Both the position numbers and the translations under genes were made by a program. A DNA stretch of 60,442 nucleotides from a candidate division WOR-3 bacterium (GTDB lineage Bacteria > Hydrothermota > Tepidihabitantia > B3-TA06). Numbering within the stretch: the stretch's first letter is position 1; each line of letters starts with the position of its first letter. The DNA lies in assembly GCA_965649265.1 (NCBI GenBank), contig CBFGKC010000011.1:1-60442 (forward strand). Reading direction: 5' to 3'. Below are positions 1 to 60,442 of this stretch, one piece after another. Below the pieces are notes generated by a model. The model saw only the letters and a list, made by a program, of their open reading frames with translations, had not been told where the DNA came from and did no database searches.

Positions 1-22
1 ATTATTTTCTCCTATATTTTTA

Positions 23-110
23 AGCAAAGAGGGAAGTAAGTCCGCCTCGTTACAAGACTCGACTAAAGGAAATTATACACTTTTGGATAACGTCCGTACT
101 TATGATTGCT
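23..110 (-). ncRNA. candidate structured 5' leader RNA, copy B
   Basis: Homologous to 2097-2184: AGCAA/TTGCT closing stem and shared AGTCrAGTCTTGTAAyGAGGCGGAC block. Confidence 0.5.
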
Positions 111-118
111 ATATTTAC

Positions 119-146
119 ATTATAGTGATATTTATGGCACGGTCAA
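119..146 (-). promoter_or_regulatory. sigma70-type promoter for a leftward gene starting just outside the window
   Basis: Reverse complement reads TTGACC-N16-TATAAT; the window edge reads AGGAGAAAATAAT on the minus strand (RBS plus the first 2 nt of a probable ATG). Confidence 0.75.
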
Positions 147-147
147 G

Positions 148-187
148 GAGCCCTGGCCGGAGGCCAAGGCAGGGCTCTTTTCTTTTT
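148..187 (+). terminator. rho-independent terminator-like hairpin
   Basis: GAGCCCTG...CAGGGCTC stem followed by a T-rich tract. Confidence 0.55.
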
Positions 188-239
188 ATCTCTCTTTTCA
201 AGAAAGAAAACAGCCGAGCGAGCCACCGGGAGTGATACG

Positions 240-423
240 CTTCCGCCAATTCATATTTACATCTCAATGAGGAGCGCCTGGAAGGCGCATGAGAAGTTTT
301 GCTTGGATTTCATCTACGGGGTAGCAAAACTTCACGAACCATCGTCGCGGAGGCTTGAGCTTCGGCAATGAAAAGTGCCACGATTGATACAATCCTCACG
401 TCGCTTCGCTCCTCAGAATGACT
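240..423. repeat. mosaic of REP-like palindromes
   Basis: GCGCC-loop-GGCGC at 274-288 with flank matching 11566-11615 (reverse complement); GAAGTTTTGCT/AGCAAAACTTC hairpin; CGCTTCGCTCCTCAGAATGAC REP-like unit. Confidence 0.6.
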
Positions 424-536
424 ACCCGGGAGAGGAGGCGCTCTGCGTCTCGCAGCGTCAATAGAGGGGAGGGGGTGAGCGGCTTGACAAGACCCTCTGC
501 CGGGGTATGCTCTTTAAAATCAAATAAGGAGGAAGC

Positions 537-785
537 GTGACATTGTGGCTCGTGATCGCGGTTATTACCGGGCTCGTGCTTATCGCGGCGGGCGTTCTTA
601 TAGCGGTTCTCAAAAAACAGTGGCTTTACATACTCTACATGGCGGTGCCGGTTCTTCTGGCCGTCGGGCTCATCGTTCTGGGCGAACTTACAAACAGGGA
701 GTCGTACCCGGCCTCCATACCGTTCATGGCCGGCATGTGGGTGATCTTGATTGCGCTCTTTGCACGAAACAAAAAGAGCGACTGA
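537..785 (+). CDS. small membrane protein (about 3 TM)
   Basis: Promoter TTGACA-N16-TATGCT (484-511), AGGAGG RBS, three hydrophobic segments. Confidence 0.75.
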   Translation: MTLWLVIAVITGLVLIAAGVLIAVLKKQWLYILYMAVPVLLAVGLIVLGELTNRESYPASIPFMAGMWVILIALFARNKKSD

Positions 786-962
786 GTACTTCTTTCAGGG
801 CACTCATCCTTTTGGTTCCCGGATAGTTTTCCCATGAGCGCAGATGTGCTGCATCTGTAAGTCGCATGGGCCGAAGATTCTCTTCCGTAAAGATAATTTC
901 ATATCAAAGAAGAATGGAATTCTGCAGAGGGGGGCTCTGAGGGGGGTAAAGGAGGGCTGAGG

Positions 963-1397
963 TTATTTCTTGGTTCGGTTTTTTGCAAAAGTTATAAGGA
1001 GTATAGCAACGATAATAGAAATGACTGATCCGGCAACCGGGGCAATGAGATTTTTGATCTGTCCGACCGCGCTGATATTTGACTGTTTTAAGAAAACGAG
1101 AAGTCCGGCAACAAAAATGCTAATGCACGCAACTGCAATAATTGCAATAGAAGATCGAGAGTGGCGTGGAGCGCTTTGAGAAGGGTCTTGAGGAGGGCTT
1201 TGAGGAGGGCTCAGAGGAGAGCTAGGAGAGCTAGGAGGGCTAGGAGGGCGAGGAGGGGGAGGAGGGTGAGGAGGGCTGGAAGAGGGGGCTGAGGTGGAAC
1301 TCTCGTCTTTTCCCCTCCTGATAAGAAGAATGACTATTACTACGACAAGCAGGATAGCTAAACCAATCGAGATGGAAATCAAAACGGGATTGTTCAC
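963..1397 (-). CDS. membrane protein with Pro/Ser-rich linker
   Basis: One N-terminal and two C-terminal TM segments; promoter TTGTTT-N16-TATAAT (1440-1467, minus strand). Confidence 0.7.
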   Translation of the reverse strand: MNNPVLISISIGLAILLVVVIVILLIRRGKDESSTSAPSSSPPHPPPPPRPPSPPSSPSSPLSPPQSPPQDPSQSAPRHSRSSIAIIAVACISIFVAGLLVFLKQSNISAVGQIKNLIAPVAGSVISIIVAILLITFAKNRTKK

Positions 1398-1500
1398 GAT
1401 TTCTCCCTGTGAAGGTCAAGTATCTTCACGACGGGTGGAATTATACTTATCTACTGATCGGAAACAAGCCTCCTCGATAAGTTAACCAGGCCAGCAACAA

Positions 1501-1800
1501 CTAATTTAAACCATTCTTTCCTGACGCCCAGTGTGCTATTCGTTTGAGGTTCTCGTCGAACGTCTCGGACTCCTCGCTTTCTGTAAGGTCGGAGACCTCG
1601 AGGGCGTAGTAGGAGAAGATCTCATCGAGTATGTTACGCATCTCTGCGGCTTCCTTGCCGGACGCCGGCACCTTTGGGACGTTAACGGTATAAGTACCGT
1701 CGCTAAGCATGGTTGTAGCCGGGGTCTCCTCGCCTGCGACGAAGCCTATACTTACAAGTGCTGAAATTATGTTGCTTGAGGGAGGTATCTTACCTTTCAT
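1501..1800 (-). CDS. divergent HicA-like small protein (paralog 1)
   Basis: IISALVSIGF...LSDGTYTVNVPK...EIF...IAHW; GGAGG RBS; aligns by eye with 2212, 2991 and 12027. Confidence 0.7.
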   Translation of the reverse strand: MKGKIPPSSNIISALVSIGFVAGEETPATTMLSDGTYTVNVPKVPASGKEAAEMRNILDEIFSYYALEVSDLTESEESETFDENLKRIAHWASGKNGLN

Positions 1801-2061
1801 AAATCACCTCCGGGGTTTGGTTTTTCCCTATCCTGACCATCTTTCTCCCAATTACTATGACGTCCGGTAGAGCCGGATTGTTCGCGTTCGGCCCTGTCAT
1901 GTTGGACATAAACGGGTGTTTCACGTTGTCTGAAAAAGAATATTGTCCTTGGGGAGGTTCTTGACGATATTGCTTGATCTATTGGCTTGTGGCTGGCGGC
2001 TTCCACCCCCCCCCCTTGTAAGTTATAGTAGTGAAATGGCAGAAGCGCCCCTGGCCGTTCC

Positions 2062-2089
2062 TTGACAATACTATAAATATTACTATAAT
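2062..2089 (+). promoter_or_regulatory. sigma70-type promoter
   Basis: TTGACA-N16-TATAAT with perfect hexamers. Confidence 0.85.
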
Positions 2090-2096
2090 GAATACA

Positions 2097-2184
2097 GGCA
2101 ATAAAAAGTATGGAGTTTTCCAAGTAAGGCTAAATCCCATAAGTCAAGTCTTGTAATGAGGCGGACGTAACTTTCTCTTTTGCC
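2097..2184 (+). ncRNA. candidate structured 5' leader RNA, copy A
   Basis: GGCAA/TTGCC closing stem, TGGA/TCCA hairpin, GTC/GAC plus GTCTT/GAGGC hairpin; homologous to the reverse complement of 23-110. Confidence 0.5.
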
Positions 2185-2211
2185 CCAAATAAAAATAAAA
2201 GGAGATATAAA

Positions 2212-2490
2212 ATGACTCAAAATATCACAGGTGATCACATCATCAGCACACTCAAAATCTTAGGATTTACTGAATCAGCCGAAAAAGCAGAAAAGCCCAA
2301 TTACGTGAGCCTTAAAAACGGCGAGCACAAGATTAGCATTGCAAAAGGAATACTTGAAGCCGACGAAACTTCCCGTGTGCGCACCGAACTGGGCCCCATA
2401 TTCAAGGCCCTTGACACCAAGATTTCGGCGTCTACCGATGCCACCCTTCTGAGCGTTAAAGAATGGCTCAAGGCTCCTGCCGCTGCTTGA
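2212..2490 (+). CDS. divergent HicA-like small protein (paralog 2)
   Basis: TGDHIISTLKILGF...LKNGEHKISIAKG...PIF...VKEW; AAGGAG RBS; own promoter and terminator. Confidence 0.8.
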   Translation: MTQNITGDHIISTLKILGFTESAEKAEKPNYVSLKNGEHKISIAKGILEADETSRVRTELGPIFKALDTKISASTDATLLSVKEWLKAPAAA

Positions 2491-2517
2491 TCGATTCAGA
2501 TCATTGTGAGAACCTTT

Positions 2518-2542
2518 GCCCGCCATATGGCGGGCCTTTTTT
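2518..2542 (+). terminator. rho-independent terminator
   Basis: GCCCGCC-ATAT-GGCGGGC followed by CTTTTTT. Confidence 0.85.
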
Positions 2543-2571
2543 GACGAATGATAAAAAATAGCAACAATGGC

Positions 2572-2599
2572 TTGACAAATTACAGGAAAGTACTATAAT
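2572..2599 (+). promoter_or_regulatory. sigma70-type promoter
   Basis: TTGACA-N16-TATAAT. Confidence 0.85.
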
Positions 2600-2708
2600 C
2601 GATATAATAGCAACCCAGTATGGGAGTCACCTTACAATTGATTTCTCTACCCAGGTTGTATAATCATTATGTTGATTCTTTTTGACATAGTTAATTAAGG
2701 AGAGTTTA

Positions 2709-2957
2709 ATGTCACATGGAAACACCACTCGATACAAAGCCAACCTTCTTAACTCTATATGGTTTATTTTAAAGCGTATTTATGGAATCGTGCGCGGGCT
2801 TCACAGAGACTCTTATCTCATAGGGGTATCACGTAAAGGTCTCGACTATAACAACCAAATCCGCGCAAGAAATGTTTTTTTTCCCATCTACACATTCGTT
2901 AAAAGCATGGACAAAGAGTTCGTGCGTGAAGCCGTCGAAGATCGGCGTAGAAGTTAA
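2709..2957 (+). CDS. small protein, most divergent member of the HicA-like family (paralog 3)
   Basis: AAGGAG RBS; LLNSIWFILK..GLHRDSYLIGVSRKGLD..IRARNVFFPIY aligns with SLKLLGFIEK..TLHNGKHEISITKGWLE..TRLYNALLPIF of 2991. Confidence 0.6.
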   Translation: MSHGNTTRYKANLLNSIWFILKRIYGIVRGLHRDSYLIGVSRKGLDYNNQIRARNVFFPIYTFVKSMDKEFVREAVEDRRRS

Positions 2958-2990
2958 AGTATTTGGCTATCTATTATCAAGGAGATTTGC

Positions 2991-3284
2991 ATGGCTCAGC
3001 CAACAATGACCGGCGATAGTATTATCGCTTCCCTTAAACTCTTAGGGTTTATTGAGAAAACCAACGGGGACCAGGCATCAAACCAGATGACCCTTCACAA
3101 TGGAAAACACGAGATTTCGATCACAAAAGGGTGGCTCGAGGGAGCCGAGGCAACGCGGTTGTATAACGCATTGCTGCCTATATTCAAGGCGTTCGAGAAC
3201 CAGGTGCAGGCATCTTCGGACCGCAACCTTCATGACGTAAGGGACTGGCTCGAAGCCAGGACCGCTAAGATCAGAAACAGCTAG
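2991..3284 (+). CDS. divergent HicA-like small protein (paralog 4)
   Basis: TGDSIIASLKLLGF...LHNGKHEISITKG...PIF...VRDW; clear paralog of 2212; AAGGAG RBS. Confidence 0.8.
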   Translation: MAQPTMTGDSIIASLKLLGFIEKTNGDQASNQMTLHNGKHEISITKGWLEGAEATRLYNALLPIFKAFENQVQASSDRNLHDVRDWLEARTAKIRNS

Positions 3285-3435
3285 TCCGACCGAACAGCCG
3301 TGATCTCCTGACGATTAGTCCCGCCCTGTTTAATTCCTTAAGCACTTCCTGGGCATCGCTCGTCCAATCATGCCGAATTACATGGATAGCTTTTATACTC
3401 ACCGATTATTGCGAATCGGGACAAATTTCCAGGCT

Positions 3436-3604
3436 CCCGTAACACCCCGTACCCACAGGGCATTATCATAATCAAACGGAGCTTCGCTCCGAAGTCTAAG
3501 GAAATAACACCCGTACCCCTTCGGGGTATTTTCATCGGCCGCTTGAGTTCAAAGGAAATAACACCCGTAACACCCGTAACACCCCGTATCACCCCGTAAC
3601 ACAC
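3436..3604. repeat. CCGTAACAC / AAGGAAATAACAC repeat cluster
   Basis: Two AAGGAAATAACAC (3498, 3552) plus tandem ACCCGTAAC units; related copies at 11811, 18471-18607, 22131-22186 and 24156. Confidence 0.8.
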
Positions 3605-3866
3605 TCCCTCTCGACATTACTCGTGGTTTATGGAAGATGCCTTCAGATTGTTTCTGGAGTGTTTCTGAGGGGGTTGCGACATAGGATGTCGCATGTCGGA
3701 CTTCGTTAGACCGGAAGAGGTCCCTGGATAGTTACAAAAAAGAGAAAGGCTCTGAGGAAGGCTCTGGGAGGGCTGAGGAGGGCTGGGGAGAAACTTGCTT
3801 GACATCCTTGCGTCTTATATGCATACTTCTGAAACATTCCGTATAGTTTTGACCAAGGAGGAATAG

Positions 3867-4703
3867 ATGCTCAAAATAAAAGTATCGGTAATTGCGGCAG
3901 CCCTTGTGCCCCTGTTTCTTTCTGCAGCCGATCTCAAGACGTCAACTTATTCCGCGAGCGACTTCAAGCGAGTGGAGATAACGACCTTCAACGGTTCGAT
4001 ATCGGCTAAGGCGTCCGATGACGACGAAATTACGATAAAGTACAGCATAGGCACGGGCGTGCTCTCACAGGAAGCGGACAAGGCACTCGGCGCGCTTACC
4101 TCGCTCGCAGCAAAGCTCGGCGGGCTGGACGATCTGGACGTGGACGTCGAGAAGAACGAGGATGCAGGCCTTCTCGTCATCAAGGTGGAGCAGGACCATA
4201 ACGAGTCCATTACCGGCTGCAACATAGAGTTATCGCTGCCCAAGGAAATCTATGCGAAGCTCGAGACCGACAACGGCTGGATTACGGTCGAAGGTCTCAA
4301 GAAGGGCTTCGACATTACCACCATGAACGGTTTCGTGACCATGAGAAACACTGCAGGCGACGCCCGCTTCGAAGTGACCAACGGCTACACGAGAATAGAA
4401 GAGCATCACGGCAACGTGCACGGTTCCACCACCAACGGCGATATCGAGGCCGACATCGTTCTGCCCGACAACGACTGCGACTGCGAACTTTCGACCGTGA
4501 ACAACGACATCGAACTCGCAGTTCCGAGGACTGTGGGAGCAAAGGTAACGCTCTCCACCGTGCACGGCACGACCGCCATCGCCGGTTTCGACAAAAGCTC
4601 GAGTAACGTCGACGAGGATCTTTCAAAAACCATAGGCGACGGCTCAGGCAAGATCAAGCTTACGACAGTCAACGGAGACGTGCTCCTCAAGGAACTGGAC
4701 TGA
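3867..4703 (+). CDS. DUF4097-like beta-strand-repeat (putative adhesin) exported protein
   Basis: Signal peptide; repeated xTxNGxI motifs (TFNGSI, TDNGWI, TTNGDI, TVNGDV). Confidence 0.85.
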   Translation: MLKIKVSVIAAALVPLFLSAADLKTSTYSASDFKRVEITTFNGSISAKASDDDEITIKYSIGTGVLSQEADKALGALTSLAAKLGGLDDLDVDVEKNEDAGLLVIKVEQDHNESITGCNIELSLPKEIYAKLETDNGWITVEGLKKGFDITTMNGFVTMRNTAGDARFEVTNGYTRIEEHHGNVHGSTTNGDIEADIVLPDNDCDCELSTVNNDIELAVPRTVGAKVTLSTVHGTTAIAGFDKSSSNVDEDLSKTIGDGSGKIKLTTVNGDVLLKELD

Positions 4704-4799
4704 GTCCGACTCTACGCCCGTTCTGCGTTCATTTCTGAATAATACAGGAATAAGTTTCCCGGAGGGAAAAACCGGATAAGATAAAATGTAGGAGGAATA

Positions 4800-5291
4800 A
4801 TGCGTAAAGCATCTCTTCTTATCGCGACCTTATTCCTGCTTGCAGGAGCATCCACCTCCTTTGCCGAGTACGAAGGAATCTACGCAGGCACAGGTTCAGG
4901 CTACTGTCTGCCTTACAAGGATATGGTGATATATTCCTTCCAGACGTGGCAGGGGCAATTGACCCTCTCCCAAACCCTGGATGAGGAATGGCTGTTCGAA
5001 GGCACCTGGCAGGACGAGAAAGGCAATCACGGCACCCTGAAGAACTGCAAACTTAAGTACATCTACGATCCGTACTGCCCGTATCTATGGTCATATCAGG
5101 CCGGAAGCTGGTACTGGCTGGAGACTGTTAACGGCGTCGAGATTCCCAGGCTGGGCGGGTTCTTCTCCATGTTTGTCTATGTCGCCCAGGTGAACAACCC
5201 TGTTGACGGAATCTGGGGCACAATAGGCTGGCCGGGCAGCCCTCCCCCCAGTTACTTCGAAGGCCACAACATTCCGCCCGACGCTTTCTAA
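4800..5291 (+). CDS. exported hypothetical protein
   Basis: AGGAGG RBS; signal peptide ending SFA; aromatic/Gly-rich; resembles 41825. Confidence 0.8.
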   Translation: MRKASLLIATLFLLAGASTSFAEYEGIYAGTGSGYCLPYKDMVIYSFQTWQGQLTLSQTLDEEWLFEGTWQDEKGNHGTLKNCKLKYIYDPYCPYLWSYQAGSWYWLETVNGVEIPRLGGFFSMFVYVAQVNNPVDGIWGTIGWPGSPPPSYFEGHNIPPDAF

Positions 5292-5337
5292 GAAAAGCTC
5301 ATCCGGTCTTCAAATGAGAAAAGGCGGCTCCGGAGAC

Positions 5338-5478
5338 ACTGAGTGAGGGAGAGCGCCGGAGGCGCATTGGCAGAACCTTTCGGGTTCTGTCCTATCATTA
5401 TTACTAATCTAGGGGCGAGCGCCGGGGGCGCTTGGCAGAATGGAATTCTACAAGGGGGGAGGAGGGCTGAGGAGGGCT
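5338..5478. repeat. REP-like dimer plus GAGGAGGGCT units
   Basis: GCGCC-GGA-GGCGC (5353) and GCGCC-GGG-GGCGC (5419) between convergent genes. Confidence 0.75.
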
Positions 5479-5970
5479 TCACGAATTGTACGCCTTCTCG
5501 AGGGTTGCGATATCGAGTTTGACCATCTTGAGCATAGCGTCACTCACACGTTTCGAACGGGCCTCGTCCTCATCGTTCATCATCTCGTCCAGAACCGCGG
5601 GAACAATCTGCCAGCGAAGGCCGAACCTGTCGATTAGCCAGCCGCAAGCCTGCGCCTTGCCTCCGTTCGCGAGCAGAGCGTCCCAGTACCTGTCAAGCTC
5701 GGCCTGGTCGTCGCAGAAAACGACTATCGATACGGCGTCGTTGAATTCGTGGTGCGGCCCTGCGCTCATTGCCTGAAAGGGCCGGCCGAACAGCGTGAAG
5801 TCGACAATCTTCACCGAACCCGGCGGCCCGCTAGGCGACTCGCTGGCAAGCGTGGTAATCCGGTCAACCCTGGAATCAGGAAATATCGAAGTGTAGAGCC
5901 CGGCCGCCTCCTCAGCCCCCTCTGCATACCACAGGTGCGTGAGTATCTTAGGTCGCGCATTCGACTTCAT
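5479..5970 (-). CDS. VOC/PhnB-like family protein (3-demethylubiquinone-9 3-methyltransferase-like)
   Basis: HLWY..AEEAA..Y.SIFP, FNDAVSIVV.CDDQAELDRYW, CGWLIDRFGLRWQIVP. Confidence 0.9.
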   Translation of the reverse strand: MKSNARPKILTHLWYAEGAEEAAGLYTSIFPDSRVDRITTLASESPSGPPGSVKIVDFTLFGRPFQAMSAGPHHEFNDAVSIVVFCDDQAELDRYWDALLANGGKAQACGWLIDRFGLRWQIVPAVLDEMMNDEDEARSKRVSDAMLKMVKLDIATLEKAYNS

Positions 5971-6089
5971 GAAAGCCTCCTTTGCGTTTTGATATTTCCT
6001 TTTCGATTCGATTATAGAGACTCTAAACGAACCGTCAACTTCCGACGGTTCTTGAAGGGCTCCGACGCATGTGTATAATTAAACCGACT

Positions 6090-6275
6090 ATGTTCCTCAT
6101 CTATGCCGTCATCATGCTCGTCTCGAGTGTGCTCTTGTTCGTTGTATTCATCATCAAGAGACGGGCGAAGGGCTCGTTCGTCATGCTCATCTTCTCCATC
6201 CTGACCCTGCTGTTGGGTCTCTTATGCCTGTTCTGGGGATATCATTCGGCGACCTTCAGTCTGATAAGCGGATAG
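6090..6275 (+). CDS. small 2-TM membrane protein
   Basis: ATG at 6090 lies 10 nt after TTGAAG-N16-TATAAT (6052-6079); two hydrophobic helices. Confidence 0.6.
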   Translation: MFLIYAVIMLVSSVLLFVVFIIKRRAKGSFVMLIFSILTLLLGLLCLFWGYHSATFSLISG

Positions 6276-6415
6276 CCCCTCCCCTGTGGGCATCTCGACA
6301 CACCCCTACCTATGGTACTCCTGACTTTAACTTAATTAAATTGATCGTGAAACGCAGCTCCGCGCATACCGGCTCAATAAGAGATATTAATCATGGACTA
6401 TCTTTGCATTGCCGG

Positions 6416-6784
6416 TTATCCAAAAAAAGGGAAAATTATTTCGAACCACTTTTCCAATTTTTTAATGCCCTTTTCAAGCCCCTCTAGAGCAGTACCTAAC
6501 CCGCTCATAGCCTTTCCAAATCTATCCATCCCTTGACCGAATTCGCCTAATCCTAGGGCCATTTCTTCCATGCCATTTACGAAACTTTCCAAGCGTGCTC
6601 CAAGCTGATCCGTTTCACAATTGAGGGTATCCTTGATTTCACCTGGTTTTTTTGGGGTTTCCGAGAAATCGTTTGTTTCGTATCCGGCTTTCGCTGAAAG
6701 GTTCTCTGCATGAGACTCTACCGGGTTTGCTGCAACAAAGCACCACGAGGCCAAAAACAGCATGATTGCAATCACTCTCAACAT
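6416..6784 (-). CDS. exported hypothetical protein with Gly-rich helical C-terminus
   Basis: AAGGAGG RBS before ATG 6784 (MLRVIAIML...); signal peptide. Confidence 0.65.
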   Translation of the reverse strand: MLRVIAIMLFLASWCFVAANPVESHAENLSAKAGYETNDFSETPKKPGEIKDTLNCETDQLGARLESFVNGMEEMALGLGEFGQGMDRFGKAMSGLGTALEGLEKGIKKLEKWFEIIFPFFG

Positions 6785-6916
6785 CCAACCTCCTTGGCTG
6801 AAATCAACAAGTATGACGCATCTTGATCGGTATAGTTGCACACCCCTTCCCCCCAGCTTCATGGGAAAAGTTAAATAATTGTTTTAGACGGTTAGTGGTT
6901 TCCGGCTGCTTATCGT

Positions 6917-7546
6917 TTACTTTTTGAAGAAAAAACCGGCGTTGGCGTTAAACATGAGATCGGTCCGGCTCCAATCCGAATCCACGAAAAAAGCATTGAG
7001 CGCGCCGGCCTCGAGGAAGATGCTCGAACCGCGAAAGATCGGTATCTTGATGCCGGCCATACCACCCAGCATGGGATTGATCGCGTACGTGCCGAGGCCC
7101 AGCAGCCACGCGCGGCCTGAGAGGTAGGGATAGACCTTCTTGAAGGGGTATCCGAGATACAGGGAGGCTTCTCCGACGTAGAAGAACGGAAATTCGGCGA
7201 TGCTGAAAAGCGTGCCGATGCCTGCTCCAGCACCGAGAGCGAGATAGTCGGGGATTATTCCGTACTTGCAGTCGAGCTTGGCTCCGATACCCCAGGAAGA
7301 GATGCCCATATCGAATCTGGGCGTGAGGCCGTAACGCGCACCGAATCCGGCTATTGGAATAGCGCCGAACTCGAGCTTGCCCGTGCTGTCAGTGCCGAAC
7401 GAACCGACTCCGCCGACTGCTCCGCCTATGTCCCACTGGCCCTGCGGGGTAGTACGAGGCACCTGCATGTGGTAAACCGCACAACCCGAAAGCAAAAAAG
7501 CAAGCGACATAAATGCCAATTTCCACCTTTGATGGAAAGTCTTCAT
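6917..7546 (-). CDS. lipoprotein with predicted small outer-membrane beta-barrel
   Basis: LLSGC lipobox; alternating Gly/aromatic strands; paralog of 13251. Confidence 0.75.
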   Translation of the reverse strand: MKTFHQRWKLAFMSLAFLLSGCAVYHMQVPRTTPQGQWDIGGAVGGVGSFGTDSTGKLEFGAIPIAGFGARYGLTPRFDMGISSWGIGAKLDCKYGIIPDYLALGAGAGIGTLFSIAEFPFFYVGEASLYLGYPFKKVYPYLSGRAWLLGLGTYAINPMLGGMAGIKIPIFRGSSIFLEAGALNAFFVDSDWSRTDLMFNANAGFFFKK

Positions 7547-7794
7547 ATATAAAATATAGGTGAAAGAAGGCCGTTGTCAAACCCACTCACGCACGGTTCG
7601 ACCAGCGGCAGTAACCCTTAAAAAGACATGCAGTAAGACATCAGTGCAAGGCAGGCCACTCGCCAGGGCAAACCGCCTGCCTGTCAATGGATTAACAGAA
7701 GTAATTCACCTTTTCTCGAAATCCCGGCTCGTACGCACGCAATGAGACGGGCGCGGCTCAACTCAAAGGCCCCTGCCTTCAAACCACCCGGGTG

Positions 7795-9492
7795 CTAGTC
7801 CGCCTGGGGTGCCGGAAGAATGGGCAGTGGCTGCATACCGGCCTTGCTCTTGCGAACCTCCATCTCCGAGAGAAGAATGCTCGGCGCGACAACGGAAGAG
7901 TTCCCCCCCTCCCGGGTTAAAACTCCCGGTTCAGAACCTGCGGCTATGATTCTCGTAAATGTTATGAGCGGCGACGCAGGAAGCGCTTCGACACCGCGTT
8001 CAAGCTCCTTGCGACCGTCCGTGTAGAGCCTGTAAACCTCCAAAGGCTTGAAGGAGCTTGATGACTCTCCGGCGCCTGCAAGGTTAAACACCATGCCGTT
8101 GATGATCAGGGTATTGTCGGCGTTTCCTCCACCTCCTTCGTCGAGACGTGCTGTGGAGATGATGAGACCATAAGGTTTTCCGAGCTTGCGGCATTCGGCG
8201 ATTAGCGCATTCTCGAGACTCTGCTCGCTTTGCGGCGCCGAGGATTCGAGAATGAGGTTGCCCGCGCATACCCTGTCGGATCTGAAGTGACCGTTGGATT
8301 TTTCAAATCCCTTGACGGGCGAGCGGGAAAGCAGGACGTTCTTTAGGATGCCTTGCGTGACGAGGTTGACCCTTTGACCCGCAACGCCCTGGTCGTCGTA
8401 GCGGTAGAAACCTGCAAGTGGATGCCCCTTGTAAGTCGCGATGGTCGGATCATCGTAGATGTTGATCGAGGGAAGCAGGATTCGCTGTCCGGCCTTGTTT
8501 TCGATGCCTTCAGAGGAATTGGGGGAACTTTTTTGTGCCGTAAGCAGCGGTGCAAGTTCTGCGGCTACGTACACCGGCGAAGCCGGGGACTTTATGAGGA
8601 CCGGGCCTGCGTATGATTCGCAATCATGTGCGTTACGCAATCCGGTAACCCCATCGAGCATCTCTTCAATACCCTGTTCAATCGTTTTCGTGTCAAAAAG
8701 CCCGTCAACGGACGCGAACCTTTGCTCAGTCGATATCGGCATCCCGTCCTTTGAACGTGTGAATGCCGAAACGACAATGATGTAGCCGGTATTTCCTTCC
8801 TGTATCCTCGAGCCTTCGCTAGAGACGAAGTAGGAGTTCAAAGCCCTTGCCTCGAGCGCCACGCTGGAAATCAATATATCCGGATACTCGCTGAATATTG
8901 CAGATAAAGCCTTTATGCGCTCTTCCCACCCTGGCTTGTCGAGATCGAGCGCAACCACGCTGCCGATGTAGTCGGCGGGCTGCTGAATGCTGAAATCCGC
9001 CTGACTTTCTTCGCCCGACACAAGGAGTGTCTGCTTGACTTTTTTGGAGTAATCCTCCAGTGCCTTTTTGTAAAAGTAATCGGTGGCAAGCCACAGCTGA
9101 TGCTTCAGGGCATCGGTATCATTTTCACACGGCAGGTGCCTGTATTTGTAGGAGTCGCCACTCTCCCAGACGGAACTCTCGAGATTCGAGTTGTCGAGTT
9201 CGTAGTCGCCTACACGAAGATCTACTTTCAGATTGCGCGTATCCGATTCGTCGGATTGAACGAGCGTTCCAAGGCTCGCCTTTATCGTGACGGTCGAGCT
9301 GTCCTGTACGAGGTAGCTGATGAAATAGGGTCTCTCGCGTCCCTCGATCCGGAGATCCTTCATCGAGCGATCGAGTTCGGAGCGCATTGCCTCAAGAATA
9401 GGGGAGGGGGAGGCTCCCTGCGGTGTGCCGGGGGTGGCCAGAACAAAGGTGCTCAGGGCGAGCGAAAGTAAAATTGTTTTCATCCTTTTCAT
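7795..9492 (-). CDS. exported TldE/PmbA-like subunit (non-catalytic)
   Basis: Paralog of 9504; DDPT..YRYDDQGV..LVTQGILK..SNGH motifs; lacks HExxxH; signal peptide. Confidence 0.85.
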   Translation of the reverse strand: MKRMKTILLSLALSTFVLATPGTPQGASPSPILEAMRSELDRSMKDLRIEGRERPYFISYLVQDSSTVTIKASLGTLVQSDESDTRNLKVDLRVGDYELDNSNLESSVWESGDSYKYRHLPCENDTDALKHQLWLATDYFYKKALEDYSKKVKQTLLVSGEESQADFSIQQPADYIGSVVALDLDKPGWEERIKALSAIFSEYPDILISSVALEARALNSYFVSSEGSRIQEGNTGYIIVVSAFTRSKDGMPISTEQRFASVDGLFDTKTIEQGIEEMLDGVTGLRNAHDCESYAGPVLIKSPASPVYVAAELAPLLTAQKSSPNSSEGIENKAGQRILLPSINIYDDPTIATYKGHPLAGFYRYDDQGVAGQRVNLVTQGILKNVLLSRSPVKGFEKSNGHFRSDRVCAGNLILESSAPQSEQSLENALIAECRKLGKPYGLIISTARLDEGGGGNADNTLIINGMVFNLAGAGESSSSFKPLEVYRLYTDGRKELERGVEALPASPLITFTRIIAAGSEPGVLTREGGNSSVVAPSILLSEMEVRKSKAGMQPLPILPAPQAD

Positions 9493-9503
9493 TTCTTCCT
9501 CCT

Positions 9504-11261
9504 TTACAGCTCGGGTTCGCTCAGACCCTCTCCCTTATTGGATGGCGAGGAGGGTGAGGGGGGTAAAGAGGGTGGCGGCAGTATGGGCGGTTTACGATTG
9601 CTTGCCTGCTCCTTGGCAATCTCTATCTCGGAAAGAAGTATGCTTGGCGAAACAAGGCCCGCCGGGACGGCTCCCGACTCTGCGCCGCAGAAGCCGTTGA
9701 AAATCTCAGGGTCGTCGCCTGCCGCGACTATCTTGTTAAGCGCTGCCAGCGGCGTACCACCGAACTTGACCCCGCGAACAAGCTCCTCCTTGCCCGTTTT
9801 GGCATCCACACGGTAGACAAGGAGTGGGTTTGACTGGAAAAGCTCCATGAAGCTCCTGCCGGTATTGGTGGCACCACCCTCCGAACGCACAAAGATGAGA
9901 CCGTAAGGTTTCTTCTGTTTGCGGCATTCGGCAAGGAGAAGGTTCTTGAGGTCGGTGAAAGATGTCGGCTTCGAATTCTCGAGAATGAGATTTCCCTGCC
10001 TTGAGACCGGCATATCGCCGTAGCCCGCGTACTCCATCTGCGCGCGTCCGTGCCCGTTGGAGGACGCAAAACCCTTTATGGGCTTGCGGCAGCAAAGGAA
10101 TCCTTTCAGCACGCCGTCGGTAATAAGCTCGGTGCGCCTTGATGCGACACCCTCGTCGTCGTAGAGGTAGGAGCCGTTTAACGGCTTTCCTGCATACTCC
10201 TTGACGGTCGGATCGTCGTAAAGTGAAAGAAAAGCAGGCATGATTCTTGAGCCTACCTTATCCTTGAAGGTTTCGCCGGATTCCCTTGATTCAAGCCTCT
10301 GCGATTCGAGCCGGTGGCCGTATGTTTCGTGAACGAAAACCGCCGCGGCCCGGCCCTCCATAAGCGCGGGACCGACGTAGGCCTCCATCACGGGCGCGTT
10401 CTTGAGCGCAATAACCTCACCGGCAAGCGCTTTTATCTCCTTGCGTATCGTGGAATCGCCAGGCAGCTCGTCCTCGGTCCAGCCGAAGAAATTCCGGAAG
10501 CTTCGAACCCACATGCCGTCATCGGCCTGGGTGGAGGCGCTGATCCTTATCCAGTAGGCTAGACTGCCGTCCTGAATCTGTGACCCTTCACTCGAGCAGA
10601 AGTAGTTGTTGCGCGCCTCGACCGAAAACGAAACACTCGATTCCTGTATATCGGGATACTCGCGAAAGAGCGTGGAGAGTTCTTTCACCTCTTTTTCCCA
10701 CTTCTGCCGGTCAACTTCCACACGCACCTCGTCGCCGACATATGTGACGGGTTTTTCGCGGCTGAAATCGTCCGAGCGTGCCTCGCTCACCTCCGTTGCG
10801 CGTTGGCCTTCCTTCCTCGAATACTGCTTGAGCGCCTGCTTGTAGCGTATGTCGGTCGCAAGCCACAGCGCGCGAGAAAGCAAGAGGGTGTCATCGGTCA
10901 ATGGAACCGGAATCCTCCTGTATTCCTCGTCGCTCTTCCCCTTCTCCGGGTCGTAATCGTAAATCTGGTCCGCGGAAGGCATGTTGTCGAACTTGTAGTC
11001 GCCGACCCTGACCTGGGCGGTGAGTAAACGCGTGTGAGTGTCCGAAGAATCCATAAGCGCGCCTAACTTTGCCGAGGTTGAGAATTCGGCGCGGTCAATC
11101 AGATAATAGCTTATGAAATAAGGTTTATGCTCGTGCTCGATCTGGAGCTTGTTCATGGAGCGGTCAAGCTCCGTTTTCATGACATTCAAGATGGGGTTCG
11201 GCACGGCCCAAAGGGAAAGGGTCGCCGTAAGTGCCGTTATCACCAGATACTTCACTCTCAT
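9504..11261 (-). CDS. exported TldD-like zinc metalloprotease
   Basis: HETYGH (HExxGH), YDDEGV, SNGHGR, C-terminal GFCG Cys; signal peptide. Confidence 0.88.
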   Translation of the reverse strand: MRVKYLVITALTATLSLWAVPNPILNVMKTELDRSMNKLQIEHEHKPYFISYYLIDRAEFSTSAKLGALMDSSDTHTRLLTAQVRVGDYKFDNMPSADQIYDYDPEKGKSDEEYRRIPVPLTDDTLLLSRALWLATDIRYKQALKQYSRKEGQRATEVSEARSDDFSREKPVTYVGDEVRVEVDRQKWEKEVKELSTLFREYPDIQESSVSFSVEARNNYFCSSEGSQIQDGSLAYWIRISASTQADDGMWVRSFRNFFGWTEDELPGDSTIRKEIKALAGEVIALKNAPVMEAYVGPALMEGRAAAVFVHETYGHRLESQRLESRESGETFKDKVGSRIMPAFLSLYDDPTVKEYAGKPLNGSYLYDDEGVASRRTELITDGVLKGFLCCRKPIKGFASSNGHGRAQMEYAGYGDMPVSRQGNLILENSKPTSFTDLKNLLLAECRKQKKPYGLIFVRSEGGATNTGRSFMELFQSNPLLVYRVDAKTGKEELVRGVKFGGTPLAALNKIVAAGDDPEIFNGFCGAESGAVPAGLVSPSILLSEIEIAKEQASNRKPPILPPPSLPPSPSSPSNKGEGLSEPEL

Positions 11262-11359
11262 GCCGGCCTCCTTGGCATTGTTGTTTGACGTACAGACAAC
11301 TCCCCTCGGAAGTTCCTGTATACTTTTTTGACGTTAGAATTCGCTCAAATGTTGACTTA

Positions 11360-11847
11360 AGCCCTCCTCAGAGCCCCCCTGATCCGGTTGTTCGGTCGAA
11401 CGAAGTTCGACAAGCGACATCCGATGTCGCCGGCCTCCCTCAGCCCTCCTCAGCTTTCCTCAACTTTCGTCAGTGAACTTTCTTTGAGTTTTGTTTTCAT
11501 TTTTTCTAAAAAAAAAAGCTAAGGATTATGTAAATGCCGATGGCGGAAAGCGCAGCTTGCGCCCAGCGCCTCCGGCGCTCCTCATTGAGATGTGTAATAG
11601 TATGACTGCAGAAGCCAAAGGCTTATGCCAATGCGCCTCCGGCGCTCGCCCTCACTCAGAGCCCTCCTCAGGAACATTCTCAGTAATCATCACTCTGGCT
11701 TTCAGAATTGAGTTCGGTCGAACGAAGTTCAACAAGCGATATCCGATTTTCCCGCCCTGTTTGCAGAAAGATAACGACAATTAGAATATTTCCCTGATCG
11801 CCGGCAAGGCGGTACGGTGTGTTACGGTGTGTTACGGTGTGTTACGA
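11360..11847. repeat. composite intergenic repeat island
   Basis: CCCTCCTCAG units, two GTCGAACGAAGTTCrAC palindromes (11395, 11717), GCGCCTCCGGCGC dimer (11566, 11633), tandem GGTGTGTTAC (11811-11846). Confidence 0.8.
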
Positions 11848-11890
11848 AAGCCTTCTCAAATCCTTTTTTAAAAGAACCTAAATATCCGAC

Positions 11891-11918
11891 TTGACGAAGC
11901 TTAATTGAGTACTATAAT
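11891..11918 (+). promoter_or_regulatory. sigma70-type promoter
   Basis: TTGACG-N16-TATAAT. Confidence 0.8.
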
Positions 11919-12026
11919 CTATTGCATAAATAATACCAGTTCGACCTGTGGGAGAAAAGGCATTTCCTGGTAACGGTTAAACATCTCCTGCATGTCGTTA
12001 GCTTGATCTGGATAGAAGGAGCAAGT

Positions 12027-12293
12027 ATGAGTGCCTGGAGTCCTTCTAACGAAGAGATATTTTTTCTGCTTCGTTATATTATGGGGTTCAGGATTATGGG
12101 GAACTCGAAACAACACATAAAGCTATGCGACGGCAGACACACCGTTTACGTGCCCAATTTACCTCGAAGCCTGATTGATGACAAGAAGCTATCGCGGGAG
12201 TTAAAGCCTGTTTTTGACGATACTGCAAGCCACATTTATCTGATTTCTCATACACTTGCAAGAAAAGTGAGGTCCTGGTCGGAAATATACTAG
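12027..12293 (+). CDS. HicA-like small protein (paralog 5, retains His)
   Basis: AAGGAG RBS; EIFFLLRYIMGFRIMGNSKQHIKLCDGRHTVYVPN...PVF...VRSW. Confidence 0.7.
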   Translation: MSAWSPSNEEIFFLLRYIMGFRIMGNSKQHIKLCDGRHTVYVPNLPRSLIDDKKLSRELKPVFDDTASHIYLISHTLARKVRSWSEIY

Positions 12294-12443
12294 GCACCAT
12301 CGAAAATATCCGCGAGACTTCTTTCTGAATGCGCAATTGTCTTAAAGAGGGGGGGGGAACCCTCAAAAATAAGTCGTAACCAGATATTGAATTTTGCGTC
12401 TAATGGCTTATAATCTCTTGCAAGAGATAAACCGGAGGAAGCC

Positions 12444-12536
12444 GTGAAGAACAAGAGTCTCGACATCTACAAGATAGACGTCGAAGTCATAGACTGGCCC
12501 GAACCAAAGATCAAGATTACCATCTGGGTCGTTTAG
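12444..12536 (+). CDS. 30-aa microprotein (not in ORF track)
   Basis: TTGAAT-N16-TATAAT (12387-12414), GGAGG RBS, GTG start; MKNKSLDIYKIDVEVIDWPEPKIKITIWVV. Confidence 0.55.
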   Translation: MKNKSLDIYKIDVEVIDWPEPKIKITIWVV

Positions 12537-13250
12537 ACTGATTCAGTACGCTGGTCAATGGCCGTCCGACTGCTGGTTCGCTGACTATTGTCCGCCGACC
12601 AGTGGTCCGCCGACCACTTGGGCAGGCCATTATCTTGGTTCGTTCCCATTTTAAGGCCTGAATGAGCAAGATTTTCCAGGTACATAAGAATCCCCATACA
12701 TAAATCCAAAGCATTGAATCATTGGCTTTTTTCGTTTCGGCGCAACCTTTCCCGACCACTCCGCGTCTAATTTTCTGCTGAGGAGGCTGATCCCTTTTAC
12801 CGGAGATTTAAGAGAGTAAAGGTTGTAAAAACCTGTGTTCTCCAAGGGTCAAGCTGTCTCCATAAGGGGTCAGGGGGCAAAGAACTTAAGTTCTTTATCT
12901 CCAGAATTTATAAACTGAACAATCTCCTCCGTGATCGCCCCCCTGTCTTAAATGGCAGGGGGGAATTGTTTACACCCCGTGATGTTGCATTGCACCATCA
13001 CGGGGACCCACCCTCCTCAGATCCCTTCTCAGAACCTTCCTCAGAACCCATGCGGAATTCCATTCCACTTCTGGTGCTCGCCTTCCTCAGATACTTTCTT
13101 CAGGGCTCCTCATCAGGTTTAAGACCTGGCGCTGATTATTCCAAGAACTCGCCGCATTACTTCTTGGGGATCCCGCTGGTGTGAACACCTTGACAATCAC
13201 TTAGAAATCGTTATCCTACGACTGCTTATTCAATCATGGAAGGAGAACGA

Positions 13251-13856
13251 ATGAACAGGATAACTAAATATCTTACGGTGCTTTTTCTGGCAGGGCTTTC
13301 AGGATGTTCAACGTATGTTCTTCAAACCCCTCAGGTCGTTCCTCAGGGCAAGGTCGCCGGCGGCATAGGCCTCGCAGGGTTGACGATAAGTGACTTTCCG
13401 TTTGCCGTTCCGGGAATGTGGGTCCGCGCAGGTGTCGCGCCTGGTCTGGATATCGGTGTGCATTCATGGGGACTCGGTTTCAAGGTAGACGGAAAGTACA
13501 GCTTTTCCGACTGGATAGGAGTCGGCGCGGGTGTTTCGCTTGCATCTTTTGGAGTACTGGTCTACGGAGGCGAGGCTTCATTGTATGCAGGAATTCCGGG
13601 AAAGGTGCTATACCCTTATGGCGCGGCAAGATTGAACATCACTTCGGCATCATTGTCCATCGCCGATAATCTTGCCTGGGCGAATGTTTCTACGTTCAGA
13701 ACCGTCCTTGGGCTTCGCCTCAGGATAGGTGAGATGTTTTCCATCTACGGCGAAGGCGGGCTTGGTGTACCTCTCGCAATAGGCTCTGCTGCCGGTACAA
13801 TCACGGATTTCGATCCGGGTTTCGTTTACGGAATAGGCGTTTCGGTAGGAAATTAA
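13251..13856 (+). CDS. lipoprotein with predicted small outer-membrane beta-barrel
   Basis: GLSGC lipobox; paralog of 6917; promoter TTGACA-N16-TATCCT (13190-13217); AAGGAG RBS. Confidence 0.78.
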   Translation: MNRITKYLTVLFLAGLSGCSTYVLQTPQVVPQGKVAGGIGLAGLTISDFPFAVPGMWVRAGVAPGLDIGVHSWGLGFKVDGKYSFSDWIGVGAGVSLASFGVLVYGGEASLYAGIPGKVLYPYGAARLNITSASLSIADNLAWANVSTFRTVLGLRLRIGEMFSIYGEGGLGVPLAIGSAAGTITDFDPGFVYGIGVSVGN

Positions 13857-13861
13857 TTTAA

Positions 13862-13892
13862 TCCCTAAAAAACACAGGATGTTTTTTAGGGA
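13862..13892 (+). terminator. hairpin downstream of the lipoprotein gene
   Basis: TCCCTAAAAAACA/TGTTTTTTAGGGA inverted repeat; no clear U-tract. Confidence 0.45.
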
Positions 13893-14206
13893 ACCCTCTT
13901 CTACCCCATAAATCACAGGGTGATTTTATGGGGGCCCGGCCCTCCTCAGAAATCTGTATGTCCATTGTGAAAATCTGAAAGGGTTTTTTCCTAATCGCTA
14001 GTAGTGAAAAGATGGGGTATGTTATGGGTCAGATGCCTGAACCTCAACACAACGCCCCGCCGGTGAGTGTCCCGGTCTCTCAGAAGCGTCGACTCTTCGT
14101 TATCAAATGCGAGAAATTTCAATCGGGCTCATCGATCGCTTTAATTGACACAGCTTTCTTTTTAAGTATCATTCTAATTAATCCAGAAACCTTTACGGAG
14201 GATTGA

Positions 14207-15337
14207 ATGTTTCTTAAATCACGGTTTTTGGTGTTTTCTGGAGTGGCTCTACTTATCTCGGTTTTTACAGCTTGCACACCCAAGGAAGAGGAAAAGACCC
14301 TTGAGGTTACCTGGGATGTTGCTTGCGATAATATAGGTTATCCAAAAGCGCTTGCGGCCGATGCCGGTAATGTGTACGTCATCGGATTCAAGATGATTCG
14401 AGCCTACGATAGCAACGGTAATCCATTGTGGAGCAAGACCTTGAACGACTCGGTTTCAGGCCGGGGCCTCACGTTGGATGAAGGCTACCTTTACGCAGTC
14501 GGCGAAAAATCAAATCCTGACAGCATCTGGATGGCAAAGCTCGACCCGTCGTCGGGTGATTCCATATGGGTGTCGTGCTTCGGGGACCCCTCGGGCTGGC
14601 TTGGGGCAAACGATATCTGCGTCCGAGGCCCTTATGTCTACGCTGCTGGAATGGTGGGGGGGACGGTCGCCACCGATTTCTTCATCCTCGAAAGAGATAA
14701 AATCTCGGGAGCCTACAGCTACCAGTGGAAGTTAAACGAGAGCGAAGGTGGTTCGGAGGAAATGCTGATAGCCATAACATCTGATAATACTAGCATATAT
14801 GCCACAGGTCATTTGATCTTTTATTACGGGTGGACACTAAAGATACCTATAGAGCCTCACGAGCCCGGCTGGCCGGTGGAGTGGGGGGTGAAGTATGACA
14901 GCCCTTATATAGATAACATGGGCGATATCGCAGTGGATGAATCGGGCAACTCCTATGTTGTGGGCGAGACGAATTCAACCAACTCTCGTGAAGCCGTCAT
15001 CGTGAAGTATAACTCCGCCGGAATGCAGCAGTGGTACAAATCACTTGCATATGATTCCACGTACGCCTCATTCTCGGCGGTTTGCCTTGACGACTCGGGA
15101 TACGTGTACGCGGCGGGTTTAGGCTACAATAAGCAAGACGGTGTGGGTAACGTGCTCGTGTGCAAGTTCAATCCTGCCGGCGAGATGCTCTGGCAGTATC
15201 GTTATGAGAAGAGCTTTGAAAGCTACGCGTCCGATCTTGCAATAGCAGGCGATAACGTTTACATTCTTCTGAGCACGGCATCGGGCGCGAGCGTCGTAAA
15301 GTTCAAGAATTTCTACCCTCAGGGCTCGGGTTCTTAA
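14207..15337 (+). CDS. beta-propeller (SBBP-like) lipoprotein
   Basis: FTAC lipobox; IAVDESGNSYVVG and VKYNSAGMQQW repeats; promoter at 14145-14172. Confidence 0.85.
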   Translation: MFLKSRFLVFSGVALLISVFTACTPKEEEKTLEVTWDVACDNIGYPKALAADAGNVYVIGFKMIRAYDSNGNPLWSKTLNDSVSGRGLTLDEGYLYAVGEKSNPDSIWMAKLDPSSGDSIWVSCFGDPSGWLGANDICVRGPYVYAAGMVGGTVATDFFILERDKISGAYSYQWKLNESEGGSEEMLIAITSDNTSIYATGHLIFYYGWTLKIPIEPHEPGWPVEWGVKYDSPYIDNMGDIAVDESGNSYVVGETNSTNSREAVIVKYNSAGMQQWYKSLAYDSTYASFSAVCLDDSGYVYAAGLGYNKQDGVGNVLVCKFNPAGEMLWQYRYEKSFESYASDLAIAGDNVYILLSTASGASVVKFKNFYPQGSGS

Positions 15338-15399
15338 CCGAATTCTTTGTGAGAAAACCCATGAATACGAAACAATCCGGGATTTCAGGAGTAACAACA

Positions 15400-16755
15400 A
15401 TGAAAATGAATAAGAGTCTTTCAGTTCTGCTCGGGGTGATTGCCGTGGTTGCGGGACTTTCAGGCCAGCCCATAAAAGAGGTCTGGGACATCCAGTGCGA
15501 CAACGTGGGAATGGTATGGGATTACGACATGACCGCTGACGCATCCAACGTCTACATCGCAGACTTTCTTACCAACGGTACGCTCGTCAAGGCTTACAAT
15601 AGAGAGACAGGCGCGCTTTTGTGGACCAAGCAGTGGATGGACATCAAGCTCCACGGCGGCCTCTACGCGGACGGCGGATCCGTCTACATCGTGTCTTCGA
15701 AGGAGAGCCCTTACTCCCTCTACATGGCAAGGCTTGACTGCTCCGATCAAACCATCCTGTGGGAAAATGATTATAATACGAGTTCTGATCCCATATACGG
15801 AAACGATGCGGTCGTGAGAGAAGATTACGCCTATGCGGTTGGCGCCATATCGGGCACGGGCGGCATGGATTTCTTCATCCTTGAGCGTAGCAAGAACACG
15901 GGTGGAAAAACATGGGACTGGCAGTTCAATGAAGACTATAACGAGATAGGCGAGGCTATCGGTGCCGATTCGAGGGGAATCTATGCCACGGGTTACCAGA
16001 AATCGTTCAATACGCCGTGGACGATCAATATCCCTATCGCCGACCCGAACATCGGCTGGGCCCCTGACTGGAAGAATACCTACACAACGGGTCAGAGCTA
16101 CACCTATGTCGAAAACATCGCGGTCGACACCGCAGGCAACATCTTCGTCGTGGGCGGAACCTACGACGGCTCAAGCTCGTACCAGGCCATAATCATCAAG
16201 TACGACAACGCCGGAAACGTGAAATGGTTCAAGACCTTCCAGTCGGGCGGCACAGGACTCTTTAAATGTGCGGCCACGGACGACCTGGGCAATTTGTTCG
16301 TTGGCGGAAACGCTGCATCCGCAGGTGTCATTGCCAAGTACACGCCGGATGGCGATCGCGTGTCGCTCTTCTATAAATACGCTTCAATCGAAGCGCTCTG
16401 CTGGAAGGACGGCTATCTTTACGCCGTCGCATCATACAACGACGGCGCTCAGTACTACACGCATCTCCTTAAGTATAAAGATCTCAATGTCGTAGAGGAG
16501 ACTTCGCCATCCCCCTCCTCCCTCGACCTTGAAGTCAAGGGCACCTGCGTCTCTTACACGATCCATGTGTCCGGCAACGTCACCCTGAAACTCTACGACG
16601 CATCGGGACAGCTCGTCTCCAATATCTTCTCCGGAGCGGTATCCCAGGGCTCCCATTCTCTCAATCTGAACACATCCTCGTTCGCTCGCGGCTGCTACTT
16701 CGTGAGGCTTGCGACAGGGTCTGCAGCCGTGTCGAGAAAGGTAGTAATCAACTGA
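15400..16755 (+). CDS. beta-propeller protein with T9SS C-terminal sorting domain
   Basis: AGGAG RBS before ATG 15400; IAVDTAGNIFVVG; CTD LKLYDASGQLV...GCYFVRL...RKVVIN. Confidence 0.85.
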   Translation: MKMNKSLSVLLGVIAVVAGLSGQPIKEVWDIQCDNVGMVWDYDMTADASNVYIADFLTNGTLVKAYNRETGALLWTKQWMDIKLHGGLYADGGSVYIVSSKESPYSLYMARLDCSDQTILWENDYNTSSDPIYGNDAVVREDYAYAVGAISGTGGMDFFILERSKNTGGKTWDWQFNEDYNEIGEAIGADSRGIYATGYQKSFNTPWTINIPIADPNIGWAPDWKNTYTTGQSYTYVENIAVDTAGNIFVVGGTYDGSSSYQAIIIKYDNAGNVKWFKTFQSGGTGLFKCAATDDLGNLFVGGNAASAGVIAKYTPDGDRVSLFYKYASIEALCWKDGYLYAVASYNDGAQYYTHLLKYKDLNVVEETSPSPSSLDLEVKGTCVSYTIHVSGNVTLKLYDASGQLVSNIFSGAVSQGSHSLNLNTSSFARGCYFVRLATGSAAVSRKVVIN

Positions 16756-16818
16756 TCCTTTCATCGAGGAACCGGACCGAAGCCTTCCTCGATTGCGAGT
16801 TCAAAGAAAGGAGGACGT

Positions 16819-17445
16819 ATGAACATCAAAGCCTCAGTCGTCTTTTTTGCCTCAGCCTTTATCGTTCTTCCTGGCGCACTTTCGTGCGGCAGAGGTGGGG
16901 GAGGGGGACGGGACATCCTGCCCATCGATCCAGATATCGACCTTCACATGGCCGCGGTCGAACGCTCGTTCGACAGGCTTTATTCGACCTTTACCGGGCT
17001 CAAGCAGGATTACAACAAGCACCTAACGCGGCATTTTGAATACCAGGAGCCGCAGTACGACTCGCTCGGCGAGGAGATCATCGATACGAACCCCGTTCCT
17101 GAAATCTATGAGACTCCTTTTACCGCTTACTGCGGGCTCGATAACGTGACATATGCGCCGCCCTCTAACAAGATGTCAATGGAGGAACGCATCGTGATGC
17201 TTGACGAGAAACTCGGATTTCTTTACTCCTGCGTCAGGAAATACGCCGTGCTCTACTATGATCATCTTGAGGCCTGTCACGATTTCGAGCAAAAACGTCC
17301 GCTCGAACCCTCCTACAAGCGTCTTGGGGAAAACCTCGAGCAGGCAACACGGGTGCGCATTCTCGATATAGAGATCCGCGATCTGGAAACCCTGGTTTTA
17401 AAGCTCATCGTTCACTTCAATGAACACATGAACGGGCACTGGTAA
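16819..17445 (+). CDS. lipoprotein with three His-containing helical repeats
   Basis: ALSC lipobox; AAGGAGG RBS; three helices ending [YF]xxHxxx(x)H. Confidence 0.8.
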   Translation: MNIKASVVFFASAFIVLPGALSCGRGGGGGRDILPIDPDIDLHMAAVERSFDRLYSTFTGLKQDYNKHLTRHFEYQEPQYDSLGEEIIDTNPVPEIYETPFTAYCGLDNVTYAPPSNKMSMEERIVMLDEKLGFLYSCVRKYAVLYYDHLEACHDFEQKRPLEPSYKRLGENLEQATRVRILDIEIRDLETLVLKLIVHFNEHMNGHW

Positions 17446-17575
17446 GAGTACCGGCACAATGACTTTTGTTACGCCTTAAGTTCAAATATACTCTTGACAT
17501 GGGGAGGAAAAAGAGCATAATTTCTCCAGTTTAAGAAAATACAATAGTGTACTGATTACAGGAGTGGCATTAGTA

Positions 17576-18157
17576 ATGGGTGAGTTTCTTTCGACCATCT
17601 GGCAGTTTTTAATAACGAATATTCCACTAAATGTAATTCTTTTTGTTGTGCTATTTGGAGCGGGTATTTATATCTGGTACCTTATTCATTCCAAGAAAAT
17701 CCTTGAAGCTAGACTTAAGACAAACAACGATTCACAAAGAATTGCAGATTTCGACACGACCAAACGTAAAAAAAATCAAAATAGTCCTAAGGAGATTTTG
17801 ATAGTCGATGACGATGACAATTTTCGTCAGCTTACTTTAGTGCAAATAAAAAAATATATCCCCAATACATCAATGAGTTTGCTACAGCATGGGAGAAATG
17901 CAATAAATAGAATCAAGGTTCATAAGCCTGATCTCTTAATATTAGATGTTAGGTTACCCGATATGACAGGATTTGAAGTTGTAAAAGGATTAGCTTCTAT
18001 TTGTTGCTATTTTCCCATTTTCCTTGTGTCTGGATTAGTATCATTGGAGGAGATGAATCGGAGTTTCCTAGATAACCTTAGTAAGGTCATTCTCTTCGCA
18101 AAACCTTTAAATGAGATTACGTTTTATTCTGCAGTGAAAGCAATGCTTGTCGATTGA
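17576..18157 (+). CDS. membrane-anchored single-domain response regulator (TM + receiver)
   Basis: N-terminal TM; ILIVDDD, PDLLILDVRLPDMTG, VSG, AKP; promoter TTGACA-N16-CATAAT; the start may be GTG 17564. Confidence 0.85.
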   Translation: MGEFLSTIWQFLITNIPLNVILFVVLFGAGIYIWYLIHSKKILEARLKTNNDSQRIADFDTTKRKKNQNSPKEILIVDDDDNFRQLTLVQIKKYIPNTSMSLLQHGRNAINRIKVHKPDLLILDVRLPDMTGFEVVKGLASICCYFPIFLVSGLVSLEEMNRSFLDNLSKVILFAKPLNEITFYSAVKAMLVD

Positions 18158-18304
18158 AATCGATTCGATTTCTGAAGTGTTATGATTTTTTCCAAAGAAC
18201 ATTGTTTTGAATGGTTCTTTCCTTTTTCCATGAATGATTGTTTTTTAAGATGGAGGCGAATGTAACCTTTGGAATATTTCCTCGTCTTAACTGTATAGAT
18301 AAGT

Positions 18305-18466
18305 ATGAAACAGATCACTGCAAAAGACGAGACGGAGAAAGTAATCTCCGAGATTCTGGAACACTACGGCCTGATCGTAAAGAGTGTTCAGGAGACAGGG
18401 GAGAGCGTCCTGATAAAGGTCACGGAACCTGAGGATTGTCCTCAAAAACCAAGACCCATCAACTAA
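18305..18466 (+). CDS. possible 53-aa microprotein (not in ORF track)
   Basis: MKQITAKDETEKVISEILEHYGLIVKSVQETGESVLIKVTEPEDCPQKPRPIN; protein-like composition; no clear RBS. Confidence 0.4.
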   Translation: MKQITAKDETEKVISEILEHYGLIVKSVQETGESVLIKVTEPEDCPQKPRPIN

Positions 18467-19011
18467 CCCCTACCCGTAACACCCCCTACCCGTAACAAAA
18501 CCTCGTACCCCTTCGTGGTAGGGTCCACCTCTTGAGTTATGACTATATCTCATAGGGCGTTTTCATAAGCAGCTTTCAATCAAAGGAAATAACACAACCG
18601 TAACACGCCACCTCCCTTATGGCTCGCAATAAGAAAGATACCGTTCAGACGATCTCAGTATGTCGAACCGATGTTAAGATATTTCTGAGGAGGATGAGCG
18701 CTTCGAAGAGGTCGGTACAAGCCTTGCTATCGTCATTCCACATTGCATAATGTATTTGTGTCTGAAAAATATAATCTCCAGGTAAGTTTCCTGAGGGGTA
18801 TGCTATGGGGGTGTTACGGGGGAGAGGCAATTTTGAAAGATTATTACCTGATTTATCTTCTTTCATAACAATAACATACAATTACATCTCAAAAAACTTG
18901 ACAAATCTACAGTTTTAAGTATATTCGGTAGTATCATAATGGAGCAGGGCGCTCCAAAAAAATCTGAGATATGGGCAAAACGCATAGATCATTTTTTTAC
19001 GGAGGCATTGG

Positions 19012-19182
19012 TTGCGTAAAATCAAATGTTTCGAGTGCGGACAAGATATCGAAGTAAAATGGCTCAAGCGTGTCGAACTTGTAATCCCTATCTGTCCGCA
19101 GTGCTACGATAAATTCAAAGAGTGTTTTGAGGAAACTGTCCCCTCGCCTCGCGAGTTCGTTGAACGCTGTAATCTTAAATAA
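19012..19182 (+). CDS. 56-aa Zn-ribbon-like microprotein A (not in ORF track)
   Basis: GGAGG RBS, TTG start; CFEC...CPQC...ERCNLK; promoter TTGACA-N16-TATATT (18898-18925). Confidence 0.8.
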   Translation: MRKIKCFECGQDIEVKWLKRVELVIPICPQCYDKFKECFEETVPSPREFVERCNLK

Positions 19183-19322
19183 AAAATAACTTCTACTCCG
19201 GCGTCGCTTTTTTTTACAAGAAAAGTGTGTAATGAACCCGTAGGCATTTTTACTTATTGACTCCCGGTTAATCGTTATTATATTCAAAGTGGAAATCTTA
19301 AACGGTAAAACAGGAGTAAGCA

Positions 19323-19490
19323 TTGCCTGAAGTTACTTGTCTGTCTTGCGGAAAGGTTCTCAGTGAAGACTGGGCCTCGAGAGAAGATCTGATTGTTCCA
19401 TTGTGTCCCGAATGTCACGAGAAGCTTACCAAAAGTCTCGAGGGGGTTCCACCTCCGGAGCAGTTCAAGGAACGCTGCAACCTTAAGTAA
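19323..19490 (+). CDS. 55-aa Zn-ribbon-like microprotein B (not in ORF track)
   Basis: AGGAG RBS, TTG start; CLSC...CPEC...ERCNLK; promoter TTGACT-N16-TATATT (19257-19284). Confidence 0.8.
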   Translation: MPEVTCLSCGKVLSEDWASREDLIVPLCPECHEKLTKSLEGVPPPEQFKERCNLK

Positions 19491-19527
19491 ATCTCCCCGA
19501 TAGAATGGGGCAGAGGGTTATTGTTTC

Positions 19528-19555
19528 TTGACATCTTCACCTATCCCCTTATAAT
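19528..19555 (+). promoter_or_regulatory. promoter of the redox operon
   Basis: TTGACA-N16-TATAAT. Confidence 0.85.
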
Positions 19556-19638
19556 TCGTCCTGTTCGTTTTAGAGTGCCGGATATTTCTTCAAGGAATCC
19601 CCGGTCCGTTACTCGATTCAAGGAGATTTTTAACTTAG

Positions 19639-20118
19639 ATGCAGGAAAATAGTCAAAAAAATCCCGGTTTGATAAGCGAGAACACCAGCAAGGTTCTTGA
19701 CGACGTGTCGGAAAGGCGCGCCTCCCTTATCTCAGCTTTGCAGGAACTCCAACTCCGCTACCGCTACCTGCCCGAGGAGGCCCTGCGCCAGGTTGCCGCT
19801 CGCATGAACGTCTCGCTCGAACAGGTTTACCACATCGCGACTTTTTACACCTGTTTCCGGCTCGAGCCCATGGGACGCCACCACATCCGTGTCTGTCAGG
19901 GCACTGCTTGTCACGTGCGGGGAAGCGTGGGGATAGAAGAAGAGATTAACCGCAAGATCGGCATTGAACCCGGCCAGACGACGTCTGACGGTCGTTTTAC
20001 CCTTGATGCCGTGAACTGTCTGGGATGCTGCGCGCTCGCGCCCGTGGTCGTTGTTGACGACGATTACTACCAGATGTCAAAATCCAAGATCGAGAAAACC
20101 CTTGAAAAGTATAAATAA
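19639..20118 (+). CDS. nuoE: NuoE/HydC-like [2Fe-2S] subunit
   Basis: ATFY, VCQGTACHVRG, VNCLGCCALAPVV. Confidence 0.92.
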   Translation: MQENSQKNPGLISENTSKVLDDVSERRASLISALQELQLRYRYLPEEALRQVAARMNVSLEQVYHIATFYTCFRLEPMGRHHIRVCQGTACHVRGSVGIEEEINRKIGIEPGQTTSDGRFTLDAVNCLGCCALAPVVVVDDDYYQMSKSKIEKTLEKYK

Positions 20119-20243
20119 CCCTACCTTTACCCCAAAAGATCGCTTCGCGCTTTCCTGGGACCCCTTGTCGAACGAAGTTCGACTCGCGACATCCGAAGTA
20201 GTCATCATCAGTCAAATTCCAGAAGAGAAGGATCAAACTGAAC

Positions 20244-22268
20244 ATGCCTAAGAAGGCCGCCGCCAAATCGTCACGCCTCGGCACAACCGCAGAACTCGAG
20301 CGCTGGCGCGAGGAGATAAAGGCCGGATACGATCCTGAAAAGCTCACGGTCGCCATGTGCACGGGTACCGCGTGCCGGGCTTCGCGCGCGATGTTCGTTC
20401 TCGACGCATTCAAGGAGGAACTCGCAAAACGCGGCATGCAGGATAAAGTTCGTATCATACCGACAGGCTGCCACGGTTTCTGCGAGCAGGGTCCCCTCAT
20501 GGTCATAAGACCAAAGGGAATCTTCTATCACAGCCTCAAGCCCGAGGATATGCCGGAGATTGTCCAGCGTACCCTAATCGGCGGCGAGCCTATCGAAAAG
20601 CATCTTTACGTCTATCCCGAGACCGGCCAGAAAGCCGTCTACGAGCGTGACGTGCCCTTTTACTCCAAGCAGACGCGTCTCACCTTCGGCGAGAACGTGA
20701 ACATCGATCCCACCAGCATCGAGGACTACATCCGCATAGGAGGCTACTCAGCTCTTTCCAAGGCTCTATTTAAAATGAAGCCCGCCGACATCGTCGAAGA
20801 AGTGCGCAAGGCAGGTCTGCGCGGACGCGGGGGCGGCGGTTTCGATACCGCGCGCAAATGGGATTCGTCCATCAACGCCGCAGGCGACGAGAAGTACGTC
20901 ATCTGCAACGCGGACGAGGGCGACCCCGGGGCGTACTCGAACCGCAGCCTTCTCGAGGGCAACCCGCACTCAGTCCTCGAGGGCATCATCATCGGCGCGT
21001 ACGCTGTCGGTTCAAGCCAGGGCTACATCTACGTTCGCGAGGAGTATCCCCTTGCCGTGCAGTTCTTCCGCAAGGCGGTAGAGGATGCCGAGACATACGG
21101 TCTTCTCGGGGAGAACATCCTCGGCTCGGGTTTCAATTTTACCATGCGAATCGAACGGGGGGGAGGGGCTTTTGTGTGCGGCGAGTCTACCGCGCTCATG
21201 GCCTCAATAGAAGGCAAGGCCGGTGAACCAAGAGCCAAGTACGTTCACACCGCCGAGCGCGGCCTCTACAACAAACCCACCGTCCTCAACAACGTCGAGA
21301 CATGGGCCAATGTCCCCCTCATCGTCAACAAGGGTTCGGAATGGTTTGCATCTATCGGAACAAAGGGTTCGAAGGGAACGAAGATTTTTTCGCTCGTCGG
21401 CAACGTGAACAACTCAGGTCTGGTAGAAGTGCCGATGGGCATCACCCTGCGTGAGATCATCTACGGTATTGGCGGCGGCATTCCCAAGGGCAAAAAGTTC
21501 AAGGCCATTCAGACCGGCGGGCCCTCGGGCGGTTGTATACCTGAAAACCTTCTCGACCTCGCGGTCGATTTCGATACGCTCTGGGAGGCAGGCTCCATGA
21601 TGGGCTCGGGCGGCATGATCGTGATGGACGAGAATACTTGCATGGTCGACGTGGCAAAATTCTTCACGCGGTTCCTCAAGGACGAGAGCTGCGGCAAGTG
21701 TGTGCCTTGCAGGGAGGGGCTTGCGCAGACCTACGAACTCCTCGATCGCATCACCCAGGGCGAAGGTAAGGAAGAGGACCTCGAAATGCTCGAAGAACTC
21801 GGCAAGGCCATGCAGGACTCCTCGCTCTGCGCGCTAGGCACGTCCGCCGCGAACCCGGTGCTTTCCACCCTGCGGTTCTTCAGGGACGAGTACGTAGCCC
21901 ACATAAATGAGAAGCGCTGTCCTGCGGCCGCGTGCAAGGCGCTCATCTATTTCGACATCAACGAGAATTGCACGGGCTGCACGCTGTGTGCCCGCAACTG
22001 CCCGGTCAAGGCCATCACGGGCGAGACGAAGAAGCTGCACAAGATCGATCAGGAAACTTGCATCCAGTGCGGTGTTTGCGCCGATGTGTGTAAGTTCAAC
22101 GCCGTGTCCAAAAACTCACCAAGACCCGCCCGTCCCCCTTCGGGGGATTCTCATATGCAGCTTGGATCACAAGGAAATAACACACCATCTTCCCCACCCC
22201 CCTCCACACCCTCCACACCCGCCCCCCCGCCGGGGGCCTCACCCGAGACTAAAGAAGGTGCCAATTGA
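20244..22268 (+). CDS. nuoF: NuoF/HydB-like FMN/NAD(P)H-binding subunit with N-terminal [2Fe-2S] and C-terminal 2x[4Fe-4S]
   Basis: TGCHGFCEQGP, GLRGRGGGGF, CNADEGDPGA, GAFVCGE, GGPSGGC, ESCGKCVPCREG, two CxxCxxCxxxC motifs. Confidence 0.93.
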   Translation: MPKKAAAKSSRLGTTAELERWREEIKAGYDPEKLTVAMCTGTACRASRAMFVLDAFKEELAKRGMQDKVRIIPTGCHGFCEQGPLMVIRPKGIFYHSLKPEDMPEIVQRTLIGGEPIEKHLYVYPETGQKAVYERDVPFYSKQTRLTFGENVNIDPTSIEDYIRIGGYSALSKALFKMKPADIVEEVRKAGLRGRGGGGFDTARKWDSSINAAGDEKYVICNADEGDPGAYSNRSLLEGNPHSVLEGIIIGAYAVGSSQGYIYVREEYPLAVQFFRKAVEDAETYGLLGENILGSGFNFTMRIERGGGAFVCGESTALMASIEGKAGEPRAKYVHTAERGLYNKPTVLNNVETWANVPLIVNKGSEWFASIGTKGSKGTKIFSLVGNVNNSGLVEVPMGITLREIIYGIGGGIPKGKKFKAIQTGGPSGGCIPENLLDLAVDFDTLWEAGSMMGSGGMIVMDENTCMVDVAKFFTRFLKDESCGKCVPCREGLAQTYELLDRITQGEGKEEDLEMLEELGKAMQDSSLCALGTSAANPVLSTLRFFRDEYVAHINEKRCPAAACKALIYFDINENCTGCTLCARNCPVKAITGETKKLHKIDQETCIQCGVCADVCKFNAVSKNSPRPARPPSGDSHMQLGSQGNNTPSSPPPSTPSTPAPPPGASPETKEGAN

Positions 22269-22426
22269 GCCGGGATACTCTGACAACTTGCTTATCTTTG
22301 GAATCGGGGACCCTTTCCTACAAAGAATCTGAGGGGGGCTCCCGTAACACACCTTCCTCCCACCCCACACCCCCATCGAAGACTCAAAAGACTTCTGTAA
22401 GGAATTCCGAGATTGAGGAGGATTAG

Positions 22427-23182
22427 ATGAGTCACGCAGAATGGCAGGGTCAGGCGAAATTTACGATTGACTGCAAAGAGGTCACAGGTTTTAAGGGCGA
22501 GACCATTCTTCAGGTTTGCCGCAGGGAGGGGATAGCGATCCCGACGCTCTGTCACCACGAGGCAATAGCTCCTTACGGCGCGTGCCGGGTCTGCCTTGTG
22601 GAGGTGACGGTAGGGAAGCGTACAAGATTAGTCACATCATGCATTTACGAGGTTGCGCCCGATATCGAGGTCAAGACCTCATCCGAGCGTGTTATGCGTA
22701 ACCGCAAGGCGGTCATAGAATTGCTGCTTGCCCGAGCGCCTGATGCACCTCCTATTATCGCGCTCGCAAAAGAGTACGGAATAGATAAGCCTCGCTTTCC
22801 CCTTATCAAGAACGATAAGTGCATACTTTGCGGGCTTTGTGTGCGCGCCTGCCGTGAGATAATCGGCGCGTCGGCAATCGGCTTCATCGGCCGCGGCGGC
22901 AAACGCCATGTGGGTCCTCCACTCAAGCGCCAGTCCGAGCGCTGCATAGGCTGCGGTACCTGCGTGTACCTCTGCCCAACGGCCGCAATCTCTCTCAAGG
23001 ACGTCTCAAGACCCATGAAGGGGGTTCACAAGCATCGTTACGATTTCGAGGCGCCCGACTGCTCAGCCTGCGGTGAAATAAACTTACTACCCCAACCGTC
23101 TGCTTCGCATCCGGCCGGGGACCCCGATAATTCACCCCACGCCGTTGCATCGCAACGCCGCGGGGACCCCGGGGATAAGTGA
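22427..23182 (+). CDS. NuoG/HydA N-terminal-like Fe-S protein without a catalytic domain
   Basis: IPTLCH..GACRVC..TSC [2Fe-2S]; KCILCGLCVRAC and CIGCGTCVYLCP. Confidence 0.88.
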   Translation: MSHAEWQGQAKFTIDCKEVTGFKGETILQVCRREGIAIPTLCHHEAIAPYGACRVCLVEVTVGKRTRLVTSCIYEVAPDIEVKTSSERVMRNRKAVIELLLARAPDAPPIIALAKEYGIDKPRFPLIKNDKCILCGLCVRACREIIGASAIGFIGRGGKRHVGPPLKRQSERCIGCGTCVYLCPTAAISLKDVSRPMKGVHKHRYDFEAPDCSACGEINLLPQPSASHPAGDPDNSPHAVASQRRGDPGDK

Positions 23183-24696
23183 TGAATAAGCTCAAGGTCT
23201 ATATATGCCAGGGGTGTGAGATAGGGCAGAAGATCGATATTGAAAAGTTAAGGAATCACTTCAATTCACATCCACAAGTCGAATCAACAGAGGTGCTTCC
23301 GCAGCTTTGCGACGGAGCCGCTCAGGAATATCTCAAGAACGTGAAAAGCGCTCTTCTTTTCGCCGCATGCGACGAACGCACGCACGGTTCCATCTTCAAA
23401 TCCCTTGCCGGAGCCAATCCCTATGTGCTCGTTAATCTCCGTGAGCGCTGCGCATGGGTGCACTCCGAGGGTGCAACCGAGAAGGCAGTCCGCCTCATTT
23501 CCATGGGAATAGCCGAACTTACTACAAAAAAGCATCTTCCGGAATCCAGGCTCGACTTGCTCGAACGCGTGCTCGTGCTCGGAACCGGACCTGCCGGACT
23601 TGCATCCGCCCGTGCGCTTGCCGAGAAGGGGATAGACGTCGTCATGCTCGACAGTAATTCCAGGCTCGGCGGAACCCTGCGCCGAACGCGCACGGTCTGG
23701 CCGTCGGGGGAGGACTCCGATGCGCTTTTGCATCGACTTTACAACGAGTTAGAAGATAAACTTCACGTAACGGTTTACCAGGAAGTTGAACTGAAAGACA
23801 TCCGTGAATCCAGACATGGTTATCGTGCCGTGCTCTCCAGCGGTCAACATGAGGAGGTCGGGGCCGTTGTCGTCGCGACCGGCATGCGCGAGGTAGGTGG
23901 AAACCTTTTCGAGTTCGAATACCGCTGGCGCGACCGCGGCAAGTTCCGCGGCCCCCTGGCGTTCGAGGTCCGTAAGGGCGTTCATCCCTTCCTTCTCGAA
24001 ACCGCTTTGTGGGACGCCGTGATGCTTAGGCAAGAGAAACCGGAGGAACGAATCGTCTTCTTCGTGCCCTCCGATCTCGAACTCCCGAAAGGGTTTCAGG
24101 AGAACGCCGATAAATACAATATTGAGATCAATGTCAACGAGATACAAGGAGGGAGTGGTACGGGTGTTACGGGTGGTGTTACGGGGGGCTGGCAGGGTGC
24201 GCACGTTAAACTCGGAAGGCTCGTCGGCAACCTCCCTCCCTCCCTGGCGCAACTGCTAAGAATTCCCCAGGACAGCGAAGGCTACCTGGCGCAGCGCCGT
24301 TACCGAATCAGGCCGAAGGACGTACTTGCGCCGGGGATATTCGTAGTCGGCGCCGCTCACTCGCCCATGCCGATAGAGGAGAACATCAACCAGGCGTTCG
24401 TTGTCGCGGCTCGAATCAAGAGTTTGTTCGACTCAAAGCCGGTTCGTCAACCCTCGGCTGAAATCGACGCCGAACGCTGCATCGGCTGCGGGTACTGCGC
24501 GGCCGTGTGTCCTTACGGCGCACCCGTGCTCGAACGCACAGACACGGGGTCCAGGGCGTCTATCTCTCCAAGATTCTGTACCTTATGCGGGCTCTGCATT
24601 GCCGGGTGTCCTGTGTTTGCGATTGCCGATTCCTTGAAATCGCGTGAAACGATTCAATCTCAAATAAAGGCATGGGGAAGGGGAGGGGTCTCATGA
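23179..24696 (+). CDS. degenerate HdrA-like flavoprotein
   Basis: VYICQGCEIG, VNLRERCAWVH, VLVLGTGPAG, GIFVVGAAHSP, C-terminal 2x[4Fe-4S]; central CVGSR/CC motifs absent. Confidence 0.8.
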   Translation: MMNKLKVYICQGCEIGQKIDIEKLRNHFNSHPQVESTEVLPQLCDGAAQEYLKNVKSALLFAACDERTHGSIFKSLAGANPYVLVNLRERCAWVHSEGATEKAVRLISMGIAELTTKKHLPESRLDLLERVLVLGTGPAGLASARALAEKGIDVVMLDSNSRLGGTLRRTRTVWPSGEDSDALLHRLYNELEDKLHVTVYQEVELKDIRESRHGYRAVLSSGQHEEVGAVVVATGMREVGGNLFEFEYRWRDRGKFRGPLAFEVRKGVHPFLLETALWDAVMLRQEKPEERIVFFVPSDLELPKGFQENADKYNIEINVNEIQGGSGTGVTGGVTGGWQGAHVKLGRLVGNLPPSLAQLLRIPQDSEGYLAQRRYRIRPKDVLAPGIFVVGAAHSPMPIEENINQAFVVAARIKSLFDSKPVRQPSAEIDAERCIGCGYCAAVCPYGAPVLERTDTGSRASISPRFCTLCGLCIAGCPVFAIADSLKSRETIQSQIKAWGRGGVS

Positions 24697-25445
24697 AGAT
24701 ACTTGGTTTTACGTGCGATTGGGCGGGATTCGCGCTCGATTTCGGCGGTATGCAGCGAATGGAGTACTCCCCGGATATTACTTTCATCAACCTGCGCTGT
24801 TCGGCCAGGTTCGACTTGGCTGACGGTGTGGAAGCGCTGGCCAACGGTGCGGACGGCATCTTCTTTGCGCTTTGCCCATTGGGGGATTGTCACTATGAAT
24901 CCGGCAACCATCACGCACTTTCAAGAATAAACCACCTTGTCGATCTGATAACTATCGCAGGGCTAAAGCCTGAACGAATCGGTTTCTACCATGCCGATAC
25001 CACCCTGGCCTACGGTCTTAAGTCGGCCATTGACAAGCATGAAGGGAAGTTAAAGGAGTTTGGAGATTTGTCCTCTGATGTTTCAGTAAAACCTGAACTT
25101 ACAGCAACAATCGCCGCGATGCGGCGCACCGCTAACTCCCAGGCGGTCCGCTGGCTTCTTTCAAAGGAGCTCGAGCTCGTCCGCAAGGGCAACGTGTTCG
25201 ACGAGAGGCTGGATGCGTCCGCATACGATACGCTCGTCAAGGAAACGCTGCGGACGGAGTACCAAAAAGGACTCGTTCTCGAGGCCCTCTCGGAGCCGCG
25301 GTCGGCGGTCGAGGTTTCGGCACTCACCGGACTCGAGGCACGCAGGGTGTTCGAACTCATCGTCGAGCTCGAACGCGAGACGAGGGCCCGTTTCGACCGC
25401 ATCGAGCACGAGCGACCGCTTTACGTGGAGGTTGCCAATGCCTGA
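24693..25445 (+). CDS. MvhD-like [2Fe-2S] protein with C-terminal extension (wHTH-like)
   Basis: GFTCDW, LRCSARF, GADGIF, CPLGDCHYESGN; ATGA overlap with the upstream gene. Confidence 0.82.
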   Translation: MKILGFTCDWAGFALDFGGMQRMEYSPDITFINLRCSARFDLADGVEALANGADGIFFALCPLGDCHYESGNHHALSRINHLVDLITIAGLKPERIGFYHADTTLAYGLKSAIDKHEGKLKEFGDLSSDVSVKPELTATIAAMRRTANSQAVRWLLSKELELVRKGNVFDERLDASAYDTLVKETLRTEYQKGLVLEALSEPRSAVEVSALTGLEARRVFELIVELERETRARFDRIEHERPLYVEVANA

Positions 25446-28400
25446 CAGTAAAACAAAAGGCGCCGCACTCGTGGTCGGCGGCGGCATCGCAGGCATCCAG
25501 GCCGCGCTCGATCTTGCGGACGGCGGCATAAAGGTCTACATGGTGGATTCGAAACCCACCATAGGCGGCGTAATGGCGCAGCTTGACAAGACCTTCCCGA
25601 CGAACGACTGCTCCATGTGCATACTTTCGCCCAAACTGGTCGATACCGGACGTCACCTCAACATCGAGATAAAGACTTCCACCGAAGTGGTCGGCCTCGA
25701 GGGAGAGCCCGGAAGATTCAAGGTTAAGCTTCAGAAACATGCGCGTTACATTGATCCCGTGACTTGCACCGCATGCGGACTCTGCGCAAAGAACTGTCCT
25801 GTGTCCGCCGTGGACGCGTACAACGAGGGTCTTTCCGAGCGTCGTGCCGCCTACATCTCCTACCCCCAGTCCGTGCCACTCGCATACGCGATAGACAAGG
25901 ATAAGTGCATAGGATGCGGGCTTTGTGCGAACATTTGTCCTCCAAACGCCGTCCGTTACTCCGACAAGGACTCGGTCGAGGAACTGGAAGTCGGCGCAGT
26001 TCTTCTCGCTCCCGGATTCGACGAGTTCGACCCTGCCCTTCTCAGCGAGTACGGTTACGGCCGGTTTCCGAACGTGCTCTCAAGTATCGAATTCGAGCGG
26101 CTTATGTCCTCCTCCGGCCCCACAGCCGGGCATATACTCCGCCCCTCCGACGGCAAGGACGTGGAGCGCGTTGCATGGATTCAGTGCGTGGGTAGCCGCG
26201 ACAGGCATATCAACCGTCCGTACTGCTCGTCCGTTTGCTGCATGTACGCCACCAAGGAGGCCATCATCGCTGGCGAGCATGCTCCGCATATGCGGAAGTC
26301 CATATTTTACATGGACATACGTGCTTACGGCAAGGATTTTGATCGTTACATAGACCGTGCCCAGAACCAGTTCGGCGTCCGTTACGTCAGGGGGAGGGTG
26401 GCAAAGGTCACGGAAGATTCCCAGACCCGCGAGGTTACCTTAACCTATGAAACCGACGACGGCAAGCTCAAAAAAGAGACTTTTGATATGGTGGTTCTCT
26501 CGGTCGGGCTCGAGCCGCCCAAAACCTCTCCCGAACTCGCAAAATCTTTGGGCATCGAGCTTGACGCTCACGGATTTGTGAAGACTTCGACCTTTGCGCC
26601 CATGATAACCACTCGCTACGGCGTGTTCGTTGCGGGTGCGGCCTCCTCGCCAAAGGACATCCCCGAAAGCGTGGCGCAGGCGTCCGGTGCGGCAGGGATG
26701 GTGCAGGGGCTTCTGGGTGATTCCCGGAACTCGGAGACGTTGGCAAAAAACCTCCCTCTCGAACGTGACGTGTTTACCGAACCGCCGCGGATAGGCGTCT
26801 TTGTCTGTCACTGCGGCATCAATATCGGCTCGGTCGTGCGCGTGCCCGAGGTCGTCGAGTACGCAAAGACCCTGCCGGGCGTCGTTTTCGCCGGGGAGAA
26901 CCTTTACACCTGCTCCTCCGACACCCAGGAGAAGATAAAGGAGATCATCAAGAATTTCCGCTTAAATCGCGTAATCGTATCTGCTTGCACGCCGCGAACG
27001 CACGAGCCGCTGTTCCAGTCCACCATACGAGAGGCCGGTCTCAATAAGTATCTTTTCGAGATGGCCAACATACGCGATCAGGACTCGTGGGTGCACATGC
27101 ACGAACCCGATAAGGCCACCGAGAAAGCTAAGGACCTCATACGGATGGCGGTCGCGAAGGCGGCAAGACTGCGTTCGCTACGAAACATCGAGCTTCCGGT
27201 CACCAAATCCGCGCTCGTGATAGGGGGAGGGGTGTCCGGCATGGTGGCCGCACTCTCCATCAGCCAGGCCGGTTTCGAAACCGTACTCATCGAACGCTCG
27301 GACTCGCTCGGCGGCAACCTGTCCCATCTTACCAAGACGCTGTGGGGCGAGGATGCCCAGGCGTATCTCAAGCGGCTCACCGAAGAGGTGGAAAGAGACC
27401 CCAACATCCGGCTCTACAAGAACACCGAAGTCTCAAAAGTGGAAGGGTTCGTGGGAAATTTCAAGACCACGTTGTCCAACTGCGAAATTATTGAACACGG
27501 TGCGACAATCATCGCGACCGGCGCGTCGGAGTACCAGCCGAAACAAGATGAATACCTCTCAGCCGATCCCCAGGTCATCCATCAGCGCGAACTTGAGGAG
27601 CGTCTTCACAAGGGTTCCTTCGACGCCAAAACTGTCGTGATGGTCCAGTGCGTGGGTTCCCGGTCTGATGAGCATCCCTACTGCTCACGCGTCTGCTGCA
27701 CCGAGGCAGTTAAGAACGCACTCACAATCAAGGAAAAATCCCCGAAAACGGAAGTAATCGTTCTCTTTCGCGACCTCAGAACTTACGGACTCAAGGAACT
27801 TGCCTACGAGAAGGCAAGAGAGAAGGGCGTCATCTTCCTTCGCTTCGACAAGGGTTCGGAGCCTCGCGTCGAGCGCAAGAACGGCAAACTGACTGTCAGC
27901 GTCCTTGACGAACTCATAGGAAAAGAAGTCGAAATCTCGACAGACCTCGTCGCGCTCTCAACCGGAATAGTTGCGGAGAAGGAATCTAATAAAACACTTG
28001 CCCAGCACTACAAGGTGCCGCTCAATGAGGACGGTTTCTTCCTCGAGGCGCACATGAAGCTCCGCCCGGTCGATTTCGCGACCGACGGCGTTTACCTTGC
28101 CGGGCTCGCGCACGCGCCGAAGTTCCTCGACGAGGCCATTGCCCAGGCGTCGGCCACTGCCGCGCGCGCTATCCTTATTCTCAACAAGGATCACATCGAG
28201 GCCGAGGGCAAGATAGCGTCGGTCAACGAGCGCACCTGCATCGGCTGCGGGTACTGCGTCGAGGTATGTCCTTACGGTGCCATATCGCTCGAACAAAAGC
28301 GTGTGCTCGGGCATGAGAAGAAGGTCGCCTCCGTGAACGCCGCTCTTTGCAAGGGCTGCGGAGGCTGCGCGGCGTCGTGCCGCTCCAATTCGATCGATCT

Positions 28401-28488
28401 TGCCGGTTTCACGAACCAGGAACTCGTCTCCGCCTTCCAGCAGCTTATGTGGGAGGAGGAGGATATACAAGGGTGCTGCGGTGTTTAG
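25438..28488 (+). CDS. hdrA: large double-module HdrA-family flavoprotein
   Basis: GGAGG RBS before ATG 25438; VVGGGIAG, LDKTFPTNDCSMC, QCVGSRD..CSSVCC, VFVCHCG, second VIGGGVSG and QCVGSR..CSRVCC, ferredoxin motifs. Confidence 0.93.
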   Translation: MPDSKTKGAALVVGGGIAGIQAALDLADGGIKVYMVDSKPTIGGVMAQLDKTFPTNDCSMCILSPKLVDTGRHLNIEIKTSTEVVGLEGEPGRFKVKLQKHARYIDPVTCTACGLCAKNCPVSAVDAYNEGLSERRAAYISYPQSVPLAYAIDKDKCIGCGLCANICPPNAVRYSDKDSVEELEVGAVLLAPGFDEFDPALLSEYGYGRFPNVLSSIEFERLMSSSGPTAGHILRPSDGKDVERVAWIQCVGSRDRHINRPYCSSVCCMYATKEAIIAGEHAPHMRKSIFYMDIRAYGKDFDRYIDRAQNQFGVRYVRGRVAKVTEDSQTREVTLTYETDDGKLKKETFDMVVLSVGLEPPKTSPELAKSLGIELDAHGFVKTSTFAPMITTRYGVFVAGAASSPKDIPESVAQASGAAGMVQGLLGDSRNSETLAKNLPLERDVFTEPPRIGVFVCHCGINIGSVVRVPEVVEYAKTLPGVVFAGENLYTCSSDTQEKIKEIIKNFRLNRVIVSACTPRTHEPLFQSTIREAGLNKYLFEMANIRDQDSWVHMHEPDKATEKAKDLIRMAVAKAARLRSLRNIELPVTKSALVIGGGVSGMVAALSISQAGFETVLIERSDSLGGNLSHLTKTLWGEDAQAYLKRLTEEVERDPNIRLYKNTEVSKVEGFVGNFKTTLSNCEIIEHGATIIATGASEYQPKQDEYLSADPQVIHQRELEERLHKGSFDAKTVVMVQCVGSRSDEHPYCSRVCCTEAVKNALTIKEKSPKTEVIVLFRDLRTYGLKELAYEKAREKGVIFLRFDKGSEPRVERKNGKLTVSVLDELIGKEVEISTDLVALSTGIVAEKESNKTLAQHYKVPLNEDGFFLEAHMKLRPVDFATDGVYLAGLAHAPKFLDEAIAQASATAARAILILNKDHIEAEGKIASVNERTCIGCGYCVEVCPYGAISLEQKRVLGHEKKVASVNAALCKGCGGCAASCRSNSIDLAGFTNQELVSAFQQLMWEEEDIQGCCGV

Positions 28489-28522
28489 TTTGACCAACGG
28501 CAGGGCCTCTTTGAAGGGCAGC

Positions 28523-28870
28523 ATGTTTTTTTGCTTTTTGGCTGCAATTGTGTTTTCCCTGTTCTGCAGTATCAACAAGTTTAAGTTTCCGGAGGAGTTG
28601 CAGGGACAATGGGAATATGAAGACGATTGGCATTATGAGTGGTTCATATTCAATGAAACCGAGTTGTTCTATCACAAAGTGCGGAAACCCGGAACCACCG
28701 AAACTAAGCTAACCATGCGTCTGACTGATCTTGACGAAGCTAACGGTCGGTTTGTGACTGGAAATACGTTTTTTTTGTACAAATGGGTAGATGGTAATCT
28801 GTTTGTCATGTTCGATGAGGCAGATTATCCGGATTCTTCAGGGAAATGGAAAGACTTACATCACTATTGA
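28523..28870 (+). CDS. small exported/lipoprotein-like protein inserted in the redox operon
   Basis: Hydrophobic N-terminus ending SLFC; FPEELQGQW; start uncertain (28481, 28511 or 28523). Confidence 0.6.
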   Translation: MFFCFLAAIVFSLFCSINKFKFPEELQGQWEYEDDWHYEWFIFNETELFYHKVRKPGTTETKLTMRLTDLDEANGRFVTGNTFFLYKWVDGNLFVMFDEADYPDSSGKWKDLHHY

Positions 28871-29086
28871 TAGGCCAGTCAAATCGGCAGGACTTTTTCT
28901 GCGGGCTTATCGGTTTGAAGAGGAGTAAAATGTTACTATTGGATTATGAAATAAGTAGCGGTGTCAGGATTGGTATGTTTTTTGTGAAAGAGAGTTCTAA
29001 TGAATAAGGGAACCATGATCTCGAACGAGTTCGAGGTTTCAAAAGTTTCCTTAGATATTTTACAGTATAAGTACAGTAGAAGGTTA

Positions 29087-30199
29087 ATGAGGAAATCCAA
29101 TCTTATACTGCTTTGCACAATCCTTTTGCTTCTTGCTGGATGCAAGTCAGATGGTCCGGGTACACTTAAGTGGAAAAACGAATCACCGCTCCTAGAAAAC
29201 CTTTATTTTCTGGGAATTGGGTCGGATGGGTCAATATTAGCACCCTCGCTAAGTAGCTATATTTGCGCTATAGATACTTCGGGTGAGTTGAAGTGGGCGT
29301 ATCAGGTCGGTTTTCAAATAATAACAACGGCTCCACCGGTGATAGGTTCTGATGGTACTATATATTTAAGGGATGCCTTTTATGATTTTTACGCCATAGA
29401 AAAGAGCGGAAAATTGAAGTGGCATTTTCAAACCGATAATCAAAATTGGAGTTCGCCTCCTGCGATAGGTCCAGACAGAACTATATACATGGGTACAGAA
29501 GATGGCTATTTATATGCATTTGATACGTCCGGGGTCCTGAAATGGCGCAATCAAATTGATACCTTATCAATCACTGCACTTGTGATAGATTTTGATACTA
29601 CTATTTATGTGGGATCAGTTAATGGTTTTTCCTCAGTTAATTCATTAGGTAGCATAAAATGGCGATCTGAGATCGGATATGCGTGGTATTCTTTTCCCGC
29701 TGTAGGAAAAGATGGCACAATATATGTTGGTTCTGGTTGGGATCTTTACGCAATAGATCAATCTGGTAACTTGAAGTGGCGTGTTGAAACTGGTTCTGTA
29801 GAGAGGAGTTCTTCACCAGTAATCGGTTCTGATGGCACCATATACATGGGTACGAGTGACAGTTGTCTCTACGCAATAGATTCATCCGGAGTCTTGAAAT
29901 GGAAGTACAAGACGCAGAATGAAGTATCTTCCCCAACATTAGGCAAGGATGGTTCAATATATATTAGTTCAGGGAAATGTGTTTACGCTATCGATACTTC
30001 AGGCCAGTTGAAGTGGTGTTGCGAAACCGAGAAAAGGATTTTTTCGGCACCAGTTATAGGACAAGATGGTTCTCTATATGTGGGTACTTATGGGGGAGTT
30101 TACGCTATCCGTACCGATTCAAAAGGGCTAGCCCACTCACCATGGCCAAAGTATGCCCACGATAACCAGAACACCGGAAGGGCAAACGGAGGAATTTGA
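29087..30199 (+). CDS. PQQ-like beta-propeller lipoprotein
   Basis: LLAGC lipobox; repeats SSPVIGSDGTIY.G....LYAID.SG.LKW; C-terminal SPWPKYAHDNQNTG. Confidence 0.9.
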   Translation: MRKSNLILLCTILLLLAGCKSDGPGTLKWKNESPLLENLYFLGIGSDGSILAPSLSSYICAIDTSGELKWAYQVGFQIITTAPPVIGSDGTIYLRDAFYDFYAIEKSGKLKWHFQTDNQNWSSPPAIGPDRTIYMGTEDGYLYAFDTSGVLKWRNQIDTLSITALVIDFDTTIYVGSVNGFSSVNSLGSIKWRSEIGYAWYSFPAVGKDGTIYVGSGWDLYAIDQSGNLKWRVETGSVERSSSPVIGSDGTIYMGTSDSCLYAIDSSGVLKWKYKTQNEVSSPTLGKDGSIYISSGKCVYAIDTSGQLKWCCETEKRIFSAPVIGQDGSLYVGTYGGVYAIRTDSKGLAHSPWPKYAHDNQNTGRANGGI

Positions 30200-30202
30200 A
30201 TT

Positions 30203-30634
30203 ATGAGCGACGAACCTCGTATCCTTGCGTTTCTTTGCAACTGGTGCTCCTACGCCGGAGCGGATCTTGCAGGGACTTCGAGAATCCAATATCCCTCAAA
30301 TCTGAGGGTGTTAAGGGTTCCCTGCTCGGCGCGCGTGAATCCGCAGTTCATCCTCAAGGCTTTGCAAGAGGGCGCCGACGGCGTTCTGGTCTCAGGCTGC
30401 CATCCGGGGGACTGTCATTACCTTGAGGGCAACTACTATGCCCGCCGTAAGTTCGCGGCCATGCGCGATCTTTTGGAGTACGTCGGTCTCGAGCCCGGTC
30501 GCGTTCACTTTTCCTGGGTCTCGGCGGCAGAGGGCGGCAAGTTCGCAGAGGTCGTCACGCACGTTACCGAATCCGTAAAAAAAGTATCCGACCGCACGCA
30601 GTTCCAGAAGAAACGGGAGTATCCGGATGAGTAA
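30203..30634 (+). CDS. mvhD: MvhD/FlpD [2Fe-2S] subunit
   Basis: FLCNWCSYAGADLAG, VPCSARV, GADGVLVSGCHPGDCHY. Confidence 0.93.
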   Translation: MSDEPRILAFLCNWCSYAGADLAGTSRIQYPSNLRVLRVPCSARVNPQFILKALQEGADGVLVSGCHPGDCHYLEGNYYARRKFAAMRDLLEYVGLEPGRVHFSWVSAAEGGKFAEVVTHVTESVKKVSDRTQFQKKREYPDE

Positions 30635-31577
30635 CCTCATCGGCCAAATCCGCGAGGAGGCACGCAAGATTCTTTCCGAAGGAAAGGTGGACTTCGTCAT
30701 CGGTTATGCGGAAGGCGATACACCAATTCAGGTCAAGCCAATCTTCGTCTCCAAGCCGGAGGATGCGGACAAGCTTATTTGGCCCTCCTTCGGTTTACTT
30801 AACCTCGCAACCTATCTCAGTCGTTACCGCCTCACCAGGGACCGCATCGGCATCGTTGCAAAGGGATGTGATTCTCGTTCAATCGTCGCGCTGCTCAAAG
30901 AGAATCAGATAGAGCGCGAGCGGCTCTACGTCATCGGTATTAACTGTCCGGGGATGCTTTCGCGCAAGGTGGCGCAGGAAAAGGTCGGCGAAATAATCTC
31001 AGCGGAGTCGAAGGGGGAGAAATGGTCGTTCACTACCGCCGAAGGTGTAAAAGAAATTTCATGTTTCGATCTCCTGCCGGCGAACTGCCAGGCTTGCAGG
31101 CACCACGCGCCCGTCATATCCGACGTTCTTCTCGGTGATCCGGTACCCGAACCCGGGGGCGACGGCTACGATAAGATTCGCGAATTCGAGCAAAGGCCCT
31201 CCTCAGAGCGTCACGAATATCTGAAATCCGAAATGTCCAAGTGCATCCGCTGCTACGCATGCAGACAAGCGTGTCCTACATGCAACTGCGACGAGTGCTT
31301 CGTCGACATCTCGCAGCCGCAGTGGGTGGCAAAGGGGCAGGAGCCTTCGGACGTCGCCATATGGCAGCTCATTCGCGCCTACCACCAGGCCGGACGCTGC
31401 GTGGACTGCGGCGCATGCGAGGAGGCCTGTCCCATGGGTGTCAAGCTCACGTGGATGACGCGGAAGATGAACCTCATAGTGCGCGAGCGTTTCGGATTCG
31501 AGTCCGGCGCCGATCCTGATGCTCTACCTCCCCTTGCCAACTACAAGAAGGACGACGCGGAGGAGTTCATACTATGA
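30627..31577 (+). CDS. FlxC-like (FdhB/FrhB-related) 4Fe-4S protein
   Basis: KGCDSRS, KCIRCYACRQACPTCNCDEC, AGRCVDCGACEEACP. Confidence 0.85.
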   Translation: MSNLIGQIREEARKILSEGKVDFVIGYAEGDTPIQVKPIFVSKPEDADKLIWPSFGLLNLATYLSRYRLTRDRIGIVAKGCDSRSIVALLKENQIERERLYVIGINCPGMLSRKVAQEKVGEIISAESKGEKWSFTTAEGVKEISCFDLLPANCQACRHHAPVISDVLLGDPVPEPGGDGYDKIREFEQRPSSERHEYLKSEMSKCIRCYACRQACPTCNCDECFVDISQPQWVAKGQEPSDVAIWQLIRAYHQAGRCVDCGACEEACPMGVKLTWMTRKMNLIVRERFGFESGADPDALPPLANYKKDDAEEFIL

Positions 31578-32578
31578 AGAAGCTCAATGATCTGCGTCAA
31601 TTATACGATCATCTCTCCAAGTCAAGCCGTGTTGTTGGACTAAAGAAAGCGGATAACCGCTATCTCTATCAAACCCTTGATCGATACGAAGATTGGCAGT
31701 CGTCGGTATTGCTCGGAAACTTCTCACCGAAGGAGATTTTCTTTCCCCAGGACGAGGCGCTTTTTCATTTCAAGGTGCAGAACGTAATCACCCCAAAGCC
31801 CGAAGATCGACCGCAAGTCCTGTTCGGCGTGCGGCCATGCGACATTCGAGGGATATGGGAACTCGAGAAGATGTTCAATCAATCTGAAGAGGGGGGCTAT
31901 CGCGATCCCTACTTCATGAAGCGCTTCGAGCACACGCTAATCGTCGGGATGGGTTGCGCCGAACCCTTGCCCTCGTGCTTCTGCACGTCCGTTGGTGGCT
32001 CGCCCTACGAATCCAATGGCTCCGACATCTTCATCTATCCAACAGATCAGGGCTACCTCCTTGATATCCTGACAAAGAGGGGGGAGGAGGCTCTTGCAGG
32101 CCTTGCGCTCGAAACAGTCGAAGATCGCTCAAAGGTAGAAGCTGACCGCTCGCTTGTCGAATCCAAAATCCGGAAGTATTCGTTCGAGGGCATCGAGGAA
32201 AAGCTCAAGAAGATGGTCGATTCCAAGTTCTGGGACGAGGTCCACTCCACCTGCATCGGCTGCGGCACCTGCGCGTTTGTGTGCCCCTCGTGCCACTGCT
32301 TCGACATCTCCGACGACTCCAAGGGCTCGCGCGGAAAGCGCTCGCGGCAGTGGGATTCATGCCTCTACAAGGAATACACGCTCGAGACGTCAGGTCACAA
32401 CCCTCGGCCCTCAGGCAGCCAGCGCTGGCGCCAGAGACTGAACCACAAGTTCAACTACTTCATGCAGGTCTTCGGAACCTATCAGTGCCTGGGCTGCGGA
32501 CGCTGCGGACGCGCCTGCCCGGTCAACATCAATATTGCCGAATTCGCTCAGAAAGCTGTAAGTTGGGAAGAATCTTAA
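31574..32578 (+). CDS. FlxB/AsrA-like 4Fe-4S protein
   Basis: SPKEIFFP, GVRPCD, CFCTS, CIGCGTCAFVCPSCHCF, WDSC, CLGCGRCGRACP. Confidence 0.88.
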   Translation: MKKLNDLRQLYDHLSKSSRVVGLKKADNRYLYQTLDRYEDWQSSVLLGNFSPKEIFFPQDEALFHFKVQNVITPKPEDRPQVLFGVRPCDIRGIWELEKMFNQSEEGGYRDPYFMKRFEHTLIVGMGCAEPLPSCFCTSVGGSPYESNGSDIFIYPTDQGYLLDILTKRGEEALAGLALETVEDRSKVEADRSLVESKIRKYSFEGIEEKLKKMVDSKFWDEVHSTCIGCGTCAFVCPSCHCFDISDDSKGSRGKRSRQWDSCLYKEYTLETSGHNPRPSGSQRWRQRLNHKFNYFMQVFGTYQCLGCGRCGRACPVNINIAEFAQKAVSWEES

Positions 32579-32781
32579 TCCTTACAACCTGAAAGCTTAT
32601 CTACACGAAGCCGAAGAGTATATTGCTTTAAAAACATATGTTGTCGTTTTGCAAGGAGAAACTTAGCTGTGAGGGTCCTGAAAATGACAAACTGGAAAGA
32701 GTCGAAGTAGTCAAATTCAATAATCTACAATCTGATCGACGAGTTCTTGAGTATTAGGGTGAAACTTATACAAAGATAACA

Positions 32782-32830
32782 GTCGGGCCGACCTTATACC
32801 CAACGGGGCAAGCTGAGGTCGGCCCCTACA
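32782..32830. repeat. GTAG-type REP-like palindrome
   Basis: GGGCCGACCT/AGGTCGGCCC inverted repeat ending in CTAC (reverse complement GTAG). Confidence 0.5.
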
Positions 32831-32929
32831 TTTATCGATTTCTTCATTTACGGGATCACCAAACGAATACTATGCATCTACTCAGAAATCAAAACGAGCT
32901 GAGAAAGTGCTAGAGTGGCTGAGGAGGGC

Positions 32930-33733
32930 TTAGTATTCAAAGTTGCATCTGTCGAATCCCGCGCCCAGTCTCAAGCTGAAGCCGGGAACGGTGTCCTTGT
33001 AGAGTTCGTAGAACGCTGAAAGATCGGCTGTATCGCCCGTGAACTTGTACACTACGCAGGTAGTGGTGTCGAAGCCTGAATATATCTGCCAGTTGTCGCT
33101 CTGCTCGCGGTCGCCGGTGATGCGTCCCTCGCCGCTTACCGCAAAAATGGAATATGAACCCGCGGTAAGATAGGCCTTTGTTCCGCCGATCAGGGCGAGA
33201 CGCGACGTAAGTGTATCCACCCTTCGCTTGATGGATGCCGTGTCCATGCCAAGTTCCACAAGAAGCATATCGGGAAACAGCCTGCGAAGCGTGTCCGAAC
33301 TGTGACTCATGGCCACCTTGCCGGTCTTTATATTCTTTACGACATAAATACTTTCTGCGACCGTGAACTCGAAATCGTCCGCTTTCGAGTTGTTGGTTTC
33401 GACATGAAGAGTATATGAACCTTGAGATATTTGCCCAAGATCGAAATAGATGTCGTTATACGAGTAGGCCTGGTCAAGCTCTCCGTCATTGGTGCCCTTT
33501 ATGATTACGTTGACGGTACTGCTGGAGATGTAGGCTGTATCTTCAATGCCGGATGTGTCGGGCGTGAGATCGGAGAAGAAGAAATGCAAGTTGCAGGTAA
33601 TGGGATCTCCGACACCCTCGTATATCCAAAATTCCATGGGTAATGCAATCTTGTTGGTTCCTTTGAACAAGTCGCAGCTTGTCAAAAATAATGCGATTAC
33701 GCCCAGCGATAAAGCGACCACAAAACGTTTCAT
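32930..33733 (-). CDS. hypothetical lipoprotein
   Basis: LTSC lipobox; AAGGAGG RBS; promoter TTGACA-N16-TATCTT (33761-33788, minus strand). Confidence 0.82.
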   Translation of the reverse strand: MKRFVVALSLGVIALFLTSCDLFKGTNKIALPMEFWIYEGVGDPITCNLHFFFSDLTPDTSGIEDTAYISSSTVNVIIKGTNDGELDQAYSYNDIYFDLGQISQGSYTLHVETNNSKADDFEFTVAESIYVVKNIKTGKVAMSHSSDTLRRLFPDMLLVELGMDTASIKRRVDTLTSRLALIGGTKAYLTAGSYSIFAVSGEGRITGDREQSDNWQIYSGFDTTTCVVYKFTGDTADLSAFYELYKDTVPGFSLRLGAGFDRCNFEY

Positions 33734-33789
33734 TAAAGCCTCCTTTAAAATACTCCACTAAAGATAATCCTCTGTGTTGTTTTGTCAAC

Positions 33790-33964
33790 CCCTCCTCCAG
33801 TCCCCCTTACCCCCCTGCGGAATACCATTCCGCCCATGCGCCTTCGGCGCTCACATTGATTAAGTGAAAAGTAAAATGGCAGAAGCGAAGCTTGTGCCCA
33901 GCGCCCCCGGCGCTAGCCCTCCTCAGCCCTCCTCAGCTTTACTCAGTTCTCATCAGTCCCTCAG
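33790..33964. repeat. REP-like dimer plus CCCTCCTCAG tandem array
   Basis: GCGCC-TTC-GGCGC (33838), GCGCC-CCC-GGCGC (33901), then four to five 10-nt units. Confidence 0.78.
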
Positions 33965-34008
33965 TATTTTTGTGTTGACTTATAGCCTCATATGACTATT
34001 ATCCCGTG

Positions 34009-35451
34009 ATGAATTTAAGTGAAAGAGAAAATAGAATAAGGAAATTAAACGAGCTCCGTGAGAAGGGAATAGAACCATACCCTTACTCGTTCGAACGCAC
34101 GCATACGATAAGCCAGGCGCTTGCCGATTTCGACAGCCTTCTCGGAACCCAGACACCGGTTAAGGTCTGCGGGAGGCTTTATACTCGCAGGGATTTCGGC
34201 AAGACGGTTTTCTTTGACCTTCGCGACGAGAACGCCAAGATCCAGCTCTACATCAGAAAGGATGACCTTGGCGAGGAGCCTTTTTCGCGACTTGAACTGA
34301 TTGACCTCGGCGATTTCGTCGGAGTTGAAGGACCTCTGTTCAAGACCAAAACTGGTGAACCCAGCGTTCATGTCACGAAACTTGCACTCCTTTCCAAATC
34401 TCTCGCCGCCATGCCTGAAAAGTTTCATGGCCTGCAGGATACCGAATTAAGGCTGCGCTATCGGCACCTGGATCTTATTTCGAGTGATGAAACACGCGAT
34501 GTGTTCAGGATGCGCTCAAAGGTCACCAATCTCATTCGTCGATTCTTTGATGAGAGGGGGTTTCTGGAAGTGGAAACACCAATGCTGCAGCCTCTTTACG
34601 GAGGTGCCGCTGCCGATCCCTTCCGCACACACTACAATGCCCTTGACCGTGATTACTATCTCAGGATCGCGCCTGAGCTTTATCTCAAAAGATTGCTGGT
34701 CGGCGGCTACGAGAAAGTTTATGAACTCGGGAAAAACTTCCGCAACGAGGGGCTTGACCGTTCGCATAACCCCGAGTACTCAGGTTTCGAGTCCTATCAG
34801 GCTTACGTGGATTACGAGGAGGTCATGCGTCAGGTCGAGGAGCTTTTCCGCTACATCGCTAACGAACTCAAGGGGCAGACAATCGTGACCTGGCAGGGTA
34901 AGGAGTACGATTTCGGAAAAGCCTGGGAGAGGGTGGAGTTCATACCAACGCTCAGGGAAAAGTTGGATGTTGACCCGCTTTCCTTATCGGAAACACAGAT
35001 GAGGGAGACTTGTAAAAAGCACGGTGTCGAGGTCACGGACAAAACCCCTTTCGGAAAGATGCTGGACAAGCTTTTTTCCGAGATGATCCAGGATCATATT
35101 CACGGTCCTGCGTTCGTTATAGATCACCCGAAAATCATCTCGCCTCTTGCAAAGACCAAGCGTGGTAATCCTGAAGTCGTTGAGCGTTTTGAGCCCGTCA
35201 TTGGCGGTATGGAGTTCGGTAATGCCTTTTCAGAGCTCAACGATCCCCTCGAACAGCGTAAGCGTTTCGAGGAACAAGTTTCCAGGCACGAGGAATTCGC
35301 CGTGATAGACGAGGATTTCCTTTCCGCGCTCGAGCAGGGTATGCCTCCAACGGGAGGTCTGGGTCTCGGCGTAGACAGGATTGTCATGCTTTTTACAGAC
35401 AGGCCGTCCATCCGCGATGTAATAATTTTTCCCCAGCTTAGAGAGGAGTGA
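34009..35451 (+). CDS. lysS: lysyl-tRNA synthetase (class II)
   Basis: FLEVETPML, GGAAADPF, YLRIAPELYLKRL, FRNEG, ERFE, GMPPTGGLGLGVDR. Confidence 0.97.
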   Translation: MNLSERENRIRKLNELREKGIEPYPYSFERTHTISQALADFDSLLGTQTPVKVCGRLYTRRDFGKTVFFDLRDENAKIQLYIRKDDLGEEPFSRLELIDLGDFVGVEGPLFKTKTGEPSVHVTKLALLSKSLAAMPEKFHGLQDTELRLRYRHLDLISSDETRDVFRMRSKVTNLIRRFFDERGFLEVETPMLQPLYGGAAADPFRTHYNALDRDYYLRIAPELYLKRLLVGGYEKVYELGKNFRNEGLDRSHNPEYSGFESYQAYVDYEEVMRQVEELFRYIANELKGQTIVTWQGKEYDFGKAWERVEFIPTLREKLDVDPLSLSETQMRETCKKHGVEVTDKTPFGKMLDKLFSEMIQDHIHGPAFVIDHPKIISPLAKTKRGNPEVVERFEPVIGGMEFGNAFSELNDPLEQRKRFEEQVSRHEEFAVIDEDFLSALEQGMPPTGGLGLGVDRIVMLFTDRPSIRDVIIFPQLREE

Positions 35452-36683
35452 AGTTGAACGTTAATCTATTCATCGCACGCCGCTACCTGCGCCAGCGCCG
35501 CAAGGGCGAGGGTTTCTACAGCATAATCTCCGTTATAGCGATTGCGGGAGTCTTTGTCGGCGTTGCCGTCTTGATTATAGCGCTTTCCGTCCTGAACGGT
35601 TTTAACGGAGAGCTCAAGGACCGCATCGCGGGTGTTGCTCCGCACATAACGCTTCAGAAGTTTTATTCCAACCCCATCACGAAGAAAGAATACGAGGAGG
35701 TCGTTTCCAAGCTTTCAAAGATGCGCGAAATTACGGGCGTCGCACCGACCCTCACAAGACGTACTTTAGTTCAGTCGCAATTCGGGGGAGAGGGGGTACT
35801 CGTTCGAGGAGTCGACCTTACTTCCCTGAGAAAGACGTCGAGCATCACCGATCCTTCTTACCCGCTTGAGGGCGAATGGTCTTTTGCCAATCACGGAATA
35901 GTAATCGGTCAACAGCTTGCAGAGAATCTGCGCGTAAAGATCGGTGATACCATTGTCATTGCGTCTCCGACCAATACAATAATGACACCTGTCGGACCCA
36001 TACCGATAGTCAAGAATTACGTTGTGCGCGGAATCTTCGACGCAGGTTTTTATGACTACAACATGGTCATGGTCTTCATCGATCTGCGCGACGCGCAGAC
36101 CCTCTTCGGGTACGGCGAACAGATAACGAACATCGATATAAGACTCCGGGATCCGCTTCTTTCACCCAATGTCACGCAGAGAATCAGGAGTGAGATAGGA
36201 TATCCTTATGCTCCTTTAGACTGGCTTTACCAGAACAAGAATCTTTTTGCCGCGCTCAAGATGCAAAAAGCGGTAGTGTTCATCGTACTTGCCTTGATCA
36301 TACTCGTAGCCGCATTTAACATTGTCGCGACCCTGATAATGACCGTCATGCGAAAGACACGCGAAATAGGGATTCTCAAAGCCATAGGTATGACTTCAGC
36401 AGGTGTGATGCGCGTGTTCACGACCTTCGGACTTCTCATCGGCGTGATAGGCACGGTGCTCGGGAGCGCGTTCGGGGTTCTAGTTTCATGGTTCGTCGAT
36501 AAATTCAAGATAATAAAACTTCCCTCGGAGGTCTGGTACATCGACACCGTTCCGGTGAAAGTGCAGTGGTTGGATCTTGTGCTTGTGGCGGTTGCCGCCG
36601 TTATCATAACTTTTCTTGCAACCATCTATCCGGCCAGCCGCGCATCAAAACTCGATCCTGTGGAGGCTATTCGCTATGAGTAA
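35448..36683 (+). CDS. lolE: lipoprotein-releasing ABC transporter permease LolC/E
   Basis: FIARRYL, SVLNGF, VAAFNIVATL..V..KTREIGILKAIG, YPASRAS.LDPVEAIRYE. Confidence 0.92.
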   Translation: MKLNVNLFIARRYLRQRRKGEGFYSIISVIAIAGVFVGVAVLIIALSVLNGFNGELKDRIAGVAPHITLQKFYSNPITKKEYEEVVSKLSKMREITGVAPTLTRRTLVQSQFGGEGVLVRGVDLTSLRKTSSITDPSYPLEGEWSFANHGIVIGQQLAENLRVKIGDTIVIASPTNTIMTPVGPIPIVKNYVVRGIFDAGFYDYNMVMVFIDLRDAQTLFGYGEQITNIDIRLRDPLLSPNVTQRIRSEIGYPYAPLDWLYQNKNLFAALKMQKAVVFIVLALIILVAAFNIVATLIMTVMRKTREIGILKAIGMTSAGVMRVFTTFGLLIGVIGTVLGSAFGVLVSWFVDKFKIIKLPSEVWYIDTVPVKVQWLDLVLVAVAAVIITFLATIYPASRASKLDPVEAIRYE

Positions 36684-37350
36684 GGAAATACTTGTCGAGG
36701 CGACGAATCTTAAAAAGGTTTACAGTAACGGAGAAGATAAGGTTGAGGCCTTGAGGGATGCGAATTTTTCCTTGCACGAGGGGCAGGCGGTTTCAATTTT
36801 CGGACCCTCCGGCTCGGGAAAGAGCACTTTCCTTCATCTACTCGGTGGTCTAGACAGACCCACAGGGGGAAAGGTTGTATTCGACAAGAAAGATATATTC
36901 GCAATGGACGACAACGCACTCGCCGCCTTCCGTAACAGGGAGATTGGTTTCGTATTTCAATTTCATCATCTTTTTTCCGAATTCTCGGCGCTTGAGAATG
37001 TGGCGATGCCCATGCTTGTCGGCGGCATAAAAGAGAAGGAGGCTTTTGACAAGGCCTCGGTTATTCTTGACGAGGTCGGACTTGCCGAACGCAAGGACTT
37101 TCTCCCGATAAAACTTTCCGGCGGCGAAAAGCAGAGAGTTGCTGTTGCCCGTGCTCTCGCACATGGTCCAAGGCTGGTTCTTGCCGATGAGCCCACAGGC
37201 AATCTTGACGTTGAAACATCGAGAGGGGTTCTCGAGATATTCTCGTCTCTGAACCGTAAGAAGGGTGTGGCTTTCGTTATCGTTTCTCACGACCCGATGA
37301 TAAAGAAATACACAGACAAGCATTACGATTTGATAGACGGAAGGATGTAA
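36676..37350 (+). CDS. lolD: lipoprotein-releasing ABC transporter ATPase LolD
   Basis: GPSGSGKST, GFVFQFHHL, LSGGEKQRVAVARAL, LADEPTGNLD. Confidence 0.92.
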   Translation: MSKEILVEATNLKKVYSNGEDKVEALRDANFSLHEGQAVSIFGPSGSGKSTFLHLLGGLDRPTGGKVVFDKKDIFAMDDNALAAFRNREIGFVFQFHHLFSEFSALENVAMPMLVGGIKEKEAFDKASVILDEVGLAERKDFLPIKLSGGEKQRVAVARALAHGPRLVLADEPTGNLDVETSRGVLEIFSSLNRKKGVAFVIVSHDPMIKKYTDKHYDLIDGRM

Positions 37351-37838
37351 TGCTCTGTGAGGAGTGCCACGAAAATGAGTCCGAGGTTCTCATAACCGAG
37401 GTCGATTCCAAAGGAAATCTTACCGAGAAGAATCTCTGCAAGGCTTGTGCGTCAAAAAAAGGATACTTCGTGCAAAAACAGAAGCCAATCGCCGAGATAT
37501 TCTCGGACGCACTCAAGGAGAAGCAGGAGGGTGAGGAGGAAATCTATTGCTCTACATGCGGAACAAGTTGGTCGGATTTCAAGGAACACGGTCGTTTCGG
37601 CTGCGCCGAATGTTATAAAAGCTTCGGTGACAAGATTGAGAAGCTCATCACTCGCGTACAGGGCGCCTCAAGGCACGTAGGCAGAAAGGCAAAGGCTGCC
37701 AGCGATACCTCGCTAATCTTTGCCGACATGGAACTCAAGAGACTGCGCAAGGAACTTGCCAGAGCGATACAGAATGAGGAGTATGAGAAGGCCGCCCGCA
37801 TACGCGACGATATGAAAAAGTATGAAAACCGGACTTGA
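37350..37838 (+). CDS. mcsA: McsA, protein-arginine kinase activator
   Basis: Four CxxC motifs, GRFGCAECY, HVGR, C-terminal UVR (EEYEKAARIRD). Confidence 0.92.
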   Translation: MLCEECHENESEVLITEVDSKGNLTEKNLCKACASKKGYFVQKQKPIAEIFSDALKEKQEGEEEIYCSTCGTSWSDFKEHGRFGCAECYKSFGDKIEKLITRVQGASRHVGRKAKAASDTSLIFADMELKRLRKELARAIQNEEYEKAARIRDDMKKYENRT

Positions 37839-38874
37839 CAGTTCCAGGGTAGGGGCGTGGCTATCAGGCGAAGGAAGGGATGCAGATATTATCATCAGTT
37901 CGAGAATACGTCTTGCGCGAAACATAGAGGGGGTCCCCTTCCTCCTGAAGGCTTCCTCGCAAGAGCAGCTTGAACTTTTAGCTCACGTAGACAGGGCTTT
38001 GACGTCGATTTTTCCCGCCAACGTTAAAGGACTGGTAAAGCTCGAGGATCTGACTCCTCTGGAGGCAGAATTTCTTCTCGAGCGCCACCTTGTTTCACCT
38101 TTCTTCCTGCAAAGCCAGATTCAGCGTGGTTTTTTTGCATCGGCTGACGAGAGCTTCAGTCTTATGGCGAATGAGGAAGATCATCTCAGGATGCAGATGT
38201 TTGGTTCAGGGCTTTCTTTAAAGGAACTATGGGACAAAATGGAGGGAATCGAAGAGAAGCTGAATGCCGTGCTTCCTTTTTCATACGATGATCGCTACGG
38301 CTTTCTTACCGCCTGTCCAACGAATGTAGGCACAGGAATGCGTGCTTCGCTTCTGATTCATCTTCCAGGTGTGGTTCTTACGAAAGAAATCGACCGTGTT
38401 TTGAGGGGAGTTCTTCAGTTGGGGCTCCTGGTAAGGGGAACGTACGGAGAAGGTACGGAAACGAAAGGGTATCTTTTTCAGATATCCAACCAGCGGACGC
38501 TGGGTCAAAGTGAGTCCGAAATCGTTGATACGTTGACCAAGACTGCCGAGCAGCTTGTCAACTACGAGAAGGATGCAAGGCGTTACCTTGAAAACAAGAT
38601 GGGCACATACATATCGGATAAGGTTTACCGCTCCTTCGGGATTCTCAAGTATGCTCGCAGGCTTTCGAGTGAAGAGACCTTCAATCTCATCTCTACACTT
38701 CGGCTTTCCGGGAAAAGGATTGAGAATATTGATACCGCTAAGCTTAACAGGCTTATGATCCTTACGAAGCCTGCGAATTTGCAGCTTTACTTCGGTCAGG
38801 ACATGACTCCGGAACTGCGCGACCTGAAACGAGCCGACCTCATCAGGGAATCACTTGCCGATGCTGAACCTTGA
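37822..38874 (+). CDS. mcsB: McsB, protein-arginine kinase
   Basis: SSRIRLARN, NEEDHLR, TACPTNVGTGMRAS, RGTYGEG, QISNQRTLG. Confidence 0.95.
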   Translation: MKTGLDSSRVGAWLSGEGRDADIIISSRIRLARNIEGVPFLLKASSQEQLELLAHVDRALTSIFPANVKGLVKLEDLTPLEAEFLLERHLVSPFFLQSQIQRGFFASADESFSLMANEEDHLRMQMFGSGLSLKELWDKMEGIEEKLNAVLPFSYDDRYGFLTACPTNVGTGMRASLLIHLPGVVLTKEIDRVLRGVLQLGLLVRGTYGEGTETKGYLFQISNQRTLGQSESEIVDTLTKTAEQLVNYEKDARRYLENKMGTYISDKVYRSFGILKYARRLSSEETFNLISTLRLSGKRIENIDTAKLNRLMILTKPANLQLYFGQDMTPELRDLKRADLIRESLADAEP

Positions 38875-39820
38875 GTCACTGGGTGAAGACGGTTTTCTCA
38901 AAGACCTTCCAAAGTGGCTCTTGCATACGAATCGGCACGTTAGAGTCGGAATAGGTGACGATGCGCTCGTTCTCGACAACGGGATAGTCGTAACCTCAGA
39001 TTCTTACGAAGAAGGCGTCCACTTCTCCTCCGGATACTTTTCACCCCGCGATATAGGATTTAAATCTGCAGGCGCAACGCTTTCCGATCTTGCCGCGATG
39101 GGTGCAGAACCGATATGTTTACTGGTCAATCTTTTCTGCTCCAGAGATCTCGGCATTGACAATCTCAAATCCCTCTACGCGGGAATGGAAGAGGTATCCT
39201 CCAGCGTGGGGGCTCAGATTGCAGGCGGAGACACTGTTGCCTCCGAGAAGCTTATTCTCAGCCTTACGGCTCTCGGCAAGGCACCTAACTCCTTGCTTCG
39301 CTCGGGCGCAAAACCAGGTGATTCGTTGTACCTCTCCGGTTTCCCCGGTCTTTCGGCAGTCGGCCATACCGCGCTGGCGACTGCATCCCCGGGCTTCCCT
39401 GAATCCAAAGAAAAGCATCTGAGACCGAAGCCCAGGGTATCCCTTGGAATTGAGCTTCGGGAGCTTGCATCCTCCGCCATCGATACCTCGGACGGAATCT
39501 CGACAGATGCGGCGCATCTTGCACACTCAAGCGGGATAAAGCTCATTATTGAACAGGAGCTATTACCCGCTCACCCGGAGATTCTTTTGTGGGCAAATGG
39601 GCATGGAACCGATCTGTCTTCGCTGATGCTTAACGGCGGCGAGGATTACGAACTTCTTTTTACGTCATCTGCCGGTATTCCGTCCGAAATCGCCGGGTCC
39701 AGGATAACGCGAATCGGACGAATAGAAGAGGGGGAAGGGGTGTACCTTGAAATCGAGAAAAGGACGCAACCTCTTCCTTCCAAGGGGTACGACCACTTTA
39801 AAAAGTCCGACATAGTCTAA
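38861..39820 (+). CDS. thiL: thiamine-monophosphate kinase
   Basis: GIGDDA, SDLAAMGA, GGDT, DTSDG, GGEDYELLF, GYDHF. Confidence 0.93.
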   Translation: MLNLESLGEDGFLKDLPKWLLHTNRHVRVGIGDDALVLDNGIVVTSDSYEEGVHFSSGYFSPRDIGFKSAGATLSDLAAMGAEPICLLVNLFCSRDLGIDNLKSLYAGMEEVSSSVGAQIAGGDTVASEKLILSLTALGKAPNSLLRSGAKPGDSLYLSGFPGLSAVGHTALATASPGFPESKEKHLRPKPRVSLGIELRELASSAIDTSDGISTDAAHLAHSSGIKLIIEQELLPAHPEILLWANGHGTDLSSLMLNGGEDYELLFTSSAGIPSEIAGSRITRIGRIEEGEGVYLEIEKRTQPLPSKGYDHFKKSDIV

Positions 39821-40025
39821 GAAACATCCTAGGCTGGGGGTTAATTATGTGACCGGTTATTGCACTTCCGAAGATGTACCAAGAATAGATTTTTTTAGTC
39901 TGTAGACGTTCATGATATTGACAACAAGTGAATTAGGGCTATATTTATATTGCATTTAGAACCTGACACCATGGGAACTAAAATCGAAAAGCAGGGACAG
40001 CATCTTTCAGAGAAAGGATTGAGAA

Positions 40026-41582
40026 ATGAACGAATCAACCGGAGGAGTACTTGCTCATAAACGGCCGGCGGTTCCCATATCGTTGTTCTTTACGCTTTTA
40101 CTCATTGAATGCAGCCAGGCGCAAACGGGGATCTACACGCTTGATGGTGAAACAGATACCGAGAACGACGAAGCCTATGCCGCAACCCTTACCGATCAAT
40201 CCGCAGTCTACGTCCTGAATTCCGGCAATCTAACGCTCAACAACTGCACCATGACAAAGACCGGTGACGCCTCTGATGTCAACCAAAGCAGTCAGTATGG
40301 GATCAACGCCGGTGTACTTGCAACGTCAGCTTCAAAAGTAACCATCAACGGCGGTTCGGTAACCACCGATGCGAGCGGGGCTAACGGTCTTTTTGCTACA
40401 GGCAGCGGATCTTCCATTACCATGTCAGACGGTGTCATCGAAGCTTCGGGAGCTAACGCTCACGGAGTAGACGCGACCTACGGCGGCTCAATTACACTGA
40501 CCAACGTAGATGTTTCAACCGACGGCGCAAGCGCTTCGGTTCTTGCCACCGATTTCGGAGGTGGAACCGTTACGGTCACGGGCGGGACAATTACAGCCAA
40601 AGCGACAGAAGCGGGCAGCCATTCCGCGGGCATATACTCGACCGGGACCATTACGGTTTCCGATGCAATTGTTTCGTCGTTCGGCGACTGCGGAGGCGTC
40701 ATTGACGGCGCAAACTCGATAATCCTCAACAACACTTCTTTATCGGGTACCGTTGAAGGGATCAAGATCTGGAAGACGGCTCCGGCAGCAGGAGCAGCCA
40801 CTGTTACGATTGACGGCGGGTCCCTTACATCCACTGAAGGCGACGGCTTCTATGTTACAGGTGAAACCGGCAACGCTGCAACAGCAACCCTTACCGTAAA
40901 AAACGGGGCAACGATTAACGCAGCTTCGGGCAACATCGTGAACGTCAAATACTCGAGCGTCGCGACCTTTGTTGCAGATGCGGTATCGCTATCGGGCAAT
41001 TTAACAGCCGACGATGCGAGCACTCTTGAAATCACGCTCAAGAACGGCACAGCTCTTAACGGCAGGATCGTTAACGCGGCAGTAACCATGGATGCAAATT
41101 CCACATGGTCGTTGAACGGATACTCTATTCTTACCGTTTTCTCCGATCCGGGCGGCATCTCAGGCCTATCTGTAACCAACGTTACCGGCAACGGACACTA
41201 TATCCATTACGATTCCTCCCTTACAGAGAATGCCTATCTCGGCGGCAAAACCTACTCGCTGGTCAACGGGGGCGTTCTGACGCCTGGCGAGGTCGGCGCC
41301 GTTTCCGAAGACTACGGCAATGCCTGCATTCTTTACGAAAACTACCCCAATCCTTTTAAATCTACTACAACCGTTAGTTTTTTGCTAACTAGAAAGTCAA
41401 ACGTCAGCTTGAAGATTTATAATCAAACGGGTCAGCAGGTCGCATGCCTCGTCGAAGGAACATGCACTGCAGGTGAGTATGTGATACCATTCAGCAGTAC
41501 AAACTTTGCCACCGGTATTTATTTCGTTCGCCTGATCGCCAACGGTTGCGTAGATACTCAAAAGATGATAATTCAGAAATAG
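40026..41582 (+). CDS. beta-helix-like surface protein with T9SS CTD
   Basis: Gly/Thr/Ser/Ala-rich repeats; CTD YPNPF...LKIYNQTGQQV...GIYFVRL...KMIIQK. Confidence 0.85.
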   Translation: MNESTGGVLAHKRPAVPISLFFTLLLIECSQAQTGIYTLDGETDTENDEAYAATLTDQSAVYVLNSGNLTLNNCTMTKTGDASDVNQSSQYGINAGVLATSASKVTINGGSVTTDASGANGLFATGSGSSITMSDGVIEASGANAHGVDATYGGSITLTNVDVSTDGASASVLATDFGGGTVTVTGGTITAKATEAGSHSAGIYSTGTITVSDAIVSSFGDCGGVIDGANSIILNNTSLSGTVEGIKIWKTAPAAGAATVTIDGGSLTSTEGDGFYVTGETGNAATATLTVKNGATINAASGNIVNVKYSSVATFVADAVSLSGNLTADDASTLEITLKNGTALNGRIVNAAVTMDANSTWSLNGYSILTVFSDPGGISGLSVTNVTGNGHYIHYDSSLTENAYLGGKTYSLVNGGVLTPGEVGAVSEDYGNACILYENYPNPFKSTTTVSFLLTRKSNVSLKIYNQTGQQVACLVEGTCTAGEYVIPFSSTNFATGIYFVRLIANGCVDTQKMIIQK

Positions 41583-41824
41583 ATACCTTATCCATTAACT
41601 TCAACATTCTATTTACTTATGCACCCACCGGGGCGCATATTTTCTTGCATATCCTTATAACCTTCATTAAATCTAAGTTTGACCATTATCTGAAATGTAT
41701 TTACCATCCACTATTTTTTTCTTCGGGAGACATCGATATTTGAGTCTAAAAAAAGATATTAAAAGCTTGACATTTTACCAAAAATCTATATTCTTCAAGT
41801 AAGTAAATCAACCTGGAGGAGAAA

Positions 41825-42226
41825 ATGAAAAAAATCATAACCCTAACAATCATGACAATGGCCGTGCTTGCTATTGCCGGCCAGTCGGCGCCCGTCGATG
41901 AAACGGCAGTGAATCCTGAAGTAGGCAACGCGCTTACCACAATATACTGGTCTGGCACTGGTACAGGCGCATGGCAGACTTTTGAAATCTATTATGATAC
42001 AGAAACAGGAACCTTTGAAGGTAAATGGTGGTACGATGATTCGCATGAAGGATGGATAAAAGGAGCCGCAACCGCTGAAATCATTGGCGGCGTGACCGGC
42101 AAAGGCACTTTCGGCGGTGACTATGCAGGGGCCTGGTCTGGAACCTTCTATTTCCGTGGAGAATGTTTTGGTAAAACCTGGGGTAAGTCCGACCCACCCG
42201 GAGACGGAGAGTTCAAAGGTATCTGA
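41825..42226 (+). CDS. exported hypothetical protein
   Basis: GGAGG RBS; signal peptide; promoter at 41767-41794; resembles 4800. Confidence 0.78.
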   Translation: MKKIITLTIMTMAVLAIAGQSAPVDETAVNPEVGNALTTIYWSGTGTGAWQTFEIYYDTETGTFEGKWWYDDSHEGWIKGAATAEIIGGVTGKGTFGGDYAGAWSGTFYFRGECFGKTWGKSDPPGDGEFKGI

Positions 42227-42276
42227 GCGTAAACATTAAATAGCGTCTGACGACCTATTCACGAAACCGGTGACGT

Positions 42277-42320
42277 AACCAGGAAGCCTGAGTAGTGAAA
42301 CTTGGGCTTCTTGGTTTTTT
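42277..42320 (+). terminator. rho-independent terminator
   Basis: AACCAGGAAGCCTGAG/CTTGGGCTTCTTGGTT stem with T tract. Confidence 0.75.
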
Positions 42321-42575
42321 CATACTTACTTAATTTTTCTCTGAGCTCACTTCAGACACTACGTCTTTCGCCTGAAAGGTAATTACCTGATTCAGTTATA
42401 ATTTTGCATGTTTTGTAAAATTTAAAATCGTGATCTCGAGAGCTGGACTAGAAATTCCTGAAGATGTTCTTCTTTTATGTTACTAAGTTCTAAAACTTCA
42501 TCAATTTACCCCTTGACACGATAGTGATTCTTAAGTAATATGTAATTACAAACATCTAAAACTTGAGGAGGCTCT

Positions 42576-44459
42576 ATGAAAAGAGCTTTTGTGTTTTCTA
42601 CGGGAGTGTTTCTTTTGTCGGCAACAATGATGGTCGCCAACGTTTGGGGACCGGATATAAGACTTACCACTAACGATTCGATCTCATATACCACTACTAA
42701 CAATGCCCGCTGTATCGGAGCGACAGGCGATACTCTATACCTTATCTGGGGTGATGCCCGAGACTCAGGCGTTTACGAAGTATACTACAAGCGTTCTACG
42801 GACAACGGCGCGACATGGTCCGCGGACGCTCGCCTTTCGGCGAACGACTCCTCTTACTCCACCCCAGGTTCATTTGCCTTTTCCGGCAGTGTTCTTCATG
42901 TCGTCTGGGTCGATGCACGTGACACATCCACTGAGATTTACTACAAGCGCTCTGAGGATGCAGGCGGTACATGGAATACTGACACTCGATTGACTACTGA
43001 TACTTTTGAATGTTCTGTACCGTCGCTTGCCGTGCAAGGAAGTAATGTGCATCTTGTATGGGAAGACGCACGTGATACGTGTCACGAGATATACTACAAA
43101 CGTTCGACCAATGCCGGCGACTCGTGGGGGGGAGATACAAGGTTATCGACCAAAGATGATTCCGTCTCGAGATTTCCCTCAGTGGCGGCATCAGGCTCTA
43201 ACGTTCACGTAGTTTGGTCCGATAACAGGGACGGAAACCTGGAGACATACTACCGCCGTTCAGTGAACAACGGAACCGACTGGGGTACCGAAACAAGGTT
43301 GACGACAAACGATTCTTTATCGAGTACTGCCTGCATTGCCGTATCTGGAGATACAGTACATGTAGTCTGGTGTGACGGTCGTGATGGAAATTCGGAATTG
43401 TACTACAAGCGCTCCAATGACAACGGAACCACGTGGAGTACAGATGCAAGATTGACAAACGATGATGCATTGTCCTCGAATCCATCCATCGCTGTTTTTG
43501 GAAGCGCCGTGCATATTGTGTGGTACGACGCCCGTAACGGAAATATGGAGATATATTACAAGTACTCGATGGATAACGGAGCCAATTGGAGTCCTGACAT
43601 AAGACTTACCAATAATGCCGCTTCGTCCTATAATCCCATCGTTGCAACGTTCGGTTTGGACGTTCATGTCGTCTGGATAGATGATCGCGACGGCAACGAT
43701 GAGATTTATTACAAGCACGCGAGTGAGGTAAGGCCCGACGCACTTATCAAGAATCCAGCAGATACTTTATATGTCGGTTCTGACACCTATAATGCCGACG
43801 CTACAAACCAGTCGGTTTTCCAAACGGCTCAGCTTCTTTCCACCGCGACTTATCAGATTATGCTGGAAAACGATGCCAACATTCCGGATACTTTAAGAAT
43901 CACAGGCACCGCAGGAAATTCGCAATGGTTAGTAGGTTACTTTGACGCATTAACCGGTGGTAACAACATTACATCCACTGTTACCACTGCCGGCTGGAGT
44001 TCCGGCGAGATAGCCGCAGGATCCTCAAAACAGCTAAGGATTGAGGTCATTCCACTCGACACGGTTCCCGGCGACACATTCTACGACGTTACCCTTACGG
44101 CTACGTCCATACGCGATACAACTAAACTTGATGCCATCAAGGCTACGACGCTTATTGAAATTATTCCAGGTGTCGGGGAGCATAAGCCTTTAATTCCTTC
44201 GGATTATTTCCTCAGTACCGCTGCAACCGCCATGGGTTCAGGCGTTATACGCTATGGGATTCCAGTTGCGGACGACGTGGTTTTAAAAGTTTACGATATA
44301 ACCGGTAAGAGAACGGATGTTCTTGTCTCCGGAAAAAAGGAAGCGGGTATTTATGAAACGCGCCTCGATGCAAACTCAAAGCTTCCTTCTGGCGTTTATT
44401 TCGTAAGGTTCGAAGCAGGTTCGTTCTCAAAAACCCAGAAGGTTCTTTTGGTGAGGTAA
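42576..44459 (+). CDS. Asp-box/BNR-repeat beta-propeller protein with T9SS CTD
   Basis: About seven repeats HVVWxDxRDxxxEIYYKRSxDxGxTW; CTD LKVYDITGKR...GVYFVRF...KVLLVR. Confidence 0.88.
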   Translation: MKRAFVFSTGVFLLSATMMVANVWGPDIRLTTNDSISYTTTNNARCIGATGDTLYLIWGDARDSGVYEVYYKRSTDNGATWSADARLSANDSSYSTPGSFAFSGSVLHVVWVDARDTSTEIYYKRSEDAGGTWNTDTRLTTDTFECSVPSLAVQGSNVHLVWEDARDTCHEIYYKRSTNAGDSWGGDTRLSTKDDSVSRFPSVAASGSNVHVVWSDNRDGNLETYYRRSVNNGTDWGTETRLTTNDSLSSTACIAVSGDTVHVVWCDGRDGNSELYYKRSNDNGTTWSTDARLTNDDALSSNPSIAVFGSAVHIVWYDARNGNMEIYYKYSMDNGANWSPDIRLTNNAASSYNPIVATFGLDVHVVWIDDRDGNDEIYYKHASEVRPDALIKNPADTLYVGSDTYNADATNQSVFQTAQLLSTATYQIMLENDANIPDTLRITGTAGNSQWLVGYFDALTGGNNITSTVTTAGWSSGEIAAGSSKQLRIEVIPLDTVPGDTFYDVTLTATSIRDTTKLDAIKATTLIEIIPGVGEHKPLIPSDYFLSTAATAMGSGVIRYGIPVADDVVLKVYDITGKRTDVLVSGKKEAGIYETRLDANSKLPSGVYFVRFEAGSFSKTQKVLLVR

Positions 44460-44469
44460 ATTCGCGAGT

Positions 44470-44503
44470 AAAAAAAGACGAGGCACAAGCCTCGTCTTTT
44501 TTT
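44470..44503. terminator. bidirectional terminator
   Basis: A7-GACGAGGC-ACAA-GCCTCGTC-T7 between convergent genes. Confidence 0.9.
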
Positions 44504-44514
44504 ACGTTAAATCC

Positions 44515-45510
44515 TTAAAGGTAGGTAAGACCCGTAATTTCTCTGACCTCTTCCAGGGTTTTGCGCGTTATTTCCCTGGCCTTGTCCGTTCCTTCTTTAA
44601 TTACTTTATGCACGGCTTTTGGATTGGCCAAAAGCTCCTTCTGGCGTTTCTGAATTGGTTCGAGGTGCTTGAGAATGTTCTCGACAAGTATCTTCTTGCA
44701 GTCAAGACAGCCGAAGGCTGCAGATTTGCAGTTATCCGCGCACAGGTTTTGCTCGTCGCTTGAGGAGAAGAACTTGTGCCAGGAGAACATGTTGCAAATG
44801 TCCGGGTTACCGGGGTCCGTCTTGCGAACGCGGGCGGGATCCGTTACCCCTTGTTTGTTTATCTTCTCGCGGATCGCATCTGCCTCATCATCGAGGTATA
44901 TGCAGTTGTCAAGACTTTTCGACATCTTGTTCTTGCCGTCAAGACCGATGACCTTGGCTTCATCCTTGCCGATGAGTTCCTTTGGTTCAGGGAAAAACTC
45001 ACCGAAACGGGAGTTGAAGGTGCGGGCTATCTCGCGAGTGAGTTCCAGATGAGCGCGCTGGTCCTCGCCGACAGGGACTGCGACCGACTTGTAAGCAAGA
45101 ATGTCTGCCGCCATAAGTATCGGGTAGTTGAAAAGCCCCATGTTTACGTTGTCTGGCTGCAATTTGGCCTTTTCCTTGAAGGTCGGGACACGTTGAATCC
45201 AGGGCAATTGAGTAACGGTTGCGAGAATCCATGCAAGTTCGGCGTGCTCTTGTACGCCTGACTGCAGCATTAAAATAGCTTTTTTGGGCTCCAGGCCGCA
45301 TGCGAGATAATTGACTGCTGCGTTAGTTATCCGGTCGGACATTTTTTGTACATCGTACTGTTCGGTCATCGCATGCAGATCGACAATGCCGAAAACGCAG
45401 TCATATTCATCCTGCAATGGAATGAACTGCTTGATAGCTCCGAAGTAATTGCCAATGTGGAGCCTTCCTGAGGGCTGAATGCCGGAAAAAATGCGGCCTT
45501 TGGATGCCAT
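44515..45510 (-). CDS. trpS: tryptophanyl-tRNA synthetase
   Basis: SGIQPSG.LHIGNY, YPILMAADIL, VPVGEDQ, KMSKS. Confidence 0.97.
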   Translation of the reverse strand: MASKGRIFSGIQPSGRLHIGNYFGAIKQFIPLQDEYDCVFGIVDLHAMTEQYDVQKMSDRITNAAVNYLACGLEPKKAILMLQSGVQEHAELAWILATVTQLPWIQRVPTFKEKAKLQPDNVNMGLFNYPILMAADILAYKSVAVPVGEDQRAHLELTREIARTFNSRFGEFFPEPKELIGKDEAKVIGLDGKNKMSKSLDNCIYLDDEADAIREKINKQGVTDPARVRKTDPGNPDICNMFSWHKFFSSSDEQNLCADNCKSAAFGCLDCKKILVENILKHLEPIQKRQKELLANPKAVHKVIKEGTDKAREITRKTLEEVREITGLTYL

Positions 45511-45512
45511 AA

Positions 45513-46607
45513 TTACTTTGCTCCTTTAATAACGGGAAGTGCATGGCGCTCGAGAACCTCAAGGGCCTTGAGCGTATCGGCCTCGTTTGCATGACCCATG
45601 TGGCCGAAACGGATGAGCTTTCCTTTAAGATGCTCCTGGCCGTTCGCAAACAGAATGCCTTCCTCTGTCTTGATTGTTTTAATTATCGGTGTCGAATCAA
45701 CGCCTTCGGGCATCTTTAATACCGATAGGGCGTTTGAAGGTCTCTTTGGCATGAAGTCGAATCCCATCGCTCTGGCCTTCTCCCTGAATGTGTTTGCCCA
45801 GAGTTCGTGTTCCATCCATACGTTCTCGATACCCTGGTTCGAGAATTTTTCCGCCGCAAGCGCGAGCGCCATCATCACCGTAATTGCGGGAGTCCAAGGG
45901 GTGAAGCCCTGAAGGCGAAACTTCTCCGCAATCTTCATGCTGAAGTAGTACTTGGGCAGGGTAGAAGTCTCGACCAGCTTCCAGGCCCGTTCGTTAACGG
46001 CGACAAGGGCTGCACCGGGAGGGGCCCCTATGGCTTTCTGCGAACCGCCTATTGTTATGTCCACGTTCCAGGCATCCATGCGGAGTTCGTCCGCCACAAG
46101 ACCGGCGATTGAATCGAGGACGAACACCTTGTCGTAACGCCTGACAACGTCGCCTATTGCCTTGACGTCGTTGCGGGCGCCGGTCGAGGTCTCGGTGAAC
46201 GTGGCCAGAACGGCCTTTATTTTCGGATTCGCCTTGAGCGCTTCCTCTATTTTTGCCGGATCGGCCGTGTCTCCGAATTCGAACTCAATGTAAGTAGGCT
46301 TCAACCTGTATGTGTTTGCGAGTTCCTTCCAGCGTTGTCCGAAGTTTCCTATTGAGGCGATGAGTACCTCATCTCCCTCTGAAAAGAGATTCACGAGTGC
46401 CGCTTCCATTCCGCCGGTCCCCGAAGAAGTGAAAAAGAAAATACGCGAATCGGTGAACATTATCTTCTTGAAATTCTCCGCGACCTTGTTCATGACGTCG
46501 GCAAACGACTGATCGCGATGGTATGGAAAGCGTTTTCCATTCTCGGCGAGTATATCTTCCGGAACCTCGACAGGCCCGGGCGTGAACAGACGGTATTTAG
46601 CCACCAA
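45513..46607 (-). CDS. class V PLP aminotransferase (alanine-glyoxylate/serine-pyruvate type)
   Basis: LFTPGP, SGTGGMEA, ETSTG, GSQKA, RFGHMG. Confidence 0.92.
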   Translation of the reverse strand: MVAKYRLFTPGPVEVPEDILAENGKRFPYHRDQSFADVMNKVAENFKKIMFTDSRIFFFTSSGTGGMEAALVNLFSEGDEVLIASIGNFGQRWKELANTYRLKPTYIEFEFGDTADPAKIEEALKANPKIKAVLATFTETSTGARNDVKAIGDVVRRYDKVFVLDSIAGLVADELRMDAWNVDITIGGSQKAIGAPPGAALVAVNERAWKLVETSTLPKYYFSMKIAEKFRLQGFTPWTPAITVMMALALAAEKFSNQGIENVWMEHELWANTFREKARAMGFDFMPKRPSNALSVLKMPEGVDSTPIIKTIKTEEGILFANGQEHLKGKLIRFGHMGHANEADTLKALEVLERHALPVIKGAK

Positions 46608-47859
46608 AAACCTCCTTGGAACGTTTCATGGCACAAAATTCTCCGCACATCGTACACACATCTTCGTTTTCCTTCGGGTACGCCCCGAATTTTCTTGCGG
46701 CCTCTACTGGATCGAGCGCCGTTTTGATCATCTCCTCCCATTTCAGGTTCTCCCTCAGAGCCGACATTTTGTCATCCCACATTCTTGCTCGTTCCGGAAA
46801 CTTCGCAATATCGGCCGCATGCGCGGCAATTCTCGATACGATCGTGCCGACCCTTACGTCCTCGATATCGGGAAGACCGAGATGTTCTGAAGGGGTCACG
46901 TAGCATAGAAAATCGGCACCGTGCATGCCGGCAATAGCGCCGCCTATAGCTGACACGATATGGTCGTATCCGGGTGCGACGTCGGTAACGAGCGGACCCA
47001 GAACGTAAAAGGGCGCACCGTGACAGACCTCCTTCTCCAGCTTCATGTTCATCTCTATCTGATTAATGGGCACGTGGCCGGGACCTTCGACCATTGCCTG
47101 AACCCCTCTCCTGCGTGCCCGGTCAACCTGTTCTCCGATTATCAAAAGTTCCTGGATCTGCGCTCTGTCCGACGCGTCGGCAAGGGCGCCCGGCCGCAGG
47201 CCGTCTCCAAGGCTCAGACAGGCCCCGTATTGCGAGGTCAAATCCAGAAGCCTGTCGAAATGCTCTGCAAACGGATTCTCCTTTCCATTCTTAATCATCC
47301 ACTGGGCCATCATGGAGCCGCCGCGGCTTACAATGCCTGCAAGGCGCTTGCGATTCTTCAGTCGCTCGACACCGGCAAGGGTAAGCCCCGTGTGGATGGT
47401 AAGGAAATCGACCCCGTCCTCCAGGTGCTTTTCCACTCCCGCGAAGATCTCGTCTACGGTCAAATCGAGAAAGGACTTGCCCGATCTTGGTGCGTCGCAT
47501 GCCGCCTGGTATATGGGCACGGTTCCAATAGGTACGGTAGACTCTCTAATGACCGCTCTCCTTACCTCGTCAATGTCTCCGCCCGTGGAAAGATCCATCA
47601 CGGTATCCGCGCCCGCCTCGATGGCCGCCCGGAGTTTGGAAAGCTCCTGCACAAGGCTTACTATTGAGGGGGAGGTTCCCAGGTTGGCATTTACCTTGGT
47701 TATGAGTCCTTTGCCCACTCCCATTGGAGTTATTTCGCGCGGACGTTTGCGATTGTAAGGAATTACAATGGTTCCGTCTTCAAGTCCCTTTCTGACAAAG
47801 ACTTCATCAACGCCTTCACTTACGGCAACCTTCTTGACCAGGGCATCGTCTTTAAGCAT
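46597..47859 (-). CDS. thiC: phosphomethylpyrimidine synthase
   Basis: KVNANLG, DTVMDLSTG, PIGTVPIYQ, SRGGS, EGPGH, YVTPSEHL, CTMCGEFC; thiL lies nearby. A BzaA/B/F paralog is not excluded. Confidence 0.9.
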   Translation of the reverse strand: MLKDDALVKKVAVSEGVDEVFVRKGLEDGTIVIPYNRKRPREITPMGVGKGLITKVNANLGTSPSIVSLVQELSKLRAAIEAGADTVMDLSTGGDIDEVRRAVIRESTVPIGTVPIYQAACDAPRSGKSFLDLTVDEIFAGVEKHLEDGVDFLTIHTGLTLAGVERLKNRKRLAGIVSRGGSMMAQWMIKNGKENPFAEHFDRLLDLTSQYGACLSLGDGLRPGALADASDRAQIQELLIIGEQVDRARRRGVQAMVEGPGHVPINQIEMNMKLEKEVCHGAPFYVLGPLVTDVAPGYDHIVSAIGGAIAGMHGADFLCYVTPSEHLGLPDIEDVRVGTIVSRIAAHAADIAKFPERARMWDDKMSALRENLKWEEMIKTALDPVEAARKFGAYPKENEDVCTMCGEFCAMKRSKEVFGG

Positions 47860-47924
47860 AATACACTAATTATAGACCTCGCGCCGGATATGTCAAACTC
47901 CGGTCGGGATGAAGGAGAAGATTC

Positions 47925-50153
47925 TTGATATTTGAACTTGCAATCGTCCTCGTTTCCGCAACGGTGGACGGTCGTGTAATTGACGATCAAAGTCGTCAGC
48001 CTCTTGCCGGCTGCAACGTTTATCTTGACGGTACTACTTATGGCGACGCGAGCGGTACGGACGGATACTACAAAATAGAACAAGTACCCGCAGGCTCCTA
48101 CAAACTCGTGTTCTCCATGATAGGTTACAAAACTGTTGAGAGAAACGTAGAAGTCTCCGTCGACTCCAGGATCCACGAAAACGCGATGCTGGAGCTTGCC
48201 GCAGTCAATCTCCCGGAGGTAAACGTATCGAGCAGGAGAACGGAATTCGAAAATGAAGTTACCGCCTCGGCCTTCAGAATCAACCGCGAAGCGCTCAAGC
48301 GTTCCCCATCAATGGGCGAGCAGGATCTTTTCAGAACACTCCTTACGCTTCCTGGTGTCACGTTCACGAGTGATTTCACGACTGCGCTTTACGTTCGCGG
48401 TGGCAGCCCGGATCAGAACCTCGTACTTCTTGATAACATGGTTCTCTATAATCCTTTCCACCTCGGCGGTTTCTTTTCTACTTTCATGCTCGACGCGGTG
48501 GACAAAGTGGAGTTCCTGACGGGCGGTTTTCCGTCCAGCTACGGCAATCGGCTTTCCTCTGTCCTTTCGGTCGAAAGCATCGAACCCGAACCTCTTGGTG
48601 GATACGCCTCCGCAAGCCTTCTTGCAACAGAGGGCGCTATCTGGGCAACAAAAGGGAACTTTGGTGGACTTGCGGCGGCAAGGTTAACCTATTTCGATAA
48701 GATTATACCTTTGTTCGGGATTTCTTTTCCATACCAGTTTGCGGACGTCCACACGGTCGCAAGCTGGCATCCTTCCTCCCGTACCCGCCTGGACGCGACC
48801 TTCTTTTACACGAACGATAACCTCGATCTTGGTGCCCAGGACATCCCTCTCGGACTTGGCTGGTCCAACTACATGGCAAGCGCACGTCTTGTTCAGCAGC
48901 TTCAAGACCCCTGGGTCGCCAAATTATGGTTCGGATGGACGCGCTACGATGCGGCGATGCATTTCAGCGATCTCTTCGATTATTCCAACAGCATTGACGA
49001 TATCTCATTGCGAGCAAATATCGCGCGCGTGACCGAGACGTCAACTATCGAGACAGGCACCGAGTTAAGCGCCTACCTCTTTACTTACAACGTCGACGCC
49101 GATCCGTTCGCAGTCTACAATGTTGAGGGTTATCCCTTGCTCGGAGCCGCCTACTGCACCTGGCGCTGGAAGCCGACGCCTTTGTTCCTTTTCGAGGCGG
49201 GCGGGCGCTTTTCCATGTACTATGCTTTCTATCCAGACACCCTGAAGGACTCTTTATCAGGCGAAGTAATATCTATCGATTCCACCGTTCATCTTGACCC
49301 TGAACCTGAGCTTCGTCTTTCTGCGAAATATTTTCTCACGGCGGACGACGCCATCAACCTATCAGTCGGGAACTACTATCAGAATCTTGCCATGATTCTT
49401 CCTCAGGGCGGCAGGATTCCGACCAACTTTTGGATACCCATTTACGGCAAGTACGAACCCCAGCAGTCAATTCACTTTATCGCCGGGTACGAGCACATGT
49501 TCAGGGACGGTTCCCGAATTCGCGTCGAACCTTATTACAAATACTATCCCTATCTCCTGGCTTTCAACGAGGCCAGCATCAACATCAACGACGTCGACGA
49601 AACAATGTTCGCCGAGGGCAAGGGCCGCTCGTACGGCGCAGACTTCAGCGTGGAAAAGCTCACAGGTTCGCTCACCGGCTGGATATCCTACTCCCTTGGG
49701 TTCAGTCGCTTTATCTCCGATACCCTCGAGTTCTACACCGCCTTCGACCGCCGCCACAGTTTCAACATCGTCGCCAACTACGACCTTGGGAAAAAATGGA
49801 ACGTGAGCGCCAAGTGGACGTTTGCCACAGGAATGCCATATGCCGGTACGCTCGGCAGGGTCCGCGTGTGGTTCTGGGATCCCATATACCAGGAGTGGCG
49901 CTACAGCTGGACGACCATCGAAGCCGATTATAACACCCTGCGATTCCCGCCTTATCATCGTCTCGATATCGGCGCATCAAAGACCTGGCAGTTTAAATGG
50001 GGAGCACTCACGGCACGCGCCGATATCATAAACATCTATAACCAGAAGAACGTGATGCTTTATTACTACGATATGGATTCCGAGCCGCCTACACAGCAGG
50101 CGGTGAGCATGATACCCTTCTTTCCATCCGTTGGGATAGAAGCGAGGTTCTGA
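47925..50153 (+). CDS. TonB-dependent receptor
   Basis: N-terminal CarboxypepD-like domain, LPGV..YVRGGSPDQNL plug, GGFPSSYGNRLSSV, C-terminal Phe. Confidence 0.92.
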   Translation: MIFELAIVLVSATVDGRVIDDQSRQPLAGCNVYLDGTTYGDASGTDGYYKIEQVPAGSYKLVFSMIGYKTVERNVEVSVDSRIHENAMLELAAVNLPEVNVSSRRTEFENEVTASAFRINREALKRSPSMGEQDLFRTLLTLPGVTFTSDFTTALYVRGGSPDQNLVLLDNMVLYNPFHLGGFFSTFMLDAVDKVEFLTGGFPSSYGNRLSSVLSVESIEPEPLGGYASASLLATEGAIWATKGNFGGLAAARLTYFDKIIPLFGISFPYQFADVHTVASWHPSSRTRLDATFFYTNDNLDLGAQDIPLGLGWSNYMASARLVQQLQDPWVAKLWFGWTRYDAAMHFSDLFDYSNSIDDISLRANIARVTETSTIETGTELSAYLFTYNVDADPFAVYNVEGYPLLGAAYCTWRWKPTPLFLFEAGGRFSMYYAFYPDTLKDSLSGEVISIDSTVHLDPEPELRLSAKYFLTADDAINLSVGNYYQNLAMILPQGGRIPTNFWIPIYGKYEPQQSIHFIAGYEHMFRDGSRIRVEPYYKYYPYLLAFNEASININDVDETMFAEGKGRSYGADFSVEKLTGSLTGWISYSLGFSRFISDTLEFYTAFDRRHSFNIVANYDLGKKWNVSAKWTFATGMPYAGTLGRVRVWFWDPIYQEWRYSWTTIEADYNTLRFPPYHRLDIGASKTWQFKWGALTARADIINIYNQKNVMLYYYDMDSEPPTQQAVSMIPFFPSVGIEARF

Positions 50154-50992
50154 TGAAGAAACTTCTTCCACTCATCCTTTTGGTCGCCCTCATCCTCGCG
50201 TGTGAAGGTCAGAACGAGCAGAAGTTTGAGCCTGAGCCGGATATTTTTGCGTTATTATCAGTACGAGACACTTCCGAGGACGACGGTTTTGGAAAACACC
50301 AATGGCAATGGGTAAAAATTGACCAGAGCTATGACATAAAGGATTCTGTAAGTACATGGGGACTAAGGGGCGCTTCTGCAAAACTTTATTATTTTCCTGA
50401 CCCTCATTCATACGTGGACTTAATTGACAGTTTCTTTGATCAGGATTCTTTGAAATGGTATAAATATGATCATGAAGGATGGTACGGGGGATTTGTTCCG
50501 ATAACCGATTATGATGAGTACACTCTCAATATCGTTTTACCCTGGGGTGATACCGTCACGGGCAAATCAATGATGCCTTCTCCGGTATACATCTCCTGGC
50601 CCAAAGACGGGGACACTCTCTCAATCTCGCAGGAACTTGCAAACCCTCATCCTATAACCTGGAACAATTGTCGCAACGTTGGGCTTTATACCCTGCAATG
50701 TGTGCCCAATGTCGATACCTCGAAATACGACTCTTTCCCGCCGTTTCTCTTCATCCCATCTTTTTCTAACGACACGAGCTATCAATTCTTTCTCGAGCGT
50801 GCGGTTGTGCCGTGGGTATATAACCAGGAATACATCGTACGCGTCAACGCGTACGGCACCGAATACGCAAGTTACATCAAACTTGGCCTTAGCGGCGGCA
50901 AGGCCAATCTCGTGACTCAAACAGGCGACACCTGCTTCGGCGTCTTTTCAGGCATCGCCATAGATTCCGTCCGCGTGTATCTTATCGAATAG
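50153..50992 (+). CDS. DUF4249-like lipoprotein
   Basis: ILAC lipobox; follows the TonB receptor; C-terminal FGVFSG. Confidence 0.75.
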   Translation: MKKLLPLILLVALILACEGQNEQKFEPEPDIFALLSVRDTSEDDGFGKHQWQWVKIDQSYDIKDSVSTWGLRGASAKLYYFPDPHSYVDLIDSFFDQDSLKWYKYDHEGWYGGFVPITDYDEYTLNIVLPWGDTVTGKSMMPSPVYISWPKDGDTLSISQELANPHPITWNNCRNVGLYTLQCVPNVDTSKYDSFPPFLFIPSFSNDTSYQFFLERAVVPWVYNQEYIVRVNAYGTEYASYIKLGLSGGKANLVTQTGDTCFGVFSGIAIDSVRVYLIE

Positions 50993-51004
50993 GGGGGAGG
51001 GGGT

Positions 51005-51817
51005 ATGGGAAAGATACCACGAATCATACCATTTATGATTCTATTGCTTTTCCTTATCGGATGTGAGGGAGACTATCAAGAATTTGAGCCTGAAACGAAC
51101 ATCCTGGCTTTGATGATTGTTACATCAGCCAATTATCCTCCTGATTCTCAATTTATCTTAGTGGATAGAAGTTACAGCATAATGGATTCGGTAAAGCCAC
51201 CACCTTTGGTCGATTCGCTGGGATGGCTTCCGGTTTACGACTATTTAGATGTAGATGGGATTCAGGGTTGTAACGTCTTCTTGAGAAGCGACTATATAAC
51301 AAAATTTCTGGAGGATACAAATCCAAATCGCAAGGGGTTATACCGCACCCGGATGGACTTTATCGATAGTATTCCCTATACACTCGAAGTCGTTTTACCA
51401 GAAGGCGATACGGTTACCGGCACTTTATATCTTCCTTCAGAACTTAGGATTCTAGCTCCGGCAGTAGGTTGTACAATCTCTCTAAAGGGGGAACGCAAAG
51501 ACAGCAATCGTATCTACTGGAACAAGTGCCGGAACGTAAGCAAGTATTTCATTTTTCTGTTGTATGGTGACGATTTAATTTCAGCCGATTATCTACCGGA
51601 TATAACTGACGATACCAGTTGCGTTTTCTTTGCTAAGGTTCCGTTTGAGATTCCACCCAGAAGTTATTGCATCCTGACACTTTTGGTCATGGGCATAACC
51701 TCTGAGTACCAAGACTATCTTGATCCACGCAACAAGGGGCGTGGCAATTTATCTTCAGGTTACGGTGTATTTACAGGCATTACGATTGACAAGCACCGAA
51801 TCTATTTCGTCGAATAA
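51005..51817 (+). CDS. DUF4249-like lipoprotein (paralog of 50153)
   Basis: LIGC lipobox; FEPE..I.AL, LP.GDTVTG, WN.CRNV, YGVFTG. Confidence 0.75.
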   Translation: MGKIPRIIPFMILLLFLIGCEGDYQEFEPETNILALMIVTSANYPPDSQFILVDRSYSIMDSVKPPPLVDSLGWLPVYDYLDVDGIQGCNVFLRSDYITKFLEDTNPNRKGLYRTRMDFIDSIPYTLEVVLPEGDTVTGTLYLPSELRILAPAVGCTISLKGERKDSNRIYWNKCRNVSKYFIFLLYGDDLISADYLPDITDDTSCVFFAKVPFEIPPRSYCILTLLVMGITSEYQDYLDPRNKGRGNLSSGYGVFTGITIDKHRIYFVE

Positions 51818-51870
51818 AATATGTATCAGGATTCTATTGACATAAGCCTCATAATCGCTAGAATTTATTA

Positions 51871-52755
51871 GTGGCGATGATTATTGACGGCAAAAAGGTC
51901 GCGAAGGAGAGGGAGGAGGCCCTCCTTGAAAGAATTAAGAAGCTTTACGAAGAATATGATGTTACCCCTTGTCTCGCCTTCCTTTCCGCGGGCGCGGACG
52001 AGGCGTCGCTCTCATACCAGCGTTCGCAAAAGAAGGCCTGCGAGCGCGTCGGTATACTCCCCAAGACAATCAATCTTGACGCAAAGGTTTCCGAGTCGGA
52101 AATACTCGACACTCTCTTCAACCTTAACGAAGACGATGGCGTTCACGGCATCATAGTGACCCTCCCCCTCCCTAAAGGCATCGACGAGGAGCGCATACTG
52201 GGCGCAATCGAACTGATCAAGGACGTTGACTGCCTGAATCCTGCCAATCGGGGCCGTCTTGCATTCGGCAAGGCAGCGTTTCTGCCCGCGACGCCTGCAG
52301 GAATCGTGGAGTTGCTAAAGACTTACGAGATACCTTTTTCAGGCAAGCATGTGGTCGTTATTGGCCGCGGAAAGGCCGTCGGCTGGCCGCTGGCGCAGAT
52401 GCTTATGTGCAAGGGCAGCGACGCGACCGTGACCGTCTGCCATTCACGTTCGGGCGATCTCGTTCAATACACCAGAAAGGCCGACATCCTCGTAGCCGCG
52501 ATAGGAAAGGCGCGTTTTGTGGGTCCGGAATTCGTTAACGAGAAACAAACCGTTATCGATGCGGGCATAAACGGTGAGGATACGGGCTCGGGCTGGAAAA
52601 TGGTAGGGGATGTTGACTTTGAGAAAGTTTCGGATAAAGTTTATGCTGTTAGCCCTGTTCCCGGCGGAGTAGGGCCGATGACGGTAGCAATGCTTTTATC
52701 AAACGTCGTGCAAGCGGCGGAAAGGAGAGCTTTAGAGACCCCTTCTTGTGGATGA
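51871..52755 (+). CDS. folD: methylenetetrahydrofolate dehydrogenase/cyclohydrolase
   Basis: IIDGK, KDVD, PATPAGI, ATVTVCHS, GDVDF, PVPGGVGPMTVAML. Confidence 0.96.
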   Translation: MAMIIDGKKVAKEREEALLERIKKLYEEYDVTPCLAFLSAGADEASLSYQRSQKKACERVGILPKTINLDAKVSESEILDTLFNLNEDDGVHGIIVTLPLPKGIDEERILGAIELIKDVDCLNPANRGRLAFGKAAFLPATPAGIVELLKTYEIPFSGKHVVVIGRGKAVGWPLAQMLMCKGSDATVTVCHSRSGDLVQYTRKADILVAAIGKARFVGPEFVNEKQTVIDAGINGEDTGSGWKMVGDVDFEKVSDKVYAVSPVPGGVGPMTVAMLLSNVVQAAERRALETPSCG

Positions 52756-52798
52756 TGAGTTCATGCCTTTTTCATAAGGGGTGGGAAAAGGAGGTTTT

Positions 52799-53665
52799 GT
52801 GGATATAGCCGCCTTGCTTGATAAGAAACGTTTGCTTATCGAGGCGGCTCTTATGCGTTATCTCCCCGAAAAGAAGAACCGCCTGAGCGATGCCATGAGG
52901 TACAGCCTTCTTGCGGGTGGAAAGCGTCTCAGGCCGATTCTTGCGCTTCTTTCATACGAGGCCGCCGGGGGGCGAAGCGAGGATGAGATCATTCCTGCGG
53001 CATGCGCTCTGGAGTACGTTCATACGTTCACCCTGATTCACGACGATTTGCCCGCAATGGATAACGACGATTTTCGCAGGGGAAAGCCTACATGCCACAA
53101 GGAGTTCGGCGAGGGCATGGCCATACTCGCCGGTGACGGGTTGATGATAGACGGTCTCGGTCTCGTTGCTCGTTCGACGGCATCATCTGACAAAGTCAAA
53201 AGAGCCATCGCTCTCTTTTGTCGTGTCCTGGGCAGCGAGGGAGTCACGCTGGGGCAGGCGGACGATCTCTATGGAAAGGAGATAAATTCCCGATTCCTGC
53301 GCCATATCCATCTTCGCAAGACCGCGCTATTCATCGCTTTTTCAATACTCACAGGCGCGCTGCTGGCCGGTTCGGCGGATGATATGCTGGCCAGGTTGGA
53401 GTGGGCGGGCGTGCTTGCAGGGATGGGGTTTCAGGTGAGGGACGATATCTTGGATCGAACGAGTTCCCTTGACGAACTCGGGAAAACCCCGGGCAAAGAC
53501 ACTGTAGAAAATAAACTTACCTATCCGCATCTGTACGGCGTGGAACGCTCGGAGCGCATCGCGCGGAGCTATGCAAAAAGGGCAAGGAGGATCTTTGAAA
53601 ACCTTGGAGAAAACTGGCGGTTGTTCTCCTATCTTACAGACTTTCTGGTGGTGAGAACCAAATGA
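52799..53665 (+). CDS. ispA: polyprenyl (farnesyl) diphosphate synthase
   Basis: GGKRLRP, LIHDDLPAMDNDDFRRGKPT, FQVRDDILD, GKTPGKD; AGGAGG RBS before GTG 52799. Confidence 0.94.
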   Translation: MDIAALLDKKRLLIEAALMRYLPEKKNRLSDAMRYSLLAGGKRLRPILALLSYEAAGGRSEDEIIPAACALEYVHTFTLIHDDLPAMDNDDFRRGKPTCHKEFGEGMAILAGDGLMIDGLGLVARSTASSDKVKRAIALFCRVLGSEGVTLGQADDLYGKEINSRFLRHIHLRKTALFIAFSILTGALLAGSADDMLARLEWAGVLAGMGFQVRDDILDRTSSLDELGKTPGKDTVENKLTYPHLYGVERSERIARSYAKRARRIFENLGENWRLFSYLTDFLVVRTK

Positions 53666-55530
53666 AAATTCTGGATCGCATCAATACGCCTTCGGATCTA
53701 AAGGCCTTGAGTCTTGAAGAGTTAAACGAACTGGCGGCCGACATAAGGGAACGCATCCTGGAGGTAACGAGCAGGAACGGCGGTCACGTTGCGCCCAATC
53801 TCGGGGTCGTCGAATTGACCATCGCGCTGCATTACGTGTTCGATGCTCCGCAGGACAAGATAATCTGGGACGTGGGACATCAGTGTTACACGCACAAGCT
53901 CCTGACCGGGAGAAAAGATCGTTTCGATTCGTTAAGGCAGCACGGCGGCATAAGCGGTTTTCCCAAGCGAGAGGAAAGCGAATACGACGTTTTCGACACC
54001 GGTCATGCCGGCACCTCACTCTCCGCCGCATTCGGCCTTGCAAAGGCACGCGACATCAGGCGGGAGAGATTCAACATCGTGGCCGTGATAGGCGACGGTT
54101 CCATAATAAACGGCATGGCTCTTGAGGCTTTAAATCATCTTGGAACTTCCCAGAGCAAGATGATAGTCGTTCTCAACGACAACGCCATGTCTATTGCGCG
54201 CAACACGGGGGCGCTTTCGGTTTACCTGAACAAGCTCACGACCACGAAATTCTACCAGCGTTTAAGAGCGAGGGTGTGGGATTTTCTCGGTCATTTCTTC
54301 AGGGGAAGAGGCGACTATTTACGCGGCCTGGCACGCCGTCTTGAACGAGGAATCAAGGGCATTCTCACACCGGGCGCGTTCTTTGAAAACCTCGGGTTTC
54401 ACTACGTGGGACCGCTCGAGGGACACAACATGAAGGAACTGGTCTTCTTTTTCAAGAGGCTCAAGGAAATTGACGGGCCCGTTCTCGTTCACGTCGCCAC
54501 CGAAAAGGGACATGGATTCAAAGGAGCTATCGAGAACCCGGAGCTTTTCCACGGGGTGGGTCCCTTCGACCGTGAAACGTGTTCCATTGCCTCAAGCAAA
54601 ACTGAAAGTTATTCAGACTTCTTCGGGTGTACCCTTGTGGAGATGGCCCAAAAAGACAAGCGGATCGTCGCCATCACCGCAGGAATGACACTCGGAACAG
54701 GCCTCAGCTTGTTTCGCGAGGCCTTCCCGGACAGATTCTTCGACTTCGGAATCTCCGAAGAGCACTGCGCAACGTTTGCAGCCGGCCTTTCGCTTCGCGG
54801 ACTCAAACCGGTCTACGCCGTTTACTCGACTTTTTTGCAAAGAGCTTTCGATCAACTCGTTCACGATATTGCCCTGCAAAAACTTCCCGTGGTTTTTGCA
54901 GTAGACCGCAGCGGTCTTGTGGGCGCCGACGGCCCCACTCACCACGGCGTTTTCGACATTTCATACCTGCGCATGATTCCGAATATGGTCGTGGCAGCGC
55001 CCAGGGACGAGGCCGAACTCAGGGATTTGCTTTACACTGCCATCAACTACGACAAGGGTCCATTTGCCATACGCTACCCTCGCGCTCAGGTCCAGGGCGT
55101 TGACCTTTCCCGGGATCCTCTGCCAATACCTGTAGGGTCATGGGAAGTTCTTTCAAAGGGTTCAAGGGTTGCGGTACTCGGTCTGGGGAGGGGGGTAGCG
55201 ATAAGCCGGGCGGCCTTGAAACTTCTTGATAAACGGCGGCCGACCCTCGTCAACGCGCGGTTCGTGAAGCCTATTGATGAAAAGCTTCTTTTAAAGCTCG
55301 CAAGGTCCCATTCCGCATTAATCACGGTTGAAGAGAATGCTCTTGCCGGGGGATTCGGCTCGGCGGTTCTTGAATGTCTCAGGGATTTGGGCGTATCGCT
55401 GCCTGTTATAAGGCTCGGCTTGCCGGACAGATTTATTGAACACGGGGCTATCGACAGCCTTTTGTCCGAGAACGGGGTGGACGCCGTGGGTGTTGCTCGT
55501 GCCGTTAAAAATATATGGGGGAAGAGATGA
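53662..55530 (+). CDS. dxs: 1-deoxy-D-xylulose-5-phosphate synthase
   Basis: GGH..PNLGVVELT, WDVGHQ, IGDG, LNDN, YSTFLQRAFDQ, DGPTHHG. Confidence 0.97.
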   Translation: MKILDRINTPSDLKALSLEELNELAADIRERILEVTSRNGGHVAPNLGVVELTIALHYVFDAPQDKIIWDVGHQCYTHKLLTGRKDRFDSLRQHGGISGFPKREESEYDVFDTGHAGTSLSAAFGLAKARDIRRERFNIVAVIGDGSIINGMALEALNHLGTSQSKMIVVLNDNAMSIARNTGALSVYLNKLTTTKFYQRLRARVWDFLGHFFRGRGDYLRGLARRLERGIKGILTPGAFFENLGFHYVGPLEGHNMKELVFFFKRLKEIDGPVLVHVATEKGHGFKGAIENPELFHGVGPFDRETCSIASSKTESYSDFFGCTLVEMAQKDKRIVAITAGMTLGTGLSLFREAFPDRFFDFGISEEHCATFAAGLSLRGLKPVYAVYSTFLQRAFDQLVHDIALQKLPVVFAVDRSGLVGADGPTHHGVFDISYLRMIPNMVVAAPRDEAELRDLLYTAINYDKGPFAIRYPRAQVQGVDLSRDPLPIPVGSWEVLSKGSRVAVLGLGRGVAISRAALKLLDKRRPTLVNARFVKPIDEKLLLKLARSHSALITVEENALAGGFGSAVLECLRDLGVSLPVIRLGLPDRFIEHGAIDSLLSENGVDAVGVARAVKNIWGKR

Positions 55531-58500
55531 GTCTTGTTTTTACATTCCTGGTTTTTGTACAAATGCAGGGTTCGGCGGATCAGAACTTCGGAGTAAAAGT
55601 AAAGCCCAGAGTAGACTACGATGCCGGGCTCGTTTACTATGAAAAATGGCTCGATTCCCTGTACATGGGATTGGACAGCATTTCCTCTCTTGATTCTTAT
55701 CTTTCGTCCGCCGAGAGAGAGCTTTCGCTCGAAGCATTCAAGCAGAATCTCAGGGATAAGGCCAAGCAAAACGAGAGCCAGGAGGTTGAGGGTATTATAC
55801 CTGACATCAATATTCAAATGGGCAAGGAAAAGACTGAAATTAAAATAAGCGGTCAGGACAAGATCACCCTTGGTACAACAACACAATTCCGGAAAGGTGT
55901 CAGAGATACCTCAACTACGTTTACGCCCGTTCCAAAGCAAGAGCTTAACGTCTCCGTAAAAGGAACAATAGCGCGCAAGACCGAAGTGGTCATTGATCAC
56001 AACTCCGTCGGCGATGATTTCTTCAACAACAACAAAGTAAGACTCAGTTACAAGGGCGACGAGGACGAAATCGTTAAGAAAATAGAGGCCGGCGACGTCT
56101 CGCTTAACCTTCCTTCGAGACAGTCTCTTCCTTCACATCAGGGACTATTCGGGATAAACGGCCAATTCAAACTCGGCCCGGTGGATTTGTATGCGGTTGC
56201 TTCCCGTGAACAGGCACAGGGGGGAGAGAAAGAGTTTAACGGAATAACTGAGCATTTTCAGGGTGATATCCAGGATTATAATTTCGTAAACTATAAGTAT
56301 TTTTACGTCTTTTACGATTCGCTGCGCGAATCACTTATAGCCAAAAAAGACAGTGTGCTTGGCTCCTTCCTGGTTTACGGTACGACTCCCCCGACAAGCG
56401 GTACGACTACTTCTCTTAAGTGGAGAGGTCTGGTAAGCACAAATCCGGGAGATACATTGAATGTGGCTGACAATGACAAAGAGAACGCAGGCCCTTTCTA
56501 TTTGTACCAGGAGGGGGTCGATTATACAATACGAAATAATATCGGCAACCGGTTAAATGCCATCATAGAGCTTAACAGCTCCTTGTCCTCTGGTGAAATA
56601 CTGGCGGTAGAATGTTCCACGAGCGTTACAGGTAAGATTGGCACAAGCACACTTCCCTATTCCCATCCAGATTCGTCTGGAAAGGCGAACTTCCTTGTCG
56701 TTTGGGGCAGCACTCCCGATTCCTCTCGCAAGTATTGGGATAACATGATTCGAAATCGCTATTACATGCCAGGAAGCTTTGCGGAACTCAGTCAGGTCAA
56801 TCTGAAAATTTTACGTTACGATCCATCGGGTACATCAGACGGTTACATAGACAAAAACGCGGATGAGGTGCAGTATTCTGAATTGCTGGAGATGTCGGAT
56901 TCCACCAACATACACATCTTGAAACCGATTGAAAAAGAGCTGGGTCTTCTCGTTTTTGACCAGGATAAACCTTTCCTCGATAAGGTTCTAAGCCCTGATA
57001 CGGCTCATGCCATTTATTACAGCAATTCTTCAAGCGTGCAGGGTAAATACGTCATCCGTTATGACTATTACGCGCTGACGAGGAGTTTTTCTCTGGTTCC
57101 ATTCCTGCTGGATTCAAGCGTAACCGTCAAGGTCAAGATGAGCGGACCCTGGACGACTCTAGAAGAAGGAAAACAGTTTTCGGTCGATTACGATGCGGGG
57201 GTCGTGACCTTGATGGACGATTATGTCAAAGCGAACGAGTCGGCGCTGAAGACCGCAACCATCAAGATTACTTATGAGGGTAAAACAATTTTTGCGCTCG
57301 ATACCAAATCACTTCTTGGGGTAAGGGCGGAGAGCGAATTCCTGAAGGGGGTAAAGCTGGGAACTGATTTGCTTTTCAGGGCGGTCGGGTTCTCGTCCGA
57401 CGCGAAACCAGTTCTCGGAATGGAGCCGTTTTCCAGGACTGTAGGCGATGTTGACCTTTCGGTGGAACGCAAGCTGGATTTCCTTACAAAGTGGGTTGAC
57501 CGTTTGCCGTTGGTAACGACTGAAGCTCCGTCAAAATTCAATATGGTCGCCTATTCATCGCTTTCAATACCCAACCCTAATACTCATCAATCCAATTCAG
57601 TCTGGGTTGAGGATTTTGAGCAGGGAATTCTTGAAACCCACACCGTAAGTCTGAGCAATATAAAGCATTGGTATCCGACCAGCAGACCTTTGGATTCCAC
57701 GAGTACCCCAAAGGATACCTCCCTGTATTCTCGTAACAGACCTATCTGGCATTTGTCCGACCCCTTTGAACCGCGCGAGAAAATATACGGAGAAGATCTA
57801 TCAAACGTACCGATAGGCTCACGAACAACAGACCAGTCGTTTGTAATATCGTGGAAACCGGAAGCACCTGAATACTGGAGCGGCATCATCGGGGGCAGTT
57901 CGGATTTCATCCCGCTTGACATCACTGAGGCACAAAACCTTGAAATTATCATGAAGCCCGGAAACGCCAAGGGTGTGATTCATTTCGATTTCGGCTCCGA
58001 AATCGACCAGGATCAGCTCAGATTGAACAAGCAAGGAGAGATCACGGGTCTTGGACATCTGGATACCGAAGATCCAAGCCAGCTTTACGAATCCAATACG
58101 ACAGATATAGGGCTGGATTACGTGGAAGGTGTCGATTCCCTGAACGTTTCGGGAGACGATGGAAACGACGATTATCAGAATGAGGCAAAGGAACCAAGGT
58201 ACAATCCTAATGGAACCGAGGGAAATGGCTTTCTTGATACTGAAGAACTGAGACACAAGGCGTTTTCCAGTAAAAACGCTTACCTTGAGTTTGATCTCGA
58301 TTTTCAGGATCAGGATTTCTTTGCAAAACACGTGGAGCCTCTCGGGAAAGAAGGCTGGATAAGGGTGAGTGTTCCAGTCAATGATACGTCATTCTACAGA
58401 GTTTTCGGTTCACCCAACAGGGCGGCACTGAGTCTTTTCAGGATATGGTTTGAAGGCATGCAGGATTCAACCAATTTGGAAATATACTCATGGAAATTTC

Positions 58501-60442
58501 AGGGGAACAAGTGGAGGAGCCCGAAAGTATTTGCAGATAATTTTGCTGCGGATACAACCATAGATACTCTCACGGAACGTGTCTTCATAGACCTTATAGG
58601 AACCAGGACGGACACTTTGTACGTGCCGCCTTTTGCCCTGAAATACAATTCCAACAATGAGAAAGAAGAAGACAATTCTCTCAAGATGACTTACGACAGC
58701 ATTGCTCCGAATCATGCAACAGCCGTCACCCGCACCGATTACCAGGTTTCGGATTTCAGAAGTTACCAGCGTATAAAATTCTACGTTCACAACGATTCCA
58801 ACTACCTTGCCGACGACCCTAGTTTTTACTTCCGCATGGGTAGCGATTCAACAGCCTACTATGAGTTTCGCAGTCCTATTTCAAAAGGAACGCTTCCTTC
58901 GGGAACCAGTGATCCGTTATGGAGAGAGTTTGTATGTAACCTTGCCGACTTAGTAGCTCTTAAGATTGAGCTTAAAGATTCAATGGTGTTGGATAGTCAA
59001 GTAAATATAAAATATTCCCTGGATTCTAACATGATTGTTCGGGGACTGCCTTCATTCTCTCGCATAAACTATTATCAGATTGGCATCGTTAACGCTGCAA
59101 AGACCACGCCGATATCGGGTCAAGTTTGGTTTGATGACGTGCGACTTGAGGGTCCATATCGAGAAATAGGCTCCAAAGCAGACGTAAGCGCCAATCTTAC
59201 CATAGCAGATCTTGCGACCGTCACGGGGTCGTATTCTGTTGGAGACGGAAAGTTTGTCGACTTTTCCTCCTCCCAGGGGCCGCGAACCACGGGCAGCAAT
59301 TCGAGTTACGCGCTGGGGTCTTCTCTGAATCTCGACAAGCTCGGGATCGAGAAACTTGGATTCAAGTTGCCGGTTAATGCGGGATTAAGTCACAGCGAGA
59401 ACATCCCAAGATACCTGGCTGAGACTCCGGACCAGATAGTCGATTCCACCCAGTACGACACCGTCCGGGGACGCAGCGATGAAAAGAATGTTTCCTTCTC
59501 GTTGAGTCACCCACAATCCACAAATCGTATCCTGCAGTATACCCTTGACGGAATAACAGGTTCAGCCAATTTCAAGACGAGCGGCTCCGAGACCAATGCC
59601 GGCCTTGCCAGGGACACCTCGTTTATTCAGAACTATGCACTGGCCTACAGGGTGAATCCCGATCTTTCCTTCAAGCTGTTTAAAGAAGACATACATTATT
59701 TCCCAGGCTCGATTAACCTTTCAGCAAATTTCGACAAAACGAATACTTGTGATTCGACGAGACGGACGACCAATGATACTTCCTGGACTGTGAATAAGCC
59801 AAACAACACGGCCCTGTCACTCAGGGGGGGGACCTCTTTCACCCCCATCAAGTACCTGCCCCTCAATGCCGATTACAACGAAACCAGGGCTGTGAATTCG
59901 GATCGTGAGCTTTCGCGTATGTTTTTGATGGATCAGTACTACAGAACCCTCAGTCTCGGTGCATCGACGAGCAACATCAGTTTCGGTTCATTCGGCAGCC
60001 CGTCAGTCAGTGCATCAAGTGCCTTTACTGAGGATAAGTCTGCAAATCTTACCTCGCAGTTTGGTCAGTACTGGGATAATCCTGACACAAGGAATATTCC
60101 GGGTAAAGATCAATACGATGTGGATATAGGCGTGAGGAACATTGGAAATCAGGGTTCGATCCGTCTGGGATGGTCGTCTTTCGATCTTCACGGGATCATC
60201 AAAAAAGCAGGCGACCGGGCACAAAAGCGGAGAGAAGAGCGGCAAAGCATTGCCGACTCACTGGCTTTAGCCGATACCTTGCCCAGCGATGAAACTGACG
60301 AAATGGTGCTTGATTCGCTTCTCGCCGATACATTGACTGATTCGCTTGCCCGGGACACGAGCGAAAATCTTCAAAACCAGCCTCCGCCTAAAGTAAAACG
60401 CAGTCTTTTTGAGGTTCTTGAAATTGCTACGAAATTCATACA
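55527..60442 (+). CDS. sprA: SprA-like T9SS outer-membrane translocon (3' end beyond the window)
   Basis: ATGA overlap with dxs. My translation gives NKVRLSYKGDEDEIVKKIEAGDVSLNLP..GLFGINGQFKLG. The ORF track lists no closed ORF in this frame, consistent with an open frame to the edge. Confidence 0.85.
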   Translation, partial: MSLVFTFLVFVQMQGSADQNFGVKVKPRVDYDAGLVYYEKWLDSLYMGLDSISSLDSYLSSAERELSLEAFKQNLRDKAKQNESQEVEGIIPDINIQMGKEKTEIKISGQDKITLGTTTQFRKGVRDTSTTFTPVPKQELNVSVKGTIARKTEVVIDHNSVGDDFFNNNKVRLSYKGDEDEIVKKIEAGDVSLNLPSRQSLPSHQGLFGINGQFKLGPVDLYAVASREQAQGGEKEFNGITEHFQGDIQDYNFVNYKYFYVFYDSLRESLIAKKDSVLGSFLVYGTTPPTSGTTTSLKWRGLVSTNPGDTLNVADNDKENAGPFYLYQEGVDYTIRNNIGNRLNAIIELNSSLSSGEILAVECSTSVTGKIGTSTLPYSHPDSSGKANFLVVWGSTPDSSRKYWDNMIRNRYYMPGSFAELSQVNLKILRYDPSGTSDGYIDKNADEVQYSELLEMSDSTNIHILKPIEKELGLLVFDQDKPFLDKVLSPDTAHAIYYSNSSSVQGKYVIRYDYYALTRSFSLVPFLLDSSVTVKVKMSGPWTTLEEGKQFSVDYDAGVVTLMDDYVKANESALKTATIKITYEGKTIFALDTKSLLGVRAESEFLKGVKLGTDLLFRAVGFSSDAKPVLGMEPFSRTVGDVDLSVERKLDFLTKWVDRLPLVTTEAPSKFNMVAYSSLSIPNPNTHQSNSVWVEDFEQGILETHTVSLSNIKHWYPTSRPLDSTSTPKDTSLYSRNRPIWHLSDPFEPREKIYGEDLSNVPIGSRTTDQSFVISWKPEAPEYWSGIIGGSSDFIPLDITEAQNLEIIMKPGNAKGVIHFDFGSEIDQDQLRLNKQGEITGLGHLDTEDPSQLYESNTTDIGLDYVEGVDSLNVSGDDGNDDYQNEAKEPRYNPNGTEGNGFLDTEELRHKAFSSKNAYLEFDLDFQDQDFFAKHVEPLGKEGWIRVSVPVNDTSFYRVFGSPNRAALSLFRIWFEGMQDSTNLEIYSWKFQGNKWRSPKVFADNFAADTTIDTLTERVFIDLIGTRTDTLYVPPFALKYNSNNEKEEDNSLKMTYDSIAPNHATAVTRTDYQVSDFRSYQRIKFYVHNDSNYLADDPSFYFRMGSDSTAYYEFRSPISKGTLPSGTSDPLWREFVCNLADLVALKIELKDSMVLDSQVNIKYSLDSNMIVRGLPSFSRINYYQIGIVNAAKTTPISGQVWFDDVRLEGPYREIGSKADVSANLTIADLATVTGSYSVGDGKFVDFSSSQGPRTTGSNSSYALGSSLNLDKLGIEKLGFKLPVNAGLSHSENIPRYLAETPDQIVDSTQYDTVRGRSDEKNVSFSLSHPQSTNRILQYTLDGITGSANFKTSGSETNAGLARDTSFIQNYALAYRVNPDLSFKLFKEDIHYFPGSINLSANFDKTNTCDSTRRTTNDTSWTVNKPNNTALSLRGGTSFTPIKYLPLNADYNETRAVNSDRELSRMFLMDQYYRTLSLGASTSNISFGSFGSPSVSASSAFTEDKSANLTSQFGQYWDNPDTRNIPGKDQYDVDIGVRNIGNQGSIRLGWSSFDLHGIIKKAGDRAQKRREERQSIADSLALADTLPSDETDEMVLDSLLADTLTDSLARDTSENLQNQPPPKVKRSLFEVLEIATKFI

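Follow-up and report, generated by a model that had tools for sequence, protein, structure and literature searches.

The window (the whole 60,442-nt stretch of DNA analysed, C11:1–60442) contains two copies of one untranslated leader of ~105 nt, copy A at reverse-complement 11–114 and copy B at 2092–2196, which probably represent a structured leader RNA with a function of some sort and which look like an apparently new, very rare gene-control element. Both copies have a consensus sigma-70 promoter in front and an AGGAG ribosome site behind, and the sequence statements of the original prediction about this shared layout, in the reverse complement of 1–146 and in 2062–2211, were all verified. 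The copy A promoter (119–146, minus strand) consists of TTGACC as the −35 element at 146–141, a 16-nt spacer and TATAAT as the −10 element at 124–119, and agrees with 11 of 12 consensus positions. As read from the sequence, the full untranslated run of copy A is 118–1 on the minus strand; its ribosome site (1–13, minus strand) is AGGAG at 13–9, followed by 8 nt to the contig end. Because position 1 of the window is also the first base of contig C11, the start codon and the gene of copy A are absent from the assembly. The copy B promoter (2062–2089, plus strand), with TTGACA at 2062–2067, 16 nt and TATAAT at 2084–2089, agrees with all 12 consensus positions. An A-rich linker (2185–2198, plus strand) leads from the folded part of copy B to the ribosome site AAGGAG (2199–2204, plus strand), which lies 7 nt upstream of the ATG at 2212.

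The gene behind copy B (2212–2490, plus strand) encodes a 92-aa protein of a lineage-restricted family, in which two or three C-terminal helices are added to a HicA-type fold. An intrinsic-terminator-like hairpin at 2518–2535 on the plus strand, with seven G-C pairs and then a T-run, ends the 2212 transcript, which is monocistronic and includes no enzyme partner. Further downstream on the plus strand, a third consensus promoter (2572–2599, 12 of 12 positions) precedes a degenerate leader of a second type (2600–2708), ahead of two family genes: a degenerate 82-aa paralogue at 2709–2957, which no longer has the LGF and GEH motifs and matches the family profile at E 1.2e-23, and a 97-aa paralogue at 2991–3284 with 46% identity to the 2212 product. 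It had been claimed that the leader is duplicated in front of two divergently oriented genes. The duplication on opposite strands stands, but the units are not a back-to-back divergent pair, as three other genes (537–785 on the plus strand, 963–1397 and 1501–1800 on the minus strand) separate copies A and B. The last of these (1501–1800) encodes a 99-aa distant member of the 2212 protein superfamily (E 2e-8), and its upstream region, when read, held no leader of this kind.

Local alignment of the two leaders without their promoters gives a score of 68, against 16.8 ± 2.4 (maximum 28) for 1000 dinucleotide shuffles, none of which reaches 68; a MAFFT alignment of reverse-complement 1–160 with 2050–2225 has a mean column identity of 80%. 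The 25-nt block AGTCrAGTCTTGTAAyGAGGCGGAC (reverse-complement 64–40 and 2142–2166) is identical at 23 of 25 positions, exactly as had been reported. Copies A and B are the only ones in their own genome (27 contigs, 2.74 Mb), and a third copy of this type, which we call type 1, was found in another genus at G002:C51:378–481, ahead of an orthologue with 61% identity. The covariance model R1 scores copies A and B at 106.9 and 108.4 bits. The pairwise leader identities among A, B and the G002 copy are 81/116, 84/117 and 77/122; the three are thus about equidistant, so the duplication is old. Between copy B and G002, 77/122 leader positions are identical versus 43/92 third codon positions, and the DNA upstream of the −35 element is essentially unalignable. 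The invariant columns are spread unevenly, with 19/24 in the hairpin P3, 3/12 in the P2 loop and 5/15 in the 3′ tail. Uniform decay, which the original prediction had named as the mark of a neutral recent duplication, is therefore not what is seen, conservation being uneven and above that of synonymous sites.

The prediction that this is not a known RNA agrees with the searches. Rfam 15 gave no match at the gathering score in the whole window, none of its 4227 families overlapped the leader core in 1–3000 at E up to 10, and six related loci gave no match at E up to 1. In full-text literature searches, none of the papers listed ties HicA to a structured leader, and the candidate-RNA surveys among them nowhere mention 'HicA'. 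Covariance models of both leader types gave no further convincing match in 11 genomes of the family or 132 genomes of the class; weak matches in G004, G008, G041, G058 and G094 are taken as noise, and those that were read (G004 and G008) resemble coding sequence. The upstream regions of more distant family genes (G003/G008, G005 C319/C337/C205, G002 C75 and G001 C96) lack the motif. A related-locus search from a six-row alignment returned nothing among genome contigs and one metagenome locus, L035. A scan of genome contigs for the P3 pattern gave five stretches, all within open reading frames of unrelated phyla and, by estimate, near chance, which were rejected. Neither viral contigs nor phages gave any match, and three AT-rich plasmid matches of 37–45 nt were rejected as well. 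So far the leader extends to seven examples in a single family-level lineage, a small reach.

The type-1 leader can be folded as a three-way junction. In copy A (11–114, minus strand), the closing stem P1 is formed by 110–106 and 27–23 (AGCAA/UUGCU), followed by J1/2 (105–99), P2 (98–88/75–65), P3 (63–40) and J3/1 (39–28). The corresponding elements of copy B (2092–2196, plus strand) are P1 at 2097–2101/2180–2184 (GGCAA/UUGCC), J1/2 at 2102–2108, P2 at 2109–2119/2131–2141, P3 at 2143–2166 and J3/1 at 2167–2179. The minimum-free-energy (MFE) fold of copy A contains P1, P2 and P3. P3 has a UAA loop, and J3/1 is a conserved pyrimidine tract running from P3 back to P1. The GGA/TCC hairpin and the GTC/GAC pairing around GTCTTG and YGAGGC, as first described, are present in both copies, and so is the compensatory change in the closing stem, AGCAA/TTGCT in A versus GGCAA/TTGCC in B. 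With GACAA/UUGUC in G002 as the third version, both sides are changed in two of the five P1 pairs. Over the three copies, 94.4% of 72 pair cells are paired, compared with 38–47% when the partners are slid; none of the 42 cells of P1 and P3 is broken, and 4 of 30 are unpaired in P2. The nine pairs of P3 include three one-sided changes, all of which keep the pairing. No helix other than P1 reaches 5 bp, pairs in every one of the three copies and shows two or more covarying pairs; among 1000 column-shuffled alignments, only 5 contain any helix with these properties. Taken over the complete structure, the observed covariation is matched by 18 of 500 shuffles, although the structure was itself derived from those sequences. 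RNAalifold on a MAFFT alignment of all eight leaders gave no structure, because MAFFT had shifted P1 by one column across them. The comparative statistics rest on three type-1 and four usable type-2 sequences and are thin for that reason, three of the type-2 sequences being nearly identical; the covariation across genomes that had been expected is present to this extent, as two double changes in P1 with P1 and P3 unbroken. A leader peptide was considered and rejected: copy B has ATG-GAG-TTT-TCC-AAG-TAA where copy A has no start, the conserved block lies in one antisense frame in A and in another in B, and the copies share no start codon, so that no reading frame is conserved in the leader.

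That the leader has no function as RNA, being promoter-proximal DNA duplicated together with the gene and perhaps a DNA operator for a transcription factor (the imperfect palindrome GTCTYG-TAA-YGAGGC), seems to us quite unlikely. The sequences are only a handful, the type-1 leaders fold with ordinary energies (z −0.12, −0.69 and −0.27), and the P3 core is, as DNA, a palindrome at 4–5 of 6 positions. The shared layout is moreover partly generic, since consensus promoters (TTGACN-N16–18-TATAAT) are common in this genome, with 169 sites; the idea that a leader of ~120 nt is in itself unusual here was likewise dropped, because a rough tally puts the next gene start 115 nt or more away for 39 of 121 consensus promoters. 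However, the compensatory double changes of P1 sit 80 nt apart, and the fold fits only the sense strand, as the invariant U-G pairs of P3 would be C-A mismatches on the opposite strand. The leader also outlasts third codon positions, with the DNA just upstream of −35 unalignable, and an operator 50–75 nt downstream of a transcript start would be unusual. The claim of a functional RNA is supported, by the copy in another genus, the P1 compensations, the intact P1 and P3, the uneven conservation, which exceeds that of synonymous sites, the fold of the type-2 leaders described below and the lack of an Rfam match, and it stays short of proof.

We propose that the element is an mRNA 5′ untranslated leader that would start a few bases past the sigma-70 promoter and would fold in the cell as a three-way junction, with the 5-bp P1 closing it at the 5′ end, the hairpins P2 and P3, and J3/1; the junction is followed by an A-rich linker and then a strong ribosome site. 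It would act in cis and post-transcriptionally, on translation or mRNA stability, for small proteins of HicA fold. P1 starts 8–11 nt past the −10 hexamer in all seven leaders and lies, given the predicted transcript start, a few bases from the 5′ end. 5′-terminal stems are known to stabilise mRNAs, as in leaders of the ompA type, and a constitutive module with no effector could work in this way, its 5′ stem blocking 5′-end-dependent decay and its linker and strong ribosome site giving high translation of an abundant small protein. Of the helices, P1 has the best support; the linkers are rich in A/U and, in type-2 leaders, are predicted to be open; and the promoters agree with 11–12 of 12 consensus positions. 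Such a module would leave unexplained why P3, with its loop and bulges, and J3/1 are kept nearly exactly while other parts drift, and why P3 is clade-specific; we consider it an unlikely account of the leader as a whole.

The second type of leader bears on both the fold and its possible role. A diverged type-2 leader, of the same length as type 1, with its three-armed shape and with GGCAA/UUGCC as P1, precedes an operon with two paralogue genes at four related loci, in G002, G005, G001 and the metagenome locus L035. R1 scores three of these at 25.2, 24.7 and 17.2 bits, all above its best noise match, and the one in G001 at 12.5 bits, level with that match; conversely, a type-2 model scores type-1 leaders at 27.5 and 23.5 bits, not above chance matches elsewhere in the genomes (24.2 and 24.1 bits). 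The degenerate leader at 2600–2708 is missed by R1, and its position and promoter spacer are as in the type-2 leaders of relatives. A P1-closed multi-arm fold appears in the own MFE structure of each of the four type-2 leaders and of the G002 type-1 leader, and forcing P1 costs just 0.1–0.6 kcal/mol of ensemble energy in all seven leaders. Both types share junction bases, namely UAAG in J1/2, AUWAG before P3, and GUUAY with the pyrimidine tract in J3/1, while P3 differs by gene clade, with one version per clade. Six of the seven leaders other than copy A (copy B, G002 type 1 and the four type-2 leaders) precede a clear family gene, for which reason the gene left of position 1 is, as had been guessed, likely to be a family paralogue. 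The seventh, at 2600–2708, is degenerate and precedes a degenerate family gene.

In G002, G005, G001 and L035, the type-2 leader, the two paralogues and a gene for a B12-binding radical SAM enzyme at the operon end are contiguous. This raises the question of whether the three-way junction could be a riboswitch-like sensor, which binds a small molecule or ion and alters downstream translation; as the type-2 operon of relatives ends in that enzyme, the ligand could fit its chemistry. The P1-closed junction adjoining the predicted transcript start and the junction bases common to both types fit this idea, and the purine-rich 3′ strand of P3, the pyrimidine tract and the ribosome site could pair alternatively, with helices at columns 72–76/93–97 and 75–80/94–99 paired in all three type-1 copies. 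In five of eight leaders the pyrimidine tract is predicted to pair with the ribosome site at a probability above 0.1. However, neither a consistent terminator nor a consistent sequestering helix was found: no terminator lies inside the leader or between leader and gene, and predictions of how accessible the ribosome site is range from 0.30 to 0.90 across leaders, with no common sequestering helix. Among type-2 leaders the site is mostly open in G002 and G005, at 0.83 and 0.90, and stands at 0.49–0.50 in L035 and G001. Furthermore, none of the 4227 Rfam families matches even at E 10, the distribution is confined to one family-level lineage, P3 is kept as sequence and not through covariation, and the type-1 gene in the window has no enzyme in its transcript. 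A sensor of this kind is, in our opinion, improbable.

The proteins encoded behind the leaders had been called HicA-like, which is true of their fold. The 2212 product has the alpha-beta-beta-beta-alpha (dsRBD-like) fold of HicA, and its top Foldseek matches are HicA chains: 5yrz_B (probability 0.99, E 0.036), 1whz, 6g26_E and 4p78_C. An hhalign comparison with the true HicAs of the lineage gives a probability of 67.6%, over helix 1 and strand 1 and just 32 aligned columns. None of 13 family members matches the PF07927 HMM at E up to 10, although that model does detect a true HicA in this genome, at C10:46955–47122; the family has no Pfam, NCBIfam or PADLOC match either. In HicA, a Gly-Ser-His motif precedes strand 2 and its His is catalytic. 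This motif is invariant in all six true HicAs of the lineage, and in the 32 hhalign columns it aligns with P-N-Y of the 2212 product and not with its G-E-H. The pI is 5.0–6.8 in 11 of the 13 members versus 9.9–10.5 in the six true HicAs, and ~30 extra C-terminal residues carry a conserved SxDxxLxxVRDWL. No HicB-like neighbour was found with Pfam, the neighbours being paralogues or membrane proteins. With neither the Gly-Ser-His motif nor the basic charge, and with no match in Pfam, these genes are not HicA toxins; the family is HicA-type by fold only and resembles a domesticated HicA fold. It has just 19 cluster representatives among 1.84 billion, and a protein word search returned the query itself and one relative (78%), with no others. 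That the leader is cleaved off as a separate small RNA, for instance to serve a HicA-like toxin as its RNA antitoxin in type III fashion, is very improbable, although two points fit it: the HicA-type fold of the gene products, and the expansion and variability of their family, which reaches 10 copies in G005. The proteins lack the G-S-H motif and the basic charge of HicA, PADLOC finds nothing, no terminator separates leader and gene, and no tandem repeat occurs in 1–150 or 2050–2211.

The leader is found exclusively ahead of these family genes, and recognition would most probably be by a trans-acting factor. The most economical candidate is the encoded protein or a paralogue, in a feedback such as that of ribosomal-protein or cspA leaders, with P3 as the type-specific recognition hairpin. 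Protein feedback is the mode that we tentatively put forward, at clearly less than even odds. The HicA-like fold of the product and the own version of P3 in each gene clade speak for it; against it stand the neutral to acidic charge of 11 of the 13 family members and a HicA link confined to the fold, and RNA binding is putative. A more specific proposal, which we regard as rather doubtful, is either a new class of self-contained RNA-protein feedback module, in which a HicA-fold protein without the nuclease motif would recognise P3 of its own leader and the pair would have co-duplicated into at least two specificities (types 1 and 2), one also gating the B12-radical-SAM enzyme, or else an undescribed riboswitch-class aptamer tied to the chemistry of that enzyme. 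The promoters are of the standard sigma-70 type, and the leader should therefore be amenable to reporter fusions in E. coli. If real, this would be an undescribed structured leader RNA from an almost entirely uncultured lineage, on an unannotated family of small proteins. It would add one more rare class of regulatory RNA and give a handle on the role of these proteins and of the B12-radical-SAM enzyme co-transcribed with them in relatives.

Several known systems resemble the leader in part. Leaders of ribosomal-protein genes (L1, S15, L20) are autoregulatory and protein-bound, and many are Rfam families. The present element is likewise a structured 5′ leader of ~100 nt on one gene family, with a sequence-conserved hairpin before the ribosome site and no terminator; it differs in that it matches no Rfam family and that the product of the 2212 family is not ribosomal, is neutral to acidic and binds RNA only putatively. 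The 5′ untranslated regions of the cspA family are long, carry a 'cold box', are common to paralogous csp genes and serve as RNA sensor and feedback site. Here, too, small-protein paralogues each have a related long leader behind a strong promoter, and the analogy illustrates that acidity does not prevent a small protein from acting on its own leader, whereas the leader does not match the Rfam cspA model and the protein fold is unrelated.

Three-way-junction aptamers are known from the purine, TPP and c-di-GMP-II riboswitches. Similarly, P1 of the leader closes a two-hairpin junction with conserved bases adjoining the predicted transcript start; unlike those riboswitches, it matches no known class in sequence or structure, has no clear expression platform and is confined to a single family-level lineage. 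In type III toxin-antitoxin systems (ToxIN and similar), the toxin gene is preceded by tandem RNA repeats and then a terminator. Common to these systems and the leader is a structured RNA whose DNA lies immediately ahead of a small-protein gene, in one predicted transcript, but the leader has neither tandem repeats nor an internal terminator and the protein family is unrelated. Finally, the proteins share the alpha-beta-beta-beta-alpha fold with HicA toxins (PF07927) and are set apart from them by the missing HMM match, the absence of an aligned G-S-H, the extra C-terminus, a pI of 5–7 rather than 10 and the lack of a HicB-like neighbour.

The window begins at base 1 of contig C11 in an assembly of 2.74 Mb and 27 contigs, and two leaders in it, which we call type 1, share one layout. 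For copy A, on the minus strand (114–11), a promoter at 146–119 (TTGACC, 16 nt, TATAAT) is followed by the leader and by AGGAG at 13–9, after which the contig ends. For copy B, on the plus strand (2092–2196), a perfect TTGACA-16-TATAAT promoter at 2062–2089 is followed by the leader, GGAG at 2201–2204 and the ATG at 2212. The aligned regions, promoters included, have a mean column identity of 80%, and a 25-nt block is identical at 23 positions. With the promoters removed, the local alignment score is 68 against 16.8 ± 2.4, and none of 1000 dinucleotide shuffles reaches 68; the duplicated arrangement of promoter, leader and ribosome site claimed in the original prediction is therefore real. The divergent orientation also holds, but the copies are no back-to-back pair, since 2 kb and three genes separate them. 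No copy beyond A and B was found by blastn in the 27 contigs. Neither promoter nor leader length is special in itself, because the genome holds 169 TTGACN-N16-18-TATAAT sites and, in a rough count, 39 of 121 such promoters stand 115 nt or more away from the following gene start.

Several other features surround these promoters. A G+C-rich hairpin (149–178) lies directly upstream of the −35 of copy A, and such hairpins, often with a TCC loop, also abut the −35 on its upstream side in the related loci L030, L035 and L021. On the plus strand, 149–190 reads as a hairpin followed by a T-run, a terminator-like element that would face leader A. The stretch 238–335 is a dispersed intergenic repeat with 16 more genomic matches on eight contigs (76–95% identity), and some repeats of this type stand in tandem with a spacing of ~63 nt (C3:162481–162740). 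Between the minus-strand gene 1501–1800 and the promoter of copy B there is a run of ten Cs (2006–2015), possibly a slipped-strand tract, ~205 nt upstream of the start at 1800.

A pattern search of 11 family genomes gave a third conserved block in the related genome G002 (G002:C51:427–451), 46 nt 5′ of the start codon of a 61%-identical orthologue and likewise in a promoter–leader–ribosome site layout. The covariance model of type-1 leaders, R1, returned nothing else convincing in 132 class genomes or, with laxer filters, in the 11 family genomes. In G002, in the related genomes G005 and G001, and in the metagenome locus L035, an operon of two paralogues is headed by a diverged leader, type 2; these leaders share promoter spacing, −10-to-ATG length (119–123 nt) and a GGCAA...UUGCC stem. 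With filters off, three of them (25.2, 24.7 and 17.2 bits under R1) exceed the best noise match, with which the G001 leader ties at 12.5 bits. The converse search says less: R2, the model of type-2 leaders, gives type-1 leaders 27.5 and 23.5 bits, values that do not stand out from chance matches at 24 bits elsewhere. The window's own type-2 position (2572–2708) is degenerate, as is the gene behind it; the leader at 2600–2708 has lost the closing stem P1, and in its minimum free energy (MFE) fold the ribosome site is paired (z −2.39). Leader and gene (2600–2957) are a decaying or re-purposed copy. Upstream regions of more distant family genes are of other kinds.

For the three type-1 copies, RNAalifold predicts a three-way junction, in which a 5-bp P1 closes the fold beside the predicted 5′ end, P2 forms a hairpin, P3 has the sequence GUC-rA-GUCUYG-UAA-YGAGGC-r-GrC, and a pyrimidine tract (J3/1) returns to P1. 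Pairing holds in 94.4% of 72 cells, against 38–47% with slid partners. Four pairs are altered on both sides, a level equalled by 18 of 500 shuffles, with the structure derived from the same sequences. Two of the five P1 pairs covary and none is broken; P3 has no broken cell among 27 and its pairing survives three one-sided changes; four of 30 P2 cells are unpaired. Since the structure had been chosen from the same data, a search-corrected test looked for any helix of 5 bp or more that is paired in every one of the three copies and includes two or more covarying pairs. P1 was the only one, and such a helix appears in 5 of 1000 column-shuffled alignments. Several P3 pairs are U-G and would be mismatches on the opposite strand; that the element has no RNA function, or is a DNA operator, is unlikely. 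Within the leader, the copies have no reading frame or start codon in common.

A neutral recent duplication, expected to decay uniformly, fits these copies poorly. Conservation is uneven (invariant columns: 19 of 24 in P3, 3 of 12 in the P2 loop, 5 of 15 in the tail), and A, B and the G002 copy are about equidistant, so the duplication is not recent. Between B and G002, identity is 77/122 in the leader, 186/276 in the coding sequence and 43/92 at third codon positions, and the DNA upstream of the −35 is unalignable. On a tiny sample of sequences, the claim of a structured RNA is supported by the compensatory P1 pairs and the unbroken P3, but not by the type-1 fold energies, which are ordinary (z −0.12, −0.69 and −0.27). 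A P1-closed multi-arm MFE fold is predicted for every type-2 leader and for the G002 type-1 leader; type-2 z values are −1.4 to −1.8 in three of four leaders and +0.28 in G001, and forcing P1 costs 0.1–0.6 kcal/mol in all seven leaders.

The 92-residue product of gene 2212–2490, behind copy B, matches nothing in Pfam, NCBIfam or PADLOC. The window also holds family genes at 2991–3284 (46% identical to it) and 2709–2957 (degenerate), and a distant one on the minus strand at 1501–1800 (E 2e-8). In the product of 2709–2957 the LGF and GEH motifs of the family have been lost, and this protein is strongly basic (pI 10.5). The family numbers 19 cluster representatives among 1.84 billion (E ≤ 0.001), and a word-indexed protein search gave two matches. 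Counting its own genome, it occurs in 6 of 61 relatives' genomes, all within the same family-level lineage; a profile search of the phylum gave 8 of 272 genomes, six in that lineage (its own genome included) and two marginal ones. In G005 (81% complete), 10 matches on five contigs (C285, C337, C205, C319 and C268), often in tandem, represent a lineage-specific expansion. The AlphaFold2 model of the 2212 product (pLDDT 82.6) comprises a helix, three strands, a helix and more helices. Its best Foldseek matches in the PDB are HicA chains (5yrz_B, probability 0.99, E 0.036; 1whz; 6g26_E; 4p78_C), none with E < 0.001. When the family profile was compared with one built from six true HicAs of this lineage, the probability was 67.6% over 32 columns, in which the invariant G-S-H of the HicAs is aligned to the family's P-N-Y rather than its G-E-H. 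The pI is 5.0–6.8 in 11 of 13 family members, whereas it is 9.9–10.5 in all six true HicAs. Hence the genes, originally described as HicA-like, share the HicA fold, but the family is no HicA toxin.

No terminator was found within the leader; therefore, translation or stability of the mRNA should be the level at which any control acts. A 9–19-nt A-rich linker lies 3′ of P1, followed by a strong ribosome site. In each of the three copies the pyrimidine tract can base-pair with the purine-rich 3′ strand of P3, and pairing of the tract with the ribosome site has a predicted probability above 0.1 in five of eight leaders. In type-2 leaders, however, the ribosome site is predicted to be open at 0.83 and 0.90 (G002, G005) or 0.49–0.50 (L035, G001). 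The leader could thus possibly act as a switch. It might instead be a constitutive stabiliser or enhancer, which we consider rather improbable; a processed sRNA is very improbable. We tentatively place first a protein feedback, in which the encoded protein would act on its own leader, because of the link to one gene family, the clade-specific versions of P3 and the RNA-binding-type fold of the product. That the proteins are neutral to acidic counts against this, although, as CspA illustrates, such a charge is not decisive. A riboswitch-like sensor is a less probable reading, on a par with the stabiliser, and is kept alive by the type-2 operon, which in G002, G005, G001 and L035 leads directly into a gene for a B12-binding radical SAM enzyme.

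Type-2 leader, two paralogues and radical SAM gene follow one another without interruption, 10–14 nt apart, in L030 (G002:C51, 2071–3381), L021, L056 and L035 (827–1304). In NCBIfam the radical SAM gene comes closest to the HpnJ, PhpK and BchE types, with every score well under the cut-off. This enzyme might have the small proteins as its partners or substrates. Six radical SAM homologues lie elsewhere in the window's genome, five in tandem on C5 and one on C26; after 2991–3284 the window has repeat arrays instead of such a gene. Arrays of 9–12-nt repeats occur at 1168–1277 (GAGGAGGGC), 3559–3602 (TAACACCCCG) and 3742–3790 (GGAGGGCTGA). The first lies inside ORF 963–1397, where it is read as a Pro/Ser-rich linker that joins two membrane segments, and a G002 membrane-protein gene (876–1196) holds a related decamer array. 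Two neighbouring TldD/PmbA-type peptidase genes occupy 7795–11261 on the minus strand; in G001 this pair adjoins the homologue of gene 1501–1800.

No Rfam family matches the window, where a known one would have spoken against novelty, or six related loci. Phage records gave no match to the leader, and the only three plasmid matches, AT-rich and 37–45 nt long, were rejected as chance. A HicA-linked leader RNA was not found in the portions of the literature available to us. With seven examples, the motif is credible as new and very rare. It is best classed as a probable structured cis-regulatory leader that belongs to no described family, and the leaders of ribosomal-protein genes and of cspA are nearest to it in logic.
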